Of a stretch of 64,000 bases of DNA, positions 1-64,000 are shown piece by piece (positions within the stretch are counted from its first letter, which is position 1; every line of letters starts with the position of its first letter). Below the pieces are notes generated by a model. It had not been told where the DNA came from and did not search any database. It saw only the letters and a list, made by a program, of their open reading frames with translations. The position numbers were made by a program, and so were the translations under genes. The DNA comes from Mobula hypostoma (lineage: Eukaryota): contig NC_086097.1 in assembly GCF_963921235.1 (NCBI RefSeq), positions 88,290,001 to 88,354,000 of the forward strand. The letters run 5' to 3'.

Positions 1-119
1 GTAGACACTGTCTACCTCCCACGTCGATATAGATGCAAACATTTCATTTAAGATCTCTCATGTTTTTCAGCTCTATGCATATATGATGATATTGACCTTC
101 AAGAGCACCATTCTGAAAT

Positions 120-1120
120 TTCAAAGATTCAAAAGATTCAAAAAAAACTTTGTCATTCTAACCATACATCAGCTCTGCAGGGCAGAATGAGACAGCGTTT
201 CTCAGGGGCAGTGCAATCATAACATAACAAACGCAGCACTAAATAATAAACATAACAATAAATAGTAAAACACAACAGCCACATGTCCGTTAAAATCAGT
301 TATAAGTGCCCAGTGCAAGTTAAAAGTGTCCAAAACAGAGTCAGGTGGAGCAGCTATTTAGCAGTCTGACTGCCTGTGGGAGGAAGCTGTTTAGTAGCCT
401 TGTGGTTTTAGTTTTGATGCTCCTGTAACGTTTGCCTGATGGCAGAAGAACAAACAGTTCATGCAGAGGGTGTGAGGGGTCTTTAATGATGTACCGTGTC
501 TTCTGGAGGCATTGACTCTGAAAGAGGTCTTGGACAGAAGGTAGGGAGACCCCAATAACCTTCTCTGCTCCCCTAACCACCCTCTGCAAGGCTTTTTTGT
601 CGACAGCACTGCAGCTGGAGTACCAGGTTGTGATGCAAAAGGTCAGCACACTCTCAACCACGCCTCTGTAGAATGTAGTTACGATGTTAGTGGAGAGTGA
701 TGCTTGTTTAAGCTTCCTCAGAAAGTGCAATCTCTGCTGGGCCCGTTTCACAATCCCAGTGGTGTTCCTGGACCAGGTGAGATCGTCCGAGATCTGCACC
801 CCAAGAAATTTGATGTTTTCCACTCTCTCCACTGTGGAGCCGCTGATGCTGAGGGGTGTGTGCTCAGGCTGAGACCGTCTGAAATCGACGATCATCTCCT
901 TGGTTTTGGTGACATTAAGCATCAAGTTGTTATCCCTGCACCAGCTCTCTAGGTGTTTGATCTCCTCCCTGTACATAGTTTCATCATTTTTGCTGATGAG
1001 CCCCACCACTGAGGTATCATCTGCAAATTTAATCATCAGGTTCTCCTTGAATCTGGCTGCACAGTCATGTGTTAGCAGTGTAAACAGCAATGGGCTAAGC
1101 ACACAGCCTTGTGGGGATCC
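120..1120 (-). mobile_element. Rex1/Babar-clade non-LTR retrotransposon, 5'-truncated, young
   Basis: Open RT C-terminal frame (GSPQGCVLSPLLFTLLTHDC, KFADDTSVVGLIS, WCRDNNLMLNVTKTKEMIVDFRR, LPSGKRYRSIKTKTTRLLNSFLPQAVRLLN) to stop at 341; T-rich 3' UTR ending in TTGAATCT-type tandem tail near 120-140. Confidence 0.9.
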
Positions 1121-1290
1121 ATTTGCAATCAGTTTGCTTTTAATGTAGCTATAGAAGCCCTTGGGATTCTCTTTCAACTTTTCTGCTAGAGCAACCTCAT
1201 GTCCTCTTAATTCTCCAGATTTCTCTGAAGTGTTCTCTTGCATTTCTTATACTCTTTGAATACCTCACTTGATCCTAACTGCCTGTACAC
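1121..1290 (-). mobile_element. CR1 ORF2 fragment
   Basis: Encodes RGHEVALAEKLKENPKGFYSYIKSK, matching CR1 ORF2 segments at 59513 and about 63830 in this window. Confidence 0.75.
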
Positions 1291-1584
1291 AATAATACAC
1301 CTGGAGGAACTGACAGTTTTAATATCAGAACCTAACTTGTGTAATTTTTCATTGACTTCTTCCTGTCACCAGGTTGGTTTGAACTTCTGGCCAATAGGTG
1401 ATATACTAACAACAGTCAGGGAAATATGAGAACTATGAATGAAATGGGCGAGGGCAGGGTGTTGAGTTGTAGGTATATGATATGGAGGATTGAATGATGA
1501 GAGTGTACTTCCTTGGGCTTGTTCTCCCCCTTTTGGATAAGCTTTAGCCAAAGTGAAAAATCGGCTCCATTTACCCTCTTGTAT

Positions 1585-1870
1585 TAATTGAACAGATCAT
1601 ATAGTACTGTTTAGAATTGGTGAAGGGAGTTCTCGCTCATGGATTGAATAGATCATTTGGCTCTGTTTACAGTTGGTAAGGGGACATCTCCAACATGACC
1701 TGGCCAATATTTATCCCTTAACTGCTATCCAGATGTAAACAATTGTCTCATTTATAGGACCTCTTGCAACCCTATGGCTGGGTTTTCTGCTTTATGGAAG
1801 TAACTGCACATCAATGTTCCGATGGTACCCCGAGGTTCTGGAAGCTGCTGTACAAAGATTCTTTTCATCA
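1585..1870 (+). mobile_element. Degenerate Deu-domain SINE (DeuSINE/AmnSINE1/SacSINE-like)
   Basis: CCTGGCCAATATTTATCCCT core preceded by AGATC..GGC.CTGTTT..GGGAGTTCTC-like segments; recognised from memory of the Deu domain. Confidence 0.45.
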
Positions 1871-4800
1871 ATATATCATTTCCTTTGAAACCTTTGAGAT
1901 AACTGATTATAATTTTAAAGCACTTCATAATTAGCTTGTGTTTACATGCCTTCAGATTACAAATTCTGTGCTTGTTTTCTGGCATCGAAGCACAATTAAA
2001 ATGTTTTAAATTTAGATGATCTATTCATGTTTGTTTTATTTCCAGTACCATCAATTACAAATTGAGAATACAAAATGGGACAGAAAGTACTAAGTTTCCT
2101 ACAGTTTATTTTATATTTGACCTTCTGCAAGTTAAACTTGGTGTACGTATGTTGTTGTTAGACCCAGGTGATCACATGATACCCAGAGGAAGGATCCAAG
2201 TTCTGTACACCAAATGTATTTAAATTTGGAATGTGATGGAAATGCTTCCCATCTTGGAAGAATACCACCATCATCGTAACCTGATCAGAATTCTTGTTCT
2301 CTCCACTGAGTGAGTACTTTCACAGCCCAGTGGTTTAAGAAAATGGCTCAAAACCAACTACTGAGGGATGAACAATAATCAGCCTTGCTAGTGATGCAAC
2401 ATTATTTTAATGAATAAACTATTTAAAAGTTCTGACAAATCTACTTGTGCTTGTTATATCCCATAATAACATAGGTTGGAATGAACTAAGTTCAATAAAT
2501 CTCTTAAAATTTCTTTGCAGCGTAATAAATAGATTTTCCCATATGTGTTTTGTTACAAATGTGCCAATGCATTCAGAGGATGATCTTGGTTAAAGCGTAA
2601 TAGAGCTTTGACCAATGGCCAGTCTAGACATGGGAAGTTTGAAGAGGAGGGCACTTCAATCAGGTCCACTGCTTGAGGACGAAAGGTGGCGGTAGCAGCG
2701 GGTCACGGCAAAGCAATAGAGCTTTGATAAAGCAAACAGTCAGCATTTGGGATTGATTAGTAAGAGCAAATTAAAGGAAGGCGGGACAAATGCACTGGCC
2801 ATCATCTGAGAGAACAGAGAGTGACGATCTTGGGACTTTATCTCTTTGAGGCTTCAGAGGAGAGAGGCTTCACTCAGAGAAAACAAAGGAAAGAAAAGCT
2901 CAAGTTTTTTTTTGTTCTCTTCATATCTGCTCAGCTGGGAACAGAAGGGATGACAGACGGGATAGTGAAATGCTTCTCTTACGGGATGTGGGCAGGCAGG
3001 GAGACCTCCAGTGTTCCTGATGGCTACAACTGCGAGAAGTGAATCCAGCTGCAGCTTCTAACAAACTGTGTTAAGGAGCTGGAGCTGGAACTGGATGAAC
3101 TCTGGATCATTCGGGAGGCTGAAGTGATGGATATGACATATTGAGAGGTAATTACACCCAAGGTGCAGGATACAGGAAACTGGGTGATAATTGGGAAGGG
3201 AGGAGGGTTAAGGAGCCAGTGCAGAATGCCTGTGGCCACCCCCCCTCCCCCTGGCCAGAACTGGCCTATTACTTTGGATACTGATGGGGAGGATGACCCA
3301 ACAGAGGACAGTCATAGTGGTCTGGTCTCTGGCATTGAGTCTGCCTCTGAGTGTTAGAATGGAAGGGAGGAGAAGAGGCACACTGTGCTGATAGGGGATT
3401 CGTTATCTAGGGGAATAGACAGAAGATTCTGTGGGCGAGAACAAGATACCCCAATGGCATGTTGCCTCCTGGGTGTCAGGGTCTGGATATCTCTGATCGA
3501 GTCCTCAGCATTCTTAAGTGGAAGGGTGAACAGCCAGAAGTTGTGGTCTATGTAGGTACTTATAACATGGGTAGGATGAGTGACAACGTTCTGCATGGGT
3601 ATTTCAGGGAGTTAGGTACTAACTTAAAGGGTAAGACCTCCAGGGTTGTGATCTCAGGATTGCTACCCGTGCCACATGCTAGTGAGGCCAGAGCTAGGAA
3701 AATTGTACAGTTTAATTTGTGGCTAAGGAGTTGATGTAGGACGGAGGGCATAAGATGTTTGGATCATTGGGCTCCCTTCCAGGGAAGTTGGGACCTGTAC
3801 AGAAGGGATGGTTTGCACCTGAACTAGAGAGGGACTAATATCCTAGCAGGAAAGTTTGTTAATGCTTTGTTGTATCTGAATGCGTGCAGTATAACGGAAT
3901 AAGGTAAATGAACTTGTAGTACAGTTGCAGATTGACAGGTATGATGTATGCATCACTGAATCATGGCTGAAAGATTATAGCTGGGAGCTTAATGTCCGAG
4001 GATGTACATTGTATCTAAAGGATAGACAGGAGATAGAGGGGCCAGCGTTGCTCTGTTGGTTTGGGAAAAAAAATGAAATCATATCATAGAGTCAGAAGGT
4101 GTTGAACCATTGTAGATAGAGCTAAGGAACTGCAAGGGTAAAAAGACCTGATGGGAGTTGAATACAACCCCCCCCCCCCCCGCCAACAGTACTAAGGGTG
4201 TGGCCTACAAATTACAATGGGAGTTCAAAAATGCATGCCAAAAGGGCAATGTTATAATAGTCATGGGGGAATTCAATATGCAGATAGATTGGGAAAATTG
4301 GGTTGGTGCTGGATTCCAGGAGATGGAATTACCAGAATGCCTCCAAGATGGCTTTTTAGAGCAGTCACGGTTGAACCCACTAGGGGATCAGCTATTCTGG
4401 ATTGGATGTTGTGCAATGAACCAGAATTGATTAGAGAGCTTAAAGTAAAAGAACCCTTAGTGGAAAGTATCATAATATGATCTAATTCACCCTGTAATTT
4501 GAGTAGGAGAAGCTAAAGTCAGTTGTATTAGTATTACAGTGGAGAAAAGGGGATTAGAGGCATGAGAGAGGAGTTGGCCAGAATTGACTGGAAAAGGACA
4601 CTGGCGGGGATGATGGCAGAATGGCAATGGATGGAATTTCTGGGAGCAATTCGGAAGGCACAGGATATATACATCCTAAAGAAAGAAATATTCTTAAGGA
4701 AAGATGACACAACCGTGGCTAGCAGGAGAAGTCAAAGCCAACATAAAAGCCAAAGAGAGAGCATATAATAGAGCAAATATTAGTGGGGAAATTAGAGGCT

Positions 4801-5041
4801 TGGAAAGCTTTTAAAAACCAACAGAAGGCAACTAAAAAAGCCTTGAAACAGGTAAAGATGGAATGCGAAAGTAAGCAAACCAATAATATTAAAGAGGATA
4901 CCAAAAGTTTCTTCAGATACATAGTTTAAAAGAGGGTTGAGAGTGGATATCAGTCCACTGGAAAACTATGCTGGAGAGGTAATGGGGGACAATTAAATGG
5001 CAGACAAGTTGAATAAGAATTTTGCATCAGACTTCACTGTG

Positions 5042-5438
5042 TTCATCAGGTAGATGGAGCTTGTCAGCCTGGGAAGGCAGTCCATCTAAAAGAGGAAAAA
5101 CTCTGATTTCAAACCTCTGCTGCCTTGCGGCCATACCCACTTATGGGGAAAGGCTTTGGGAGTAAACTCTGAGGACAAATCCGGAGCGGGACTCCCTAAG
5201 GCGGTCCGATGTTGCTTTCAACCTCGACCTGGCAACTCCTGCGATGTCACTGGTGCCAAGCTGTATTGGCCCTTGCCCTTCCCTTGGACAATATTGGTGG
5301 CATGGAGAAGGGAGACTTGCTGCTTGGGCAACTGCCAGTCTTCAATATAACCTTGCCCAGGCCTGCACCCTGGAGAAACTGAAGCAAGACTTTCCAGGTG
5401 CAGATCCATGGTCACACGAGACTAACGGATGCCATTCA
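5042..5438 (+). mobile_element. Short non-autonomous RTE-derived retroposon
   Basis: 8-bp TSD TCACTGTG (5034-5041 and 5439-5446) splits the CR1 ORF2; RTE 5'-UTR-like motif GGAAAAACTCTGATTTCAAACC and RTE 3'-end-like CCATGGTC..CGAGACTAACGGATGCC; no coding remnant. Confidence 0.7.
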
Positions 5439-6857
5439 TCACTGTGGAAGACACTAGCAGTATGGTAGAAGTTCTAGGTGTCAGGGGCATGAAATGTGGA
5501 AGTTAGCATAATTAGAGAGAAGTTTCTTGGGAAATTGAAAGCTTTGAATGTAGGTAATTCACCTGGACCAGATGATTACACCTCAGTGTTCGGAAAGAGA
5601 TGGCTGAAGAGATCATGAAGGCATTAGTTAGTAATGATCTTTCAAGAATCGCTAGATTCTGGAATGGTTCCGAAAGACTGGAAATTTGCAAACGTCACTC
5701 CAGAAGGGAGGGAGGCAATAGAAAAGAAACTATAGGTTAGTTAGTCTGATCTCAGTGGTTGGGGAGGTGTTGGAGTTGATTATTAAGGATGAGGTTACAA
5801 GGTGCTTGGAGGCACATGATAAAATAGGCTATGGTCAGCATAGCTTCCTCAAGAGAAAATATTGCCTGACAAATCTGTTTGAATTCTTTGAAGAAATAAC
5901 TGGCAGGGTAGACAAAAGAGAATTGGTTGATGTTGTGTTCTTGGGTTTTCAGAAGGCCTTTGACAAGGCTGCTTAACGAGCTATGAGCTCATGGTATTAC
6001 AGGGGCCTTTTCTGGTTGGCTGCCAGTGACTAGTGTTCCACAGGTGTCTATGTTGGGACCGATTCTTTTTGTAAAATGTCAATGATTTGGATGATGGAAT
6101 TGATGGTTTTGTTGAAACGTTTGCAGACAGTATGAAGATGGGTGTAAGGGCAGGTAGTTTTGAGCAAATAGGCTACAGAAGGACTTAGACAGATTAGTAG
6201 AATGAGCAAAGAAATGGCAGATGGATAGTGTTAGGATGTGTATAGTCATGCACTTTGGTAGAAGAAATGAAAGGGTTGACTGTTTTCTAAGTGGAGAGAA
6301 AATACAAAAAACTAAGGTGCAAAGGGACTTGGGAGTCCTTGTGCAGGATTTCCTAAAGGTTAATTTGAAGGTTGAGTCTGTGGTGAGGAAGCAAATGCAA
6401 TGTCAGCATTCATTTCAAGAGGACTAGAATATAAAAGCAAGGATATAATGTTGAAACTTTATAAAGCACTGGTGAGGCATCACTTGGAGTATTGTGAACA
6501 GGTTTGAGCACCTTATCTTAGAAAGGATGTGCTGAAACTAGAGAAGGTTCAAAGGAGATTCTTGAAAGTGATTCCAGGATGGAATGGCTCGTCATATAAA
6601 GAGTGTTTGACTCTGGGCCTATATTCACTAGTATTCAGAAGAATGAGTGGTGACCTCATTGAAACCTATTGAATGATGAAGGCCTTGAGAAAGTGGACAT
6701 AGAGAGGATATTTCCTATGGTGCAAGAGTCTAAGACCAGAAGACACAGCCTCAGAATAGAAGAGCGTCCTTTTACAATGGAGATGAGGAGGAATTTCTTT
6801 AACCAGAGAGCAATGAATCTGTGGAATTTTTTGCCACAGGCAGCTGTGGAGTCCAAA

Positions 6858-7468
6858 TGTTTAGTCCCCTTTTATTGTCATTTAGTAATGCATGCATTAA
6901 GAAATGATACATTTTTCCTCCGGTGTGATATCACAAAAACACAGGACAAACCAAGACTGAAAAAAACTGACAAAACCACATAATTATACATATAGTTACA
7001 ACAGTGCAACAATACCATAACTTGATGAAGAAGTCCATGAGCACAGTAAAGTTCAAAGTTTCTCAAATGTCCCACATCTCACGCAGACGGGAGAAGGAAG
7101 GAAGAAAAACTCTCCCTGCCATGCTGACCACAGTCCAACTCTGAGTCATCCGAGAACTTTGAGCTGTGATCAGCTGTCCAACACCGAGTACTGAGCCCCA
7201 TCTCTGTCTGAACGACTTGACCTCTTTCTCGGTCGCCAAAAGCAGGCAAGGCCGGGGATTTTGAGGCCTACCCTCCGAAAGATTCCCGAACACACAGTAA
7301 TGACAGCAGCGGACGGGTGTTTCAGAAATTTTTCCAGATGTTCCTCTGTGCTTTCAAGTCTGTCTCCATCAAATCAGAAATCATCCACGGCCCCTATTTA
7401 ACAGATACGACATCATTTTTCACCGGAGAGCTGCGCATGCGCGGTGCGCTGCCATTTTCTCCTCCCGC
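6858..7468 (-). mobile_element. Non-autonomous retroposon with GC-rich head and Rex1/L2-type 3' tail
   Basis: Interrupts the CR1 3' end; on minus begins GCGGGAGGAGAAAATGGCAGCG and ends TGACAATAAAAAGGGGAC, resembling Rex1-type tails in the window; no ORF. Confidence 0.6.
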
Positions 7469-9106
7469 AGAGTTGAGATGTTATGTATATTTAAGGCAGA
7501 GGTTAATAGATTCTTGATTGGTCAGAGCATGATGCGATATGAGGAGAAGGCAGGAGATTGGGGCTGAGAGTAAAATTGGATCTGCTATAATAAAATGTTG
7601 GAGCAGACCTGATGGGCCAAATGGCCTAATTCTGTTGCTATATGTTATGGTCTTGATTTTATTAATGCAGTAAAGTTCTCCATATATATTATTCTTTTCT
7701 TACAGCAAAAACTAATAAAATAAATCCAGTTATGGAAGTATAGTGGGTAGTCAGTTTTTGGACAGTCAGAAATGCTCCCTTTATTATTAATACCTTGAAG
7801 TGAAACCTCCCTCAAAACATCTGGAAGGTTCAGGGTTGTAGAGTATGATCTGCAGCGTTGAGATTAGAACAATCCAATCATTGTTAAATGGTGGATGTGC
7901 ATTCCGTAATGTTGAATAGCCAAGGAACAGTTGTGTAAAAACATTATAGTGGGTATGGAGGGAAATGCTTTTGTCAAAGGTTTGAATTAACAAGGCCTTA
8001 ATGGGGTTCATTGGTGTCCTTTGGATGCCTGGCATACAACTCCTAATGTAATGCCTGTTTATTCCTAGAAGCACAAGGCATCCCAGTGCGTTGTTCAATG
8101 TTGACATGATAGTTTGTTGCTTTGTACAAATGATTAAACTGAGTTACCATTATTGCCAATGTTACCGTACGTTAAAGATGGGGATAGAACATTAGTCTAC
8201 CACTTCTGGGCCTTAGATATATACATAATGTCAACGAAATAGGCTGAAGCTCTTTGTCCCATTTCAAATCTTGATTCTGTGATCGATTGTGATAAATTTT
8301 AATGTGAAATACTCCTCAGAACTCATCAGCTTTCTTCATTTGGCAATTTATAAAACCATTTAATTTTTGTGGGAATTTGAGATCATTTGAGTTATTAGGC
8401 ACTGGGCAAAGGCCGATTTTAATAAAAAAAAATTGGGTTTAAGCAAAGTAGCTATTGTGGGAGAGGCCATTGTTGGAGTGGACTAGGCTTAGAGTGGGGA
8501 GCTGATGCTTTGGCTCAAGAGGCTTCGGTGAGAAAAGGCGGAGGTTATCTCAAGTTTCTGCTAACTTTCCTGTTGCACAGTTAGAGCAGCGGAAATGGCT
8601 GTCAGGACAGTTGAATGCTCCTCTTGTGGAATGTGGAAAGACAGGGTGATCTCAAGTGTCCCTGATGACTACATCTGCAAGAAAATACATCCAGTTGCAG
8701 CAGCTTACAGACCACATTGGGAAACTGAGCTGGATGACCTTCAGCTCATTAGGAAATGGACAGGAAGTAGTTGCACCTAAAACACAGGCACAGATAACTG
8801 CATGACTGACAGGAGAGGGAAAGGGGGATAGGCAGCATTGCGGGTCCCACTGTGGCCATTCCCTTCAATACAAAATATTGTTTTGGATTCTGCAGGGAGG
8901 ATGACCTAGCAGAGGAAACCCACAGCAGTCAGGTCTCTGGCACGGAGTCTGGCTCTGTGACTCAAAAGTGAAAGGGAAAGAGGAAGTGAGCAGTTGTGAT
9001 AGGGGATTCATTGGTTAGAGGAACAGATAGGAGTTTCTGTGGATAAAAATGAGATTTCCAGATGGTATATTGATCCTGAAGTGTCAGGGTCAGAGATACC
9101 TTGGAT

Positions 9107-9156
9107 CGGAGTTCCTAACCTGGGGTCCGTGGCATAAAAAAGGCAGGGAACCCTTG
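9107..9156. mobile_element. Tiny hAT/Charlie-type MITE
   Basis: Imperfect TIRs CGGAGTTCCTAACC / GGCAGGGAACCCTTG; same family as 48807-48885 and 28617-28690. Confidence 0.55.
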
Positions 9157-9715
9157 TTTCTGATTAAGTCTGTAGCATTCTTAAGCAGCTAGAGGTTGTG
9201 GTCCACGTCGATACGAATGACATAGGCAGGAAGGAAGATGAGGACCTGCGAAGTGATTTCAGGGAGTTAGGTACTATGTTGAAGGACAAGGAGGTGAATT
9301 CAGGATTGCTACCCACGCCACATATTAGTGAAGCTAGAAGTGGGAAAATAAGAGTTTAACACATTGCTAAGGAGATGGTGCAGGAGGAAAGACTTCAGAT
9401 TTTTGAATCATTGGGCTCTCTTGCAGAGAGAGTAGGACCGAAACGAATGGGATGTGTTGCACCTAAGCTGGAGGTGGACCGATGTCCTTGTGGGAAGATG
9501 TGCTACAACTGCTCTGATCTGGAGGGTTTGAACTCGAGTTGCAGGGGGATGGGAACTAGAGTGCCAGGGAGTTAGTGGAGCGATTCTGGGGAAGATGTTA
9601 AGCATACAAACAATAACAGGAACTGAAACATTGAGCATGGTGGGACAACTGTTCTGTGCACGGTTTCAATGCACGGCTTATTGTCAGTAAGGCAGATCAG
9701 CATAGAACATGGATC

Positions 9716-10205
9716 AAGAGTCAAGATTATTTAAAGTAATTTCCTGTACACAAGAACAAAGAAGAACAAAGTAATTGTTACTTTGGATCTAATGCAACAC
9801 AAAAAATACACAAGATAAACAAACAGAAAAAATAATAAAAACACTATAAATACATAAGATAATTTGTATACATTGATTGTATGTCCATAAAGTAATGCAA
9901 GACTGTACATAAGGCTGGCAAGAAATAATAATGTAGTGGTGGAGTCTGTGAGAGGAGGTGTTGATCAGCCTTACTGCTTGGGGAAAGTAATTGCTTTTCA
10001 GTCTGGTTGTCCTGGCATGGATGCTATGTAGCCTAATCCCTGATGGGAGTGGAACAAACAGTCCATCAACAGGGTGTGTGGGATCCTTCATGATGTTGCG
10101 AGCCCTTTTCTGGCCCCTTCCTTTATGTATGTGTGTGTGTGTATATAAAAAATCCTTGATGGTGCTGGTGATGCAACTGGGCAGTTTTGTCTACCTATTG
10201 TAGAT
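9716..10205 (-). mobile_element. Rex1/Babar 3' fragment nested in CR1
   Basis: KDPTHPVDGLFVPLPSGIRLHSIHARTTRLKSNYFPQAVRLIN plus T-rich 3' UTR with TCTTGA tail. Confidence 0.85.
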
Positions 10206-11614
10206 CAATACATGGAATTATATTTTGTAGTCATTAGTGAAATGATTGCAGGAGGGGCAGGATTGGTAGCTGAATGTTATGGGCTTCTGTAGTTTTAGAT
10301 GGAATAGAGGGAGAGCTATTAAAAGAGGAGGGGTAGCAATGCTCATCAGGGAAATTGTTTTGGCAGTGTTCAGACAGGGAAGACTGGAGGACTCATCTAC
10401 TGGGTCTATGAAGGTGGAACTGATGAATAGGAAAGGGATGAATTTATTAATTGGATTATATGACATTATTTTATAGACTTCCCAATAGTAGGATTCAGAG
10501 GAGCAAATTTGTAGAGAGATGACAGATAGTTCAAAGAAAATTAAAGTTGTGATAGTTGGTAATTTTAACTATCCGCATATCGACAGGGACTGCTGCATGT
10601 TAAAATGAGTCGATGGGATAGAGCTTGTCAAATGTTTAGGAATGTTTCCTTAATCAGTACATCAAGGTCCCAACTAGAGAGTGCATGAGACTGGATCTCC
10701 TATTAGGGAATGAGGCAGGGAAGGTGACAGGATGTGTGTAGAGGAAGATGGTTTCAAGATAGTTATGGTGAAGGACAGGACTGGTCCTTTGGTTAAGATT
10801 CTAAATTAGAGAAAGGCAAATATTGATGTCATCAGAAAGTATCTGACAGACGTGAATTGGGAGTGTTTGTTTTCTGGCAAAGGGATGCTTGGGAAGTGGA
10901 ATGCCTACAAAAGTGAAATATCGAGTGTACAGAGTTGATATGTTCCTGTTATACATCAGAATAAAAGGAAGGGCTAACAGATTTATGACATCTTGATTTT
11001 CAAGGGATATTGAGGCCATGGTTATGAAGAAAAAGGTAGGTGTAAACATCAAGGAACAAATCAGGCTCTTGAGTATAAGAAATGCAAGAGAACACTTATG
11101 GAAAATCAGGAGGGCTAAAAAAATGATTAAGTTCCTCTGGCAGACAAGGTGAAGGAGAATCCCATAGGCTTCTACAGAAATATTAAGAGCAAAAGGCTAG
11201 CAAGGGGGAAAAAATGGTCTGCTTGAAGATGTGTATTGGATTGTGATCTTCTATGCATGGAGCCAAAAGAGATGAGTGGGATTTAAAATGGATTTTTTGG
11301 CATCTATATTTACTTGGGAGATGAGCATGGAGTCCATAGAACTGAGGCAAAGGATGAGTGAGGTCTTAAAAATGTAGTGTGGACTGTTTCAGGAATACAG
11401 AACAGGTGGTTTTTGCTTTGTTGAGGAAAAGTCCCCAAGGCCTGACAAGGTCCCCTATATGGGAAGCTTTGCAGAAATTACATGTCCTTAGAATAAAATG
11501 TTCTCAGCCACAGGTGAGGTGTTAGATGACTGGATATAGTAAATGTTCCATTATTCAAAAACAGGCTCTAAGAACAAGCCGGGAAATTGTAGGCTGGTGA
11601 GCCTGATGTTGGTA

Positions 11615-13210
11615 AAATCTGAATGAGAAACAGGTTTAATGTCAGTGACATTATGTTGTGAGATTTGTTGTTCTGCAGCAGCAGTATGGTGCAATACAAA
11701 TCTTTAAAAAACTGTAAATTGCAATGAGAAATGTCTATTTAAATTAAAAGAGAGCAAAAAAAAAGTGAGATCGTGTACATGGATGCAGAGGGGAAGAAGC
11801 TGTTCCCAAAACATTGACAGAGTCTTTAGGCGTGGAGGCGATTGCCCATGATGGAGCTGGTTGGGTTTAGAAATCTCTGCGATTTTTCTGATCCTGTGCA
11901 GTGGCCCATCCATACCAGGTGGTGATGCAACCAGTTAGAACGCTCTTCACAGTACCTAGAAACATAGAAAACCTACTGCACAATACAGGCCCCTCAGCCC
12001 ACAAAGTTGTGCCGAACACGTCCCTACCTTAGAAATTACTAGGCTTCCCTATAGCCCTCTATATTTTTCTAAGCTCCATGTACCTATTCAAAAGTCTCTT
12101 AAAAGACCCTATTGTATCCGTCTCCACCACCGTTGCCAGCAGCCCATTTTTCTGAGTAAAAAAATTTACCGCTGACATCTCCTCTGTACCTTCTCCCCAG
12201 CACCTTAAACCTGTGTCCGCTTGCGGCAACCATTTCAGCCCTGGGAAAAAGCCTCTGACGATCCACACGATCAATGCCTCTCATCATCTTATACACCTCT
12301 ATCAGGTCACCTCTCATCCTACGTCACTCCAAGGAGAAAAGGCCAACTTCACTCAATCTATTCTCATAAGGTATGCTCCCCAATCCAGGCAACATCCTTG
12401 TAAATCTCCTATGTACCCTTTCTATGGTTTCCACATCCTTCCTGTAGTGAGGTGACCAGAACTGAGCACAGTAGCCCAAGTGGGGTCTGACCAGATATAT
12501 AGTTGCAACATTACCTCTCGGCTCCGAAATTCAATTCCCGATTGATGAAGGCCAAAACACCGTATGCCCTTTTAACCACAGAGTCAACCTGCGCAGCTGC
12601 TTTGAGCGTCCTATGGACTCGAACCCCAAGATCCCTCTGATCCTCCACACTGCCAAGAGTCTTACCATTAACAGTATACTCTGCCATCCTATTTGACCTA
12701 CCAAAATGAACCACTTCACACTTATCCGGGTTGAACTCCATCTGCCACAGATGGTACATCTGTAGAAATTTGCTAGTGTCTTTGGTGACATACCAATTCT
12801 CCTCAAACTCATGAAATATACTGCAGACATGCCTCTTTCATAATTGCATCAATATTTTGGGGCCCAGGATAGATCTTCAGAGATGTTGACACACCAGAAC
12901 TTGAAACTGCTCACCCTTTCCACTGCTGATCCCTTGACTTTCCCTTCCTGATGTCCACAATCAATTCCTTGGTCTTAATGATGTTGAGTGCAAGGCTGCT
13001 GTTGCAACAGCACTCAACCAGCTGATCTCTCTCACTCCTTGTCACCATCTGAAGTTCTGCCAGTGATAGTTGTCTTCAGCCGATTTATGACTGGTATTTG
13101 AGCTGTGCCTGGCCTTACAGTCATGGGTGTAAGAGAGTAGAGCAGTGAGCTAAGCACGCGTCCTTCAGGTGCACTGGTGTTGATTGTCCGCAAGGAGGAG
13201 TCTGTTCGTG
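11615..13210 (-). mobile_element. Rex1/Babar RT fragment split by a CR1 insertion
   Basis: RT remnants GAPEGRVLSSLLYS, NLALNIIKTKELIVD, MSPKTLANFYRCT on either side of 11957-12750. Confidence 0.75.
11957..12750 (-). mobile_element. CR1 3' fragment
   Basis: WQMEFNPDKCEVVHFG, RGDLIEVYKMMRG; CR1 tail TTTCTATGTTTCT at about 11957-11970. Confidence 0.9.
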
Positions 13211-13742
13211 GTTGAGATGAGAAAAATTCTTCATCCAGAGGGTAGTAGATCTTTGGAGTTCCTTAATCAAGGGCATGGAGGCTCTGTTGCTGAGTACATT
13301 CAAAATAAAGATCCGTAAATTTTAGGATATTATGGGAGTTCAGGAATATGGGGTTTAAGTAGGAATGTAGAACCGAGATCAGCCATGATCTCATTGAATG
13401 ACATAGAGGGCCTGAGTGGCTTCCTTCTGGTTTGGTTCTGTTGTTCTGAAGCTGTTAATGATTAAGGTGAGAGGAGAAAGATTTAATAGAAATTTGAGGG
13501 ACAACTTATCTTTACACAAACTGTGGTACAGTATGTAGGTGGAACAAGTTGCCAGAGGAAGTAGTTTTGAGGCAAGTACAACAATAACATTTAAAAGTCT
13601 GTTGGAGAGGTACATGATAGGAAAGCTTTAGAACCTTGTGGGCCACATGCTGGCAAATGGGACTAGTTTGGATAGGCATCTTAGTTGGCATGGACCAGCT
13701 GGGCTGCGGAGCTTGTTTACCATGTAGCATGACTGACTCTGA
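13210..13742 (+). mobile_element. Two short CR1 3'-end fragments
   Basis: MRKILHPEG/LWSSL and KVRGERFNRNLR..WNKLPEEVV remnants, each followed by a CR1 3' UTR. Confidence 0.7.
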
Positions 13743-13803
13743 GTTCATTTAATGCAGTACACCAGCTCTACAATGGTGGCTCACAAACTACCTCCCACTT
13801 CCC

Positions 13804-14615
13804 AAACAACAGGAATTCTGCAGATGCTGGAAATTCAAGCAACACACATAAAAGTTGCTGGTGAACACAGCAGGCCAGGCAGCATCTGTAGGAAGAGGTG
13901 CAGTCGACGTTTCAGGCCGAGACCCTTCGTCAGGACTAACTGAAAGAAGAGTGAGTAAGGGATTTGAAAGTTGGAGGGGGAGGGGGAGATCCAAAATGAT
14001 AGGAGAAGACAGGAGGGGGAGGGATGGAGCCAAGAGCTGGACAGGTGATTGGCAAAAGGGGTATAAGAGGATCATGGGACAGGAGGTCCAGGAAGAAAGA
14101 CAAGGGCGGGAGGGACCCAGAGGATGGGCAAGGGGTATATTCAGCGGGACAGAGGGAGAAAAAGGAGAGTGAGAGAAAGAATGTGTGTATAAAAATAAGT
14201 AACAGATGGGGTACGAGGGGGAGGTGGGGCATTAGCGGAAGTTAGAGAAGTCGATATTCATGCCATCAGGTTGGAGGCTACCCAGATGGAATATAAGGTG
14301 TTGTTCCTTCAACCTGAGTGTGGCTTCCTCTTTACAGTAGAGGAGGCCGTGGATAGACATGTCAGAATGGGAATGGGATGTGGAATTAAAATGTGTGGCC
14401 ACTGGGAGATCCTGCTTTCTCTGGCGGACAGAGCGTAGGTGTTCAGCAAAGCGGTCTCCCAGTCTGCGTTGGGTCTCGCCAATATATAAAAGGCCACATC
14501 GGGAGCACCGGACGCAGTATATCACCCCAGCCGACTCACAGGTGAAGTGTTGCCTCACCTGAAAGGACTGTTTGGGGCCCTGAATGGTGGTAAGGGAGGA
14601 AGTGTAAGGGCATGT
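13804..14615 (-). mobile_element. Penelope-like element 3' end: GIY-YIG endonuclease, pyrimidine-rich UTR, pseudo-LTR
   Basis: Open frame FTCESAGVIYCVRCSRCGLLYIGETQRRLGDRFAEH..VATHF..EQHLIFHLGSLQPDGMNIDF to stop at 14232; pLTR about 13804-13940. Confidence 0.92.
13902..13937 (-). ncRNA. Minimal type I hammerhead ribozyme motif (Penelope-associated)
   Basis: Minus strand AGUC-CUGACGA-AGG(GUCUCGG)CCU-GAAA-C-GUC-GACU: intact core, stem I AGUC/GACU, stem II AGG/CCU, GUC cleavage triplet, vestigial palindromic stem III. Confidence 0.8.
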
Positions 14616-15189
14616 GTCGAAGAAAGTGTCCCGAAGGTGTGGGAGGGTCTGGGATAGGGACACCAAGTACCTCCCTTGGTCAATTTCTGCCTGTTGCTGG
14701 GCAGTTTACCTTGGTGTATGAATGGAAGGGTGGTGAAGACCTGGGGGTCATATAGCAAATTGTGCAGGCTGAGAGGGTGAGGCACTACATAGTGAGCAAA
14801 TGGAAGATGTTTTGCAACAGCAGCAGTCCTCGGTGTGTGACTGAGAGTGGGCAGAAGCACAGTAATGTGCAATCCTGTTTTTGTGGGAGCTGTCCCAGTC
14901 AAGGTTATGAGGGTCCACCATCGTCTGCAGAGGCTGAAAGCTGGTTTCTCAGGTATTCAATTATTATTTTTGACTGACAATAATTCTGAGATACATTTCT
15001 GTGGCAATTTCTAACATTAGCCATTAATCAATCAGCAAACAAAATGGAGCAGACATCGATAGGTTGTATCAGTATTTTATGAATGTAATATAATTGTCAA
15101 ATAAAGCAAATTTGATTTGTATGATTTATGCATTATTTTAAATCTCAGAAGGATGATCCAGTGCTTCAGCAGTGTACTGCCATACATCA

Positions 15190-16990
15190 TTGGAACACAG
15201 AATGGTACAGTACAGGAACACACCCTTTAGCCCACTATGTCCACATTGACATGATGCCAATCTAAACTAATGTTTGCCTACCCTCTTCCATATTTGTCTA
15301 TTCTCTGCCACTTCATGTTACTTCTGTACTTGCTTCTATCAGCCTTCTTAACAGTACACTCCAGGCACTTACCATTCTCTATGTGAAGAAAATATTTGCC
15401 TTGCATATCTCCTTTAAAGTCCCCCCTCCTCTCACCTTAATTAAACCTATGCCATTTACTACTTGACATTTCAACCCTGGGATAAAGATGCTGACTCTAT
15501 CCTATCTATGCCTCTCATGACTTTATGTCCTTCGATTAGATCATCATAGCTTTCCCCGACCTCTGACATTTTTTGTCTAGCATGTCCCGTTAGCCAATAC
15601 ACCCAAATCCTGGTGAACTTTTGCAACCTCTCCGAAGCTTCCACGTCCTTTTCCTGTAGGTGACCAGAACAGCACACATTGGACTAACTGAATGGTAGAT
15701 TCCAGTTAATTGGGTCATCGATTAATTAGGGAAGTCACTTATTGGAGACACCTCTTAAAAAAGCAAAAATTAATCAAGAGAGTAGCTGGGACTCCCTTCA
15801 TTTATTTGAGACTCTGTGCCACTTGATTGGGACAAGAGATATGCTGAACAGTTTCTAACTAGCATCAGTTGCGTACATTTGCATGGCTGTTAAATACCAC
15901 ACTGTGCTTAGAGCAAACAGTTTTTAAATAGCGCCATTTGCATGTGCTTGTGTTCAAAAACCAGGAATTTTCGTCACTGATGGTTGGTGAGAAATAAGTA
16001 GTAAGACAACTCAGAACTCTTTGCTCACTGTGATTTCAAGCATTCAGTCTTGGAGATTCCAGAAATGTCTGGGAGTGAAAAACGGAATGATTTCATGACT
16101 TAAGTTAGAACTACGACGAAATTGAAAGTTTTGACTATCTCCTTGAATGTTACAATGAAAATGAAGATTTGAAGGATACAATAATCAAAACCATTGTATG
16201 AAGGCAATCTATTATCTGCACTGTCTGTGCTTTTTTTTCAATAACCATCAAAAGAACACAGAGTAATGGGTGAATTCCTCCAGCAATAACTATTAGGAAC
16301 TAAAACAGCTTTACAGTACTGTAGTAGTATTCATTCTCTATTTCATTTAAATACTGTACTTAATTTGATACTCAGTTAAATGGTAGTTTGTCTTTTTATA
16401 TCTTTTTAACTATTTCCATGGATCTTCAGCTAATCGGGGCAGCCCCATAATTGGGCTAAAATATACTGGTCTGCTGGGTCCCAATTAACAAGAATCTGTT
16501 GTATTTATACTGTTACAAGATGACTTCCCAACTTGTATACTCAAAGTCCCGACAGATGAAGGCAAGTATGTTAGATGCCGCCTTTGCTATCCCATCCACT
16601 TTGTTTTGCCATTTTCAGGAGCTTTAGACCTGCATATCAATGCTCCTGAGGTTCCTGGCATTCAGACCTTCAGAATGTATTATTTCATGCTGACCCAGAT
16701 TCAACTCCACCTATCATTTCTCTACACAACCTTCCAGCATATCTTTTGGGAACTTTGCTCATTATCCACAACTGCACCTTCTTTGATGTCAGCTGCAAAA
16801 TTACTATTCAGACTGTCTACATTTTTTATTCGTAACATTAATGTATAGTACCAACAATAGAGGTCCCAGTACCAATCCTTGCAGAGCATCACTCTCACAG
16901 ACCTCCAGTGCTACTTATCCAATTGTGGATCCAATTACCAACTCACAATGGATCTCGTGGGACTTAATCTTCTGGACCTGCCTACCATGT
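15190..16990 (-). mobile_element. Degraded CR1 3' portion, split by a MITE
   Basis: DDLIEGHKVMRGIDRIES and RT remnants on minus; CR1 tail near 15190. Confidence 0.7.
15693..16501. mobile_element. pogo/Tigger-like non-autonomous DNA transposon
   Basis: TIRs TGGTAGATTCCAGTTAATTGGG / CCCAATTAACAAGAATCTGTTG with TA on the right; inverted internal fragment of the same family at about 19230-19425. Confidence 0.65.
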
Positions 16991-17380
16991 TGCTGATTAA
17001 TTGTTCCTCTGACATACAGTAGAGTGTGTTCCTTGAGGAATTGCTCATCTGCCACACTCCCAATTTTGCGCAGTTCTGAATATTCAAATTGAGGAAAATG
17101 AAAATGCCTGCAAATAAACATTGCTGCAGTCTGTGACAATGCTGAAGAAAAGCTAAGTTTAGCAGCTGTGAAGTGGAATAGTTGAATAAATTTGTCACCT
17201 ATGTGATATTCTACACATTTTACAACAGGTTCTTTGCAGAAAATGCAGAGAAAGCAGTTTATTTTGAGATGGATTTTTACCTGGAGCAGAAAATAATTAA
17301 TGGTTACTTATAAATGTCATTAACTCACAATTTCAGGTGATCTGCCATTGACTGCTTGAGAACATTTCTCCACAGTGGTA

Positions 17381-18549
17381 CGGTGCCCTTAAAAAGTGTT
17401 AACCTCCCTTGGAAGTTTTCTTGTTTTATTGTTTTACAAGATTGAATCACTGTAGATTTAATTTGGTGTTTTGAAACTGATCAATGGAAAAAGACACTTT
17501 TGTGTCAAAGTGAGCAGAGATCTCTACAAAGCGATCTAAATTAATTACAAGTGTAAAACAAAATAATTGATTGCATAAGTATTCACTCCCTTCAAGTCAG
17601 TATTTAGTAGATGCACCTTTGGCAACAATTACAACTTTTAGTCTATGTGGATAGGTCTCTATCAGCTTTGCACATCTGGACACAACAATTCTCCCCATTC
17701 TTTACAAAACTGTTCAAACTCTGTCAAATTTCGTGGGGTTCATGAGTGAACAGCCCTTTTCAAGTTCAGCCACACATTCTCAATTGGATTGACATCTGGA
17801 CTGTAACTTAGCCATTCCAGGACATCAACTTTGTTGTTTTTAAGCTGTGGCTTTATATTTGGGGTCATTGTCTTGCTGGAAAACAAATCTTCTCCCAAGT
17901 TGCAGTTCTCTTGCAGACTGCATTAGGTTTTCCTCAGGATTTCCCTGTATTTTGCTGCATTCATTTTACCCTCTACCTTCACAGCAGATTTACAGCTGTG
18001 CCGTATTCTTTCTATTACTCAATGATTGACTTAACTGTGCTCCAAGGGATATTCAGTGATTTGGAAATTTTCTTGTATCCATCTCCTGACTTGTGCTTTT
18101 TCAATAACCTCTTCATGGAGTTGCTTGGGGTGTTCTTTTGATTTCATGGTGTAGTTTTTGCCAGGATACTGACTCCCCAACAGCTAGGCCTTCCAGATAC
18201 AGGTGTATTTTTACTCCAATCAATTGAAACACCTTGACTGCACGAAGGTCTCCAAAAACTGATCTCCATTTAACTAATTAGGTGACTTCCAAAACCAATT
18301 GGCTGCCCTAGTAATGATTTGGTGTGTCATATTGAAAGGGACAGTGAATATTTATGCAATCAATTATTTTGTTTTGTATTTGTACTTAATTTAGATCACT
18401 TTGTAGAGATCTGTTTTCACTTTGACATGAAAGATTCTTTTTCTGTTGGTCAGAGTCAGAAAAGCCAAATTAAATCCACTGATTCAATGTTGTAAAAGAA
18501 TAAAACATGAAGTCTTCCAAGAGGGAGTGAATACTTTTTATAAGTACTG
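17381..18549 (-). mobile_element. Tc1-like transposon with long IR/DR-type TIRs, internally deleted
   Basis: TA on both sides; about 210-bp inverted repeats; minus-strand DDE remnants EGKMNAAKY, RRFVFQQDNDPK, SPDVNPIENVW, CAKLIETYP, KGASTKY. Confidence 0.9.
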
Positions 18550-18616
18550 TATATATGGTAAAAGAAACAAGTTAGCACCAAAACATCACAGCATATTTCA
18601 GCTTACTCATCACATA

Positions 18617-19126
18617 CAGTACTGTGTAAAAAATCTTAGGCACACATGTAACTCGGGTGTCTAAGAATTTTGTACAGTACTGTAGTAATTTTAAGTATTA
18701 CACTGAACTGCTGCTGCAAAAAAAAAACACAAATTTCATGATGTGTGAGATGATAAACCTGATTCTGATATGGGTCTCCATTATGGACTGAGTGGGAAAG
18801 AGGCAAGGAGAGAGAATCGGGATTGGGAAAAGGGTAAGGGAAAGTGAGGGGAGCAGGAAGCACCAGAGAGACATTCTATAATGATCAATGAACCAATTAT
18901 TTCGAATCAAGTGACTTTGCATGGTGCTCGGGGCTGTGTGTGTCTACACCCATGCCACCCTCACTCCTGGTACTCCTGCTTTGCCACCTGTCCCACAACC
19001 CACCTGTGGGACTCCACTCTCACCATTCCCAGCATCCTTTGCTTCTACCAGATTTACAAACTTGCTCTCTGCTCCACATTAACAAATACACTTCTGTGCA
19101 GAAGTCTTCAGCACCCTAGCTATATA
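18617..19126 (+). mobile_element. Composite Tc1-type MITE, copy 1
   Basis: 66-bp TA-flanked mini-MITE 18617-18682, about 400 bp cargo, truncated second mini-MITE from 19089; inverted copy at 22884-23412. Confidence 0.75.
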
Positions 19127-20087
19127 ATGGTTCAATTTTACATCAGAGAATGTATACAGTATACAACTTGAAATTCTTACTCTTTGCAGACATCCACAAA
19201 ACAGAATACACCCCAAAGAAATATTAGAGCTCCGGTGAACTGCCTTCGTACAGTGCTTTTGATGACAGCATTCTCAAAATCTGCATTTTCATTATTACAT
19301 TCAAGATGTCAATACCTCCACATTCTTCATAGTTCTTAACTTGCTAAGTAGTAAAATAGTTGCTGATCATTTCTGGCATCACCCAGCCTGAATGCTTGAA
19401 ACCACAATGAGCAAAAGAGTTCTGTATTGACTTCTGCATTTGGTTCTGGTTTCTGTGTCTTTTATCAGCCCTAGATTTAATTCTGACAAAGGCTCTATCT
19501 ATTTATTATTCACCTTTTTTTAAAAAAAAAATAAGTATCTTGTGTAAGTCAACAGAGCAAGCAGGGAGGTGTTCTTCTGATTCAATTTTTCTTTTGTCCT
19601 TTTCCTATCTTGTTCGGGTAAATGTTTCACCTTAAATCTGTTGACCATTTTCAACTTCACGGGGAGGTACACAAATCCTCTTGGACAGAACCAATTTGTG
19701 ACTTGATTCATGGGATTTCTTTTCAAACAAAAACAAACGGAACTGACAAGCATTAATGAATGCCATGGAAGAAATACTCCAACACCTGCAGAGTCTCTTG
19801 TGTTCACGAAATACACCAACTTTGCAAAATACAAGAACACCTAAAAGGAATGCAAATTCAATTGGATAGCTTGTTATTATTGTGACAGTGTTTAGGGGGA
19901 GATAATACTCATTGAAAATGTATTCTATATTCACTCTTTTCAATATGTCACATAATTTATTATCATTTAATTCCTAACTGCATTAGCCCTGGTTTAGTTG
20001 AACACCTTATTATTTGCTAATGAATTGTGGATGAGGAAGTGCATTTAGCCATCTTTGCTTGTCCAGCATTAAGAAGGATGATTCTCT

Positions 20088-20390
20088 GGTGGAGCAGTGG
20101 CGTAGGTAGCAGAGTCACTGCCTCAGTGTCAGTGACCTGTGTTTAGTCCTCACCTGTGGTGCTGTCTGTATGATGGTCATTAAATAATGTAGCACAGAAA
20201 CAAGCCCTTCAGCCCATCTCATCCATGCCATCCATGATGCCAGTCTAAGTTAATTCCACTTGCCTGCGTTTAGCCTGTATCCCTTTTAAATCTTTCCTAT
20301 TCATGTCCTGGTTCAAGTGCCTTTTAAATAATTTTATCTTACCTGCCTCGACACTTCTGGTAGCTCATTCAATATATACACTACCATGAG
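20088..20390. mobile_element. tRNA-derived SINE head (+, about 20088-20170) abutting a CR1 3' tail (-)
   Basis: GGTGGAGCAGTGGCGTAGGTAGCAGAGTCACTGCCTC..GGTGCTGTCTGT head typical of shark V-SINEs; then reverse CR1 tail AGCACAGAAACAAGCCCTTCAGCCC. Confidence 0.5.
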
Positions 20391-22477
20391 CCCTTTTCAT
20401 CTTAAGTCAGTTAATATTTTATGAGTACTTACTACATTGAAGATTTACAATGTAAGCACAAACACTTTATTTATTAATTCATGAGAATTTGGATCTTACA
20501 GGCAACGTTGTATTTATTGCATATTGCTAATTGCTACTTAACAGAGTAAGCCGATGGCCAACTTTAGAGAGCAAATCAGAGTCAACCACAGTACTTGGTT
20601 TAGAGGCACATATACGACAAAATGGGTAAGTCTGGCAAATTCTTTACCCCTCAAGGACCTTTATAAACTTGGAAAGCCTTTATGACAGTCCAATAAGTCC
20701 TTGTTCAGTATTTAATGATTTTGGCTTTTTTTTATTCCTGATTTATTTAATTACAGTACTTGAATTTATGTTCCTCAGCTGCCATGGTCAGTTTTGCAGT
20801 CAGGCCTCTGGATTTTTGCTGTTTGGTCGCCTAGAGCAAGAGCTTTGTATAAATTCTAATATAGAAAGAGAATTGTTGTGCTTATTTAATCTGAAAAGGT
20901 CAGCACAAAATAAATGATGAAGCATTGCTCCGTGCGGTGGTGTTTGGGATATATAAGTTCTTAAAATCCTAGGCTTGGTTTGGAGAGTTGCATTCAGGAC
21001 ATTGATCGAAATATGTCTGAAAAGTCTGGGGTGGGAGGACTGAAGTTGTTTTCTCTTAAAATGATATCTCACTGGATGTGGTCTTGGCTCATCTAGAGTT
21101 TAAACTGAGATAGTCTGTTGGAGAGATGTTAACTAATGTGAGATGGTAAAGTGCATAGATAGTTAAATATTTGTGTTGATAATGCACACATATTAAGTGA
21201 CTGGAAACTTTCCAATGACAATTTTGCACCTTGGTTCACCTTAATGCTGGCTTATCAGCAATTAAACAGCATGGGAGACAGATAGAGAAAGATAAAGATG
21301 GCTGGGTCTGTTTGAATTCTATATGTCTCCCTCTCTGAATTATTATATTTGAGAATATTATAGTGGCAATGAGATAAAATTGATCTTAACAAAATAGTGT
21401 AAATATCTTTAATAGTGTTTTGTGAAGTGAATTATCAGTAATGTTTCATTTTTACAGTTAAATCTCCAAAGTTATACTGTGTAAAAAAATCTGAAATAAC
21501 AACTGGACAGGTAATATATCTTGAGGGATTGAGAGAAGATTTTAATTACTATTTGGAATGTTTTAATGATTGTTAGCAATTGATATTGTAGTCAAGAAAA
21601 GGGAAATGATGTTCCTACCAATTTTGGACCCTGCAGATTTTTGATGTCACAAAATTCTTGGTAGGACAAAGAAATTGGTGGTTTTTCTCACACAGGACTG
21701 ATTAAAACCTTATCAATGCATTTTAAGCCCAAAATAATTCTAAATATAGAATACTTCAGACCTCACCATCAGCATCAAGAAGAAAAGCTCTGTTCACAAC
21801 ATCTGTGCATTGAAGGATCAGGGAAGCTCCTGTGACTTTGAAATGTTCCTTGATGATGCCCTCTGAGATCTGGTTGCCTGTTACCTCAAGGGGGAAGCTA
21901 ATTACTAATGGCTATTGTCCCAAGATCATTTAACTCTTGTCGGTCTTTGATATTTCATTGACTTTGGAACTTGTTCGAAGGGAGACTAAACATTGATTCA
22001 GCCAAAGGTGTCATTGAAAGATTTTACACAGCACCAGGATACAATATCAATATCAGAATGCAAAACAAGTCTCCTCTGTTGAGTCAGCAAATGCAGCATC
22101 CTCAGAAATGCACTCCCCAAATAATTGCAGGTACATTATTTTTGATAGAACCAATCAACAATTTTCCTTCATACTGCAGCAGGAAAGGTTTAATAGTTGT
22201 GGAAAAATAATGTACTTACAGAAAATATGCAAAAGTGATTATCTTTCAGTTCATGCACACAGAATGCGGTGGACTTAAATAGACTAGTGGTAGAGACATT
22301 TTATGCTGTTAACTGTTGGCGGAAATGAAAGGAATGGAAATTGAATTAACCTTCTGGTGAATCTTGGTCAGCATTGGACAGCTGGGCCTTGGGGCCTATT
22401 TCCATACTGAATAATTCTATATACCCAGAAGGAAAATCAGAGTGCATGTAGCTGGACACCAAGTATACATGCCACTT

Positions 22478-22850
22478 AGACCATAAGACCTAGGAATTGA
22501 ATTAGGCCATTCAGACCATTGTGTTTGCTCTGCTATTCATCCCTCTCAACCCTGTACATCTGAGCCTGGATCCCTCTCAACCCTATACACCTGCCTTATC
22601 CTTTGATGCCCTGAAACAAAGGAAACTATCAACTTCGGCCTTAAATATACCCATGGACTTGGCCTCTACTGTAGTGTGTAGTACAGAATTCCACAGACTT
22701 ACTACTCTCTGGCTAAAAAAAAGATCCTCCCCTTACCTCTGTTCTAAAAGGTTGCCCCTCAATTTTGAGGCTGTGCCCTCTAGTTCTGGATATCCCCACC
22801 ATAGGAAACATCCTCTCCACATCCACCTTATCTAGTCCTTTCAACATTCG
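22478..22850 (-). mobile_element. CR1 3' fragment
   Basis: Reverse CR1 3' end (TRGHSLKIEG, VVSLWNS) and tail GACCATAAGAC. Confidence 0.75.
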
Positions 22851-22883
22851 GTAAGTAATGGGGTGCCCCCTGAGGCCATTATA

Positions 22884-23412
22884 CAATACTGTACAAAAAT
22901 CTTGAGCACATATGTACAGCTAAGGTGCGTAAGACTTTTGCACATTATTGTATTTGTTAATGTAGAGCGAAGAGCAAGTTTGTAAATCTGGTGGGAGCAA
23001 AGGATGTTGGGAATGGTGATTGTGGAGCACCACAGGAATGTTGTGGGACAGATGGTCGTGGGCCAGGGGTGGAGAGGTGGCACAAACACTGAGACACCAG
23101 GCAAAGTCATTTTATTCCAAACCTTTTTTTTTTATTGATCATTACAGAAATTCTCTCTGGTACTTCCTGCTCCCTCCCTTCTCCCTTCCTCCTCCCTTCC
23201 TCTTTTCACAACCATGATTTCCCTCTCCTTGCCCATTTCCACTCAGTCCACACTAGAGACCAATATCAGAATCAGGTTTATCGTCATTCACATGTGTCAT
23301 GAAATCTTTTTTTTGCTGCAGCAGTACAGTGCAATACAAAAAATTACTATAGTGCTATGCAAAAGTCAGGCACCTTAGCTATATATATGTGCCTAAGGTG
23401 TTTGCACAGTAT
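22884..23412 (-). mobile_element. Composite Tc1-type MITE, copy 2
   Basis: Mini-MITEs at 22884-22950 and 23350-23412 flank cargo that is the reverse complement of 18690-19085. Confidence 0.75.
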
Positions 23413-24169
23413 ACAAGGGGAAGCTCAGGTTGTGCCCCTTGGCCTCAAGGGTTCAAATTCCATCAAGTACAGAGGCAAAGGTTGGATGTTGCAACTGGTA
23501 TTAGTGGGGGCAGAGGAAGAGCCCTTTATTAATGAGTGGGGTGGAACTGATTGAAAAGGATCAACCTGAACAAATCTACTGCTCACAAAGCAAATAAGGC
23601 ATTCACAATGTGCACTCTCGAAAGTGTTAGATAGATATCCTTTAAAGAAGGCTATAGGAAGATGAAGGATGTCAAAGTCAAAGTTCAGCTGTTAAGAAGA
23701 AGTCATCCACATCCTCCAAGCTTTGATCTGGCCCTGTACCTTGAAGGAAGTGACTGAGAATAGACTAAATCTGTTAGAGAAAGATGGCATCCCGTCATGC
23801 AATGAGGAGAGTGACTGGACAGTTCCTATTGTAGATCTACTCCAGTACAAGGCAATGAGTCAATGTGTTGACTACAAGATCAAGATGAATCACTGTGAAA
23901 GCTGAAACATATTGCTTAACACCACTGTTTTCTTTCCAGCCTTGCTGGCTAAGCTTCTTCAGTACACTGGATTTGTGCTTTGCATACTAATACTGGAGAT
24001 CTCATAAGTCTATCTTCACATTAATGCCTAGAAGGAACTGGTTAAACATTAATACCTTGCCTAGGGTTCCAACAGCATTAGTCATTCTCCAGCATACCAT
24101 GGATCAGATTTTGTCAGTTCTGTTTTATGGATACCTGTACTTATGAAGCATCTATCAACATTGGTGGAG

Positions 24170-24333
24170 TTAAAAACGCAAACACGAGGAAAGCTGCAGA
24201 TGCTGGAATTTCAATCAACACACATAAAAGTTGCTGGTGAACGCAGCAGGCCAGGCAGCATCTCTAGTACCTCTTCCTAGAGATGCTGCCTGGCCTGCTA
24301 CGTTCACCAGCAACTTTCATGTGTGTTGCTTGG
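24170..24333. repeat. Fold-back element of two inverted Penelope pLTR ends
   Basis: Arms 24216-24267 and 24277-24328 (50/52 complementary), matching the pLTR at 13805-13895; flanked by 13-bp direct repeat AACA(T/C)TGGTGGAG. Confidence 0.85.
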
Positions 24334-25399
24334 AACACTGGTGGAGGTTGTGTTTACATTACAGCTTTTACAGCAAAGTCAACTAACTTCACAGATCCAA
24401 TAAAGGCTGTTTGACCTGAAATGTAACTCTGTTCCTCTTTGCGCAAATGCTGCCTGACTAGCTGAGTCTCTGTTGTTATAACACTTCTCAGTTTGTTTTG
24501 CATCAATTTGAGCTCTTCCTAAAACAGAGAGGTTTGCCTCATTTTGTCCCCACCCAATAACCAATGGTGCAGTTGAACAGGCTGTTCAAGCCTTCAAGAA
24601 GGCCTAGGTGAAACAGGATTCTCAGTATGTTCCTTCTTCCTAAATGCTGGCTCAATTTTTATTTGCATACTGGAACATACTTCACACGGTGATTTCAAGG
24701 ATACCTGGAAAGTTTCTGAAGCATAAACCTTGCTCTCAGCTGGCTGTGCTCACGCTTGACATGTCATCCACTTTTTCCAAATGTCAATTGCAGCCTTTGA
24801 AAGTCTGTGGTATGATAACTAGGCCTCTCAGGGGAGATGGTGATGGCCTGGGATTTCAGACATCCAGAGTGCCTGTGGATTTCCAGAGAAATTACCAAGG
24901 CGTGAGGACCTTTGACCTACATAGCACCAATGGAATTAGACATGTTCACAGCCATGTTGATCACCTCTTGCCTTCAAGAGTTCTAACACCCCTGGCAAAT
25001 GTGTTTCATGATCAATTCAGGGATATTGAAGACTTTGCTTCACATAAGACTGTAGCCCCAGGCCTCACCAGCATCTGCTACTCTTGAAGAAATATGTTCT
25101 CTGCAGGAATGGAATGCACTAAAGAGATTTGACCTTTGCATTGGTCATAGCTGATTAGGTTTGGTTCATTGTCAACAGGTTCTATAAGTGATCAGAACAA
25201 TTTCTGAACTTGTTCTGTGATTGATCAATCTGCTTCATTCAAGACTTCAGACTTTACATTGTGTTAATTTATGTGCTCTTATTAAGGGAAGTTTATCTGA
25301 AGAGGAAGGAGTGTGGTATATCAAGTTGTGTAATTTATGTTTGTCCATCTTTGATAGCCCATGGTAGCTCTTTGGTGCTTGATGGAGGCAAAGAGATGG

Positions 25400-25520
25400 A
25401 ATCTGGAGGAACTCAGTATGTCAAGCAGCATCTACGGAGGGATATGGACAGTTGACATTTCAGACTGTCCACTTCCCTCTCTTAGATGCTGCCTAACCTG
25501 AGTTCTCCACCTTCTGTGTG
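25400..25520. repeat. Older Penelope-pLTR fold-back element inside the Gypsy 3' LTR
   Basis: GGAGGAACTCAG..GCAGCATCTA..GGACAG / CTGTCC..TAGATGCTGC..CTGAGTTCTCC inverted arms. Confidence 0.65.
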
Positions 25521-27639
25521 GTGCCTTGGCAGCCATAGTGCTATCTTACCAGCAGGGGGAGTTGCGAAGAAAGAATAAAGAACTGCTCTCAGATGAACCA
25601 GCATGTCTCCTTTATTATAACAATGGTCATTAAAGATCTAATCAAGAGCTGAAGCTTAGTTTGGAAGCCTGGTATATGCCAGAGAAAAATTAAACAAGAA
25701 TCGGATAGAAATGATTGGAGCTGAAGTAGGATCTGCAGCAGATAGCGGTAAATTGTTGAAAATCTGAGATGTGAAGGGGTGTTCAAGGAGCACTTGGTGG
25801 TACGAATATAAAAAACAGCAAGAGATCAAAGGAGGGCAGAAGGTGACATTACTGGTTTCCAGTAGAATCTCAATACTGTGAGAACGCCCATAAATGTATT
25901 CAAGGGAGTAGTACCTTAAGCAAAGGGGCTCAGCTGCAGAGCAGAGCTGGATGTGGGCTGACGACTGAAAATGATAAGACTGAGGAGATGTTTTACTTTC
26001 AAAATTAATTATTCTGTAAAACACTAGTTAAGAGTTCTGTGTGCATTTCAGGTCACCATACAGCAGCACAAATTTGACAGCAGTGAAAAGAATATACAAG
26101 AGATTTAGAAGGATTTTTTATCATAAGGGGAAGACCAAGGTTTATTTTGTGCATTTTTTTTGAATTGAGGTGAAATTTAGAGTCCAAGACAAAGAGGTTA
26201 ATATCTTCGGGAACATGAATAAAAAGCAATTTATAGAAAGATTTGAGAAGGAGTTCTGAGGAAAATCATTCCCCTCAGTGTGCCGTGGATCTGCATCTCA
26301 TGTAAAATGGAGGTAGAAGCACCCTATTTAAAATGCTCCTGATTCTACAAAAGTATGCAAGACATTGATTTGATGTCCTATGTGGTAGACTTTTACCATC
26401 CTACATCAATAATTTTAAAGGATGTCTGGGTCCATCCTTGAATATGAGTACACGTGGAGGATAGTGAATCTGGAACAAAGGTCAGGAACAGAGTGGGATG
26501 AGGTGATCAAGAGACTAAATAAATCGTCTTCATGTTTGGTGATGGCATGAAGGGAAATGGAAGATGATGTCTAGGATTATTGGGACTTTGGTTAGAGTGT
26601 GGGTACTAGGCAAGGTAGTCAAAATTTGTATTCTTTGGAGACTCAGTAATGTCTCCACATTCATTGTTTGATTACTACAATGTTTGTGTTCGCAGAAGTA
26701 CCCATGATTCTCACGGTAATTAAATCTAGATTGAATTAGCTTCGAATGAGTGAAATAAGTGAGTGGGTAGTTTTGTTTAAGCACAATACAATTAATTGTT
26801 CTAACAATTAAAGTTCTCCTTCAGGGTAATGTATTTCTTCTGGAAAGGATGATTTTATTAACACTGGGACATGTAAATAATGTAAGTAATTAAAAAAAAT
26901 CAAATTGTATATTAATTTAGGTTGGTTGAGTTTTACAAAAAACATGAGATATAAATGTATTAAATCCAAATGTACACTTAATCTACTTATCCACTTTAAG
27001 AGAAGTGTATTTTGTTTCTTTTAACTTCTATGATATTAAGGTCTATATTTCTTAATTTAAGTTAATATCATTCATCTTTGCCATGTAATGCACTGTGCTG
27101 TTGCTGTGCAAACCTGGTTTTCATTGGATTTATAGCCTGGGTCTGTATGGCCATGACAATAAACCTGAATTTGAATAATACTTGGTGGCATTTACACTGT
27201 TTTATGTCTCTGCGGAATGCTCTGCTGTTTGCAGGGGAAGCATTTTCTTCATTTGTAGAAAATCACATCATTAAAGCTCTGAACTGCTGATATTATGTGA
27301 TGGATAGAGTAATGAATAAAGAGGGGCAAGTGAGACCTTTTCTACTTCATCTACCTCTTCTCCCTTATCTGAAGTCATTTACCTAATCCAGTGTAGCTTG
27401 GTAAAGTGGAATCCTGCTCTCTGTGGAACCCTTTTCAGTACAAAGTAGCTGCTATGTTTCTTCACATCAGAACAATGATACTATATCTTTGAGTACACTG
27501 GGGTCATGAAACGGGTAGGGGTCATATAAGAGTAAATTCTTTGATACATTTTATTAGGAGATGCTCCAAATTTACCAGATCATTAAGCAAACATTCAAAT
27601 AAAATACATCTTAATTCAGTGGCCTTCACCTAGTTTTTA

Positions 27640-28135
27640 TTTGTTGCACACCCTTAAATGACGAAAAATTCTACTTGATTGTGTCCTCACCCATCTATTA
27701 GTGACAGATACATCAGTCTGTGAGAGCATCGATAGAAGTGCCAACCACACGATCCAGACATCAGACTGAAGACACCCTCCATTGTGTTGTGTGGCAGTAC
27801 AATTACGCTGAATGGAATAGACCATAATTAGGCTTCCATGAAGTGCTGTGGACCACTGTCAGTAGCAGAAATGTACACCAGTACAATCTGTAACCTCATG
27901 GCTGGGTGCATCCTTCTCTCCAATTCTGTTTTAAAGTTTGGGGCTCCACCCTGGTTCAACAAAGAATGCAAAAGGTTCTGTTTAAGCAGCGTAGCTTAAA
28001 ATGTTGGGATGTTAGACAAGTGAACTTGTAACAGAAGATCATGCATTAATTAGCAAAAACAACACACAATAGACTGAGCTAGTGATTTTGCAACCAACAG
28101 ATTAAAGCTCTGCAGCCTTACCACATCAGACTGTA
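27640..28135 (+). mobile_element. Old CR1/L2-group ORF2 fragment (EN-linker region)
   Basis: Remnants SVCESIDRS, TLHCVVWQYNYAEW, YTSTICNLMA, PPWFNKECK. Confidence 0.55.
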
Positions 28136-28616
28136 AGACAGCATCCCCATGAGCCTAAGGTCGACATTTCTTGTTACTTTAAGCAATCTGATTGCAGAAG
28201 TTCATCAAATCCGGCCGTACTTTGAATACTCCTGTTCTATTGCAGTTCAATGTTAACTCTTTTCCATTCATAGTTTTTCTTAACTCTCCCTATAATAAAA
28301 GATAGAAAAAGCCAACAGGGATATAGACCAAATACAATGAATTCAGATAGACATCTCAGGCAGCACAGGCATGTTGGGTCAAAGGACCAGTTTCCATATT
28401 GTACAACTTTACAATTTGGATCAAAAACACCTGTTGTCATTGTGGTTACTGTACTTTTCCTTTTGGTGGAGGTATGCTTCCAACATTATTAAATACTTAA
28501 TTATAAATGTCATAATCGTAGTGTACAGCATTAAAATGTACCTTAATTCTTTTCATTTTTTCTTTCATGTAGTCAGTCCTTTGCTTTCAGGAAAGTCTTG
28601 GTTTGACGCTTTGAAT

Positions 28617-28690
28617 CAGGGGATCTCAACCATTTTTTATGCCATGGACCAATACCATTAAGCAAGGTGTCCATGGTTGGGAGCCCCCTA
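28617..28690. mobile_element. Tiny hAT/Charlie-type MITE
   Basis: CAGGGGATCTCAACC / GGTTGGGAGCCCCTA TIRs. Confidence 0.6.
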
Positions 28691-29559
28691 CTTTGAATGA
28701 ATGCTTCACATGATTGGTAACTCACATAAATCTGATTTTCTTGGGTGTAAGTTTCTTTGCGCTTTTTATGTAACTTGACTCAATGTTCATAGCTGATCTG
28801 AGAGACCTTTGGCTGGATTGAAATTGGCTACAGACCTCAATTATGTGTCTTGAGCTGGTCACCCATACCTGTTGCACAGAGCTTTTCCTTCAGTGTGATT
28901 GGAACTGGGAAAGGCTGTCCCTGCTGGCAAAGAACATGAAGCATGAAGCATGAAGATGGCAGCTGATGCTGGGGATCAGGTGTTCTTTGGAGGTGACAGA
29001 AACACTTCTTCTGTTTCAGGTCTGTATTCATGGCAGCCTACCTTACATCAAGAATGCAATATCATTTCACTGGATTAGTAAAGAATTGAACATTAATTTT
29101 AAATTGGCACCAAAGATTGTCCAACAATAAGGTGGCTTTTTCTCCATTGTACACATGGAATCGAATGCAAGGATGATGAATTCCGACCTCTGTATTGTCA
29201 ATCACATGAAAAAATAAATTAAGTACGGAAGTAGACTATTCGGAACTTCAAGCATATTCTGCCACCTTAATAACATGACAGCAGAACTTTGTGTTCTTGT
29301 CTATCCCCTGTATCCTATCAGTTACTTATCACTGCGTTAAAAAATTCAGAGATGTTACTTCAGCAGCCTTTTGAAGAGGAGAGTTCCATAGACTAATGAT
29401 GCACTCAGAAGAAAACAGATCAGCCTAAACCCTCAAGTTTGAAATGAAATGAAGGCGTATTTTTAAACAGTGACCCCCTAATTCTAGATTTTCTCACATT
29501 CTTTTGACATCTATCCTTCAAGACCTGTATGTTTCAATTAATGTTCTCATTCAAGGTGT

Positions 29560-32300
29560 TTTTTTCGCATAGGACTTTGCGGCCCTGTGGCTCACAATGT
29601 TGTGCTGACCTTTCAATCTACTCTAAGATTAACCTAACCCTTCCTTTCCACATAACCCTCCATCTTTTTATCGTCTGTGCTCCTATCCAAGAGTTTCTTA
29701 AATGTCCCTAATATCTCCGTCACTACTACTATCCTTGGCAGGGCATTCCACGCACTCTCCACTCTCTGTGTAAAAAGCTACCTCTGACATTCCCCACTAT
29801 GCCCTCCTCCAATCACCTTAAAAATGTGCCACTTCATATAAGCCCTGGGAAAAGTCTCTGGCTATCCACTCGATCTATGCCTCTTATCATCTTGGGCAGC
29901 TCTATCAAATCAACTTTCATCCTCCTTTGTTCCAGTGTGATACGCCCAAGCTCGCTCAACCTATCCTCAGAAGAAATGCTCTCTAATCCAGGCAGCATCC
30001 TGGGAAATCTCTTCTGTACCCTCTCTAAAGCTTCTGCATCCTTCCTAAATGAGGCAACTAGAACTGGACACAGTATTCCAAGTGTAATATGGAGCTACAA
30101 TATTACCTTGTAGCTCTTGAACTCAATACCCCTCCCCCCACTAATGAAGGCTATCATACAATTTGCCTTCTCAACAACCCTATCAACTTTCACACCAACT
30201 TTGAGGGATCTATGGATATGGACCCCAATCAATAGACCCCAATCACTCTATTCCTCTACACTGTCAGGAATTCTGCCATTAACCTTGTATTCTGCCTTCA
30301 AATTCAGACTTAAAAAGTGAATCACTTAACACTGTCCCAGGTTGAACTCCATCTGCCCCTTCTCAGCCCAGCTTCGCCTCCTGTCAATATCAACTTTCTA
30401 CTCTACCTACAACTTCACCAACTTTTGTGTCATCTGCAAACTTACTAACCCACCCTCCACATCCTCATCTAAATCATTTATATAAAAAAAATCACAAAGA
30501 GCAGAGATCCCAGAGCAGATGTCAATGAAGCTAATTCTGAATCTGTACAACCAAAGTAAAATTCAGTGGTCTGTAGTTCCCAGGGTTACCTCGACTTCCT
30601 TTCTTGAACAAAGGGATAACATTTGTCATCATACAATAATATGATACTACTCCTGTGGTCAATGAGGATGCAAAGATCATCACCAAAAGTGCAGCAATTT
30701 CTCTTGCTTCTCATGGTAACCAGGGGTATATCCTGCCTAGTTCTGAGGACAATCTATCCTAATGTTTTTCCAAAGTTCCAGTTCATCTTCTTTCTTTATG
30801 TCTGTGTAAGCATATCAGTCAGTTTGACGCTGTCTGCACAAACCTGAAGGCCCCTCTCACTGGAGAATACTGAAGAGAGTGTTCATGAAGGATATCCCTA
30901 CATCCTTTGAGTCCAGGTCTTTCTCTGCCATCCCTGTTCAGTCCTACATTTACCCTAGTCGCCCTCTTCATTCACATACATATAGAACGCCTTGAGGTTT
31001 TCCCCAATCCTACTCACCAAGGCCTTCTCATGGCCCCTTCTCACTCTCCTCAGATCCTTAATTTCCTTCTTGGTTACCTTGTAGCTCTTGAGAACCCTAT
31101 CTGAGCCTTGCTACCTAAATCTTAAGTAAGTTTCTTTCTTTCTCTTGACTAGGTGTTTTCTTGCCATACCTGGTTCCTTCACCCCACCATCCTTTCCCTG
31201 CTCAATGGGACAAACCTATCCAGAACCCCACTCAAGTGCTCCCTGTGACGCCAAACCAAGCTATCAGACGATCGATCCTAATGGGAGAGATAAGGGAGAC
31301 AATGGAGAAACGTTCAAAATGCTAATAAGAGAGGAGAGAGAGATTAACGGAAAAGAAACACAATTCAGCTATTGACAGACCGGTTACTTTGAACCTGAAC
31401 TGTTTGAAGTTTAATGGACAAGTGATACCCCAGCAGGGGGATAAAAAGAGCAGGTTCACTAGGCACAGACACACCACAAGATCACGAGATAACGAGACCC
31501 TGGAAGGAGTGGTGTGCCCCCACAAGTTGGTAGGAGTTTGGAGGTCCGGTTCGCGGGAACTGACCATAGACTCACAGGGTGTAAAGGTACGATTGGTGGG
31601 AACCTGGTGTGTGTGTCCGCCCTTGCCTGTGTGCCGGGTTCACCATGGAAGAACGGTCGTATCCGGAACGGAGGGGTCACAGTCGGTGACCACAGCGGGA
31701 TAGAAGACATCAAAGGTCTGCCTGAAACAAACTGCAGTCCCCCCCTCCAACTGCACAACAGCGATTACTGCAAACTGTACTAAACTGAACTCTCCGTCAC
31801 TTAAGACTGATCATTTTACCCCTAGACAGCAATAGAGCTTGGTTTGATTCCTATTACCCTAGTTCTGTGTACATGTGTGTATTATCATTGCTAACCTGTT
31901 GCATTTATATCCTTACGATTAGAATACTGTGTTACTTATTTCTTTAATAAAACTTTATTAGTTCCTAGTAATCCAGACTCCAATGAGTGGTCCATTTCTG
32001 CTGGTTTGGCAACCCAGTTATGGGTTACGTAACATCCCTAAACAACTTCCACATTTCCATTGTGCATTTTTATGAGTACATTAATTCCCAGTATATGTTT
32101 CCAGGCTCTTAATTCCCCCTCCCCAATTAAATGCCTTCCCATTCTATCTGCTCCTTTTGAAGGCTATGGTAAAGGTCAGGGACTTGTGACTGTCATTGAA
32201 ATGTTCACCCAGCAAGAGATCTGTTACCTGACCAGGTTCATTGGAACACCAGATCCAGTATGGCTGCTCCTCTGGTCAGCTTGCCTATATATTTAGTCAG
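29560..32300 (-). mobile_element. Degraded CR1 with deletions, interrupted by a solo LTR
   Basis: Reverse CR1 RT remnants (KFADDTKV, WAEKGQMEFN, RFPRMLPG) and EN remnants. Confidence 0.75.
31244..32034 (+). mobile_element. Solo LTR, 791 bp, young
   Basis: TGTGACG...CGTAACA termini; exact 4-bp TSD TCCC (31240-31243, 32035-32038); TATA-like GATAAAAAG near 31440 and AATAAA near 31946; CpGs retained. Confidence 0.85.
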
Positions 32301-32398
32301 ATTTTTTAACAACTCTTGAATTTAAATTTCCATCCATAAGCACAGTTTCCTGAAAGATCTGTTGTATTCTATACGTGGTTCGAGTCAGAGAAGTACAG

Positions 32399-35300
32399 TG
32401 TAATACCTGTGTTGTGCTGGTCTGATCTCATGTGACTGGTCACCGCACTCTCTATGAGAAAATCTAATAACATAGCACTACAGCAGGTGCTAGTGGGCCA
32501 TCAGAAGCCCTAGGTATTGAAAGGAGGCAGTGAATGGAAAACACACACTTACAAAGAGAAGTTTTGTTTATTAAAAAAATAGCAATATATACAAAATATG
32601 TGCACGAGTATGAACAGTTCAAAGTTCCAACATTCTGGTTTAAGTTCCAAATCTCAGATATCAACAAGAGCCAAATTCCTTTTTGTTAGAATCAGTAAGA
32701 TTTGTTAGAATAACCTTTATTACTCCAATTTCTCTAACTAATTAGGTCTAGTGTTATTCCCCATTTAAAATTTTACAGACTAACATTTGCCTTTTTATTT
32801 ATCCCTAATTAGTTAGGAAACTAATTGAGTTCCTATTTTCAAGAATTGTGGTTAACTTCGGTTTTAGCTTCAGGTCAGTACGTCTACAAATTCAAATTCA
32901 CCCCCTCCCCCCAATTTTTTTTTTGGTGGGTGGGTGTTGAATTTGAATTTGTAGACCTATTGATCTGAAGCTAAAACTGAAGTTGTTTATCGTGCGCGTG
33001 TGTGTGTATGTCACAGTTGATGTTTGAACGTATTTCATCAATGAGGTTGATTCAATGTTTCACTTTGTCAATACATCCAAAATCTGAGTGCTGATGGGAG
33101 AAATTTGTGGTTCTTTCGGTAGTATGGCTTGTACTGAATTTAGTTCAGCTATAACACACATGGGGGGAGGGAATGGTGACATCATGTGTTGTTATATTGG
33201 AGATCAGTGATAATGTGCCTTTTTTCCCCTAAAGTAATCAGGCAAGGGGGAAGAAAATGGATGCTCGACAATAGCCTATTTGTCAGAATGTGGCGTTCTG
33301 TGACTGATCCACACAAGACAAGAGACTGCCCAGCTGGAATTTTTCTGGACTTCTTGCTGGGTGCTCTCACTGGCCCAACATTTTCCTTCATAGTCTGTCT
33401 TTGTTGCATATGTAAAACTTTCAGGACTTGTTTGTAGCCACACTTGGGAGAGAGCTTCTGGCTAGTTTGTAGTTTGGAGTAGTCTTTGTACAGCTCATCA
33501 AGGGTACTCATGCCAACTCAACTCGTGCAGTGAGCATAGACACATCCGGATCAATCATTATTAGGGCGAGCACTTCCACATCCACTCCTATAAAGTCTTC
33601 TGGGAATGAAACATTGACCTCTATATATCCCAGGTATGAGACAGCTTGTCCATCAGCACCCTTAACTTGCACCAAGTTGGTGGGAGAATGAACTGTGGGT
33701 CTGAGAAGTTGTGATCATGGTAGGATTTAGAGATGGTAGGATTTAGCGATGTATCTAGTAAGCAATTGCATTTTTTTTTCCCTGCTAGGTGTATTTAAGC
33801 AGTGCACTTTGTGCCAACTAATCCCTTAGGTAGGTTAACAGTCTGACTTCTGGCCTTTGTTTCACCAAGAAAGATTTTTGAACTTTTGGGACATGTTTTG
33901 CCATCATCAATGTCAGTTTGTCCCACAACAGGAACTGGATCTAGTTTATATGAGGCTTAGCAGTACTATAAAGTGAATCCCACTCACTGTCTCCTTTTGA
34001 GCTGTCTTCTCTTTTCTGCTACTAATGCAGGATTGGGTTCATAGCAGCAAGAGCTGGCTATGTGCCCATCTTCGCCACATTTAAAACAGTACCAAGAATT
34101 TGGTTTGACTCTTGCTTATCTTTTGCGTTAGCCTTTGCTTTTGGTGGCTTATGATCTACTCTCTTAGAGCTTTCTTTTACCTTCTGCTCTTCTGTGGTTA
34201 GAGTAGCTAGTTGACTTTGAAGCTCAGCAAGTTGTTTAGTCAGTTGAGAAGTTACTGAAGTTAGCTGTGCTACAGCATCTTCTTTACAGGCACCTGCAGT
34301 CTGAGACTATATATTGGCATGTTGTTTGACTGTTCCTACATGCTGCTTCATGCATGCAGTTCTGGTAGCTTGTCCTCCTCAGTGTGCAGAAATGTCAATA
34401 GCTCAGTAAAACAATGCTGAGTTTTGTTTCTTCTATTTCAGCTGCAGCTCTATGATTGGGGAGCAGTCCTGACATCCCCAAAAAAACCTGCTTTAAGTGA
34501 TGTTTGTTAGCCTCAGTTTTAGCAACTCTGCCTCGCTTTACAGTCAGATTCAACACTACCTATACCCGCTGTACGTAGGCAGATGGTTTTTCACCCGTGT
34601 TCTATACCGTAATCATGAATTTGGTAACTAATTCATCACCATCTTCCATAGTGGCAAAAGCTGTATCTAGGAGTTCTATGTAAATAGCGGGTGAAGCTCC
34701 AGGGTTTATTGACTTGATGATATCAGAAGCTGGTAGAAGAATACCTTCACATATTTTCCATGTTCTATGAAGATCAGACACACTTGGGTCTTGCAAGAGC
34801 AGTTCAACACTAGCATGCCAAGTCTCATAATCCGCCTCATTAGCTGGATGAGGGGTTCTACCAGAAAAGATTCAGAGCCTCACTGGTGGATTGCCATGAT
34901 CTATCAAGTCATTACTGCGCACAATGTGCTCCACTATGACTCTTTGAATCTCTGGAGGCCTAAGATCACTAGGAGAGAGGGATGGGTTCACTGCAACTAC
35001 ATTAGTTTGTATTACAAGGACTGAGTTATTTTGTTCGTTAGTAACGGGGCAGTCTGCTCTGAAATGAGTTGTGGTCTTGTTAGGTACAGCTTCCACAGTT
35101 TCAACAGCCACTGTTTCCCTACTCTCAAGAGTAATGGTTTCACTGATCTTTGTTAACATCTCTCTCAGGATTTCTTTATAATCTTTCCCACTGCACTACA
35201 AGGTTTTCAACTCCCTAAAGTAAGCCTGAGTGGTGTCTTTTCCAGCTTTCAGCGTGTTAAAAACTGGCAACACGGTAGGAAACTTTTTGGTCACTGCTTG

Positions 35301-36160
35301 CCTGTTGAGTGTGTGGAAGCAAGGGCTGGAGATCTTGCACTGCAGAACCAAAATTGCACTCTGCTATGAGGGACTTGGGAGACTCTGCCCTGGGTGCTGT
35401 TAGACAAATAAATCTGGCAACTGAACCATATTCTTTTAAAAAGTCTAGTATTTCCTCATCCTTTTCTGCTTTTGTAATGACACTGATTAAAACACCATCT
35501 GGGATTTTAACACCCTTTTCCTCCATGACATCTATTTGCTTTCACTGTAGGTTTTAATTAAACAAAAGTATGTTTGAACAATAAGATTCTTTTAGTACTA
35601 ATCAGTATACTATCTAATAAACTGCCTCCCAGCTGGCTTGCCAAGTTTTATGTAACACCTGTGTAGTGCTGGTCTGATCTTGTGTGACTGGTCACTGCAC
35701 TCTTTATGAGAAAATCTAATTACATAGTATACACCAGGTGCTACTGGGTCATCAGAAGCTCTAGGTATTGAAAGGAGACAGTGAATTGAAAACACACGAT
35801 CCTGAAAGTAAGTTTTATTTTTTTAAAAAAGGAATACAAAATACGTACATGAGTAAGAGCAATTCAAAATTCCAATACTCTGGTTTAAGTTCCAAATCTT
35901 AGATATCAACAAAAACCAAATTCCCCTTAGTTAGAATCAGGAAGATTTGTTAGAGAAATTGGAGTAATAAAGGTTATTCTAACTAATTAGATCTAGTGTT
36001 ATTCTCTATTTAAAACTTTACAGACTAACATTTGCCTTTTTGTTTATCCCAGTTAATTAAGAAACTAATTAAATTTCTATTTTCAACTATTATGGTTAAC
36101 TTCAGGTTAGTATGTCTACGAATTCAAATTCATTGTGTGTGTGTGTTTTCTTTTCAGTCA
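32399..36160 (-). mobile_element. Gypsy LTR element with PNMA-type gag and protease, RT/RNH/IN absent
   Basis: Direct-repeat LTRs from 32399 and 35651 (about 500 bp); tRNA-Arg-like PBS TGGCAAGCCAGC on minus below 35645; gag PPEIQRVIVEHIVR, YIELLDTAFATMEDGDELVTKF, CFKCGEDGHIASSC knuckle near 34045-34090; protease CLLDT near 33760. Confidence 0.88.
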
Positions 36161-36399
36161 CTTATTAAAGCCCTTACAAAAATAATCATTTTTTCCAGAA
36201 AATCAAATTCAGATCTTTCAAATGAGAAGCAGAATTATACGAATTATACATTCTACTGTATTAAATCCTCTACGTCTTAAAGCATTCTTTTCCCATGCTG
36301 GTTCTTTGATTTTGGGTGGCTTGTCATGTGTTTCTTGGTTGATTGGAAGAATTGATGGGTTATCCATGGAAGGTCTATTCACAATACTTGCACAAAAAA

Positions 36400-36950
36400 A
36401 AAACCCTGATCGGTATATAACAGGATTACAGTATGTAAGTTCTGGTACGCATTCTATTTTTGATTTAAATAATTCATTATCACATTGTCATTTCCAAACA
36501 TTCCTCAGTTACAACACTACTAAAAATATTTCACACACAAATTGTACACTCAAAACAGTAGAAGTGTTTTAACTCACCACATCCCTTGTAATAACTTAAT
36601 AGAACTAATTCCCAGTTACATGGTAGAGATCTTGGATACTTGTCTCTGTTGATATTGTCTCACTGTAGCTGGTGCTCACTATAGCTGTAACTTCAATAAA
36701 TCTTTTATTGATATAGTTTCTCCTCCAGGGGTTTCACTCAGAGGATATCCAGTAAGTAGGATAGAGATACCAACTAACAACTCCATTTTTAACAGTTTAT
36801 ATCTTTTGTTAGTTTTTATAGTTTGCTATGCTTCTGTCACTTGTCCACAGTTGCGCCAGCAATGCCTCATTCTCCATAGCTTTTTTTTCAAGTTCATTTT
36901 TTAAAAATTTGTAAACCTCATTTTTATCCCTTCACAAGAGGAGCTTTCTA
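36400..36950 (-). mobile_element. Degraded L1/Tx1 ORF2 C-terminal fragment
   Basis: Minus-strand RHCWRNCGQ knuckle remnant near 36850-36875; A-rich 3' end near 36390-36403. Confidence 0.45.
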
Positions 36951-36984
36951 ACATTGCATCTTTGGCTTTAATTAACCTGGGTTA

Positions 36985-38295
36985 CAACAGCACAGAAACA
37001 GACCCTTTGGCCTTTCTAGTCCATGATAAATATTTAACTTGCCTACTCCCAACAACCTGCATCGGGACGATAGCCTGTATACCCCTACCATCCATGTACC
37101 TATCCTATCTTCTCTTAAAGATTGAAATTGAGCTTGAATGCACCACTTGTGCTGGCAGCTCATTCCACATTCTCTTGACCCTCTGAGTGAAGAAGTTTCC
37201 CCTCATGTTCCCCTTAAACTTATCATCATTCACTCTTAACCAATGACCTCTTGTAGTACACCCAACTTCAATGGAAAAAGCCTGCTTGCATTTAACTTAT
37301 CTATACCCTTTATAATTTTGTATACCTCTATCAAATCTCCTCTCAATCTTCTATGTTCCAAGGAATAAAGTTCTACCCTATTCAATCTTTCCTTTAATCT
37401 AGGTGCTCCAGACCTGGAAACATCATTAAATTTTCTCTGTACTCTTTCAGCCTTATTTACATCTTTCCTGCAGGTAGGTGATCAAAACTGCACACAATAC
37501 TGCAAATTAGGCCTCACCAATATCTTAAACAACTTCAACATAACATCCCATCTCTTGTACTCAATACATTGATTTATGAAGGTCAATGTGCCAGAAGCTT
37601 TCTTTACAATCCTATCTACCTATGATACCACTTTCAATTAACCTGTACTCCAAGATCCCTTTGTTTTACCACTCTCCTCAGTGCCATACCGTTCACAGTG
37701 TAAGCCCTACCCTGGTTGTTCCTACCAAAGTGCAATACCTTGCCCTTGCCTGCATTAAATTCCATCTGCCATTTTTCCAGCTGGTCCAAATCCTGCAGCA
37801 AGCCAAGATAGGCTGCCTTGCTGTCCACTGCACCTTCAATCTTGGTGTCATCTGCAAATCTGCTGAACCAGTTAACCATACTATCATCCAGATCATTGAT
37901 ATAGATGGCAACAAACAGTGGACCCAGCAACACTTGTCAGAGAGGCAACCATCTACTACCACTCTCTGGCTTCTCCTGCAAAGTCAATATCTAATCCAAT
38001 TTACTACTTCATCCTGAATGCCAAGTGGCTGAACCTTCTTGACCAACCTCCCAGGTGGGAGCTTGTCAAACGCCTTACGAACGTCCATGTAGGTAACATT
38101 CACTGCCTTGCCTTCATCAGCTTTCCTGGTAACTTCCTCAAAACTCTAAGATTGGTTAGACATGACCAACCACACACAAAGCCATCTTGACTATCCTTAA
38201 TCAGTCCATGTCTATCCAAATACTTGTATATCTACTCCCTCAGAATATTTTCCAATAATTTTCCTAGAACCGATCTCAGGCTCACCAGCCTATAA
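36985..38295 (-). mobile_element. CR1 RT-to-3'-end fragment
   Basis: LLGPLFVAIYINDLDD..RFADDTKI..WQMEFN; CR1 3' UTR near 36985. Confidence 0.9.
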
Positions 38296-38424
38296 TTTCA
38301 TAGGGAATCGTGGACGCAATGAAATTGCCAGTGTTTAATATAAATACTGAATTTACAGTATTCAGAAACATAGAAAACCTACAGCACAAAACCTTTGGCC
38401 CACAAAGCTGTACTGAACTAATAT

Positions 38425-38947
38425 CGCTCGCTTTGGGTCGCATCTGGAAATTCCATTTGGCGGACAATTTCTCTCCATGCCGCTCTGACATATTGGGAAA
38501 TCATGTACTTGACAGGTTAGTGACCTTCACCTACTCCCGGGAGAGTTGAAAGAGATCACCACCTCTTGCAGTGGATAACCAGGATGTCTAAGTGCCTTGT
38601 CGTGTTGTTAGCGCTTCACTAACGTCTGCTGGCCTGCCTTCTTGACCGTTGGACTATTAACTGGTCTCTTCCCCTCAATCCGCCATGGCCAGACTTCACA
38701 CGCTGGGATAGGCAAATCCCCTACCTCACCGAGGGTTGAAGACCTGTCAGTTACCTTCACCTGGTTTGGCCCGTCTGCTGAGACGGTTTACCGGGGTTTG
38801 GCTGCTGCGCGTGCTACAGCTACTTGGAGCCACGGGTGAGAGCTGAGCGCCTGGTGGGGACCAAGGGTGGCCGAGCTGCCCTGAAAAGGGGCCCAGCATG
38901 CACCCCCACCAGAGGTGCTACCCCTCTCTAGACACCCCATACACCCC
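38425..38947 (-). mobile_element. Short non-autonomous RTE-type retroposon, apparently full length
   Basis: 11-12 bp TSD (C)TGAACTAATAT at 38413-38424 and 38947-38958; GC-rich structured 5' end GGGGTGTATGGGGTGTCTAGAGAGGGGTAGCACCTCTGGTG; short GAGC-type tail; no coding remnant. Confidence 0.75.
38757..38947 (-). ncRNA. Candidate HDV-like self-cleaving ribozyme
   Basis: Elements occur in HDV order P1-J1/2-P2-P3-L3(UCC)-P3'-P1'-GG-P4-GCCAA-P2'; see findings. Confidence 0.55.
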
Positions 38948-39069
38948 TGAACTAATATACTAGTATGTATATTAATATGAATACTAATACTTATATTAGT
39001 GATATATTATATCGCTAGTATTTCACAATTAGTGATGGTGACTATTACTATCACTAATGCTATTATAGC

Positions 39070-41875
39070 CATTAGTGAAACCGTGTTTGTGGGGGTGGGA
39101 TGAAGAGGACCAACAAGGTCCACATTGACATGGTCAAACTATAACTCGGGGTACTCAGAAGGTGCCAATGGTGCATGAACATGATGATTAATTTCTGCCT
39201 GCTGGCAGTCCACACAAGCTGCAGTCCAATCAAGCACACGTCCTTTTGAAGTCCGTGGCACACAAACTTTAGTGCAACCTGTTTTCATGAAACCTTTGGG
39301 CCTGGATGCGAGAGGCCACGTATGGAGTCGAAAGCACTCTGTCTCTGGTTTGTGGTCATGATGGGGCGAGGGCGACCAGCTGAGATATTGCACAAGAGAG
39401 AAATCCCGGCATCTCCGAACTTAATGTCAGCTAACCACAGACCCGTGACTGTGTTTGGTAAGCCTGGATCTCTGGATAAGTAACTTCATCAACTGCCACG
39501 CCGGCATAGTCAACCCCTATGTGGACCCTCAAAGGCTGGCCATGAGAAGCGATCAGCCAGGGCATTATTCATCCCCTTAATATGTTCCCCTATATATCAG
39601 TTGTGAACTCTGACATGTAGGCCAGGTGGTGTTGCTGCCGTGCAGGCCAAGGGTCTGAAATTTTGGCCATCGTGTGCACAAGAGGTTTGTGGTCTATGAA
39701 CGCTATGAAATGGTGACCCTCTAGAAGAGAACAAAAATAGCAGACAGCCAGATAGAGACTGAGAAGCTCACGGTCAAACGTAATGTACTTCCTTTCGGTT
39801 GGACAGAGTGCTGGCTGAAGAAGACTGCTACACACCTCTGAACAGCTGTTTGTGCACACCACCCACAGCATAGTCTGAAGTGTCAGTCGCCATGGCTATG
39901 GTGTGTTATTGAACGGGTGCGCCAGTAGAGTCGCATTAGAAAGAGCTCGTTTGGTATCATCAAATGCCCTGGTCATGTTCACTGACCAGTCAAGCACTTG
40001 ATTAGGAGTACTGCCTTTGAATGCGCTATACAGTGGGGGCATAAAAGAAAATCTAAGTATTTCAATTGAGTCTTATCAGCTGTTGGAAAGACTGTGCTGC
40101 ATTTTTCAGTCCAAACAGCATTAACAAAAACTGAAAGGCCAAACAGGGTTATGACATCCGTTTTAGGAATGTCCTCCAAGCGCACAGGCATCTGATGGTA
40201 GTCCCTAACTAGATCAAATTTGGGGGAAAAAAGTTATCTTTCCAGCTGAATGTGCTGAAAAAACCTTGAATGTGTGGGATTGGGAATGGTGGCCTCATTA
40301 AGGTGTTGGTAATCACCACATGGGCGGCAACCACCATCGGACTTGAGGACCGTATGGAGGGGTGCACCCCAGGGGCTATTCGAACTGGGTACAATACCAA
40401 GCTTTTCCATGCTGGCAATCTTAGCGTTTGTGGTTGCTAGCTTTTCTGGGTCCAGTCTATGTGCGTGAGCGTGAACTGATGGGCCGGTTGTGGGAATGTG
40501 GTGCTCAACTCCACGTTTTGTGATTGTAGTGGAGATTGTTGTCTTGGTGAGGTCCGGGAATTCACCCAGCAATTGAGTAAACTTGCATGTGGTGGTGCAT
40601 GCCTTGGCAGATTCATTCTGGGGGACTTACTGAGGGAGCAGGGTAACGACTCATATTCCTTGACAACCACAAATCGGCATTTCTTAAGATCGACCAACAG
40701 ACCTTGGGCACATTGGAAATCTGCGCTGAGCAGAGGTCTAGCCACCCTAGCCAGGATGGAGCAGAGAGTCATGTCCCGTAAGTCTTGATCCTGCTGCCGT
40801 TGGCAGCCTCCAGCAAGGTTTTGTCGCTCTTTGCCTTCTCATCAATAGGCAATGCTGGCAGCACACTCAGTCGAGCACCCGTGTCACAGCGGAAGTGTCG
40901 CCCTGAAAAGGCGTCTGTAATGAACAGTAGACAACCCTGCTGGTTCACAGACCTCTGATGTCCCAACGTGCTGGCAGTGTCGAAGCTGCAAGTTGGTCGA
41001 CACTTCCTAGCATTCCTACCAAAGCGAGCATGATAAAAGCACAGGCCTGGAATTGTCTGTTTTACAGCTGTGGGTGTCCTTATGTTGGGGGCCTTGCTAA
41101 CCAGGCTTATTGAGGTAGAGAAAGGAGGAGAAATAATGCACCGCTGCCTGGTGGAGTGTAGATTATCAGCTATCTTAGCAAGCTCCCTATAGTTCATCAT
41201 GGGTGCATTAGCGAGGGCTATGCGAATTTCATCAGCAATTTACTGCATGAAGAGTTCTTTAAAAATAAAACAAGGGTGGTGATTTCCCAGGAGAGACAAC
41301 AGGTGGTCCATTAGCTCCAAAGCATCACCGGGACCAAGTAAGGAGAGCAACTGTTTGATGCGCTCAGACTCCGATAGTCCAAAAGACTGTAAAAGGCGAG
41401 TTTTCAGCGATCTGTATTTATTGTGTTCAGACGGGTGTTCAAGCAGACTTTCCACTCTTGCAGCTGTGAAATTGCTGAGTGATGGTGCCACATAGTAAAA
41501 TTTGGTGTCGTCCATGGAAATTTCTTGCAGAGTGAATTGGGCCTCAGCTTGTATGAACCAAGTAACAGCATTTTATTCCCAAAACTCTGGCAGTTTCAAA
41601 GTGACTGCATTTGCCAATGTATTCAATAACTCCAGAATCATCCTAGAGCATCAGGGTCACCAATGTAGGTTTTCACAAATGAAACAAAGTGAAGCGTTTT
41701 ATGTTTAATGAAACCCGTAACACATGTTATTGAACTTCAAAAACCTACATGCAAAAACACGCTAAAAATTCTTACATAACATCATCATGTCTGACCAGCC
41801 TCTTAAAGCAAATCCCCAACTCAAAAGTCGGTGGTTGTGAAGTATGTACATTTCTCCCAGTTACATTACCCTACA
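39070..41875 (-). mobile_element. CsRn1-clade Gypsy LTR retrotransposon, 3'-truncated
   Basis: LTR 41664-41875 with TGTAGG/CCTACA termini; tRNA-Trp PBS TGGTGACCC; gag KLPEFW..WFIQAEAQF with CX2HX9CX3C motif (CFYHARFGRNARKCRPTC); protease DTGA; RT SNSPWGAPLH..RPCGDY; RNH YITFDRELL..DHKPL; truncated in integrase. Confidence 0.9.
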
Positions 41876-41879
41876 CTGT

Positions 41880-42310
41880 GCCCTGCATCTTAGGTGTAAC
41901 TGCCTCTCTAGATCCTATCCATCATCCCCTCAGCCTCCCGAACGATCCGGAGTTCATCCAGTTCCAGCTCCAGCTCCTTAACACAGTTTGTTAGAAGCTA
42001 CAGCTGGATGCACTGCTCGCAAGTGTACTGGTCAGGGGCACTGGAGCTCTCCCTGCCTTCCCACATCCCAGAAGGGGAGCATTCCAGTATCCTGCCTGGC
42101 ATCTCTACTGTTTTAATTGAGCAAATATAAAGAAGAAAGAACAATAAACTGTGGGGGGGGGAGGTGTAACTCTACCTACAGCTTTTTGCTTTCTCTCTCT
42201 CAGCTTCCCTTCTCAGAAGCCTCGAAGATCTAAAACCTGAAAATCCACCTTCTAACTCTGTCCACTCCAACAATGGTAGCTCTGCCTGCCCCACCCCACT
42301 TTAATTTGTC
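41880..42310 (-). mobile_element. CR1 5' UTR and ORF1 start fragment
   Basis: Minus LQLLTNCVKELELELDELRIVREAEG, homologous to 3050-3125. Confidence 0.8.
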
Positions 42311-42829
42311 TTCTTTTTTTAAATTTCCTTTACAACTTTAGTAATTTTTGTTACCTACCCCTTCTTTCATAAGAAAGAAATTGTTTTTCTTTCATAGAAC
42401 AACTCTGTCAGGGCTCTTGTCAATAAAATACCTTAAACACCTAATAAACTAATAGGTATTTAAGGTACTGACCTTGGATGCTCCCTTTCCATGATTGTAA
42501 TAACGTTATTGAAAAATACTTCGCAGTCTGGGGAAGACTCATAAAGAACATTATGCAACTTATTTAGTGGGTTTCTTATCTTTCCCTAAATTTACTCTTT
42601 TAGCCTTTTGTTTGTGTGCAGCTAATTTTATCAGAACTGGATATGTGTGATTGCCATTCTTGCACTTTCCCTTTCATTTGTATTTTCTGATCTGCTTGGC
42701 TCACCCCAGAATGCCAGTCCATATACCATCTCTCAGAGGAAACAACATCAGCAGCACATTGCACAGACAGTTTGAGTTTTGAGCTCATAGGACTAGATGT
42801 TTCAATCCCTTTGATAAGCAGATCCTAAC

Positions 42830-44050
42830 CCGATCTGGAGTTTGGGCTTGGTGCGTGGCAGGTGCTTCCCAGGGGTCATCAGGTGGGCACCCCTCTTCTT
42901 AGATGTGACGTCAGTGTTAAGCCCACTATATCTCCAGAGAGCTTAACAGTGTGACCCGGCGCCCCAGGTGCACCCACCTTCACATCTGGCCACCCATGGG
43001 TCATTTTAGGGTCCAGCTGCCATCACTTCTCTTCATCCATAACCAGTGGCTGTTTTGCTCGGCTACATCTGCGAGTTCTTTGAAAGCTTGAAGCTGGCCC
43101 TGGCCTCAGACTCCCAATCCCTTCAGCTATCTCATCATGGAAGTAGCCACAAATCCTCTGCAACCAGCCTGTGCTGGGAAAATCTGCACCTTCCATCTGT
43201 GCAGCTTAGCATCTTTGGCCAGCTCAGCAAATCTTTGTGTGTTTCCGGTCATACCCCTCGCAGACTGCATCTTCTCAGGGCACTGTAAGCTCCGAGATTC
43301 CTACAGCCTCCAGACTTCTGGAGCACAAGACCCAGTTTGGTCTGAGTGCCCATCTCCAGGGGAAATATTAGTCTTTTGTCAAAGTCGACAGTCATGTTCC
43401 AGTCATGAGCAGGCTTCAGTATGCCTGACCCCAACTGTGTCACTGAGGGTGGCGCTGTCTGTCCTTGCCGGACAAAGAGGATGGTGGTCCTTCCAGTCAT
43501 ATGGGGCTTAGAGTTGTGTTTCAGCCTTTGCTTCTTCACAATGGATGCCAAGCACCTGAGGACCTGGTTGTGCCTCCATGTGTATCTTTCTTGAGTGAGG
43601 CTTACTTTGCAAGATGAGAGGATGTGTTTGAGGTTTGCTGTTCTTCCACAGAGTGGACAAGCTGGGTCTTCACTGAACCACTGGTTCAGATTTTTGGAAG
43701 TTGGGAGAACCACATAAACAGCTCTTGTAAGGAAGCTAGTCTTTCTTCCTTCCTTTTCTCATGTCTTTCCAGCTGAATTTTCTTTTCTCAATTTTTCCCA
43801 CCTTGTCCACTGTCCCTGTTTTGCCTGAGACACTGCTCTTGCATATCTCATCTGCTCCTCCTGTCACTGTACTTCCTCCACCACCAAAGCTCATCTTTGC
43901 TTTTGTGTTGTCACCTTTTCCCAAATGGGCCCATTTGAGCCTGTGCCAAGGCCCCCTCTTCCAGATTGCACCTGGCCCACCATATCTGCAAACTGGAGGT
44001 TTCCTTGTAGGAAGGTCTTATCGCTGGTTTTAAGCCCTTTGATTTCTTCT
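42830..44050 (-). mobile_element. HERO-type (R2 group) non-LTR element 3' part
   Basis: GQVQSGRGGLG, CPLCGRTANLKHILSSCKVSLTQERYTWRHNQVL knuckle, degraded restriction-like endonuclease; GC-rich 3' UTR. Confidence 0.85.
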
Positions 44051-44552
44051 CTCAGCAGTTTCACTTGATTTGTATCACTGAGGTTTACATCATACCCACT
44101 ATATTTAATAGCCACTGTACATTATTTCCTCCTATTAGTGACGTTTCCTTTGTCCCCCACCTACTTCCTCTGCTACTTCGAATATCTGGCTTTCTCTCTT
44201 ACTCAGTTCTTTTGACCTGAAGCATTGACTATTTTCCCACAAATGCTGGTTGGCGTGCTGAGTTTTTCCAGCATTTTCTGTTTTTATTCTACACATGAAT
44301 GTCACCATTGCTTTTGATAAACACAATTGCTCTCCTTTCTATCTATCCCAAAAACTATTTTTTATGAAGATTTTAAAGCTTTTGTAAGTTCACTTTTGTG
44401 ATCCCAATATGATGTTCCTTAAGGGTGACTAATGTACTAGTTACTCTTGTTTGTTCGGGAATGTCACATTATTCATAAGCTAAATTTCTTGCCCGGGAAG
44501 CTTTTGTTTTCGATCTGTGCATTGGAATTTTCTGTGAAGGCTACGTTTTCAA

Positions 44553-44743
44553 GAGCAACATGCACAAAATGCTGGAAGAACTCAGCAAGTCAGGCAGCAT
44601 CTATGGAGGGAAGTAAATAGGCGACGTTTTGGGCAGAGACTGTTCATCGGGACTACCTTCCATAGATGCTGCGTGACTTGCTGAGTTCCTCCCGCATTTT
44701 GTGTGTGTTGCTCAAGATTTCCAGCATCTGCAGAATCTCTTGT
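44553..44743. repeat. Penelope-pLTR fold-back element with degenerate hammerhead in the loop
   Basis: Inverted arms GAGCAAC..GCAGCATCTATGGA / TCCATAGATGCTGC..GTTGCTC; loop on minus reads AGTCCCGATGA..AAAACGTCG. Confidence 0.75.
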
Positions 44744-45664
44744 ATTTTATGCTTTCTCAATCAAGGCTGAAAATGATTGCTAACCCTGGACACTTTCACT
44801 TGTAAGCATTTGAAACGGTTTTGCGCGTTGAATTGCAAAGGTTGGTGCATCACAATGGTTGAGTCATCTGTGCTCAAAGCTGTTCATTAGCATGTTAAAT
44901 GAAAATCAAACATACGGACATGCTACAAACCAGAAACAAAATAGAAAATGCTAACACACTTAGCAGGCCAGACAGCATTTGTGGAAATAGAGCTAGTGTT
45001 TCAAGTCAGAAACCCTTCAACAGAAGCAACACACAAAATGCTGGAGGAACTCAGCAGGTCATCAGAACATTGTTATCTATGATGTTTTGTAGATGTTTCA
45101 TTTCCACTGTGCAGTATGACATTTCTTTCATGCTCTTGACTGCACCACAGGTAACTACTTTTGCCAGTTATAAACTTTAGCATTATGTCAGGTCAATATA
45201 AAACTCAGGTTCAGCAAAATGGAAGGGATTTCACCTGTTATCCCATTATTGCAGTTGTGACGGATGCAGTAAGCTGCTTAACTGGGATGTTTTTCATTGG
45301 AACAGAGTTAAATTTGTTCAGGCACCAGCCTATAAAGTGCTACAAGGCATTTCAGCCTGTTATAAATCATCCTGAGCTTTACTATTGGTTGAGTTCAGTG
45401 CAGAGGAAGGAAAATAAGATTATAGTTTGCACTGAAAATATTATTACTGATTTGAGCAGGTTTTGACAGAAATAACTAGGCTTAGTGGGACTCAAGTTAA
45501 ATTAAAACAAAATCATTGTAATTGAAAGTGACCTTTTTGCCTACGCACAATTATAATGGTGGAGTTGACTTTTAAATTACTAATGCCTTGCCTTTTAGAG
45601 TAACAAGTTTTAATTCTAAATAAGCCACTGCAGTCTTGCTGTACAAAGCTTATATTGAGTCGTA

Positions 45665-45948
45665 CAGATTAGGAACAGGCTCTTCTGCTAACAAGTCCAC
45701 TGCATCCATTAACACTCCTTAACATGAATTCTACAATAAAGCCATTTTATTCTCTCCACATTCCCATCAACTCTCCCCAGATTCTGTCACTCCTCTGCAC
45801 TAGGAAACCAGAGCATCTGGAGGAAAACTCGTGTGGCCACCAGGACAACAAGCAAACTGTATATAGACAACACTAGTCGTTGGGATTGAACCTGGATCAG
45901 TAAAGTGATTGAGGCAGCAACTTCAGTTGTTAAGTCAATGTGCTGCTC
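45665..45948 (-). mobile_element. Degraded V-SINE/HE1-like SINE
   Basis: Reverse B-box GGGATTGAACC, V-domain-like GGAAACCAGAGCATCTGGAGGAAAAC, CR1-like tail. Confidence 0.55.
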
Positions 45949-47689
45949 AAAAGACTGTGTTTCCCTTTGCACTGTGTTGATTTCCAGCACAATTACAATG
46001 TTCAACCAATTCCTGCAGCTACCACTCTCCCCCTGTGGGTGATGCAGGTATATTACAAGAAGCAAATATAGAGAAGATGAGGCAACTAGACTTCCACGAA
46101 TTTTTAAAGAAATGATTTGTGGTGTGAATCTAATTATTATAGTGGTGGGAAGGAGGCGAGTCTAGATGGTACGTGAAAACAATAAAATTTACAAGGTATT
46201 GAGGAGACACAAGATAGTAAAGCAATTTTTCAAGTGAACAAGCCCTTCAAAAAACCTGCAAAATGTTTTTTGTTGTAAAAATGTTTATGCTTGGAAGTTT
46301 GATTCTGCCCATGCCATTAAAGCATACATAACCACATTGGTGCATTCAGTGTTGTAGGCAGGGGAACAAATTCCAGCCACTGGCTAAATAAATCAAGATT
46401 AGAACCACTCATGTGGGAAATAAATATCACAGCAGATTGTAATGTAATTAGAGATTATCAATGCTGAACCGTGGGATTTCCCTTGGAGGAGTTTTCTGCT
46501 TGTGTTCAAAGCTGATATCAGAGGACTAGCTCCCTAATGTTACAGTGGAAGTTATGACTGTAACTTTCTAATAGTAATGATGGTGAATCTTGCAACATTT
46601 GCCCTCACTTGCACCTTTGAAAGGACAGCAGCTGCTGTTCAGCCGAATGCTAGAAGTCCAGAAGGTGCTTTTATTACTTCCTTTCAGTATTGTTCCTCTT
46701 CTTTCTTTAGGCTGTACCAAACTAATCTCCATCAGTCTGTTAAATAATAGAGCGCCAGGTCTGAACAAGCCATTTTTGTTGTAAAATATTTTGATAGTGT
46801 TGCATAATGTTTGAGTGAATTTATATCGGTGTACTAAACCATACCCTCTAGCACTAAAGAATGTAATTTTATCTGAGTAGTTTGTAAATCCTTAGATAAT
46901 CATTTGAAAATTCAATGGAGTTTTTTTTAGTAAGTTTAATATTTCAATTTCTACTTCAACCAAATGTGCATGTTCCAAAATGTTATTTCATGTTCTTTAA
47001 ACTGTTAAAAGTACTAATTCAAAAATTGTTCTTTATCCTCCTGGTTTGCTCTCTGTGAGAATTATTCATGGAGTTTGTTGGTCTCCAGGGATTCTCTTGA
47101 ACAGAAAGTTCAATTGTTCTTTATGAGCTGCTTCCTTCAAGGTCACTGAGGAGTTAGTCACTTTGCTTTTGATCAAATATCCAACCCAAAAACAGTTCCA
47201 TACTGCAATCAGTCTGGCGTAGGCACTGCACAGAAATGTTCTAAAGCGTTATGAACCAATAGCTAGTCTTCTACTTGGGGGTATAAAATGAGTTGTAAGG
47301 AGTTTCCTTCTATCACCCAGACACACAATCTTTCCCATAGGATCAGTAAGCATGGTTTAATGGGTTGTACTCTGTCCCACAGTGTGGAAAACTGCAGAAA
47401 TATTGCGTGTTCTGAACAGTGGAGGATTAACCTGTGAGTTTTGTGCCAGGCTTGAGGAGGAAGTAAAAAGGTTCCATTGGGTATGTGTGAAAGAATAGGA
47501 TACATAAGATAGTAAGATTGCTCTGAGTAGGGTAGAGACTTGATGGGCCATTTGGGCTCTTCTTTGTCAGTGTGAAAAAGATGTGAAATCTAACCAGAGT
47601 TTGACTCTTCTAATAACATACAATGGGTGATTTCGTTTGACATGCGTACAGCTGTAACACTAATGTAACTTATGTAACTGTGAATGTAA

Positions 47690-48158
47690 TGGTGTTTGGA
47701 CCCAGGTTGGCAGTCTTAATGGAAGGACTGAGTTCATGCGGCTTCTCTCCTCATAAGCAGACAAAAAGACATTTCTCGTATTCTGAGATTTATGTGATTA
47801 TTGGACTGTACTTTATATTGGTTTCCTTTAGTTTTTTAGTGTTTTCTTTCTTGTGGATGATTGGCAAGTGGTGATCTGTTTGTTTTGTGTGTGATGGGGA
47901 GGGGTTGGGGGTTTGGTGTTACTGTCACTATTCTGTGAGTGAGAGGTCAGGGATTGTTATCGTGGCTGTTTTTTGCTGCTGGGGTTGAATTTTGGGGTCA
48001 GCAAGTTTTGTTTCTTCTCTTTTTCATGGTGGGAGTTGATGTATTTTCTTTCATCAATGCCCATGTTCTTTCTGTTTTTAATGGCTATCTGGAGATAACA
48101 GATATCAAAGTTGTGTTACATATGCATACTTTGACAATAAAATGAGCCTTTGAACCTT
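47690..48158 (+). mobile_element. Retroposon 3' part with Rex1/L2-type tail
   Basis: T/G-rich UTR ending GACAATAAAATGAGCCTTTGAACCTTT. Confidence 0.5.
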
Positions 48159-48535
48159 TATTGTAAATCAGTTCTGAGATGTTTAGCAGCATAAACATTG
48201 TTCCCATTATCTGAGTGGTGGATTAATTTTCACAGAAGAAATATTTGCATTTACTGTCAAAGAAAATACAACAGCAGGTCATCCCCACATTAGGGCAAGA
48301 ATCCATTCCTTAACAGGAACAGGAGTGTTTCTTTGCCTCCTGAACAGTTAGTAAACCAGAAATACAGCTGCAAACTGAGTTTCCACTCAACTGAAGATGC
48401 TGTAGTCTCATAGCAGTCAGCAGAACCATTCTGCCAATTTCCCAAATGCTCATATGTATGGGTTGTACATAAATCAAGTATTTGTGGGCTTGGAAAGACT
48501 CATCCAAAATGAAACCATAGCCACTTTAAAATGTA

Positions 48536-49166
48536 CACTCAGTGGCCGCTTTATTAGGTACACATGTACAACTGTTCGCTATTGCAAATATCTAATCAGC
48601 CCATCCTGTGGCAGCAACTCAATGCATAAAAGCGTGCAGGTATGGTCAAGAGGTTCTGTTGTTGTTCAGACCAAACTTCAGAATGGGGAAGAGATGTGAT
48701 CTAAGCGACTTTGACCATGGAATGATTGTTGGTGCCAAACGGGCTGGTTTGAGTTTCTCAGAAACTGCTGATCTCCTGGGATTTTCATGCACAACAGTCA
48801 ATAGACCAGGGGTTCCCAACCTGAGGTCCACAGACCCTTCGGTTAATGATGAGGGTTCACGGCATGAAAAGATTGGGAACCCCTGCCGTAAGGTTTACAG
48901 AGACGGTATGATTATCAGTTCATGTGCAAAAGTACCTTGTTAATGAGAGAGGTCGGAGGAGAATGGCCAGACTGGTTCAAGCTGACAGGAAGGGAACAGT
49001 AATTCAAAAAACCATGCATAACAACAGTGGTGCGCAGAAGAGCATCTCTGAACACACAACACATCGAACCTCGGTGGATGGGTTATAACAGCAGAAGTCT
49101 ACGGACACTCACTCAGTAGCCCCTCTAATAGCTACAGGAGGCACCTAATAAATTGGCGACTGAATG
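48536..49166 (+). mobile_element. Tc1-like transposon, internally deleted (N-terminal HTH only)
   Basis: TA-flanked TIRs CACTCAGTGGCCGCTTTATTAGG / CCTAATAAATTGGCGACTGAATG; MGKRCDLSDFDHGMIVGAKRAGLSFSETADLLGFS..RRRMARLVQADRK. Confidence 0.88.
48807..48885. mobile_element. 79-bp hAT/Charlie-type MITE nested in Tc1
   Basis: TIRs CAGGGGTTCCCAA / TTGGGAACCCCTG. Confidence 0.8.
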
Positions 49167-49782
49167 TATGTGATTGTGCCTTTTGATGGTGAGCAAATAA
49201 GGTGGAATTATGCCACATGATGACCAGGTATAAAGATATCCTTGCTGTATTTATTTGGAGTACTTTATCTGGAAAAAGGGTAAGAAAATTGCTTCTGTCA
49301 ATAATGTCATTCAGTTTATTCAATATAACTGCATTGACCAAAAGAAAGAGGAAATGTAATATTTGTTTTTCAGATAAGAGTAAAAAGATATCTGGAATGT
49401 TTTCTGGTTTTGCAAAGTGAATAAAGTGGTTTAGTAGCTGGTTCTTTGGTGAGGGAATGGTATAATGAGGGCACATCTCCAATCCCCTGAAGTGGCAGAA
49501 CATAATGACACCTCATGACAAATCCTTGGTCCTGTTCATGATAAGTACATCTCCAACAGTAGTCTGGGTTAGGATATGGCGTTTTGGATGAGCTTTATAT
49601 CTGGGGTGGAAGATGGGATATCAGTCCCTCTTTTAAGACATAGCAGGAGCACAAAACTTTGGTTTATTGGGGTAGTGAGGTTTACCTGTTCTTAACTAGA
49701 TAACCAGGTAACACATTTTATATTAAAGTATTACCATGCTGGTGGTTGGAGGGAATGGGCAGAAGTATAAAGTCATTGATAC

Positions 49783-50492
49783 CACTGCACAAAAAAGATT
49801 TTCCTTCATGGATACTCTTGGGTGTATCTTATGGATTTTGGGCAGCTGATCATGAAAATCACAATGAAATTTCTCTATCGTGCACTATTTTTTAAAAGTG
49901 TCTAGATTTGTTATTTCAATTCATAATTAAAGTCAGAATAACTGTTTCCAAGATTAAGTAAGGCATTTTTGTTGGTCCACAAATCAAACGGGTCATCAAT
50001 AACAGACAACTCGAAGAGCTTCTAGTGGGAGCAGAGAAATATTGTTGAAAACGATGTTGCTGAAAAATTTCTTTGGTAACTACAGAGCACCAAACTACAT
50101 GCAGTTTGTTGACAACATGCTTCAAGCGTACAGAACTATGAAGTGCAACATGTCACTAAAGATTTCTTGTTTGCTTCTTCCCTGCAAATCTTGGCACTGC
50201 CAGTGACAAGCTTGGTGGAAGGATTCACCGGGGTATTGCGGTCCTGGAGAAACGGAATCAGGGCAATTAGAATCCATCAAAACTGGTTGATTATTGTTGG
50301 GCAATAATGCAATTAAAGACATTTTTCAATAAAAGTTAATTCTTTGTTTCTCCGAGTTCCTACGTAATACAATTAGTCTGAAATTATATTTGTGTTCAGC
50401 TTCATAAACAAAATCTATCATAAACAAAAAGATTCTGGGAAAAAAATTCAGATCTAAAATTTAAATCTGAGTTTAAATGCTGTAGGACAAGT
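49783..50492 (+). mobile_element. Chapaev3-like DNA transposon deletion derivative
   Basis: Transposase C-terminus KIK*GIFVGPQIKRV, NFFGNYRAPNY..NMLQAYRTMKCNMSLKI, FFPANLGTASDKLGGRIH..EKRNQG..DYCW; left end CACTGCACAA; right end uncertain. Confidence 0.7.
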
Positions 50493-50919
50493 GAGCATTG
50501 CATTGCATGTTTCTTTTCAAGAGAACTTCAAGTTAGAAACATTTGTGTTCCTTTAGAAGAACTAAAATAACTCAGTTTTAAACCGAGAAATGTTGAACTG
50601 AAAACTGGACTACGTTGTAAAATAGATTTTTGTCCATTTGGCGAAATGCACCATGGTTTAATTAAGAAGTTGCTTTGAGCATAGAATGGAGTGACTAAGT
50701 GGCTTTGTGAATAATAGTGTTACAATTTTTTTCCTCAGGAAGCAGAGGACAGTGAATAATAGGAGATGTTCTGTTATTTTTATTACATATGCAGTGGATA
50801 TATGGAACAAGTCTTTTAGAAAAGAACACGACTTCAAAGTTTCTTTATTGTGGATGTTCCTTGAATAACAGGCATGCAGAGTTAATTTTTTAACCAATTT
50901 TCTTTAATTCTGCAACAGT

Positions 50920-51375
50920 AATGGGACCTATTCTCATATATTGAATGGCTTTATCAAAACCTATAAAGCAGGTCTCTGCTCAATATTTGTTTTTTGGAAG
51001 CCAAAAACTGCATAGCCTATTCATGGAAGAAATCAACAACCAGTGGATTCTCACGGTGGCTGAAAGGAATGACTTCTTATCTTGGTCTAGAAAAGATGAG
51101 CTACATCACAAAAGCAAACTTGGCAAATTTCGGGAAATTTGGGACATTTTCTACAAGTTTCTGGAGAACAATATTCAGGATGATGAAAGTAACGAACTGA
51201 ATTGACTGCTTTTTTTAATGGTGGGGTATTTGCTTTTTGTGTGTGTGTTTTTTTTTCTTTTGATTTCTTATGTTTTTTTTTCCTTTAACTTTGTTGTACT
51301 TTCAAACTTATGGATGATCTAATGTGTTTTCTTTTCATTCTGTAAAAGCAATAAAGAGATGTTTTAAAAAAAACC
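50920..51375 (+). mobile_element. L1-clade 3' end fragment
   Basis: EAKNCIAYSWKK..RWLKGMTSYLGLEKMSY..KLGKFREIWDIFYKFL; T-rich UTR, AATAAA at 51350, short poly(A). Confidence 0.75.
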
Positions 51376-52180
51376 TATAAAGCCTCCAACTTTGAAACTT
51401 GATGTTCTCTACCAAGCCTATTAATGTTGCCTTCTTGAGATTCATTCCTACCTCTACCTCCATTCTAGATATGCAATGGCTGCCTGTTGTATCTGGACTA
51501 TTGTGATGGTAGGCAGATTGCAGTGGGTCCAGGACCCTGCCCAGGCAGGAGTTAATTCTAGCCATGATCAGCCTCTTAATTTACTTCATCACAGTAGATA
51601 TGAGAGCAAAAGTAATTTAAGCTCTACTTGGGCACCGGTATGATTAATGCCCTTTGGAAGCAGATGTGGAAGCAATGAGAGGTTGAAGATGTCCTTGGAC
51701 ACTCCAACCAGATGGTGGGCACGGATTTTCAGTATTCTACTAGATACACAATCGAGGCCTGACACCTTGTGAGGGTCCACCCTCCTCAGGGGTATTTTGA
51801 TGTCAGACTTTGAAACAGAGATCACAGGGTTGCCATGATCAGAGGGGATTCATATAGGTGTGTTGTTATTCTCCTTTTCAAAGTATACATAGAAAATGTT
51901 GAGCTCATCGAGGAGTGAAGCATCATTGCCACTTATGCTATTAGACTTCGCTTTTAGGAAGTAATGGTATGAAAACCCAGCCACAGCTGTCATGCATCCG
52001 ATTGTGTCTTCAACTTCATATGGAATTGCCCCTTCGGTCTCACGATAATCTTTTGAAGGTCGTACCTGGACAGCTTGTAGTCTGGATCACAATGCTTGAA
52101 TGAAACAGATCTAGTCCTCAGCACTGTGAAACAACCTGGACATTCCAGTGTTTTTGGTTTGGACAGGCTCAGCATGTCTT
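51376..52180 (-). mobile_element. Rex1/Babar ORF2 internal fragment, degraded
   Basis: RRVDPHKVSGLDCVSSRILK..VSKDIFNLSL, LDPLQSAY. Confidence 0.75.
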
Positions 52181-52745
52181 CTCAGTGTCTTTAGAATGTT
52201 TTTGTTTAATTTCATATTTCAAGCAACTCCTTCTTTTCATAGGTTTCTAGCATCCCCATTTCATTATTTCCCTTTTACACATTTGCTTGGACACTAACAG
52301 GATAACCACTTGAAAAAGTGTTTGATGGAAATGTAGAGAGTGACACCTTATAACTAGGTCTTTGTAATGGTAATATCAAACACGTTATTCTATGCATGCA
52401 ATTAATATATCTGCAATATTACACGCATTTCATGAATTCAGATATAGCTCTCTGAATGTTATCTTTTCTCTGTTTATTGATGAATTTTGACGACTAAGCA
52501 AAATGCCCATTCTGGCCCTGTACTCTGCTATCATCACCCAGATAGTCACAGTGCTCTCACTGTCAATTTTGCCCCTAAGTTTATAACCTCAGCTGTACTG
52601 CTATTTTTTCGGTTATGTAATGGCCTCATTGAGGCTGCACTTGGAGTACCAAGCAGAGTTTTGACCACCTTAACCAGAAAATGATACAACTACTTTGGCA
52701 TACAAGCGTCATGGCATAGAGAGTGGAAATTCACTTTACTGTTTC

Positions 52746-53460
52746 CAGACATCTCACCCTGCAGAAACTCATTTCAGGGAGGTAGTACCATCAATTTGTG
52801 GGAGACTCCCAGAACTTCTGGGAGAGGTGGGATGTCTGCAATAGAGTAGCTCCTTAGCAGCTAACCAGCTAGTTTAAATAACGTTAGCTATGCTAATGAA
52901 CGAATGACACCTGTTAAACTCACCTCAACATGTCTTTTACAGTCTTAACCCACCATGGACAATAGAAAAGTCACTGTTACAAACAGTGCAGTGAGCAACA
53001 TTGTCATTATTTTTGACCCCTATTAGGCAGGGGTACATTTTAGTGTAGTCTGGGGTGACGTACGTTTTAAGTTTTCTTTTTTTGGAACACTCTCGCTCTT
53101 GCTCTCTCTTGCTCGTGGTAGCTTTCTCGCGCTTGCTTTCTCGCTTTTGCTCTCACTCTCGCGCTCTCGTGGTCACTCACTCGTGCTCATTCTCTTGCGC
53201 TTGCTTTCTTGCCCTCGCTCTCGCACTCTCTCTCTCGTGCTCGCTTTCTTGCTCTCTCTCTCTCTCTCTCTCTCGTGCTCGCTGTCTCGTGCTTGCTTTC
53301 TTGCTCTTGCGCTCGCGCTGTCGCTTTTTCTCGCGTGCTCTCTCATGCTCGCTCTCAAAAAAATAAATTTCCGGGACAGTGTATATAATTTGTGGGCATC
53401 AGGGAGCCACTATTAATATATGGGAGACTCCTGGAACTTCCAGGAGAGGTGGGATGTTTG
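52746..53460. mobile_element. Non-autonomous DNA transposon with 6-bp TSD (hAT-like)
   Basis: TIRs CAGACATCTCACC / GGTGGGATGTTTG; TGTTTC on both sides; internal duplicate right end at 52800-52838. Confidence 0.75.
53090..53357. repeat. CT/CGCT-rich cryptic microsatellite
   Basis: Degenerate (CTCG/CT)n run inside the DNA transposon. Confidence 0.9.
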
Positions 53461-53494
53461 TGTTTCCATGGATGGTGGTTTTCTGATATAAGGA

Positions 53495-53900
53495 GAGATT
53501 TCACAGATTAGGTCTGTGTTCTTTTGAGTTTAGAAGTATGAGAGGTGATATCATTGTAACACATGATGTCATTTCCAACAGGTCTTGAAAGATTCAATGC
53601 AGATGTTGCTCCTGACTAGGGGAGGGTGTGGTAGATAGAACCATGTGTCATGTTTTCATAATAAATGACCGATCATTTACGACTGAGATGAGGAGAAATT
53701 ACTCCATACAAGAAGTGATAAATTTTGGGAATTCTCTAACCCAGAGGACTGTGGAGGCTCGGTTATCGTGTTTATTCAAAGCAAAGGCCGATATTAAGGG
53801 ATATTTGGATGATCCAGGAAGCTGTCACATGATGTTGAATTGCAGAGCATTCTTGCAGTGACAATTGGCCTACTCTTGCTGTTATTTCTTATATTCTTAC
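53495..53900 (+). mobile_element. Old CR1 3' fragment
   Basis: FTTEMRRNYS..VINFGNSLTQRTVEA and CR1 tail. Confidence 0.7.
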
Positions 53901-54987
53901 CACTACAGCAACTGATTTTCTTCTTAGTTTAAATTATCTGACTTGTAGGATCCAGATCCCAACTCCAATTGAAGTGATGTTTAACCTAATTGAATGATTC
54001 CTGCATTCCCTGGTAATGTTGCTAGTACCCCATGGGTAGCAATACACTCAATGTCACTGTTTAAGCCGTGCATTCAACTCTCTGATCATTTTATTTTCCT
54101 CAGTCAATTCATACACAGCTCAGAGAATATTTCACTTCACCTTATTTTAAGCTCAAATTGGTACTTAAAGACCTGGCATTGGGTTTTGGCTGGGAGGTCC
54201 CACTGTTAGCTGTAAGAGTCTGGAGACCAAAGGTAAAGGAGCATTTGTGCAAATATGTAGAACAGCCCCAACCTTGTCTCTCCAAACTCCCCCACAAGCC
54301 CAATTTCCACCCAAAATGTTTTCAAAATTTAGCCTGAAGACCGTCATGCTAATTTCCAGGAGTGTGGAGGTAGAGCTCTCTTTTTAGTGCAGTTCTCTCT
54401 TTTATGCCCAGGGGCAAAGATCAGCAAAGGGTCCTTTATCACTTACCCTCCTGTAATGTTTAGATGTCCAGTGGTTATAACCTGAGGCACAAGAGCAGTC
54501 ACCTGCTGCAAACCAGAGTAGAACTGACGTCTCTGTTGCCTTCTGCAAGTTCTTTCCAGAAATAAAAAATGGCCAGATAATAGGTTACAGCTGATTGAGG
54601 TGATTAGATAAAAGAAATGAAGTGGAGACTGGATTCTATTGAAGCTAAACTGAAGAGTATTTTGTAACCATCCATTTCATTTCACAGCTTGTTTAAGGTT
54701 CAGTTCTTTTGTATCGGTGAGTCTGTGCACAGTGTTGATAAAGAGAAAAGGAGTAATCTGTCTTTAAGTAATGCTGTTATTGCACTGTTTGTATTTACTG
54801 GAGAATTCTGGGGGAAAATGCCCTTGATATTAACACTTCAAAGACAGATGAGTTTAGTTATTGGAAGCACCTTTCCTGTGCCACACACAAACCCACAGCT
54901 GTTATATGGCAACTGATTGCAATAATTCAGTGTGCCATAGGGCACAGACCAATAAAGCACAGGAACAAACCCTTCAGTCTGTAATGT

Positions 54988-55604
54988 CTACAGGAGCAGG
55001 GAGGTACTACTGCAGTTGTACAAGGCCTTGGTGAGACCACACCTGGAGTATTGTGTGCAGTTTTGGTCCCCTAATCTGAGGAAAGACATCCTTGCCATAG
55101 AGGGAGTACAAAGAAGGTTCACCAGATTGATTCCTGGGATGGCAGGACTTTCATATGAAGAAAGACTGGATGAATTGGGCTTGTACTCGTTGGAATTTAG
55201 AAGATTGAGGGGGAATCTGATTGAAACGTATAAGATCCTAAAGGGATTGGACAGGCTAGATGCAGGAAGATTGTTCCCGATGTTGGGGAAGTCCAGAACG
55301 AGGGGCCACAGTTTGAGGATAGAGGGGATGCCTTTTAGGACCGAGATTAGGAAAAACTTCTTCACACAGAGAGTGGTGAATCTGTGGAATTCTCTGCCAC
55401 AGGAAACAGTTGAGGCCAGTTCATTGGTTATACTTAAGAGGGAGTTAGATATGGCCCTTGTGGCTACGGGGGTCAGGGGGTATGGAGGGAAGGCTGGGGC
55501 GGGGTTCTGAGTTGGATGATCAGCCATGATCATAATAAATGGTGGTGCAGGCTCGAAGGGCCGAATGGCCTACTCCTGCACCTATTTTCTATGTTTCTAT
55601 GTTT
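54988..55604 (+). mobile_element. Young CR1 3' fragment
   Basis: Uninterrupted LYKALVRPHLEYCVQFWSP..LWNSLPQ frame; tail TTTCTATGTTTCTATGTTTC. Confidence 0.95.
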
Positions 55605-55669
55605 CAAACACAATGCCAAATTGAACTACAGTAAATCGCTTCTGCCTGCACATGATCCATACTCTACCG

Positions 55670-55908
55670 GTTGTATATTCAATATTTCAATAATATTTGA
55701 GTAATCTTTTAAATATGTTGATTAAGCATACTTGCTTGTTTAAATGATTATGGATTATACATAAAAGTAAATTAATTACATACGTCATCACGTGACCACA
55801 TGACAAGTGTGCACCTAGCTTAGAGTAAATGCAAAGTCAGACCTGCATTTCAGAATCCCATGTCTTTCTTGGAATTAGTTCAATGCTTTGAAGTCACAAA
55901 GCATAACA
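55670..55908 (+). mobile_element. Probable small solo LTR inserted in a minus-strand CR1 3' fragment
   Basis: AT-rich 240-bp block ending ATAACA; CR1 reverse tail resumes at about 55910-56340; no clear TSD. Confidence 0.4.
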
Positions 55909-57094
55909 CTTTCTTTCCTTGAATATTTGTTTATCTATCTAAAAGCGTCTTCAGCATCACTGTGGTATCTGATTCCACCATTACACCTGAAGCCTATTCA
56001 GGGCATCTGAAACTCTCCATCAGAGAAATTGCTCCAAATGTTTCCTTTAAACATTCCGCCTCTCACCTTAAATGCATGTCCTCTAATATTTGACATTTCT
56101 ACCCTGAGGAAATGATTCTTAATGTCTTCATGCCTATCTTGTCTATGACTGTCAACTTTTTAAAATTCAGGTCTCCCCTCAGCCTCTGTGCTCGAGAGAA
56201 AGCAACCCAAGTTTGTCCACCCTCTCCATGTAGGTCATACCCTGTAAATCAGGCAGCATCCTAGTAAACTACTTGTCCACTTTCCAAACTTTCCAAAGCC
56301 TCCCCATCCCTTCTGTAATTGGATGCCTCAGAACTGTATTCAGGAGTATCCTCCTGTAATGAGAATATTATTATGTTTACTTTATTATTATGTTTAAATC
56401 CGCAGATGGATTGAGGTCTGATTTAAGATCCTTTTACAGAGAGTGCTGAATCTCTGAAATACTATGGCTCAGAGTGTATGGACGGCCAACTCTTTAGAAG
56501 TACTTCAAGTGCAAGTAGAGAAATTATTGATAGATTAGAGGATTGAGGGCTGTGGGGATTTGACGAGAATGGCAGTGATAGGAAAACACACATCCATCCT
56601 TATAGGCCAGGAGTAGCAGGAGCCCCTCCCTGGTTACAACGACCTCTCCTGATTTCCACGTTGCTGCCATGAAATTTCCATTGGTTCTTTCCCACCTGTG
56701 TCAGCCAAACCGTACCTCCTTCACTGCTACACTGCTCAGGCTTCCCTTCACGGCACTGATTGCCACGAAGCCATTTGAAATGTTCTCAGATCAAGCCTAC
56801 TACTGCTGAATTTTCCTCTTTGATGTTAGCCATGATGTTGTTCGAGTCAGCTGCAAGGTGGGAAAATAAAACAAGTGTAGCGAATAGTTCCTGGCATTGA
56901 TTCAAAGGATCTTCAATTAATCTTACGCAGAACAGTCAGAAGGTGGATGTGAAATGGATTTGCGCTATGCACTGTAAAAACGGGTGTTTCTTAAGGATCT
57001 TGAAGTGCTGTGATATAGGGATAGTAGAAATTGGAATAACTATGTGGGTTAGGGAAGTATAATTTATAGTTACCATCAGTAAAATTATGCACAA

Positions 57095-57250
57095 GACATC
57101 CTGCAGATGCTTGAAACCCAAAGCAACAAACACAAAATGCTGGAAGAACTCTGCAGGTCAGGCTGCATTGATGGAAATGAATAAATAGTTGACATTTCGG
57201 CCTGAGACTCTTTATCAGGACTAGAAAGGTAGGGGGAAGAATCCAGAATA
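57095..57250 (-). repeat. Penelope pLTR fragment with degenerate hammerhead
   Basis: CTGCAGATGCT..GCAACAAACACAAAATGCTGG..GACATTTCGGCCTGAGACTCTTTATCAGGACT; further pLTR pieces near 44200-44290, 44930-45060 and 59240-59330. Confidence 0.7.
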
Positions 57251-58512
57251 ATCAGGCAGTTTGATTTATATTAATTGAAATATTGCATGAACTTGTAACA
57301 AAATAATTTTAAACTGATCAAATATTTTCATATTTTCTTACACAAAGGTTGAAAAGCAGCACAAAACACTAAAAATGAATTAATATGATTCATAATTAAA
57401 AGAATGATTAAAAATGCCACTGACTTTTCTCTTGGGCATTGATGTTGTAAGGCTTACACTAGGTGTAACCTGGTATAGGCTGAGAGTTGGGAAACTGCCC
57501 CATTAGTCTACAAGAGGACTCCAGTGCAGCGATGAATGGTTGGCAGTGTAGGTGGCATGGCAGAGCTGGCACTGCTTATGTTGACTGGCAACAGCACTAA
57601 CCACGACTGCTGTATGGATAATGGGTAACTCCTGGCATATTGCAAGCACCTACGTCTGATCTTTTGCTTAATACATTAGATTTTGAAGGTTTGTCTTTGA
57701 AAATATTTATCTTTGATATAATTTACTCAATTATATTTGAGCCCAAAATGCCAAACATTGAATGTCTCTGGGCTCATACTGATTCTGGGAGGATTGTGTT
57801 GGTTTATGATTTAGTTTCTGTGGCAACAGATATACATCATATATATAGCTTTTATTTAACAAAGATTGATATCCTTTCACAAGGATTGTAGCAGTAGACT
57901 TTGTGAGAGTGTAAAAGGGTGGTACCCGAGAGAGATTCAGTCTGTTATTTTGAATCTTCTTCATTCATGGCATTTTAGCAAATGTCTCTAAAAGAATTAT
58001 TAAGCTATTATAAAGTCATGTGGAACTGGAGAATACATATTGAAATGTTATAGCAAAACTGACATCAAATGCATTTATTAGAAATATGTTTGCATAATGT
58101 TACAGGCTAACAGCAATTTACTGTAAAATGCAATCATTTAGTTCGAAGATGCTGTACAAAGGTTATTTGTAACAGTAACTTCAACAGTGATTAGGCATGA
58201 TAAGTTAACTATTGTTCTGTGATTTTTTTTTGAAAATGAAAATTGTAGAGTCTTTCCCTTGATGTTTTTAGAACCTTGCTTAGAATCTAGAATGTGTCTG
58301 GAAGCTTTTAGGAGTTCAAGTCTGCAAGTTGCTAGGATTGTTGCAGTTCAATCTTTTAATGGTCCAACAGTTGTGGTAAATGGGAAAAATAAAATATAGC
58401 AGCATTATAGGGCTTAAAAGTTGATAGGTAGGGAGCAAAAGAAAATTGAAGGATGGAAGAGATTGCAGGTAATATGTTAAAGGTGCACTTGTGAGTCTGA
58501 AATCAGCTGTGT

Positions 58513-59160
58513 ACATACATCTATTGATGCTTCTGGACACACCTTCAGTGATGTTCCTAGAATCATCGGGTGTTTCGGGTCTTTCAACATCATGCAACCT
58601 CCTCCAGGTGACCCAGCCGGGGCTGATCAGACCCCAGCTTGTGTCCAGATGGCTAGCTACTTATGACTCCATGGCTCCCCTCTTTTGAGCCACAGCCATC
58701 TTGAGGCCCTCTCTGCCGCATCGGTGGTACTGTGGATGGCTCTCCTCTTCCTCTCTCCCTCGATGCCCAAAATGCTGAAGGCTCTAACTAAAGAACGGGC
58801 TACGAATCCTCTACAACCAACCCCCTCTGGGAGACACTTTGCTCTCCATCCAGCCTGCTGACAGTTGCTGACCAGTCCTGCATACTTGGAGAGCTTCCTT
58901 TCAAAGGCCTCTTCCATGCTATCTTCCCATGGGACTGTCAGCTCCAGCAGCACCACTTGCTTAGTAGACTCAGACACGAGGACAATGTCTGGTCACAGGG
59001 TGGTGGCTGTGATATGGTTGGGGAACTTCAGCTGCCCTTTGAGGTCCACCAACAGCTGCCAGTCCCTTGCAGAGGTCAGGATGCCTGCAGATGTTCTTTT
59101 GGCAGGTATTGGCTGCTCCCCAGCTCAGACAAAGGCAGTGGTCTGCTTGGAGGGTCAGGA
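58513..59160 (-). mobile_element. HERO-type non-LTR element 3' end (restriction-like endonuclease)
   Basis: DWQLLVDL..PDIVLVSESTKQVVLLELTVPWED..AFERKLSKY..GVGCRGF..AERASRWLWLKR; structured 3' UTR 58513-58656. Confidence 0.9.
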
Positions 59161-59512
59161 CCACTTTGCAGAATATTGTATAGAAATACAGAATTTTCCT
59201 GTTAAAGGATCTTGGCCCATAACATCATTTTTTAAAAATTCCTCTCCATAAATGCTGCCTGACTTGCTGAATTCCTTTAGTTTTTTTGTGTGTTGCTCAA
59301 GATTTCCAGTGTCTGCAGAATCTCTTGCCTTTAAGAATTGTTTTAATGCCTTGTTAAAACTGAAACCTGATCTTAACCTGTGGCATTATTTTAGATGATC
59401 ATTTTGATTTTGGTTTGAGAGAAAGGTCAGTGATAGATCTTTCTCTTCATTGACAGGATAATATTGTGATTAGGCACTTGATATTTCAATATACCACTAT
59501 TGGTATATTGTA

Positions 59513-61276
59513 GTGAAGGATAATCCAAAGAGCTTTTACAGGTATATTAAGAGCAAAAGGATTGTAAGGGATAAAATTGGTCCTCTTGAAGATCAGAGTG
59601 GTCAGCTATGTGCGGAACCAAAGAAAATGGGGGAGATCTTAAATAGGTTTTTTGCGTCTGTATTTACTAATGAAACTGGCATGAAGTCTATGGAATTGAG
59701 GGAATCAAGTAGTGAGATCATGGAAACTGTACAGATTGAAAAGGAGGAGGTGCTTGCTGTCTTGAGGAAAATTAAAGTGGATAAATCCCTGGGACCTGAC
59801 AGGGTGTTCCCTCAGACCTTGAAGGAGACTAGTGTTGAAATTGCGGGGGCCCTGGCAGAAGTATTTAAAATGTCGCTGTCTACGGGTGAGGTACCGGAGG
59901 ATTGGAGAGTGGCTCATGTTGTTCCGTCGTTTAAAAAAGGATCGAAAAGTAATCCGGGAAATTATAGGCTGGTGAGTTTAACATCGGTAGTAGGTAAGTT
60001 ATTGGAGGGAGTACTAAGAGACAGAATCTACAAGCATTTGGATAGACAGGGACTTATTAGGGAGAGTCAACATGGCTTTGTGCGTGGTAGGTCATGTTTG
60101 ACCAATCTATTGGAGTTTTTCGAGGAGGTTACCAGGAAAGTGGATGAAGGGAAGGCAGTGGATATTGTCTACATGGATTTCAGTAAGGCCTTTGACAAGG
60201 TCCCGCATGGGAGGTTAGTTAGGAAGATTCAGTCGCTAGGTATACATGGAGAGGTGGTAAATTGGATTAGACATTGGCTCAATGGAAGAAGCCAAAGAGT
60301 GATGGTAGAGAATTGCTTCTCTGAGTGGAGGCCTGTGACTAGTGGTGTGCCACAGGGATCAGTGCTGGGTCCATTGTTAGTTGTCATCTATATCAATGAT
60401 CTGGATGATAATGTGGTAAATTGGATCAGCAAATTTGCTGATGATACAAAGATTGGAGGTGTAGTAGACAGTGAGGAAGGTTTTCAGAGCCTGCAGAGGG
60501 ACTTGGACCAGCTGGAAAAATGGGCTGAAAAATGGCGGATGGAGTTTAATACAGACAAGTGTGAGGTATTGCACGTTGGAAGGACAAACCAAGGTAGAAC
60601 ATACAGGGTTAATGGTAAGGCACTGAGGAGTGCAGTAGAACAGGGGGATCTGGGAATACAGATACAAAATTCCCTAAAAGTGGCGTCACAAGTAGATAGG
60701 GTTGTAAAGAGAGCTTTTGGTACATTGGCCTTTATTAATCAAAGTATTGAGTATAAGAGCTGGAATGTTATGATGAGGTTGTATAAGGCATTGGTGAAGC
60801 CGAATCTGGAGGATTATGTTCCGTTTTGGTCACCAAATTACAGGAAGGATATAAATAAGGTTGAAAGAGTGCAGAGTAGGTTTACAAGGATGTTGCCAGG
60901 ACATGAGAAACTCAGTTACAGAGAAAGGTTGAATAGGTTAGGACTTTATTCCCTGGAGCGTAGAAGAATGAGGGGAGATTTGATAGAGGTATATAAAATT
61001 ATGATGGGTATAGATAGAGTGAATGCAAGCAGGCTTTTTCCACTGAGGCAAAGGGAGAAAAAAACCAGAGGACATGGATTAAGGTTGAGGGGGGGAAAGT
61101 TTAAAGGGAACATTAGGGGGGGCTTCTTCACACAGAGAGTGGTGAGAGTATGGAATGAGCTGCCAGATGAGGTGGTAAATGCGGATTCTTTTTTAACATT
61201 TAAGAATAAATTGGACGGATACATGGATGAGAGGTGTATGGAGGGATATGGTCCGTGTGCAGGTCAGTGGGACTAG
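59513..61276 (+). CDS. CR1 ORF2 reverse transcriptase, 5'-truncated but uninterrupted (587 codons)
   Basis: NYRLVSLTSVVGKLLE, QHGFVRGRSCLTNL, DFSKAFDKVPH, GVPQGSVLGP, KFADDTK; lacks endonuclease and ATG start; 3' UTR and TTCTATGG tail to about 61350. Confidence 0.92.
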   Translation: MKDNPKSFYRYIKSKRIVRDKIGPLEDQSGQLCAEPKKMGEILNRFFASVFTNETGMKSMELRESSSEIMETVQIEKEEVLAVLRKIKVDKSLGPDRVFPQTLKETSVEIAGALAEVFKMSLSTGEVPEDWRVAHVVPSFKKGSKSNPGNYRLVSLTSVVGKLLEGVLRDRIYKHLDRQGLIRESQHGFVRGRSCLTNLLEFFEEVTRKVDEGKAVDIVYMDFSKAFDKVPHGRLVRKIQSLGIHGEVVNWIRHWLNGRSQRVMVENCFSEWRPVTSGVPQGSVLGPLLVVIYINDLDDNVVNWISKFADDTKIGGVVDSEEGFQSLQRDLDQLEKWAEKWRMEFNTDKCEVLHVGRTNQGRTYRVNGKALRSAVEQGDLGIQIQNSLKVASQVDRVVKRAFGTLAFINQSIEYKSWNVMMRLYKALVKPNLEDYVPFWSPNYRKDINKVERVQSRFTRMLPGHEKLSYRERLNRLGLYSLERRRMRGDLIEVYKIMMGIDRVNASRLFPLRQREKKTRGHGLRLRGGKFKGNIRGGFFTQRVVRVWNELPDEVVNADSFLTFKNKLDGYMDERCMEGYGPCAGQWD

Positions 61277-61361
61277 GCAGAAAATGGTTTGGCACAGCCA
61301 AGAAGGGCCAAAAGGCCTGTTTCTGTGCTGTAGTTTCTATGGTTTCTATTTTCTTATGTGT

Positions 61362-61730
61362 GAAAATTCAAAAATCTGAGATGCAAAGGGACTTGGGAGT
61401 TCTTGTGCAGAACATCATAAGGTTAACTTGAAGGTTAAGTCAGTGGTGAGGAAGGCAAATGTAATGTTAGCGTTTATTTCTAGAGGTCTAGAATACCAGA
61501 GCTGGGATGCAATGCTGAGGCGTTATAAGGCACAATACCTTTTGTATTGTGAACAATTCTGGGCTCCTCATGAAAAGATGTGCTGGCATTGGAGAGGGTT
61601 CAGAGGAAGTTCACAAGGATGATTCTGGGAATGAAAGGGTTATCGTACAACCAACGTTTGATAGCTTTGGGTCTGAACTTGCTGGAATTTAGAAGGATGG
61701 GGGGGGATCTCATTGAAACCTTTCAAATGT
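61362..61730 (+). mobile_element. Older CR1 ORF2 fragment
   Basis: QRDLGVLV, LERVQRKFTRMILG, GDLIETFQM with frameshifts. Confidence 0.8.
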
Positions 61731-61739
61731 TTACCTGTG

Positions 61740-64000
61740 TTAATTGTGGAAAGGAAGTATATATGTGAGGCAGGTTTTCTGTGCTCAGTGTCAGATGTGA
61801 GAGGTCCTGGAGTCTCCCAGCCACCCGGACGGCCATATCTGCATCCGGTGTGTCAAGCTGCAGCTCCTTAGGGACCGAGTTAGGGAACTGGAGATGCAGC
61901 TCGATGATCTTCGTCTGGTCAGGGAGAGCGAGGAGATGATAGAAAGGAGTTATAGACAGGTGGTCATTCTGGGGCCATGGGAGACAGACAAGTGGGTAAC
62001 AGTCAGGAGAGGAAGGGCAAGAGTCAGGTACTAGAGAGTACCCCTGTGGCTGTACCCCTTGACAATAAGTATGCCTGCTTGAGTACTGTTGAGGGGGACA
62101 GCCTACCTGGGGGAAGCAACAGTGGTCGTGCCTTTGGCACAGAGTCCGGCCCTGTGGCTCAGAAGGGTAGGGAAAGGAAGAGGAAGGCAGTAGTGATAGG
62201 ATGCTCTATAGTTAGGGGGTCAGACAGGTGATTCTGTGGATGCAGGAAAGAAACTCGGACGGTACTTTGCCTCCCAAGTGCCAGGGTCCGGTATGTTTCA
62301 GATCGTGTCCAAGGTATCCTGCAGTGGGAGGGAGAACAGCCAGAGGTCGTGGTACATATTGGTACCAATGACATAGGTCGGAAAAGGAAAGCGGTCCTGA
62401 AAACAGACTACAGGGAGTTAGGAAGGAAGTTGAGAAGCAGAACTGCAAAGGTAGTAATCTCGGGATTACTGCCTGTGCCATGCGACAATGAGTATAGGAA
62501 TAGAATGAGGTGGAGGATAAATGCGTGGCTGAGGGATTGGAGCAGGGGGCAGGGATTCAGATTTCTGGATCATTGGGACCCCTTTTGGGGCAGGTGTGAC
62601 CTGTACAAGAAGGATGGGTTGCATTTGAATCCCAGGGGGACCAATATCCTGGCAGGGAGATTTGCTAAGGCTACTGGGGAGAGTTTAAACTAGAATTGTT
62701 GGGGGGTGGGAACCGAACTGAAGAGACTGGGGGAAGAGGCGGTTCGCTCACAAATAGAGAAAGCTTGGAGACAGTGTATGAGGGAGGATAGGCAGGTGAT
62801 AGAGAAGGGACGCGCTCAGACAGACAGTTTGATATGTGTCTATTTTAATGCAAGGAGTATTGTGAACAAAGCAGATGAGCTTAGAGCGTAAATCAGTACT
62901 TGGAGCTATGATATGGTGGCCATTACAGAGACTTGGATGGGTCAGGGACAGGAATGGTTACTTCAAGTGCCAGGTTTTAGATGTTTCAGGAAGACAGGGA
63001 GGGAGGCAAAAGAGGTGGGGGCATAGCAATGTTGATTAGAGATAGTGTCACGGCTGCAGAAAAGGTGGACGTCATGGAGGAATTGTCTAAGGAGTGTCTG
63101 TGGGTGGAGGTTAGGAACAGGAAGGGGGTCAATAAATTTACTGGGTGTTTTTTAAAGGCTGCCCAATAGTAACAGGGATATCGAGGAGCAGATAGAGAAA
63201 CAGATCCTGGAAAGAAGTAATAATAACAGAGTTGTCGAGATGGGAGATTTTAATTTCCCAAATATCAATTGGCATCTTCCTTGATCAAGGGGTTTAGATG
63301 GGGTGGAGTTTGTTAGCTGTGTTCAGGAAGGTTTCTTGACACAATATGTAGATAAGCCTACAAGAGGAGAGACTGTACTTGATTTGGTATTGGGAAATGT
63401 ACCTGGTCAGGTGTCAGATCTCTCAGTGGGAGAGCGTTTTTGAGATAGTGATCATAATTCTATCTCCTTTACAATAGCATTGGAGAGAGATAGGAACAGA
63501 CAAGATAGAAAAGTGTTTAATTGGAGTAAGGGGAATTATGAGGCAAACAGGCAGGAACTTGGGAGCTTAAATTGGGAACAGATGTTCTCAGGGAAAAGTA
63601 CGGAAGAAATGTGGCAAATGTTCAGGGGATATTTGTGTGGAGCTCTGCATAGGTACGTTCCAATGAGACAGGGAAGTTATGGTGAGGTACAGGAACCATG
63701 GTGTACAAAGGCTGTAATAAATCTAGTCAATAAGAAAAGAAAAGCTTACAAAAGGTTCAGAGAGCTAGGTAATGTAGATTATAAGGCTAACAGGAAGGGG
63801 CTTAAGAAGGAAATTAGGAAGGCCAGAAGGGGCCATGAGAAGGCCTTGGCGGGCAGGATTAAGGAAAACCCCAAGGCATTCGACAAGTATGTGAAGAGCA
63901 AGAGGATAAGACGTGAAAGCATACGACCTATCAAGTGTTACAGTGGGAAAGTATGTATGGAACCGGAGGAAATAGCAGAGGTACTTAATGAATACTTTAC
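61740..64000 (+). mobile_element. CR1 LINE: ORF1 (zinc finger, SGNH esterase) and ORF2 endonuclease, runs off window
   Basis: CAQCQM..HICIRCVKLQLL, VVIGCSIVRG, VVVHIGTND, DGLHLN; EN CVYFNARSI, VAITETW, MGDFNFP, LDLVL, SDHN; several stops and frameshifts. Confidence 0.92.

Follow-up and report, generated by a model that had tools for sequence, protein, structure and literature searches.

We describe, in the 64,000-nucleotide window (the whole stretch of DNA that was analysed), what is probably a once-active variant of the HDV-like ribozyme, standing on a dead copy of a hybrid retroposon. In the account that we consider likely, the 5' UTR end of an RTE-type LINE heads a short hybrid retroposon, and the predicted HDV-like ribozyme in this head cuts before the first base, G1, which would set the uniform 5' end of the copies. 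The ribozyme motifs that an earlier note on this DNA had placed on the minus strand were re-read in the sequence, and all were present as placed (Table 1).

Table 1. Positions in the window of the retroposon, its target-site duplication (TSD) and the parts of the predicted ribozyme.
Feature	Position	Strand	Remarks
Non-autonomous retroposon, family A	38425..38947	(-)	523 bp; 45 substitutions vs family majority
Upstream TSD	38948..38958	(-)	11 bp; G at 38947 matches too, giving 12
Downstream TSD	38414..38424	(-)	
3' terminal short repeat	38425..38433	(-)	AGCG type; ACG repeats at the end of other copies
Body and tail common to tRNA-headed SINE family D	38434..38565	(-)	majority nt 383-523; tail module from ~38491
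Remainder of RTE-LINE-derived 5' UTR	38567..38752	(-)	element nt 196-381
HDV-like ribozyme fold (predicted)	38753..38947	(-)	predicted cut 5' of G at 38947; first 195 bases of element
P1 5' strand	38941..38947	(-)	
J1/2 domain, 97 nt	38844..38940	(-)	predicted closing stem 38937-38931 (second GGGUGUC) / 38851-38845
P2 5' strand	38832..38843	(-)	window copy U to C at 38834
P3 5' strand	38829..38831	(-)	
Canonical L3 part	38821..38828	(-)	U20 38828, C21/C22 38827-38826, G25 38823
L3 insert	38803..38820	(-)	5-bp hairpin 38820-38804 and one linker base (majority G, here A)
P3 3' strand	38800..38802	(-)	
P1 3' strand	38793..38799	(-)	window copy C to A at 38798
P1.1 GG (38792-38791) and J1.1/4	38787..38792	(-)	
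P4 hairpin, 6 bp	38771..38786	(-)	
J4/2	38766..38770	(-)	predicted catalytic C at 38769
P2 3' strand	38753..38765	(-)	bulged C at 38764; window copy G to A at 38756

The limits of the element are set by its TSD, ATATTAGTTCA(G), found at 38958-38948(7) and again at 38424-38414(3); the resulting 12-base direct repeat (38947-38958 / 38413-38424) bounds a 523-base insert. The start at 38947 was thus found again, and the predicted cut 5' of G1 falls on the boundary given by the TSD, as had been claimed. The host, described earlier as about 520 bp long, without an ORF or a visible Pol III promoter, proved to measure 523 bp, with a longest ATG ORF of 50 aa and no B box in the family A majority. With a TSD, dispersed copies, a short 3' repeat and no ORF, it is a non-autonomous non-LTR retroposon. 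The window copy departs from the family majority at four places in or near the core, affecting a single pair of P1, two of P2 and the final base of L3; at all four the contigs of four DNA sequencing runs from other organisms carry the majority letter. Having lost one P1 and two P2 pairs, it probably cleaves poorly or not at all, which agrees with the earlier suspicion that mismatches in P1 and P2 may inactivate it. No empty-site contig for the locus was present among the contigs listed for four DNA runs. A broken integrase-like frame (39090-39480, minus strand), which we take to be Gypsy-like, shares the strand of the element and lies some 150 bases upstream. Other retroelement remains in the window, comprising RT frames, a GIY-YIG frame and a GDSL-esterase frame, are found at 59474-61276 (+), 341-1246 (-), 14232-14705 (-) and 62232-62693 (+).

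We then looked at the other copies in the genome that contains the window (3.48 Gb). The 40 best matches, self aside, were 85-87% identical to the element over nearly its whole length. A 22-mer spanning the internal junction was matched exactly at 138 places in the genome and occurred in 16 of the 30 best copies, which puts family A at a few hundred copies; a figure of thousands was dropped, the 3225 initial candidates being a mixture of several families. As the earlier note had proposed to check, the majority of 30 family A copies restored the pairing of P1 and P2. A TSD was found in 20 of the 30 best copies, and in 16 of these 20 the end lay no more than 1 nt from G1. These 30 copies are biased to full length. 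To avoid that bias we selected copies by a motif 360 nt downstream of the start, taking the first 30 among the 138 matches to the junction 22-mer (5 overlap the best set and 2 share flanks). In this junction set 20 copies started at position 1, 2 at position 2 and 3 at positions 6-8, and 5 were truncated, at 25-203. Contigs leaving the element at 38947 into unrelated sequence numbered 72, 67, 50 and 36 in four DNA runs from other organisms. The 5' ends, another point put forward for checking, are thus uniform.

Inserted copies show no sign of maintenance. Among 53 A copies non-CpG decay was 3.1% in the core and 3.0-3.4% elsewhere in the element, so no selection on the genomic copies was seen and the inserted copies are to be regarded as fossils. 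All nine core features were found together in 7 of 40 parsed A heads (49 rows, 9 unparsed), and UCC and G25 were each present in 39 of the 40. The heads of L006, L013, L024 and L183 are nearly intact, each departing from the majority core by a single base. None of the 19 shared non-CpG subfamily variants fell in the core, which makes up about 73 of about 466 sites (P ~0.04); this avoidance is a weak sign that the fold was needed in the source copies.

Searching with a pattern that allowed another continuation after nt 381, we obtained 558 matches. The first 30 were mostly a 560-base family, B; five were B with an inserted tRNA-type SINE and one was a LINE. In the sister set B, 18 of 30 starts were at position 1. 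Family B consists of the 5' 517 nt and the 3' 44 nt of LINE-B and is therefore a plain bipartite derivative, and nt 1-381 of our element are about 80% identical to the 5' UTR of the same LINE. When LINE-B loci were taken by protein similarity, 4 of 11 were full length and all four started at G1, with a TSD at two. The same head was found on the older family H (13% from its own majority) and on L102, an RTE-type element with an open endonuclease frame on a metagenome contig, which was the single match of the head pattern in metagenomes; viral and prokaryotic collections gave none. A second LINE, LINE-G, encodes an AP endonuclease, an RT and a weak C2H2 finger in a single frame. We take LINE-B and LINE-G to be of RTE type from their ORF architecture and the usual criteria, not from a clade classifier. 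On this comparison nt 1-381 derive from the 5' UTR of an RTE-type LINE, and the RTE connection of the head suggested earlier holds. The head is common to B, LINE-B, H and L102. Its long L3 and its doubled GGGGUGU are thus, as far as the sequences tell, traits of the LINE lineage that the short element inherited. They are not peculiar to the 520-bp host with which the note had described them.

Several observations on these families stand by themselves. The base before G1 is T in 10 of 21 A copies and, among the B copies scored, in 13 of 14; the bases preceding G1 in these copies are partly inside the TSD and partly extra. In family C (L064, L071, L074, L078, L082; about 1655-1800 of the oriented loci) a tRNA-type SINE stands at the junction of the LINE-derived parts of B, and the composite, about 700 bases long, has multiplied as one unit. 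Open frames of 1018-1129 codons in LINE copies L133, L134 and L041, which belong to three RTE-type families, indicate that several such families were active fairly recently. When LINE-G copies L134 (about 400-930), L138, L139 and L151 were set beside L137, most were without a ribozyme head and shared a GC-rich 5' end. In L134 this end runs into an intronless coding piece of the glyoxalase family (PF13669, E 1e-11), presumably akin to methylmalonyl-CoA epimerase, and L138 has a different, RING-like piece upstream; the GC-rich end may stem from a host transcript that was taken up in place of the ribozyme head.

The rest of the element has another source. Over nt 383-523 the element matches the body and tail of family D at 85% identity. 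Family D is a SINE of 250 bases in which both Pol III boxes, A and B, are present; a pattern for its tail had 328 matches, and ARAGORN called no tRNA in 6 D or C loci. After nt 381, A is 54-56% identical to four RTE 5' UTRs, the level of shuffles (55%), whereas the four UTRs remain homologous to one another over the same interval (59-81%). The 5' part of A is thus that of an RTE LINE, and its 3' part matches SINE D and none of the LINEs fetched, in contrast to B; no B box is present in A. By these alignments the host is a hybrid of nt 1-381 from an RTE 5' UTR and nt 383-523 from the body of a tRNA-headed SINE, and the simplest reading is that a template switch joined the ribozyme-bearing UTR to the SINE body.

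We also looked for a LINE that might drive the element. No match to nt 383-523 was found in any LINE fetched, and among 60 tail-selected loci there was no LINE with the A/D tail and no RTE coding sequence adjoining it. DUF6451-type RTEs had no significant similarity to A (20 loci), and driver-LINE patterns returned only the SINE families D and F. Family F (L103-L132; 148 pattern matches) is a non-coding element of about 370 bases that has a short motif in common with the A/D body; the descriptor found no HDV fold in its majority. The A/D body itself resembles, we presume, a Bov-A-type RTE module.

A could also be a plain internal deletion of one unrecovered RTE LINE that had all of this 5' UTR; D would then have arisen later by addition of a tRNA head to the 3' part, a route to SINEs proposed in PMC5786205. 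Sister family B is just such a bipartite derivative, and A and D do not differ much in age (6.2-6.7% and 5.9% from their own majorities). However, the loss of homology past nt 381 is confined to A, which lies at background where the four RTE UTRs do not, its tail is unrelated to those of LINE-B, H and G, and the same 65-base tail is carried on a third, different head at 2 of 30 loci (L230, L231). We thus hold a plain deletion to be rather unlikely and keep to the hybrid.

Concerning the fold itself, P1, P2, P3, P4 and P1.1 follow one another in nested double-pseudoknot order, and the family majorities pair fully in P1, P2, P3 and P4. The earlier description needed some correction. P2 is present and longer than given, with 11 bp and one U-A pair across the bulged C, and in the window copy it has two mismatches, not one. 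L3 is indeed 26 nt long in this copy with an internal hairpin, which has 5 bp in place of the GCUG/CAGC stem first drawn. The second GGGGUGU exists (38938-38932), but its role as a spare P1 was not upheld: starts at position 10 were 0 among 60 internally selected A and B loci, with 6 ambiguous starts at 6-8. Its GGGUGUC pairs with GGCRCUC in the alignment fold and in the J1/2 fold of every lineage, and the repeat is predicted to be the strand closing the J1/2 stem. Duplicated P1 strands that end up in J1/2 are on record for R2 (PMC3774820). In the local minimum-energy fold the partner of U20 is the final base of L3 and that of U16 the initial base of P1', so that P2-P3 grows longer at the expense of the pseudoknot. 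For antigenomic HDV, pairing at the base of P2 has been described as switching partners (PMC2175327).

Motif searches carried little weight. An Rfam scan of 36000-42000 reported no ribozyme family at E up to 10, and the stability of the nested fold was at shuffle level (z -0.05). With L3 limited to 7-8 nt, the descriptor had 0 matches in the window. The HDV descriptor allowing a long L3, which had been put forward as a check, was run with L3 up to 40 nt and found one core in the window, the 38753-38947 site; the same relaxed descriptor found 8 cores in 12 shuffled windows (0.67 each) and 0 in 500 shuffles of the 203-nt head. A descriptor match was accordingly dropped as proof. Taken by itself, the motif pattern is close to what chance yields in a sequence as long as the window; the argument depends on the element boundary and on what the relatives show. 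At 54204-54292, minus strand, there is a weak match to the covariance model of the ribozyme (16.5 bits, E 0.008), possibly an old ribozyme fragment.

We compared the fold in five lineages, represented by the majorities of A, B and H, by the metagenome element L102 and by LINE-G; pairs were read by pattern, since rows with a short L3 were wrongly aligned by MAFFT. In P2, P3 and P4 together 18 pairs were compared and every one was kept; compensatory double changes had occurred in P4 (3 of 5 pairs) and in P2 (1 of 10), counts that reflect few events since the lineages are related. The majorities of A, B, H and L102 have a P1 of 7 bp, a P3 of 3 bp, an L3 hairpin of 5 bp, a P4 of 6 bp and a P2 of 11 bp (10 in L102) plus the U-A pair across the bulged C. 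In 18 hand-picked rows 95.2% of the cells were paired and double changes were found at 6 pairs, three in P4 and three in the J1/2 stems, with none in P1, P2, P3, P1.1 or the L3 hairpin; the shuffle control is a lenient one here, as these rows are related to one another and also served to draw the structure. Changes in the L3 hairpin were one-sided only and retained pairing. Covariation in P1 to P4, which the note had named as a check, was thus found in P4 and P2, and double changes failed to appear in P1 and P3. U20 and G25 in L3, and C21/C22 with G38/G39, mark HDV-like ribozymes according to PMC3386971 and PMC6326823; correspondingly UCC, the G at L3 position 6 and GG are invariant in the five lineages, as is C-N-A-A, while adjacent bases vary. 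J4/2 reads GCCAA, GCUAA or GCGAA, with its first C invariant and the following base variable, in keeping with the catalytic C and succeeding N-R-A of HDV-like ribozymes. G25 and C75 are required for cleavage in other HDV-like ribozymes (PMC13635239).

The main peculiarity is L3. The usual HDV-like L3 has 7-8 nt; in A, B, H and L102 it has 26-28 nt, made up of a canonical UCCnnG loop and an inserted hairpin, so that we class the fold as a variant and not as a canonical member. P1.1, P3 and L3 together are given as fifteen nucleotides in PMC3774820. A pattern for a relative with an 8-nt L3 had 0 matches. A covariance model built from the long-L3 rows, with LINE-G left out, picked out the 5' end of L137 with a score of 63 bits. 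L137 is a LINE-G copy of full length; the LINE-G protein is 65% identical to that of LINE-B, and a 19-mer from the LINE-G core matched three copies. In LINE-G, L3 is UCCUCGU (7 nt), J4/2 is GCGAA in 2 of 3 copies, P2 is unbulged with one C-G to U-A change, and the second GGGGUGU is absent. LINE-G is thus, from its sequence, a natural control, the same ribozyme with a plain 7-nt L3. It fixes the register, with 38769 as the catalytic C, 38823 as G25 and the extra 19-21 nt 3' of the canonical loop. The insert therefore falls on the side of the base after G25, which PMC3386971 reports as flexible or bulged out and poorly conserved. In the endonuclease tree the branching of LINE-B, LINE-G and L102 was not separated, which leaves gain and loss of the hairpin without order. 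A bulged C near the top of P2 (38764 / 38832) is present in all four long-L3 lineages, and LINE-G has a second U-A pair there; the long L3 and the bulged C go together and may be structurally linked. A literature search, made without supplements or the founding surveys of LINE ribozymes, the likeliest places, found no earlier report of an L3 hairpin.

In the mechanism that we propose, a source copy would be transcribed by read-through or by Pol II, and its RNA would fold as a double pseudoknot with the second GGGGUGU tied into a J1/2 stem and C38769 as general acid. The inserted hairpin would project from the flexible 3' side of L3, after the U20-G25 pair, with the active site intact, and the tail would recruit a LINE protein, probably RTE-type, for target-primed insertion. 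On the A body the ribozyme head stands where family D has its Pol III head.

Were the hairpin to block the active site, of which L3 is part (PMC4908430), the head would be a conserved, non-catalytic descendant of an HDV-like ribozyme whose 5' end comes from a Pol II promoter or an RT stop structure. The competing pairings that extend P2-P3 are in line with this; however, U20, C21, C22, G25, the P1.1 GG and C75 have stayed unchanged throughout the four long-L3 lineages, among which J1/2 and P4 have diverged to 59-87% and covary. An internal promoter would also give a uniform start, the same 77 nt of trypanosome L1Tc are reported to be both promoter and ribozyme (PMC3383444), and bipartite LINEs are viewed as Pol II transcribed (PMC5786205). 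Yet the start matches G1 of P1 to the base. A capped start is expected to leave an extra G at the 5' end of an insertion, and there was no excess of a fifth G before the element (5 of 21 in A, 0 of 14 in B). Altogether we judge a dead descendant improbable. It is very improbable that the ribozyme is active with a canonical 8-nt L3. In such a fold GGC would find its P3 partner in the three bases that open the insert, and the additional 18-20 nt would be placed between P3 and P1. A GCU able to pair with GGC does follow an interval of exactly 8 nt in A, B and H, but the hairpin fold is the more stable of the two by 3.7-4.5 kcal/mol in each of the four lineages, L102 would need two G-U pairs of three, and the LINE-G alignment puts GCC directly before P1'.

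Returning to the cleaving, hairpin-bearing form, we incline, by a narrow balance of the sequence comparisons, to a broader statement: L3 would take a natural hairpin of 18-20 nt and still cleave, defining an RTE lineage of active ribozymes in at least two distant hosts, invisible to standard HDV searches and with a with-and-without pair in one genome, and the ribozyme would serve SINEs as an interchangeable head, taking the place of a Pol III promoter on one and the same body. Searches for HDV-like ribozymes usually fix L3 at a few bases. If the long-L3 form is active, the definition of the HDV-like fold widens and ribozyme-headed LINEs are undercounted. With LINE-G as a short-L3 sister, what the hairpin does could be tested simply by exchanging the loops. 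Families A and D would illustrate two ways to a transcript 5' end on one body, predicted self-cleavage and Pol III initiation, and the pair bears directly on the head-swap model of SINE origin.

The general class of mechanism is already known; the L3 insert with a short-loop sister and the body under two kinds of head are the noteworthy parts. Ribozymes at the 5' ends of RTE and other LINEs are established (PMC6765202, PMC7936874), as are internally deleted and hybrid ribozyme-headed R2/R1 elements, for which cleavage was shown (PMC3414825), and bipartite RTE derivatives and head swaps are reviewed in PMC5786205. With mosquito drz-Agam-2 (PMC4908430), in which the P1.2-closed J1/2 domain and the long P2 speed up the ribozyme, our fold has in common the five-helix double-pseudoknot order, the predicted cut at the first P1 base, a structured J1/2 closed by P1.2, an extended P2 (12 bp there, 11+1 here) and the position at a LINE 5' end. 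Our predicted fold differs from drz-Agam-2 in the L3 of 26-28 nt with its hairpin, the bulged C near the top of P2 and the tandem second P1 5' strand. The trypanosomatid NARTc, RIME and SIDER (PMC4035085) are likewise non-autonomous retroposons headed by HDV-like ribozymes, some copies of which are disrupted; they belong to the Ingi clade and have a compact 77-nt ribozyme, with no L3 insertion in the text examined. The Drosophila R2 SIDEs and R2/R1 hybrid SIDEs (PMC3414825) resemble family A in being non-coding, with a ribozyme at the 5' end and a 3' end for the LINE protein, and the hybrids also in drawing head and tail from different elements. R2/R1 SIDEs are confined to rDNA and their ribozymes were shown to cleave, whereas family A is dispersed and its ribozyme is predicted; unlike them, it retains about 190 nt of UTR past the ribozyme, and its body is common with a tRNA-headed SINE, not with a known LINE. 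Bipartite RTE LINEs and RTE-body SINEs (Bov-A, RTESINE, WALLSI; PMC5786205) share the make-up of a 5' UTR and a 3' tail, exactly so in B, and the RTE-body SINEs also the swapping of heads between families. In those described in PMC5786205, small-RNA heads stand on LINE-derived bodies and the ribozyme is lost, whereas here ribozyme and tRNA heads coexist on the same body.
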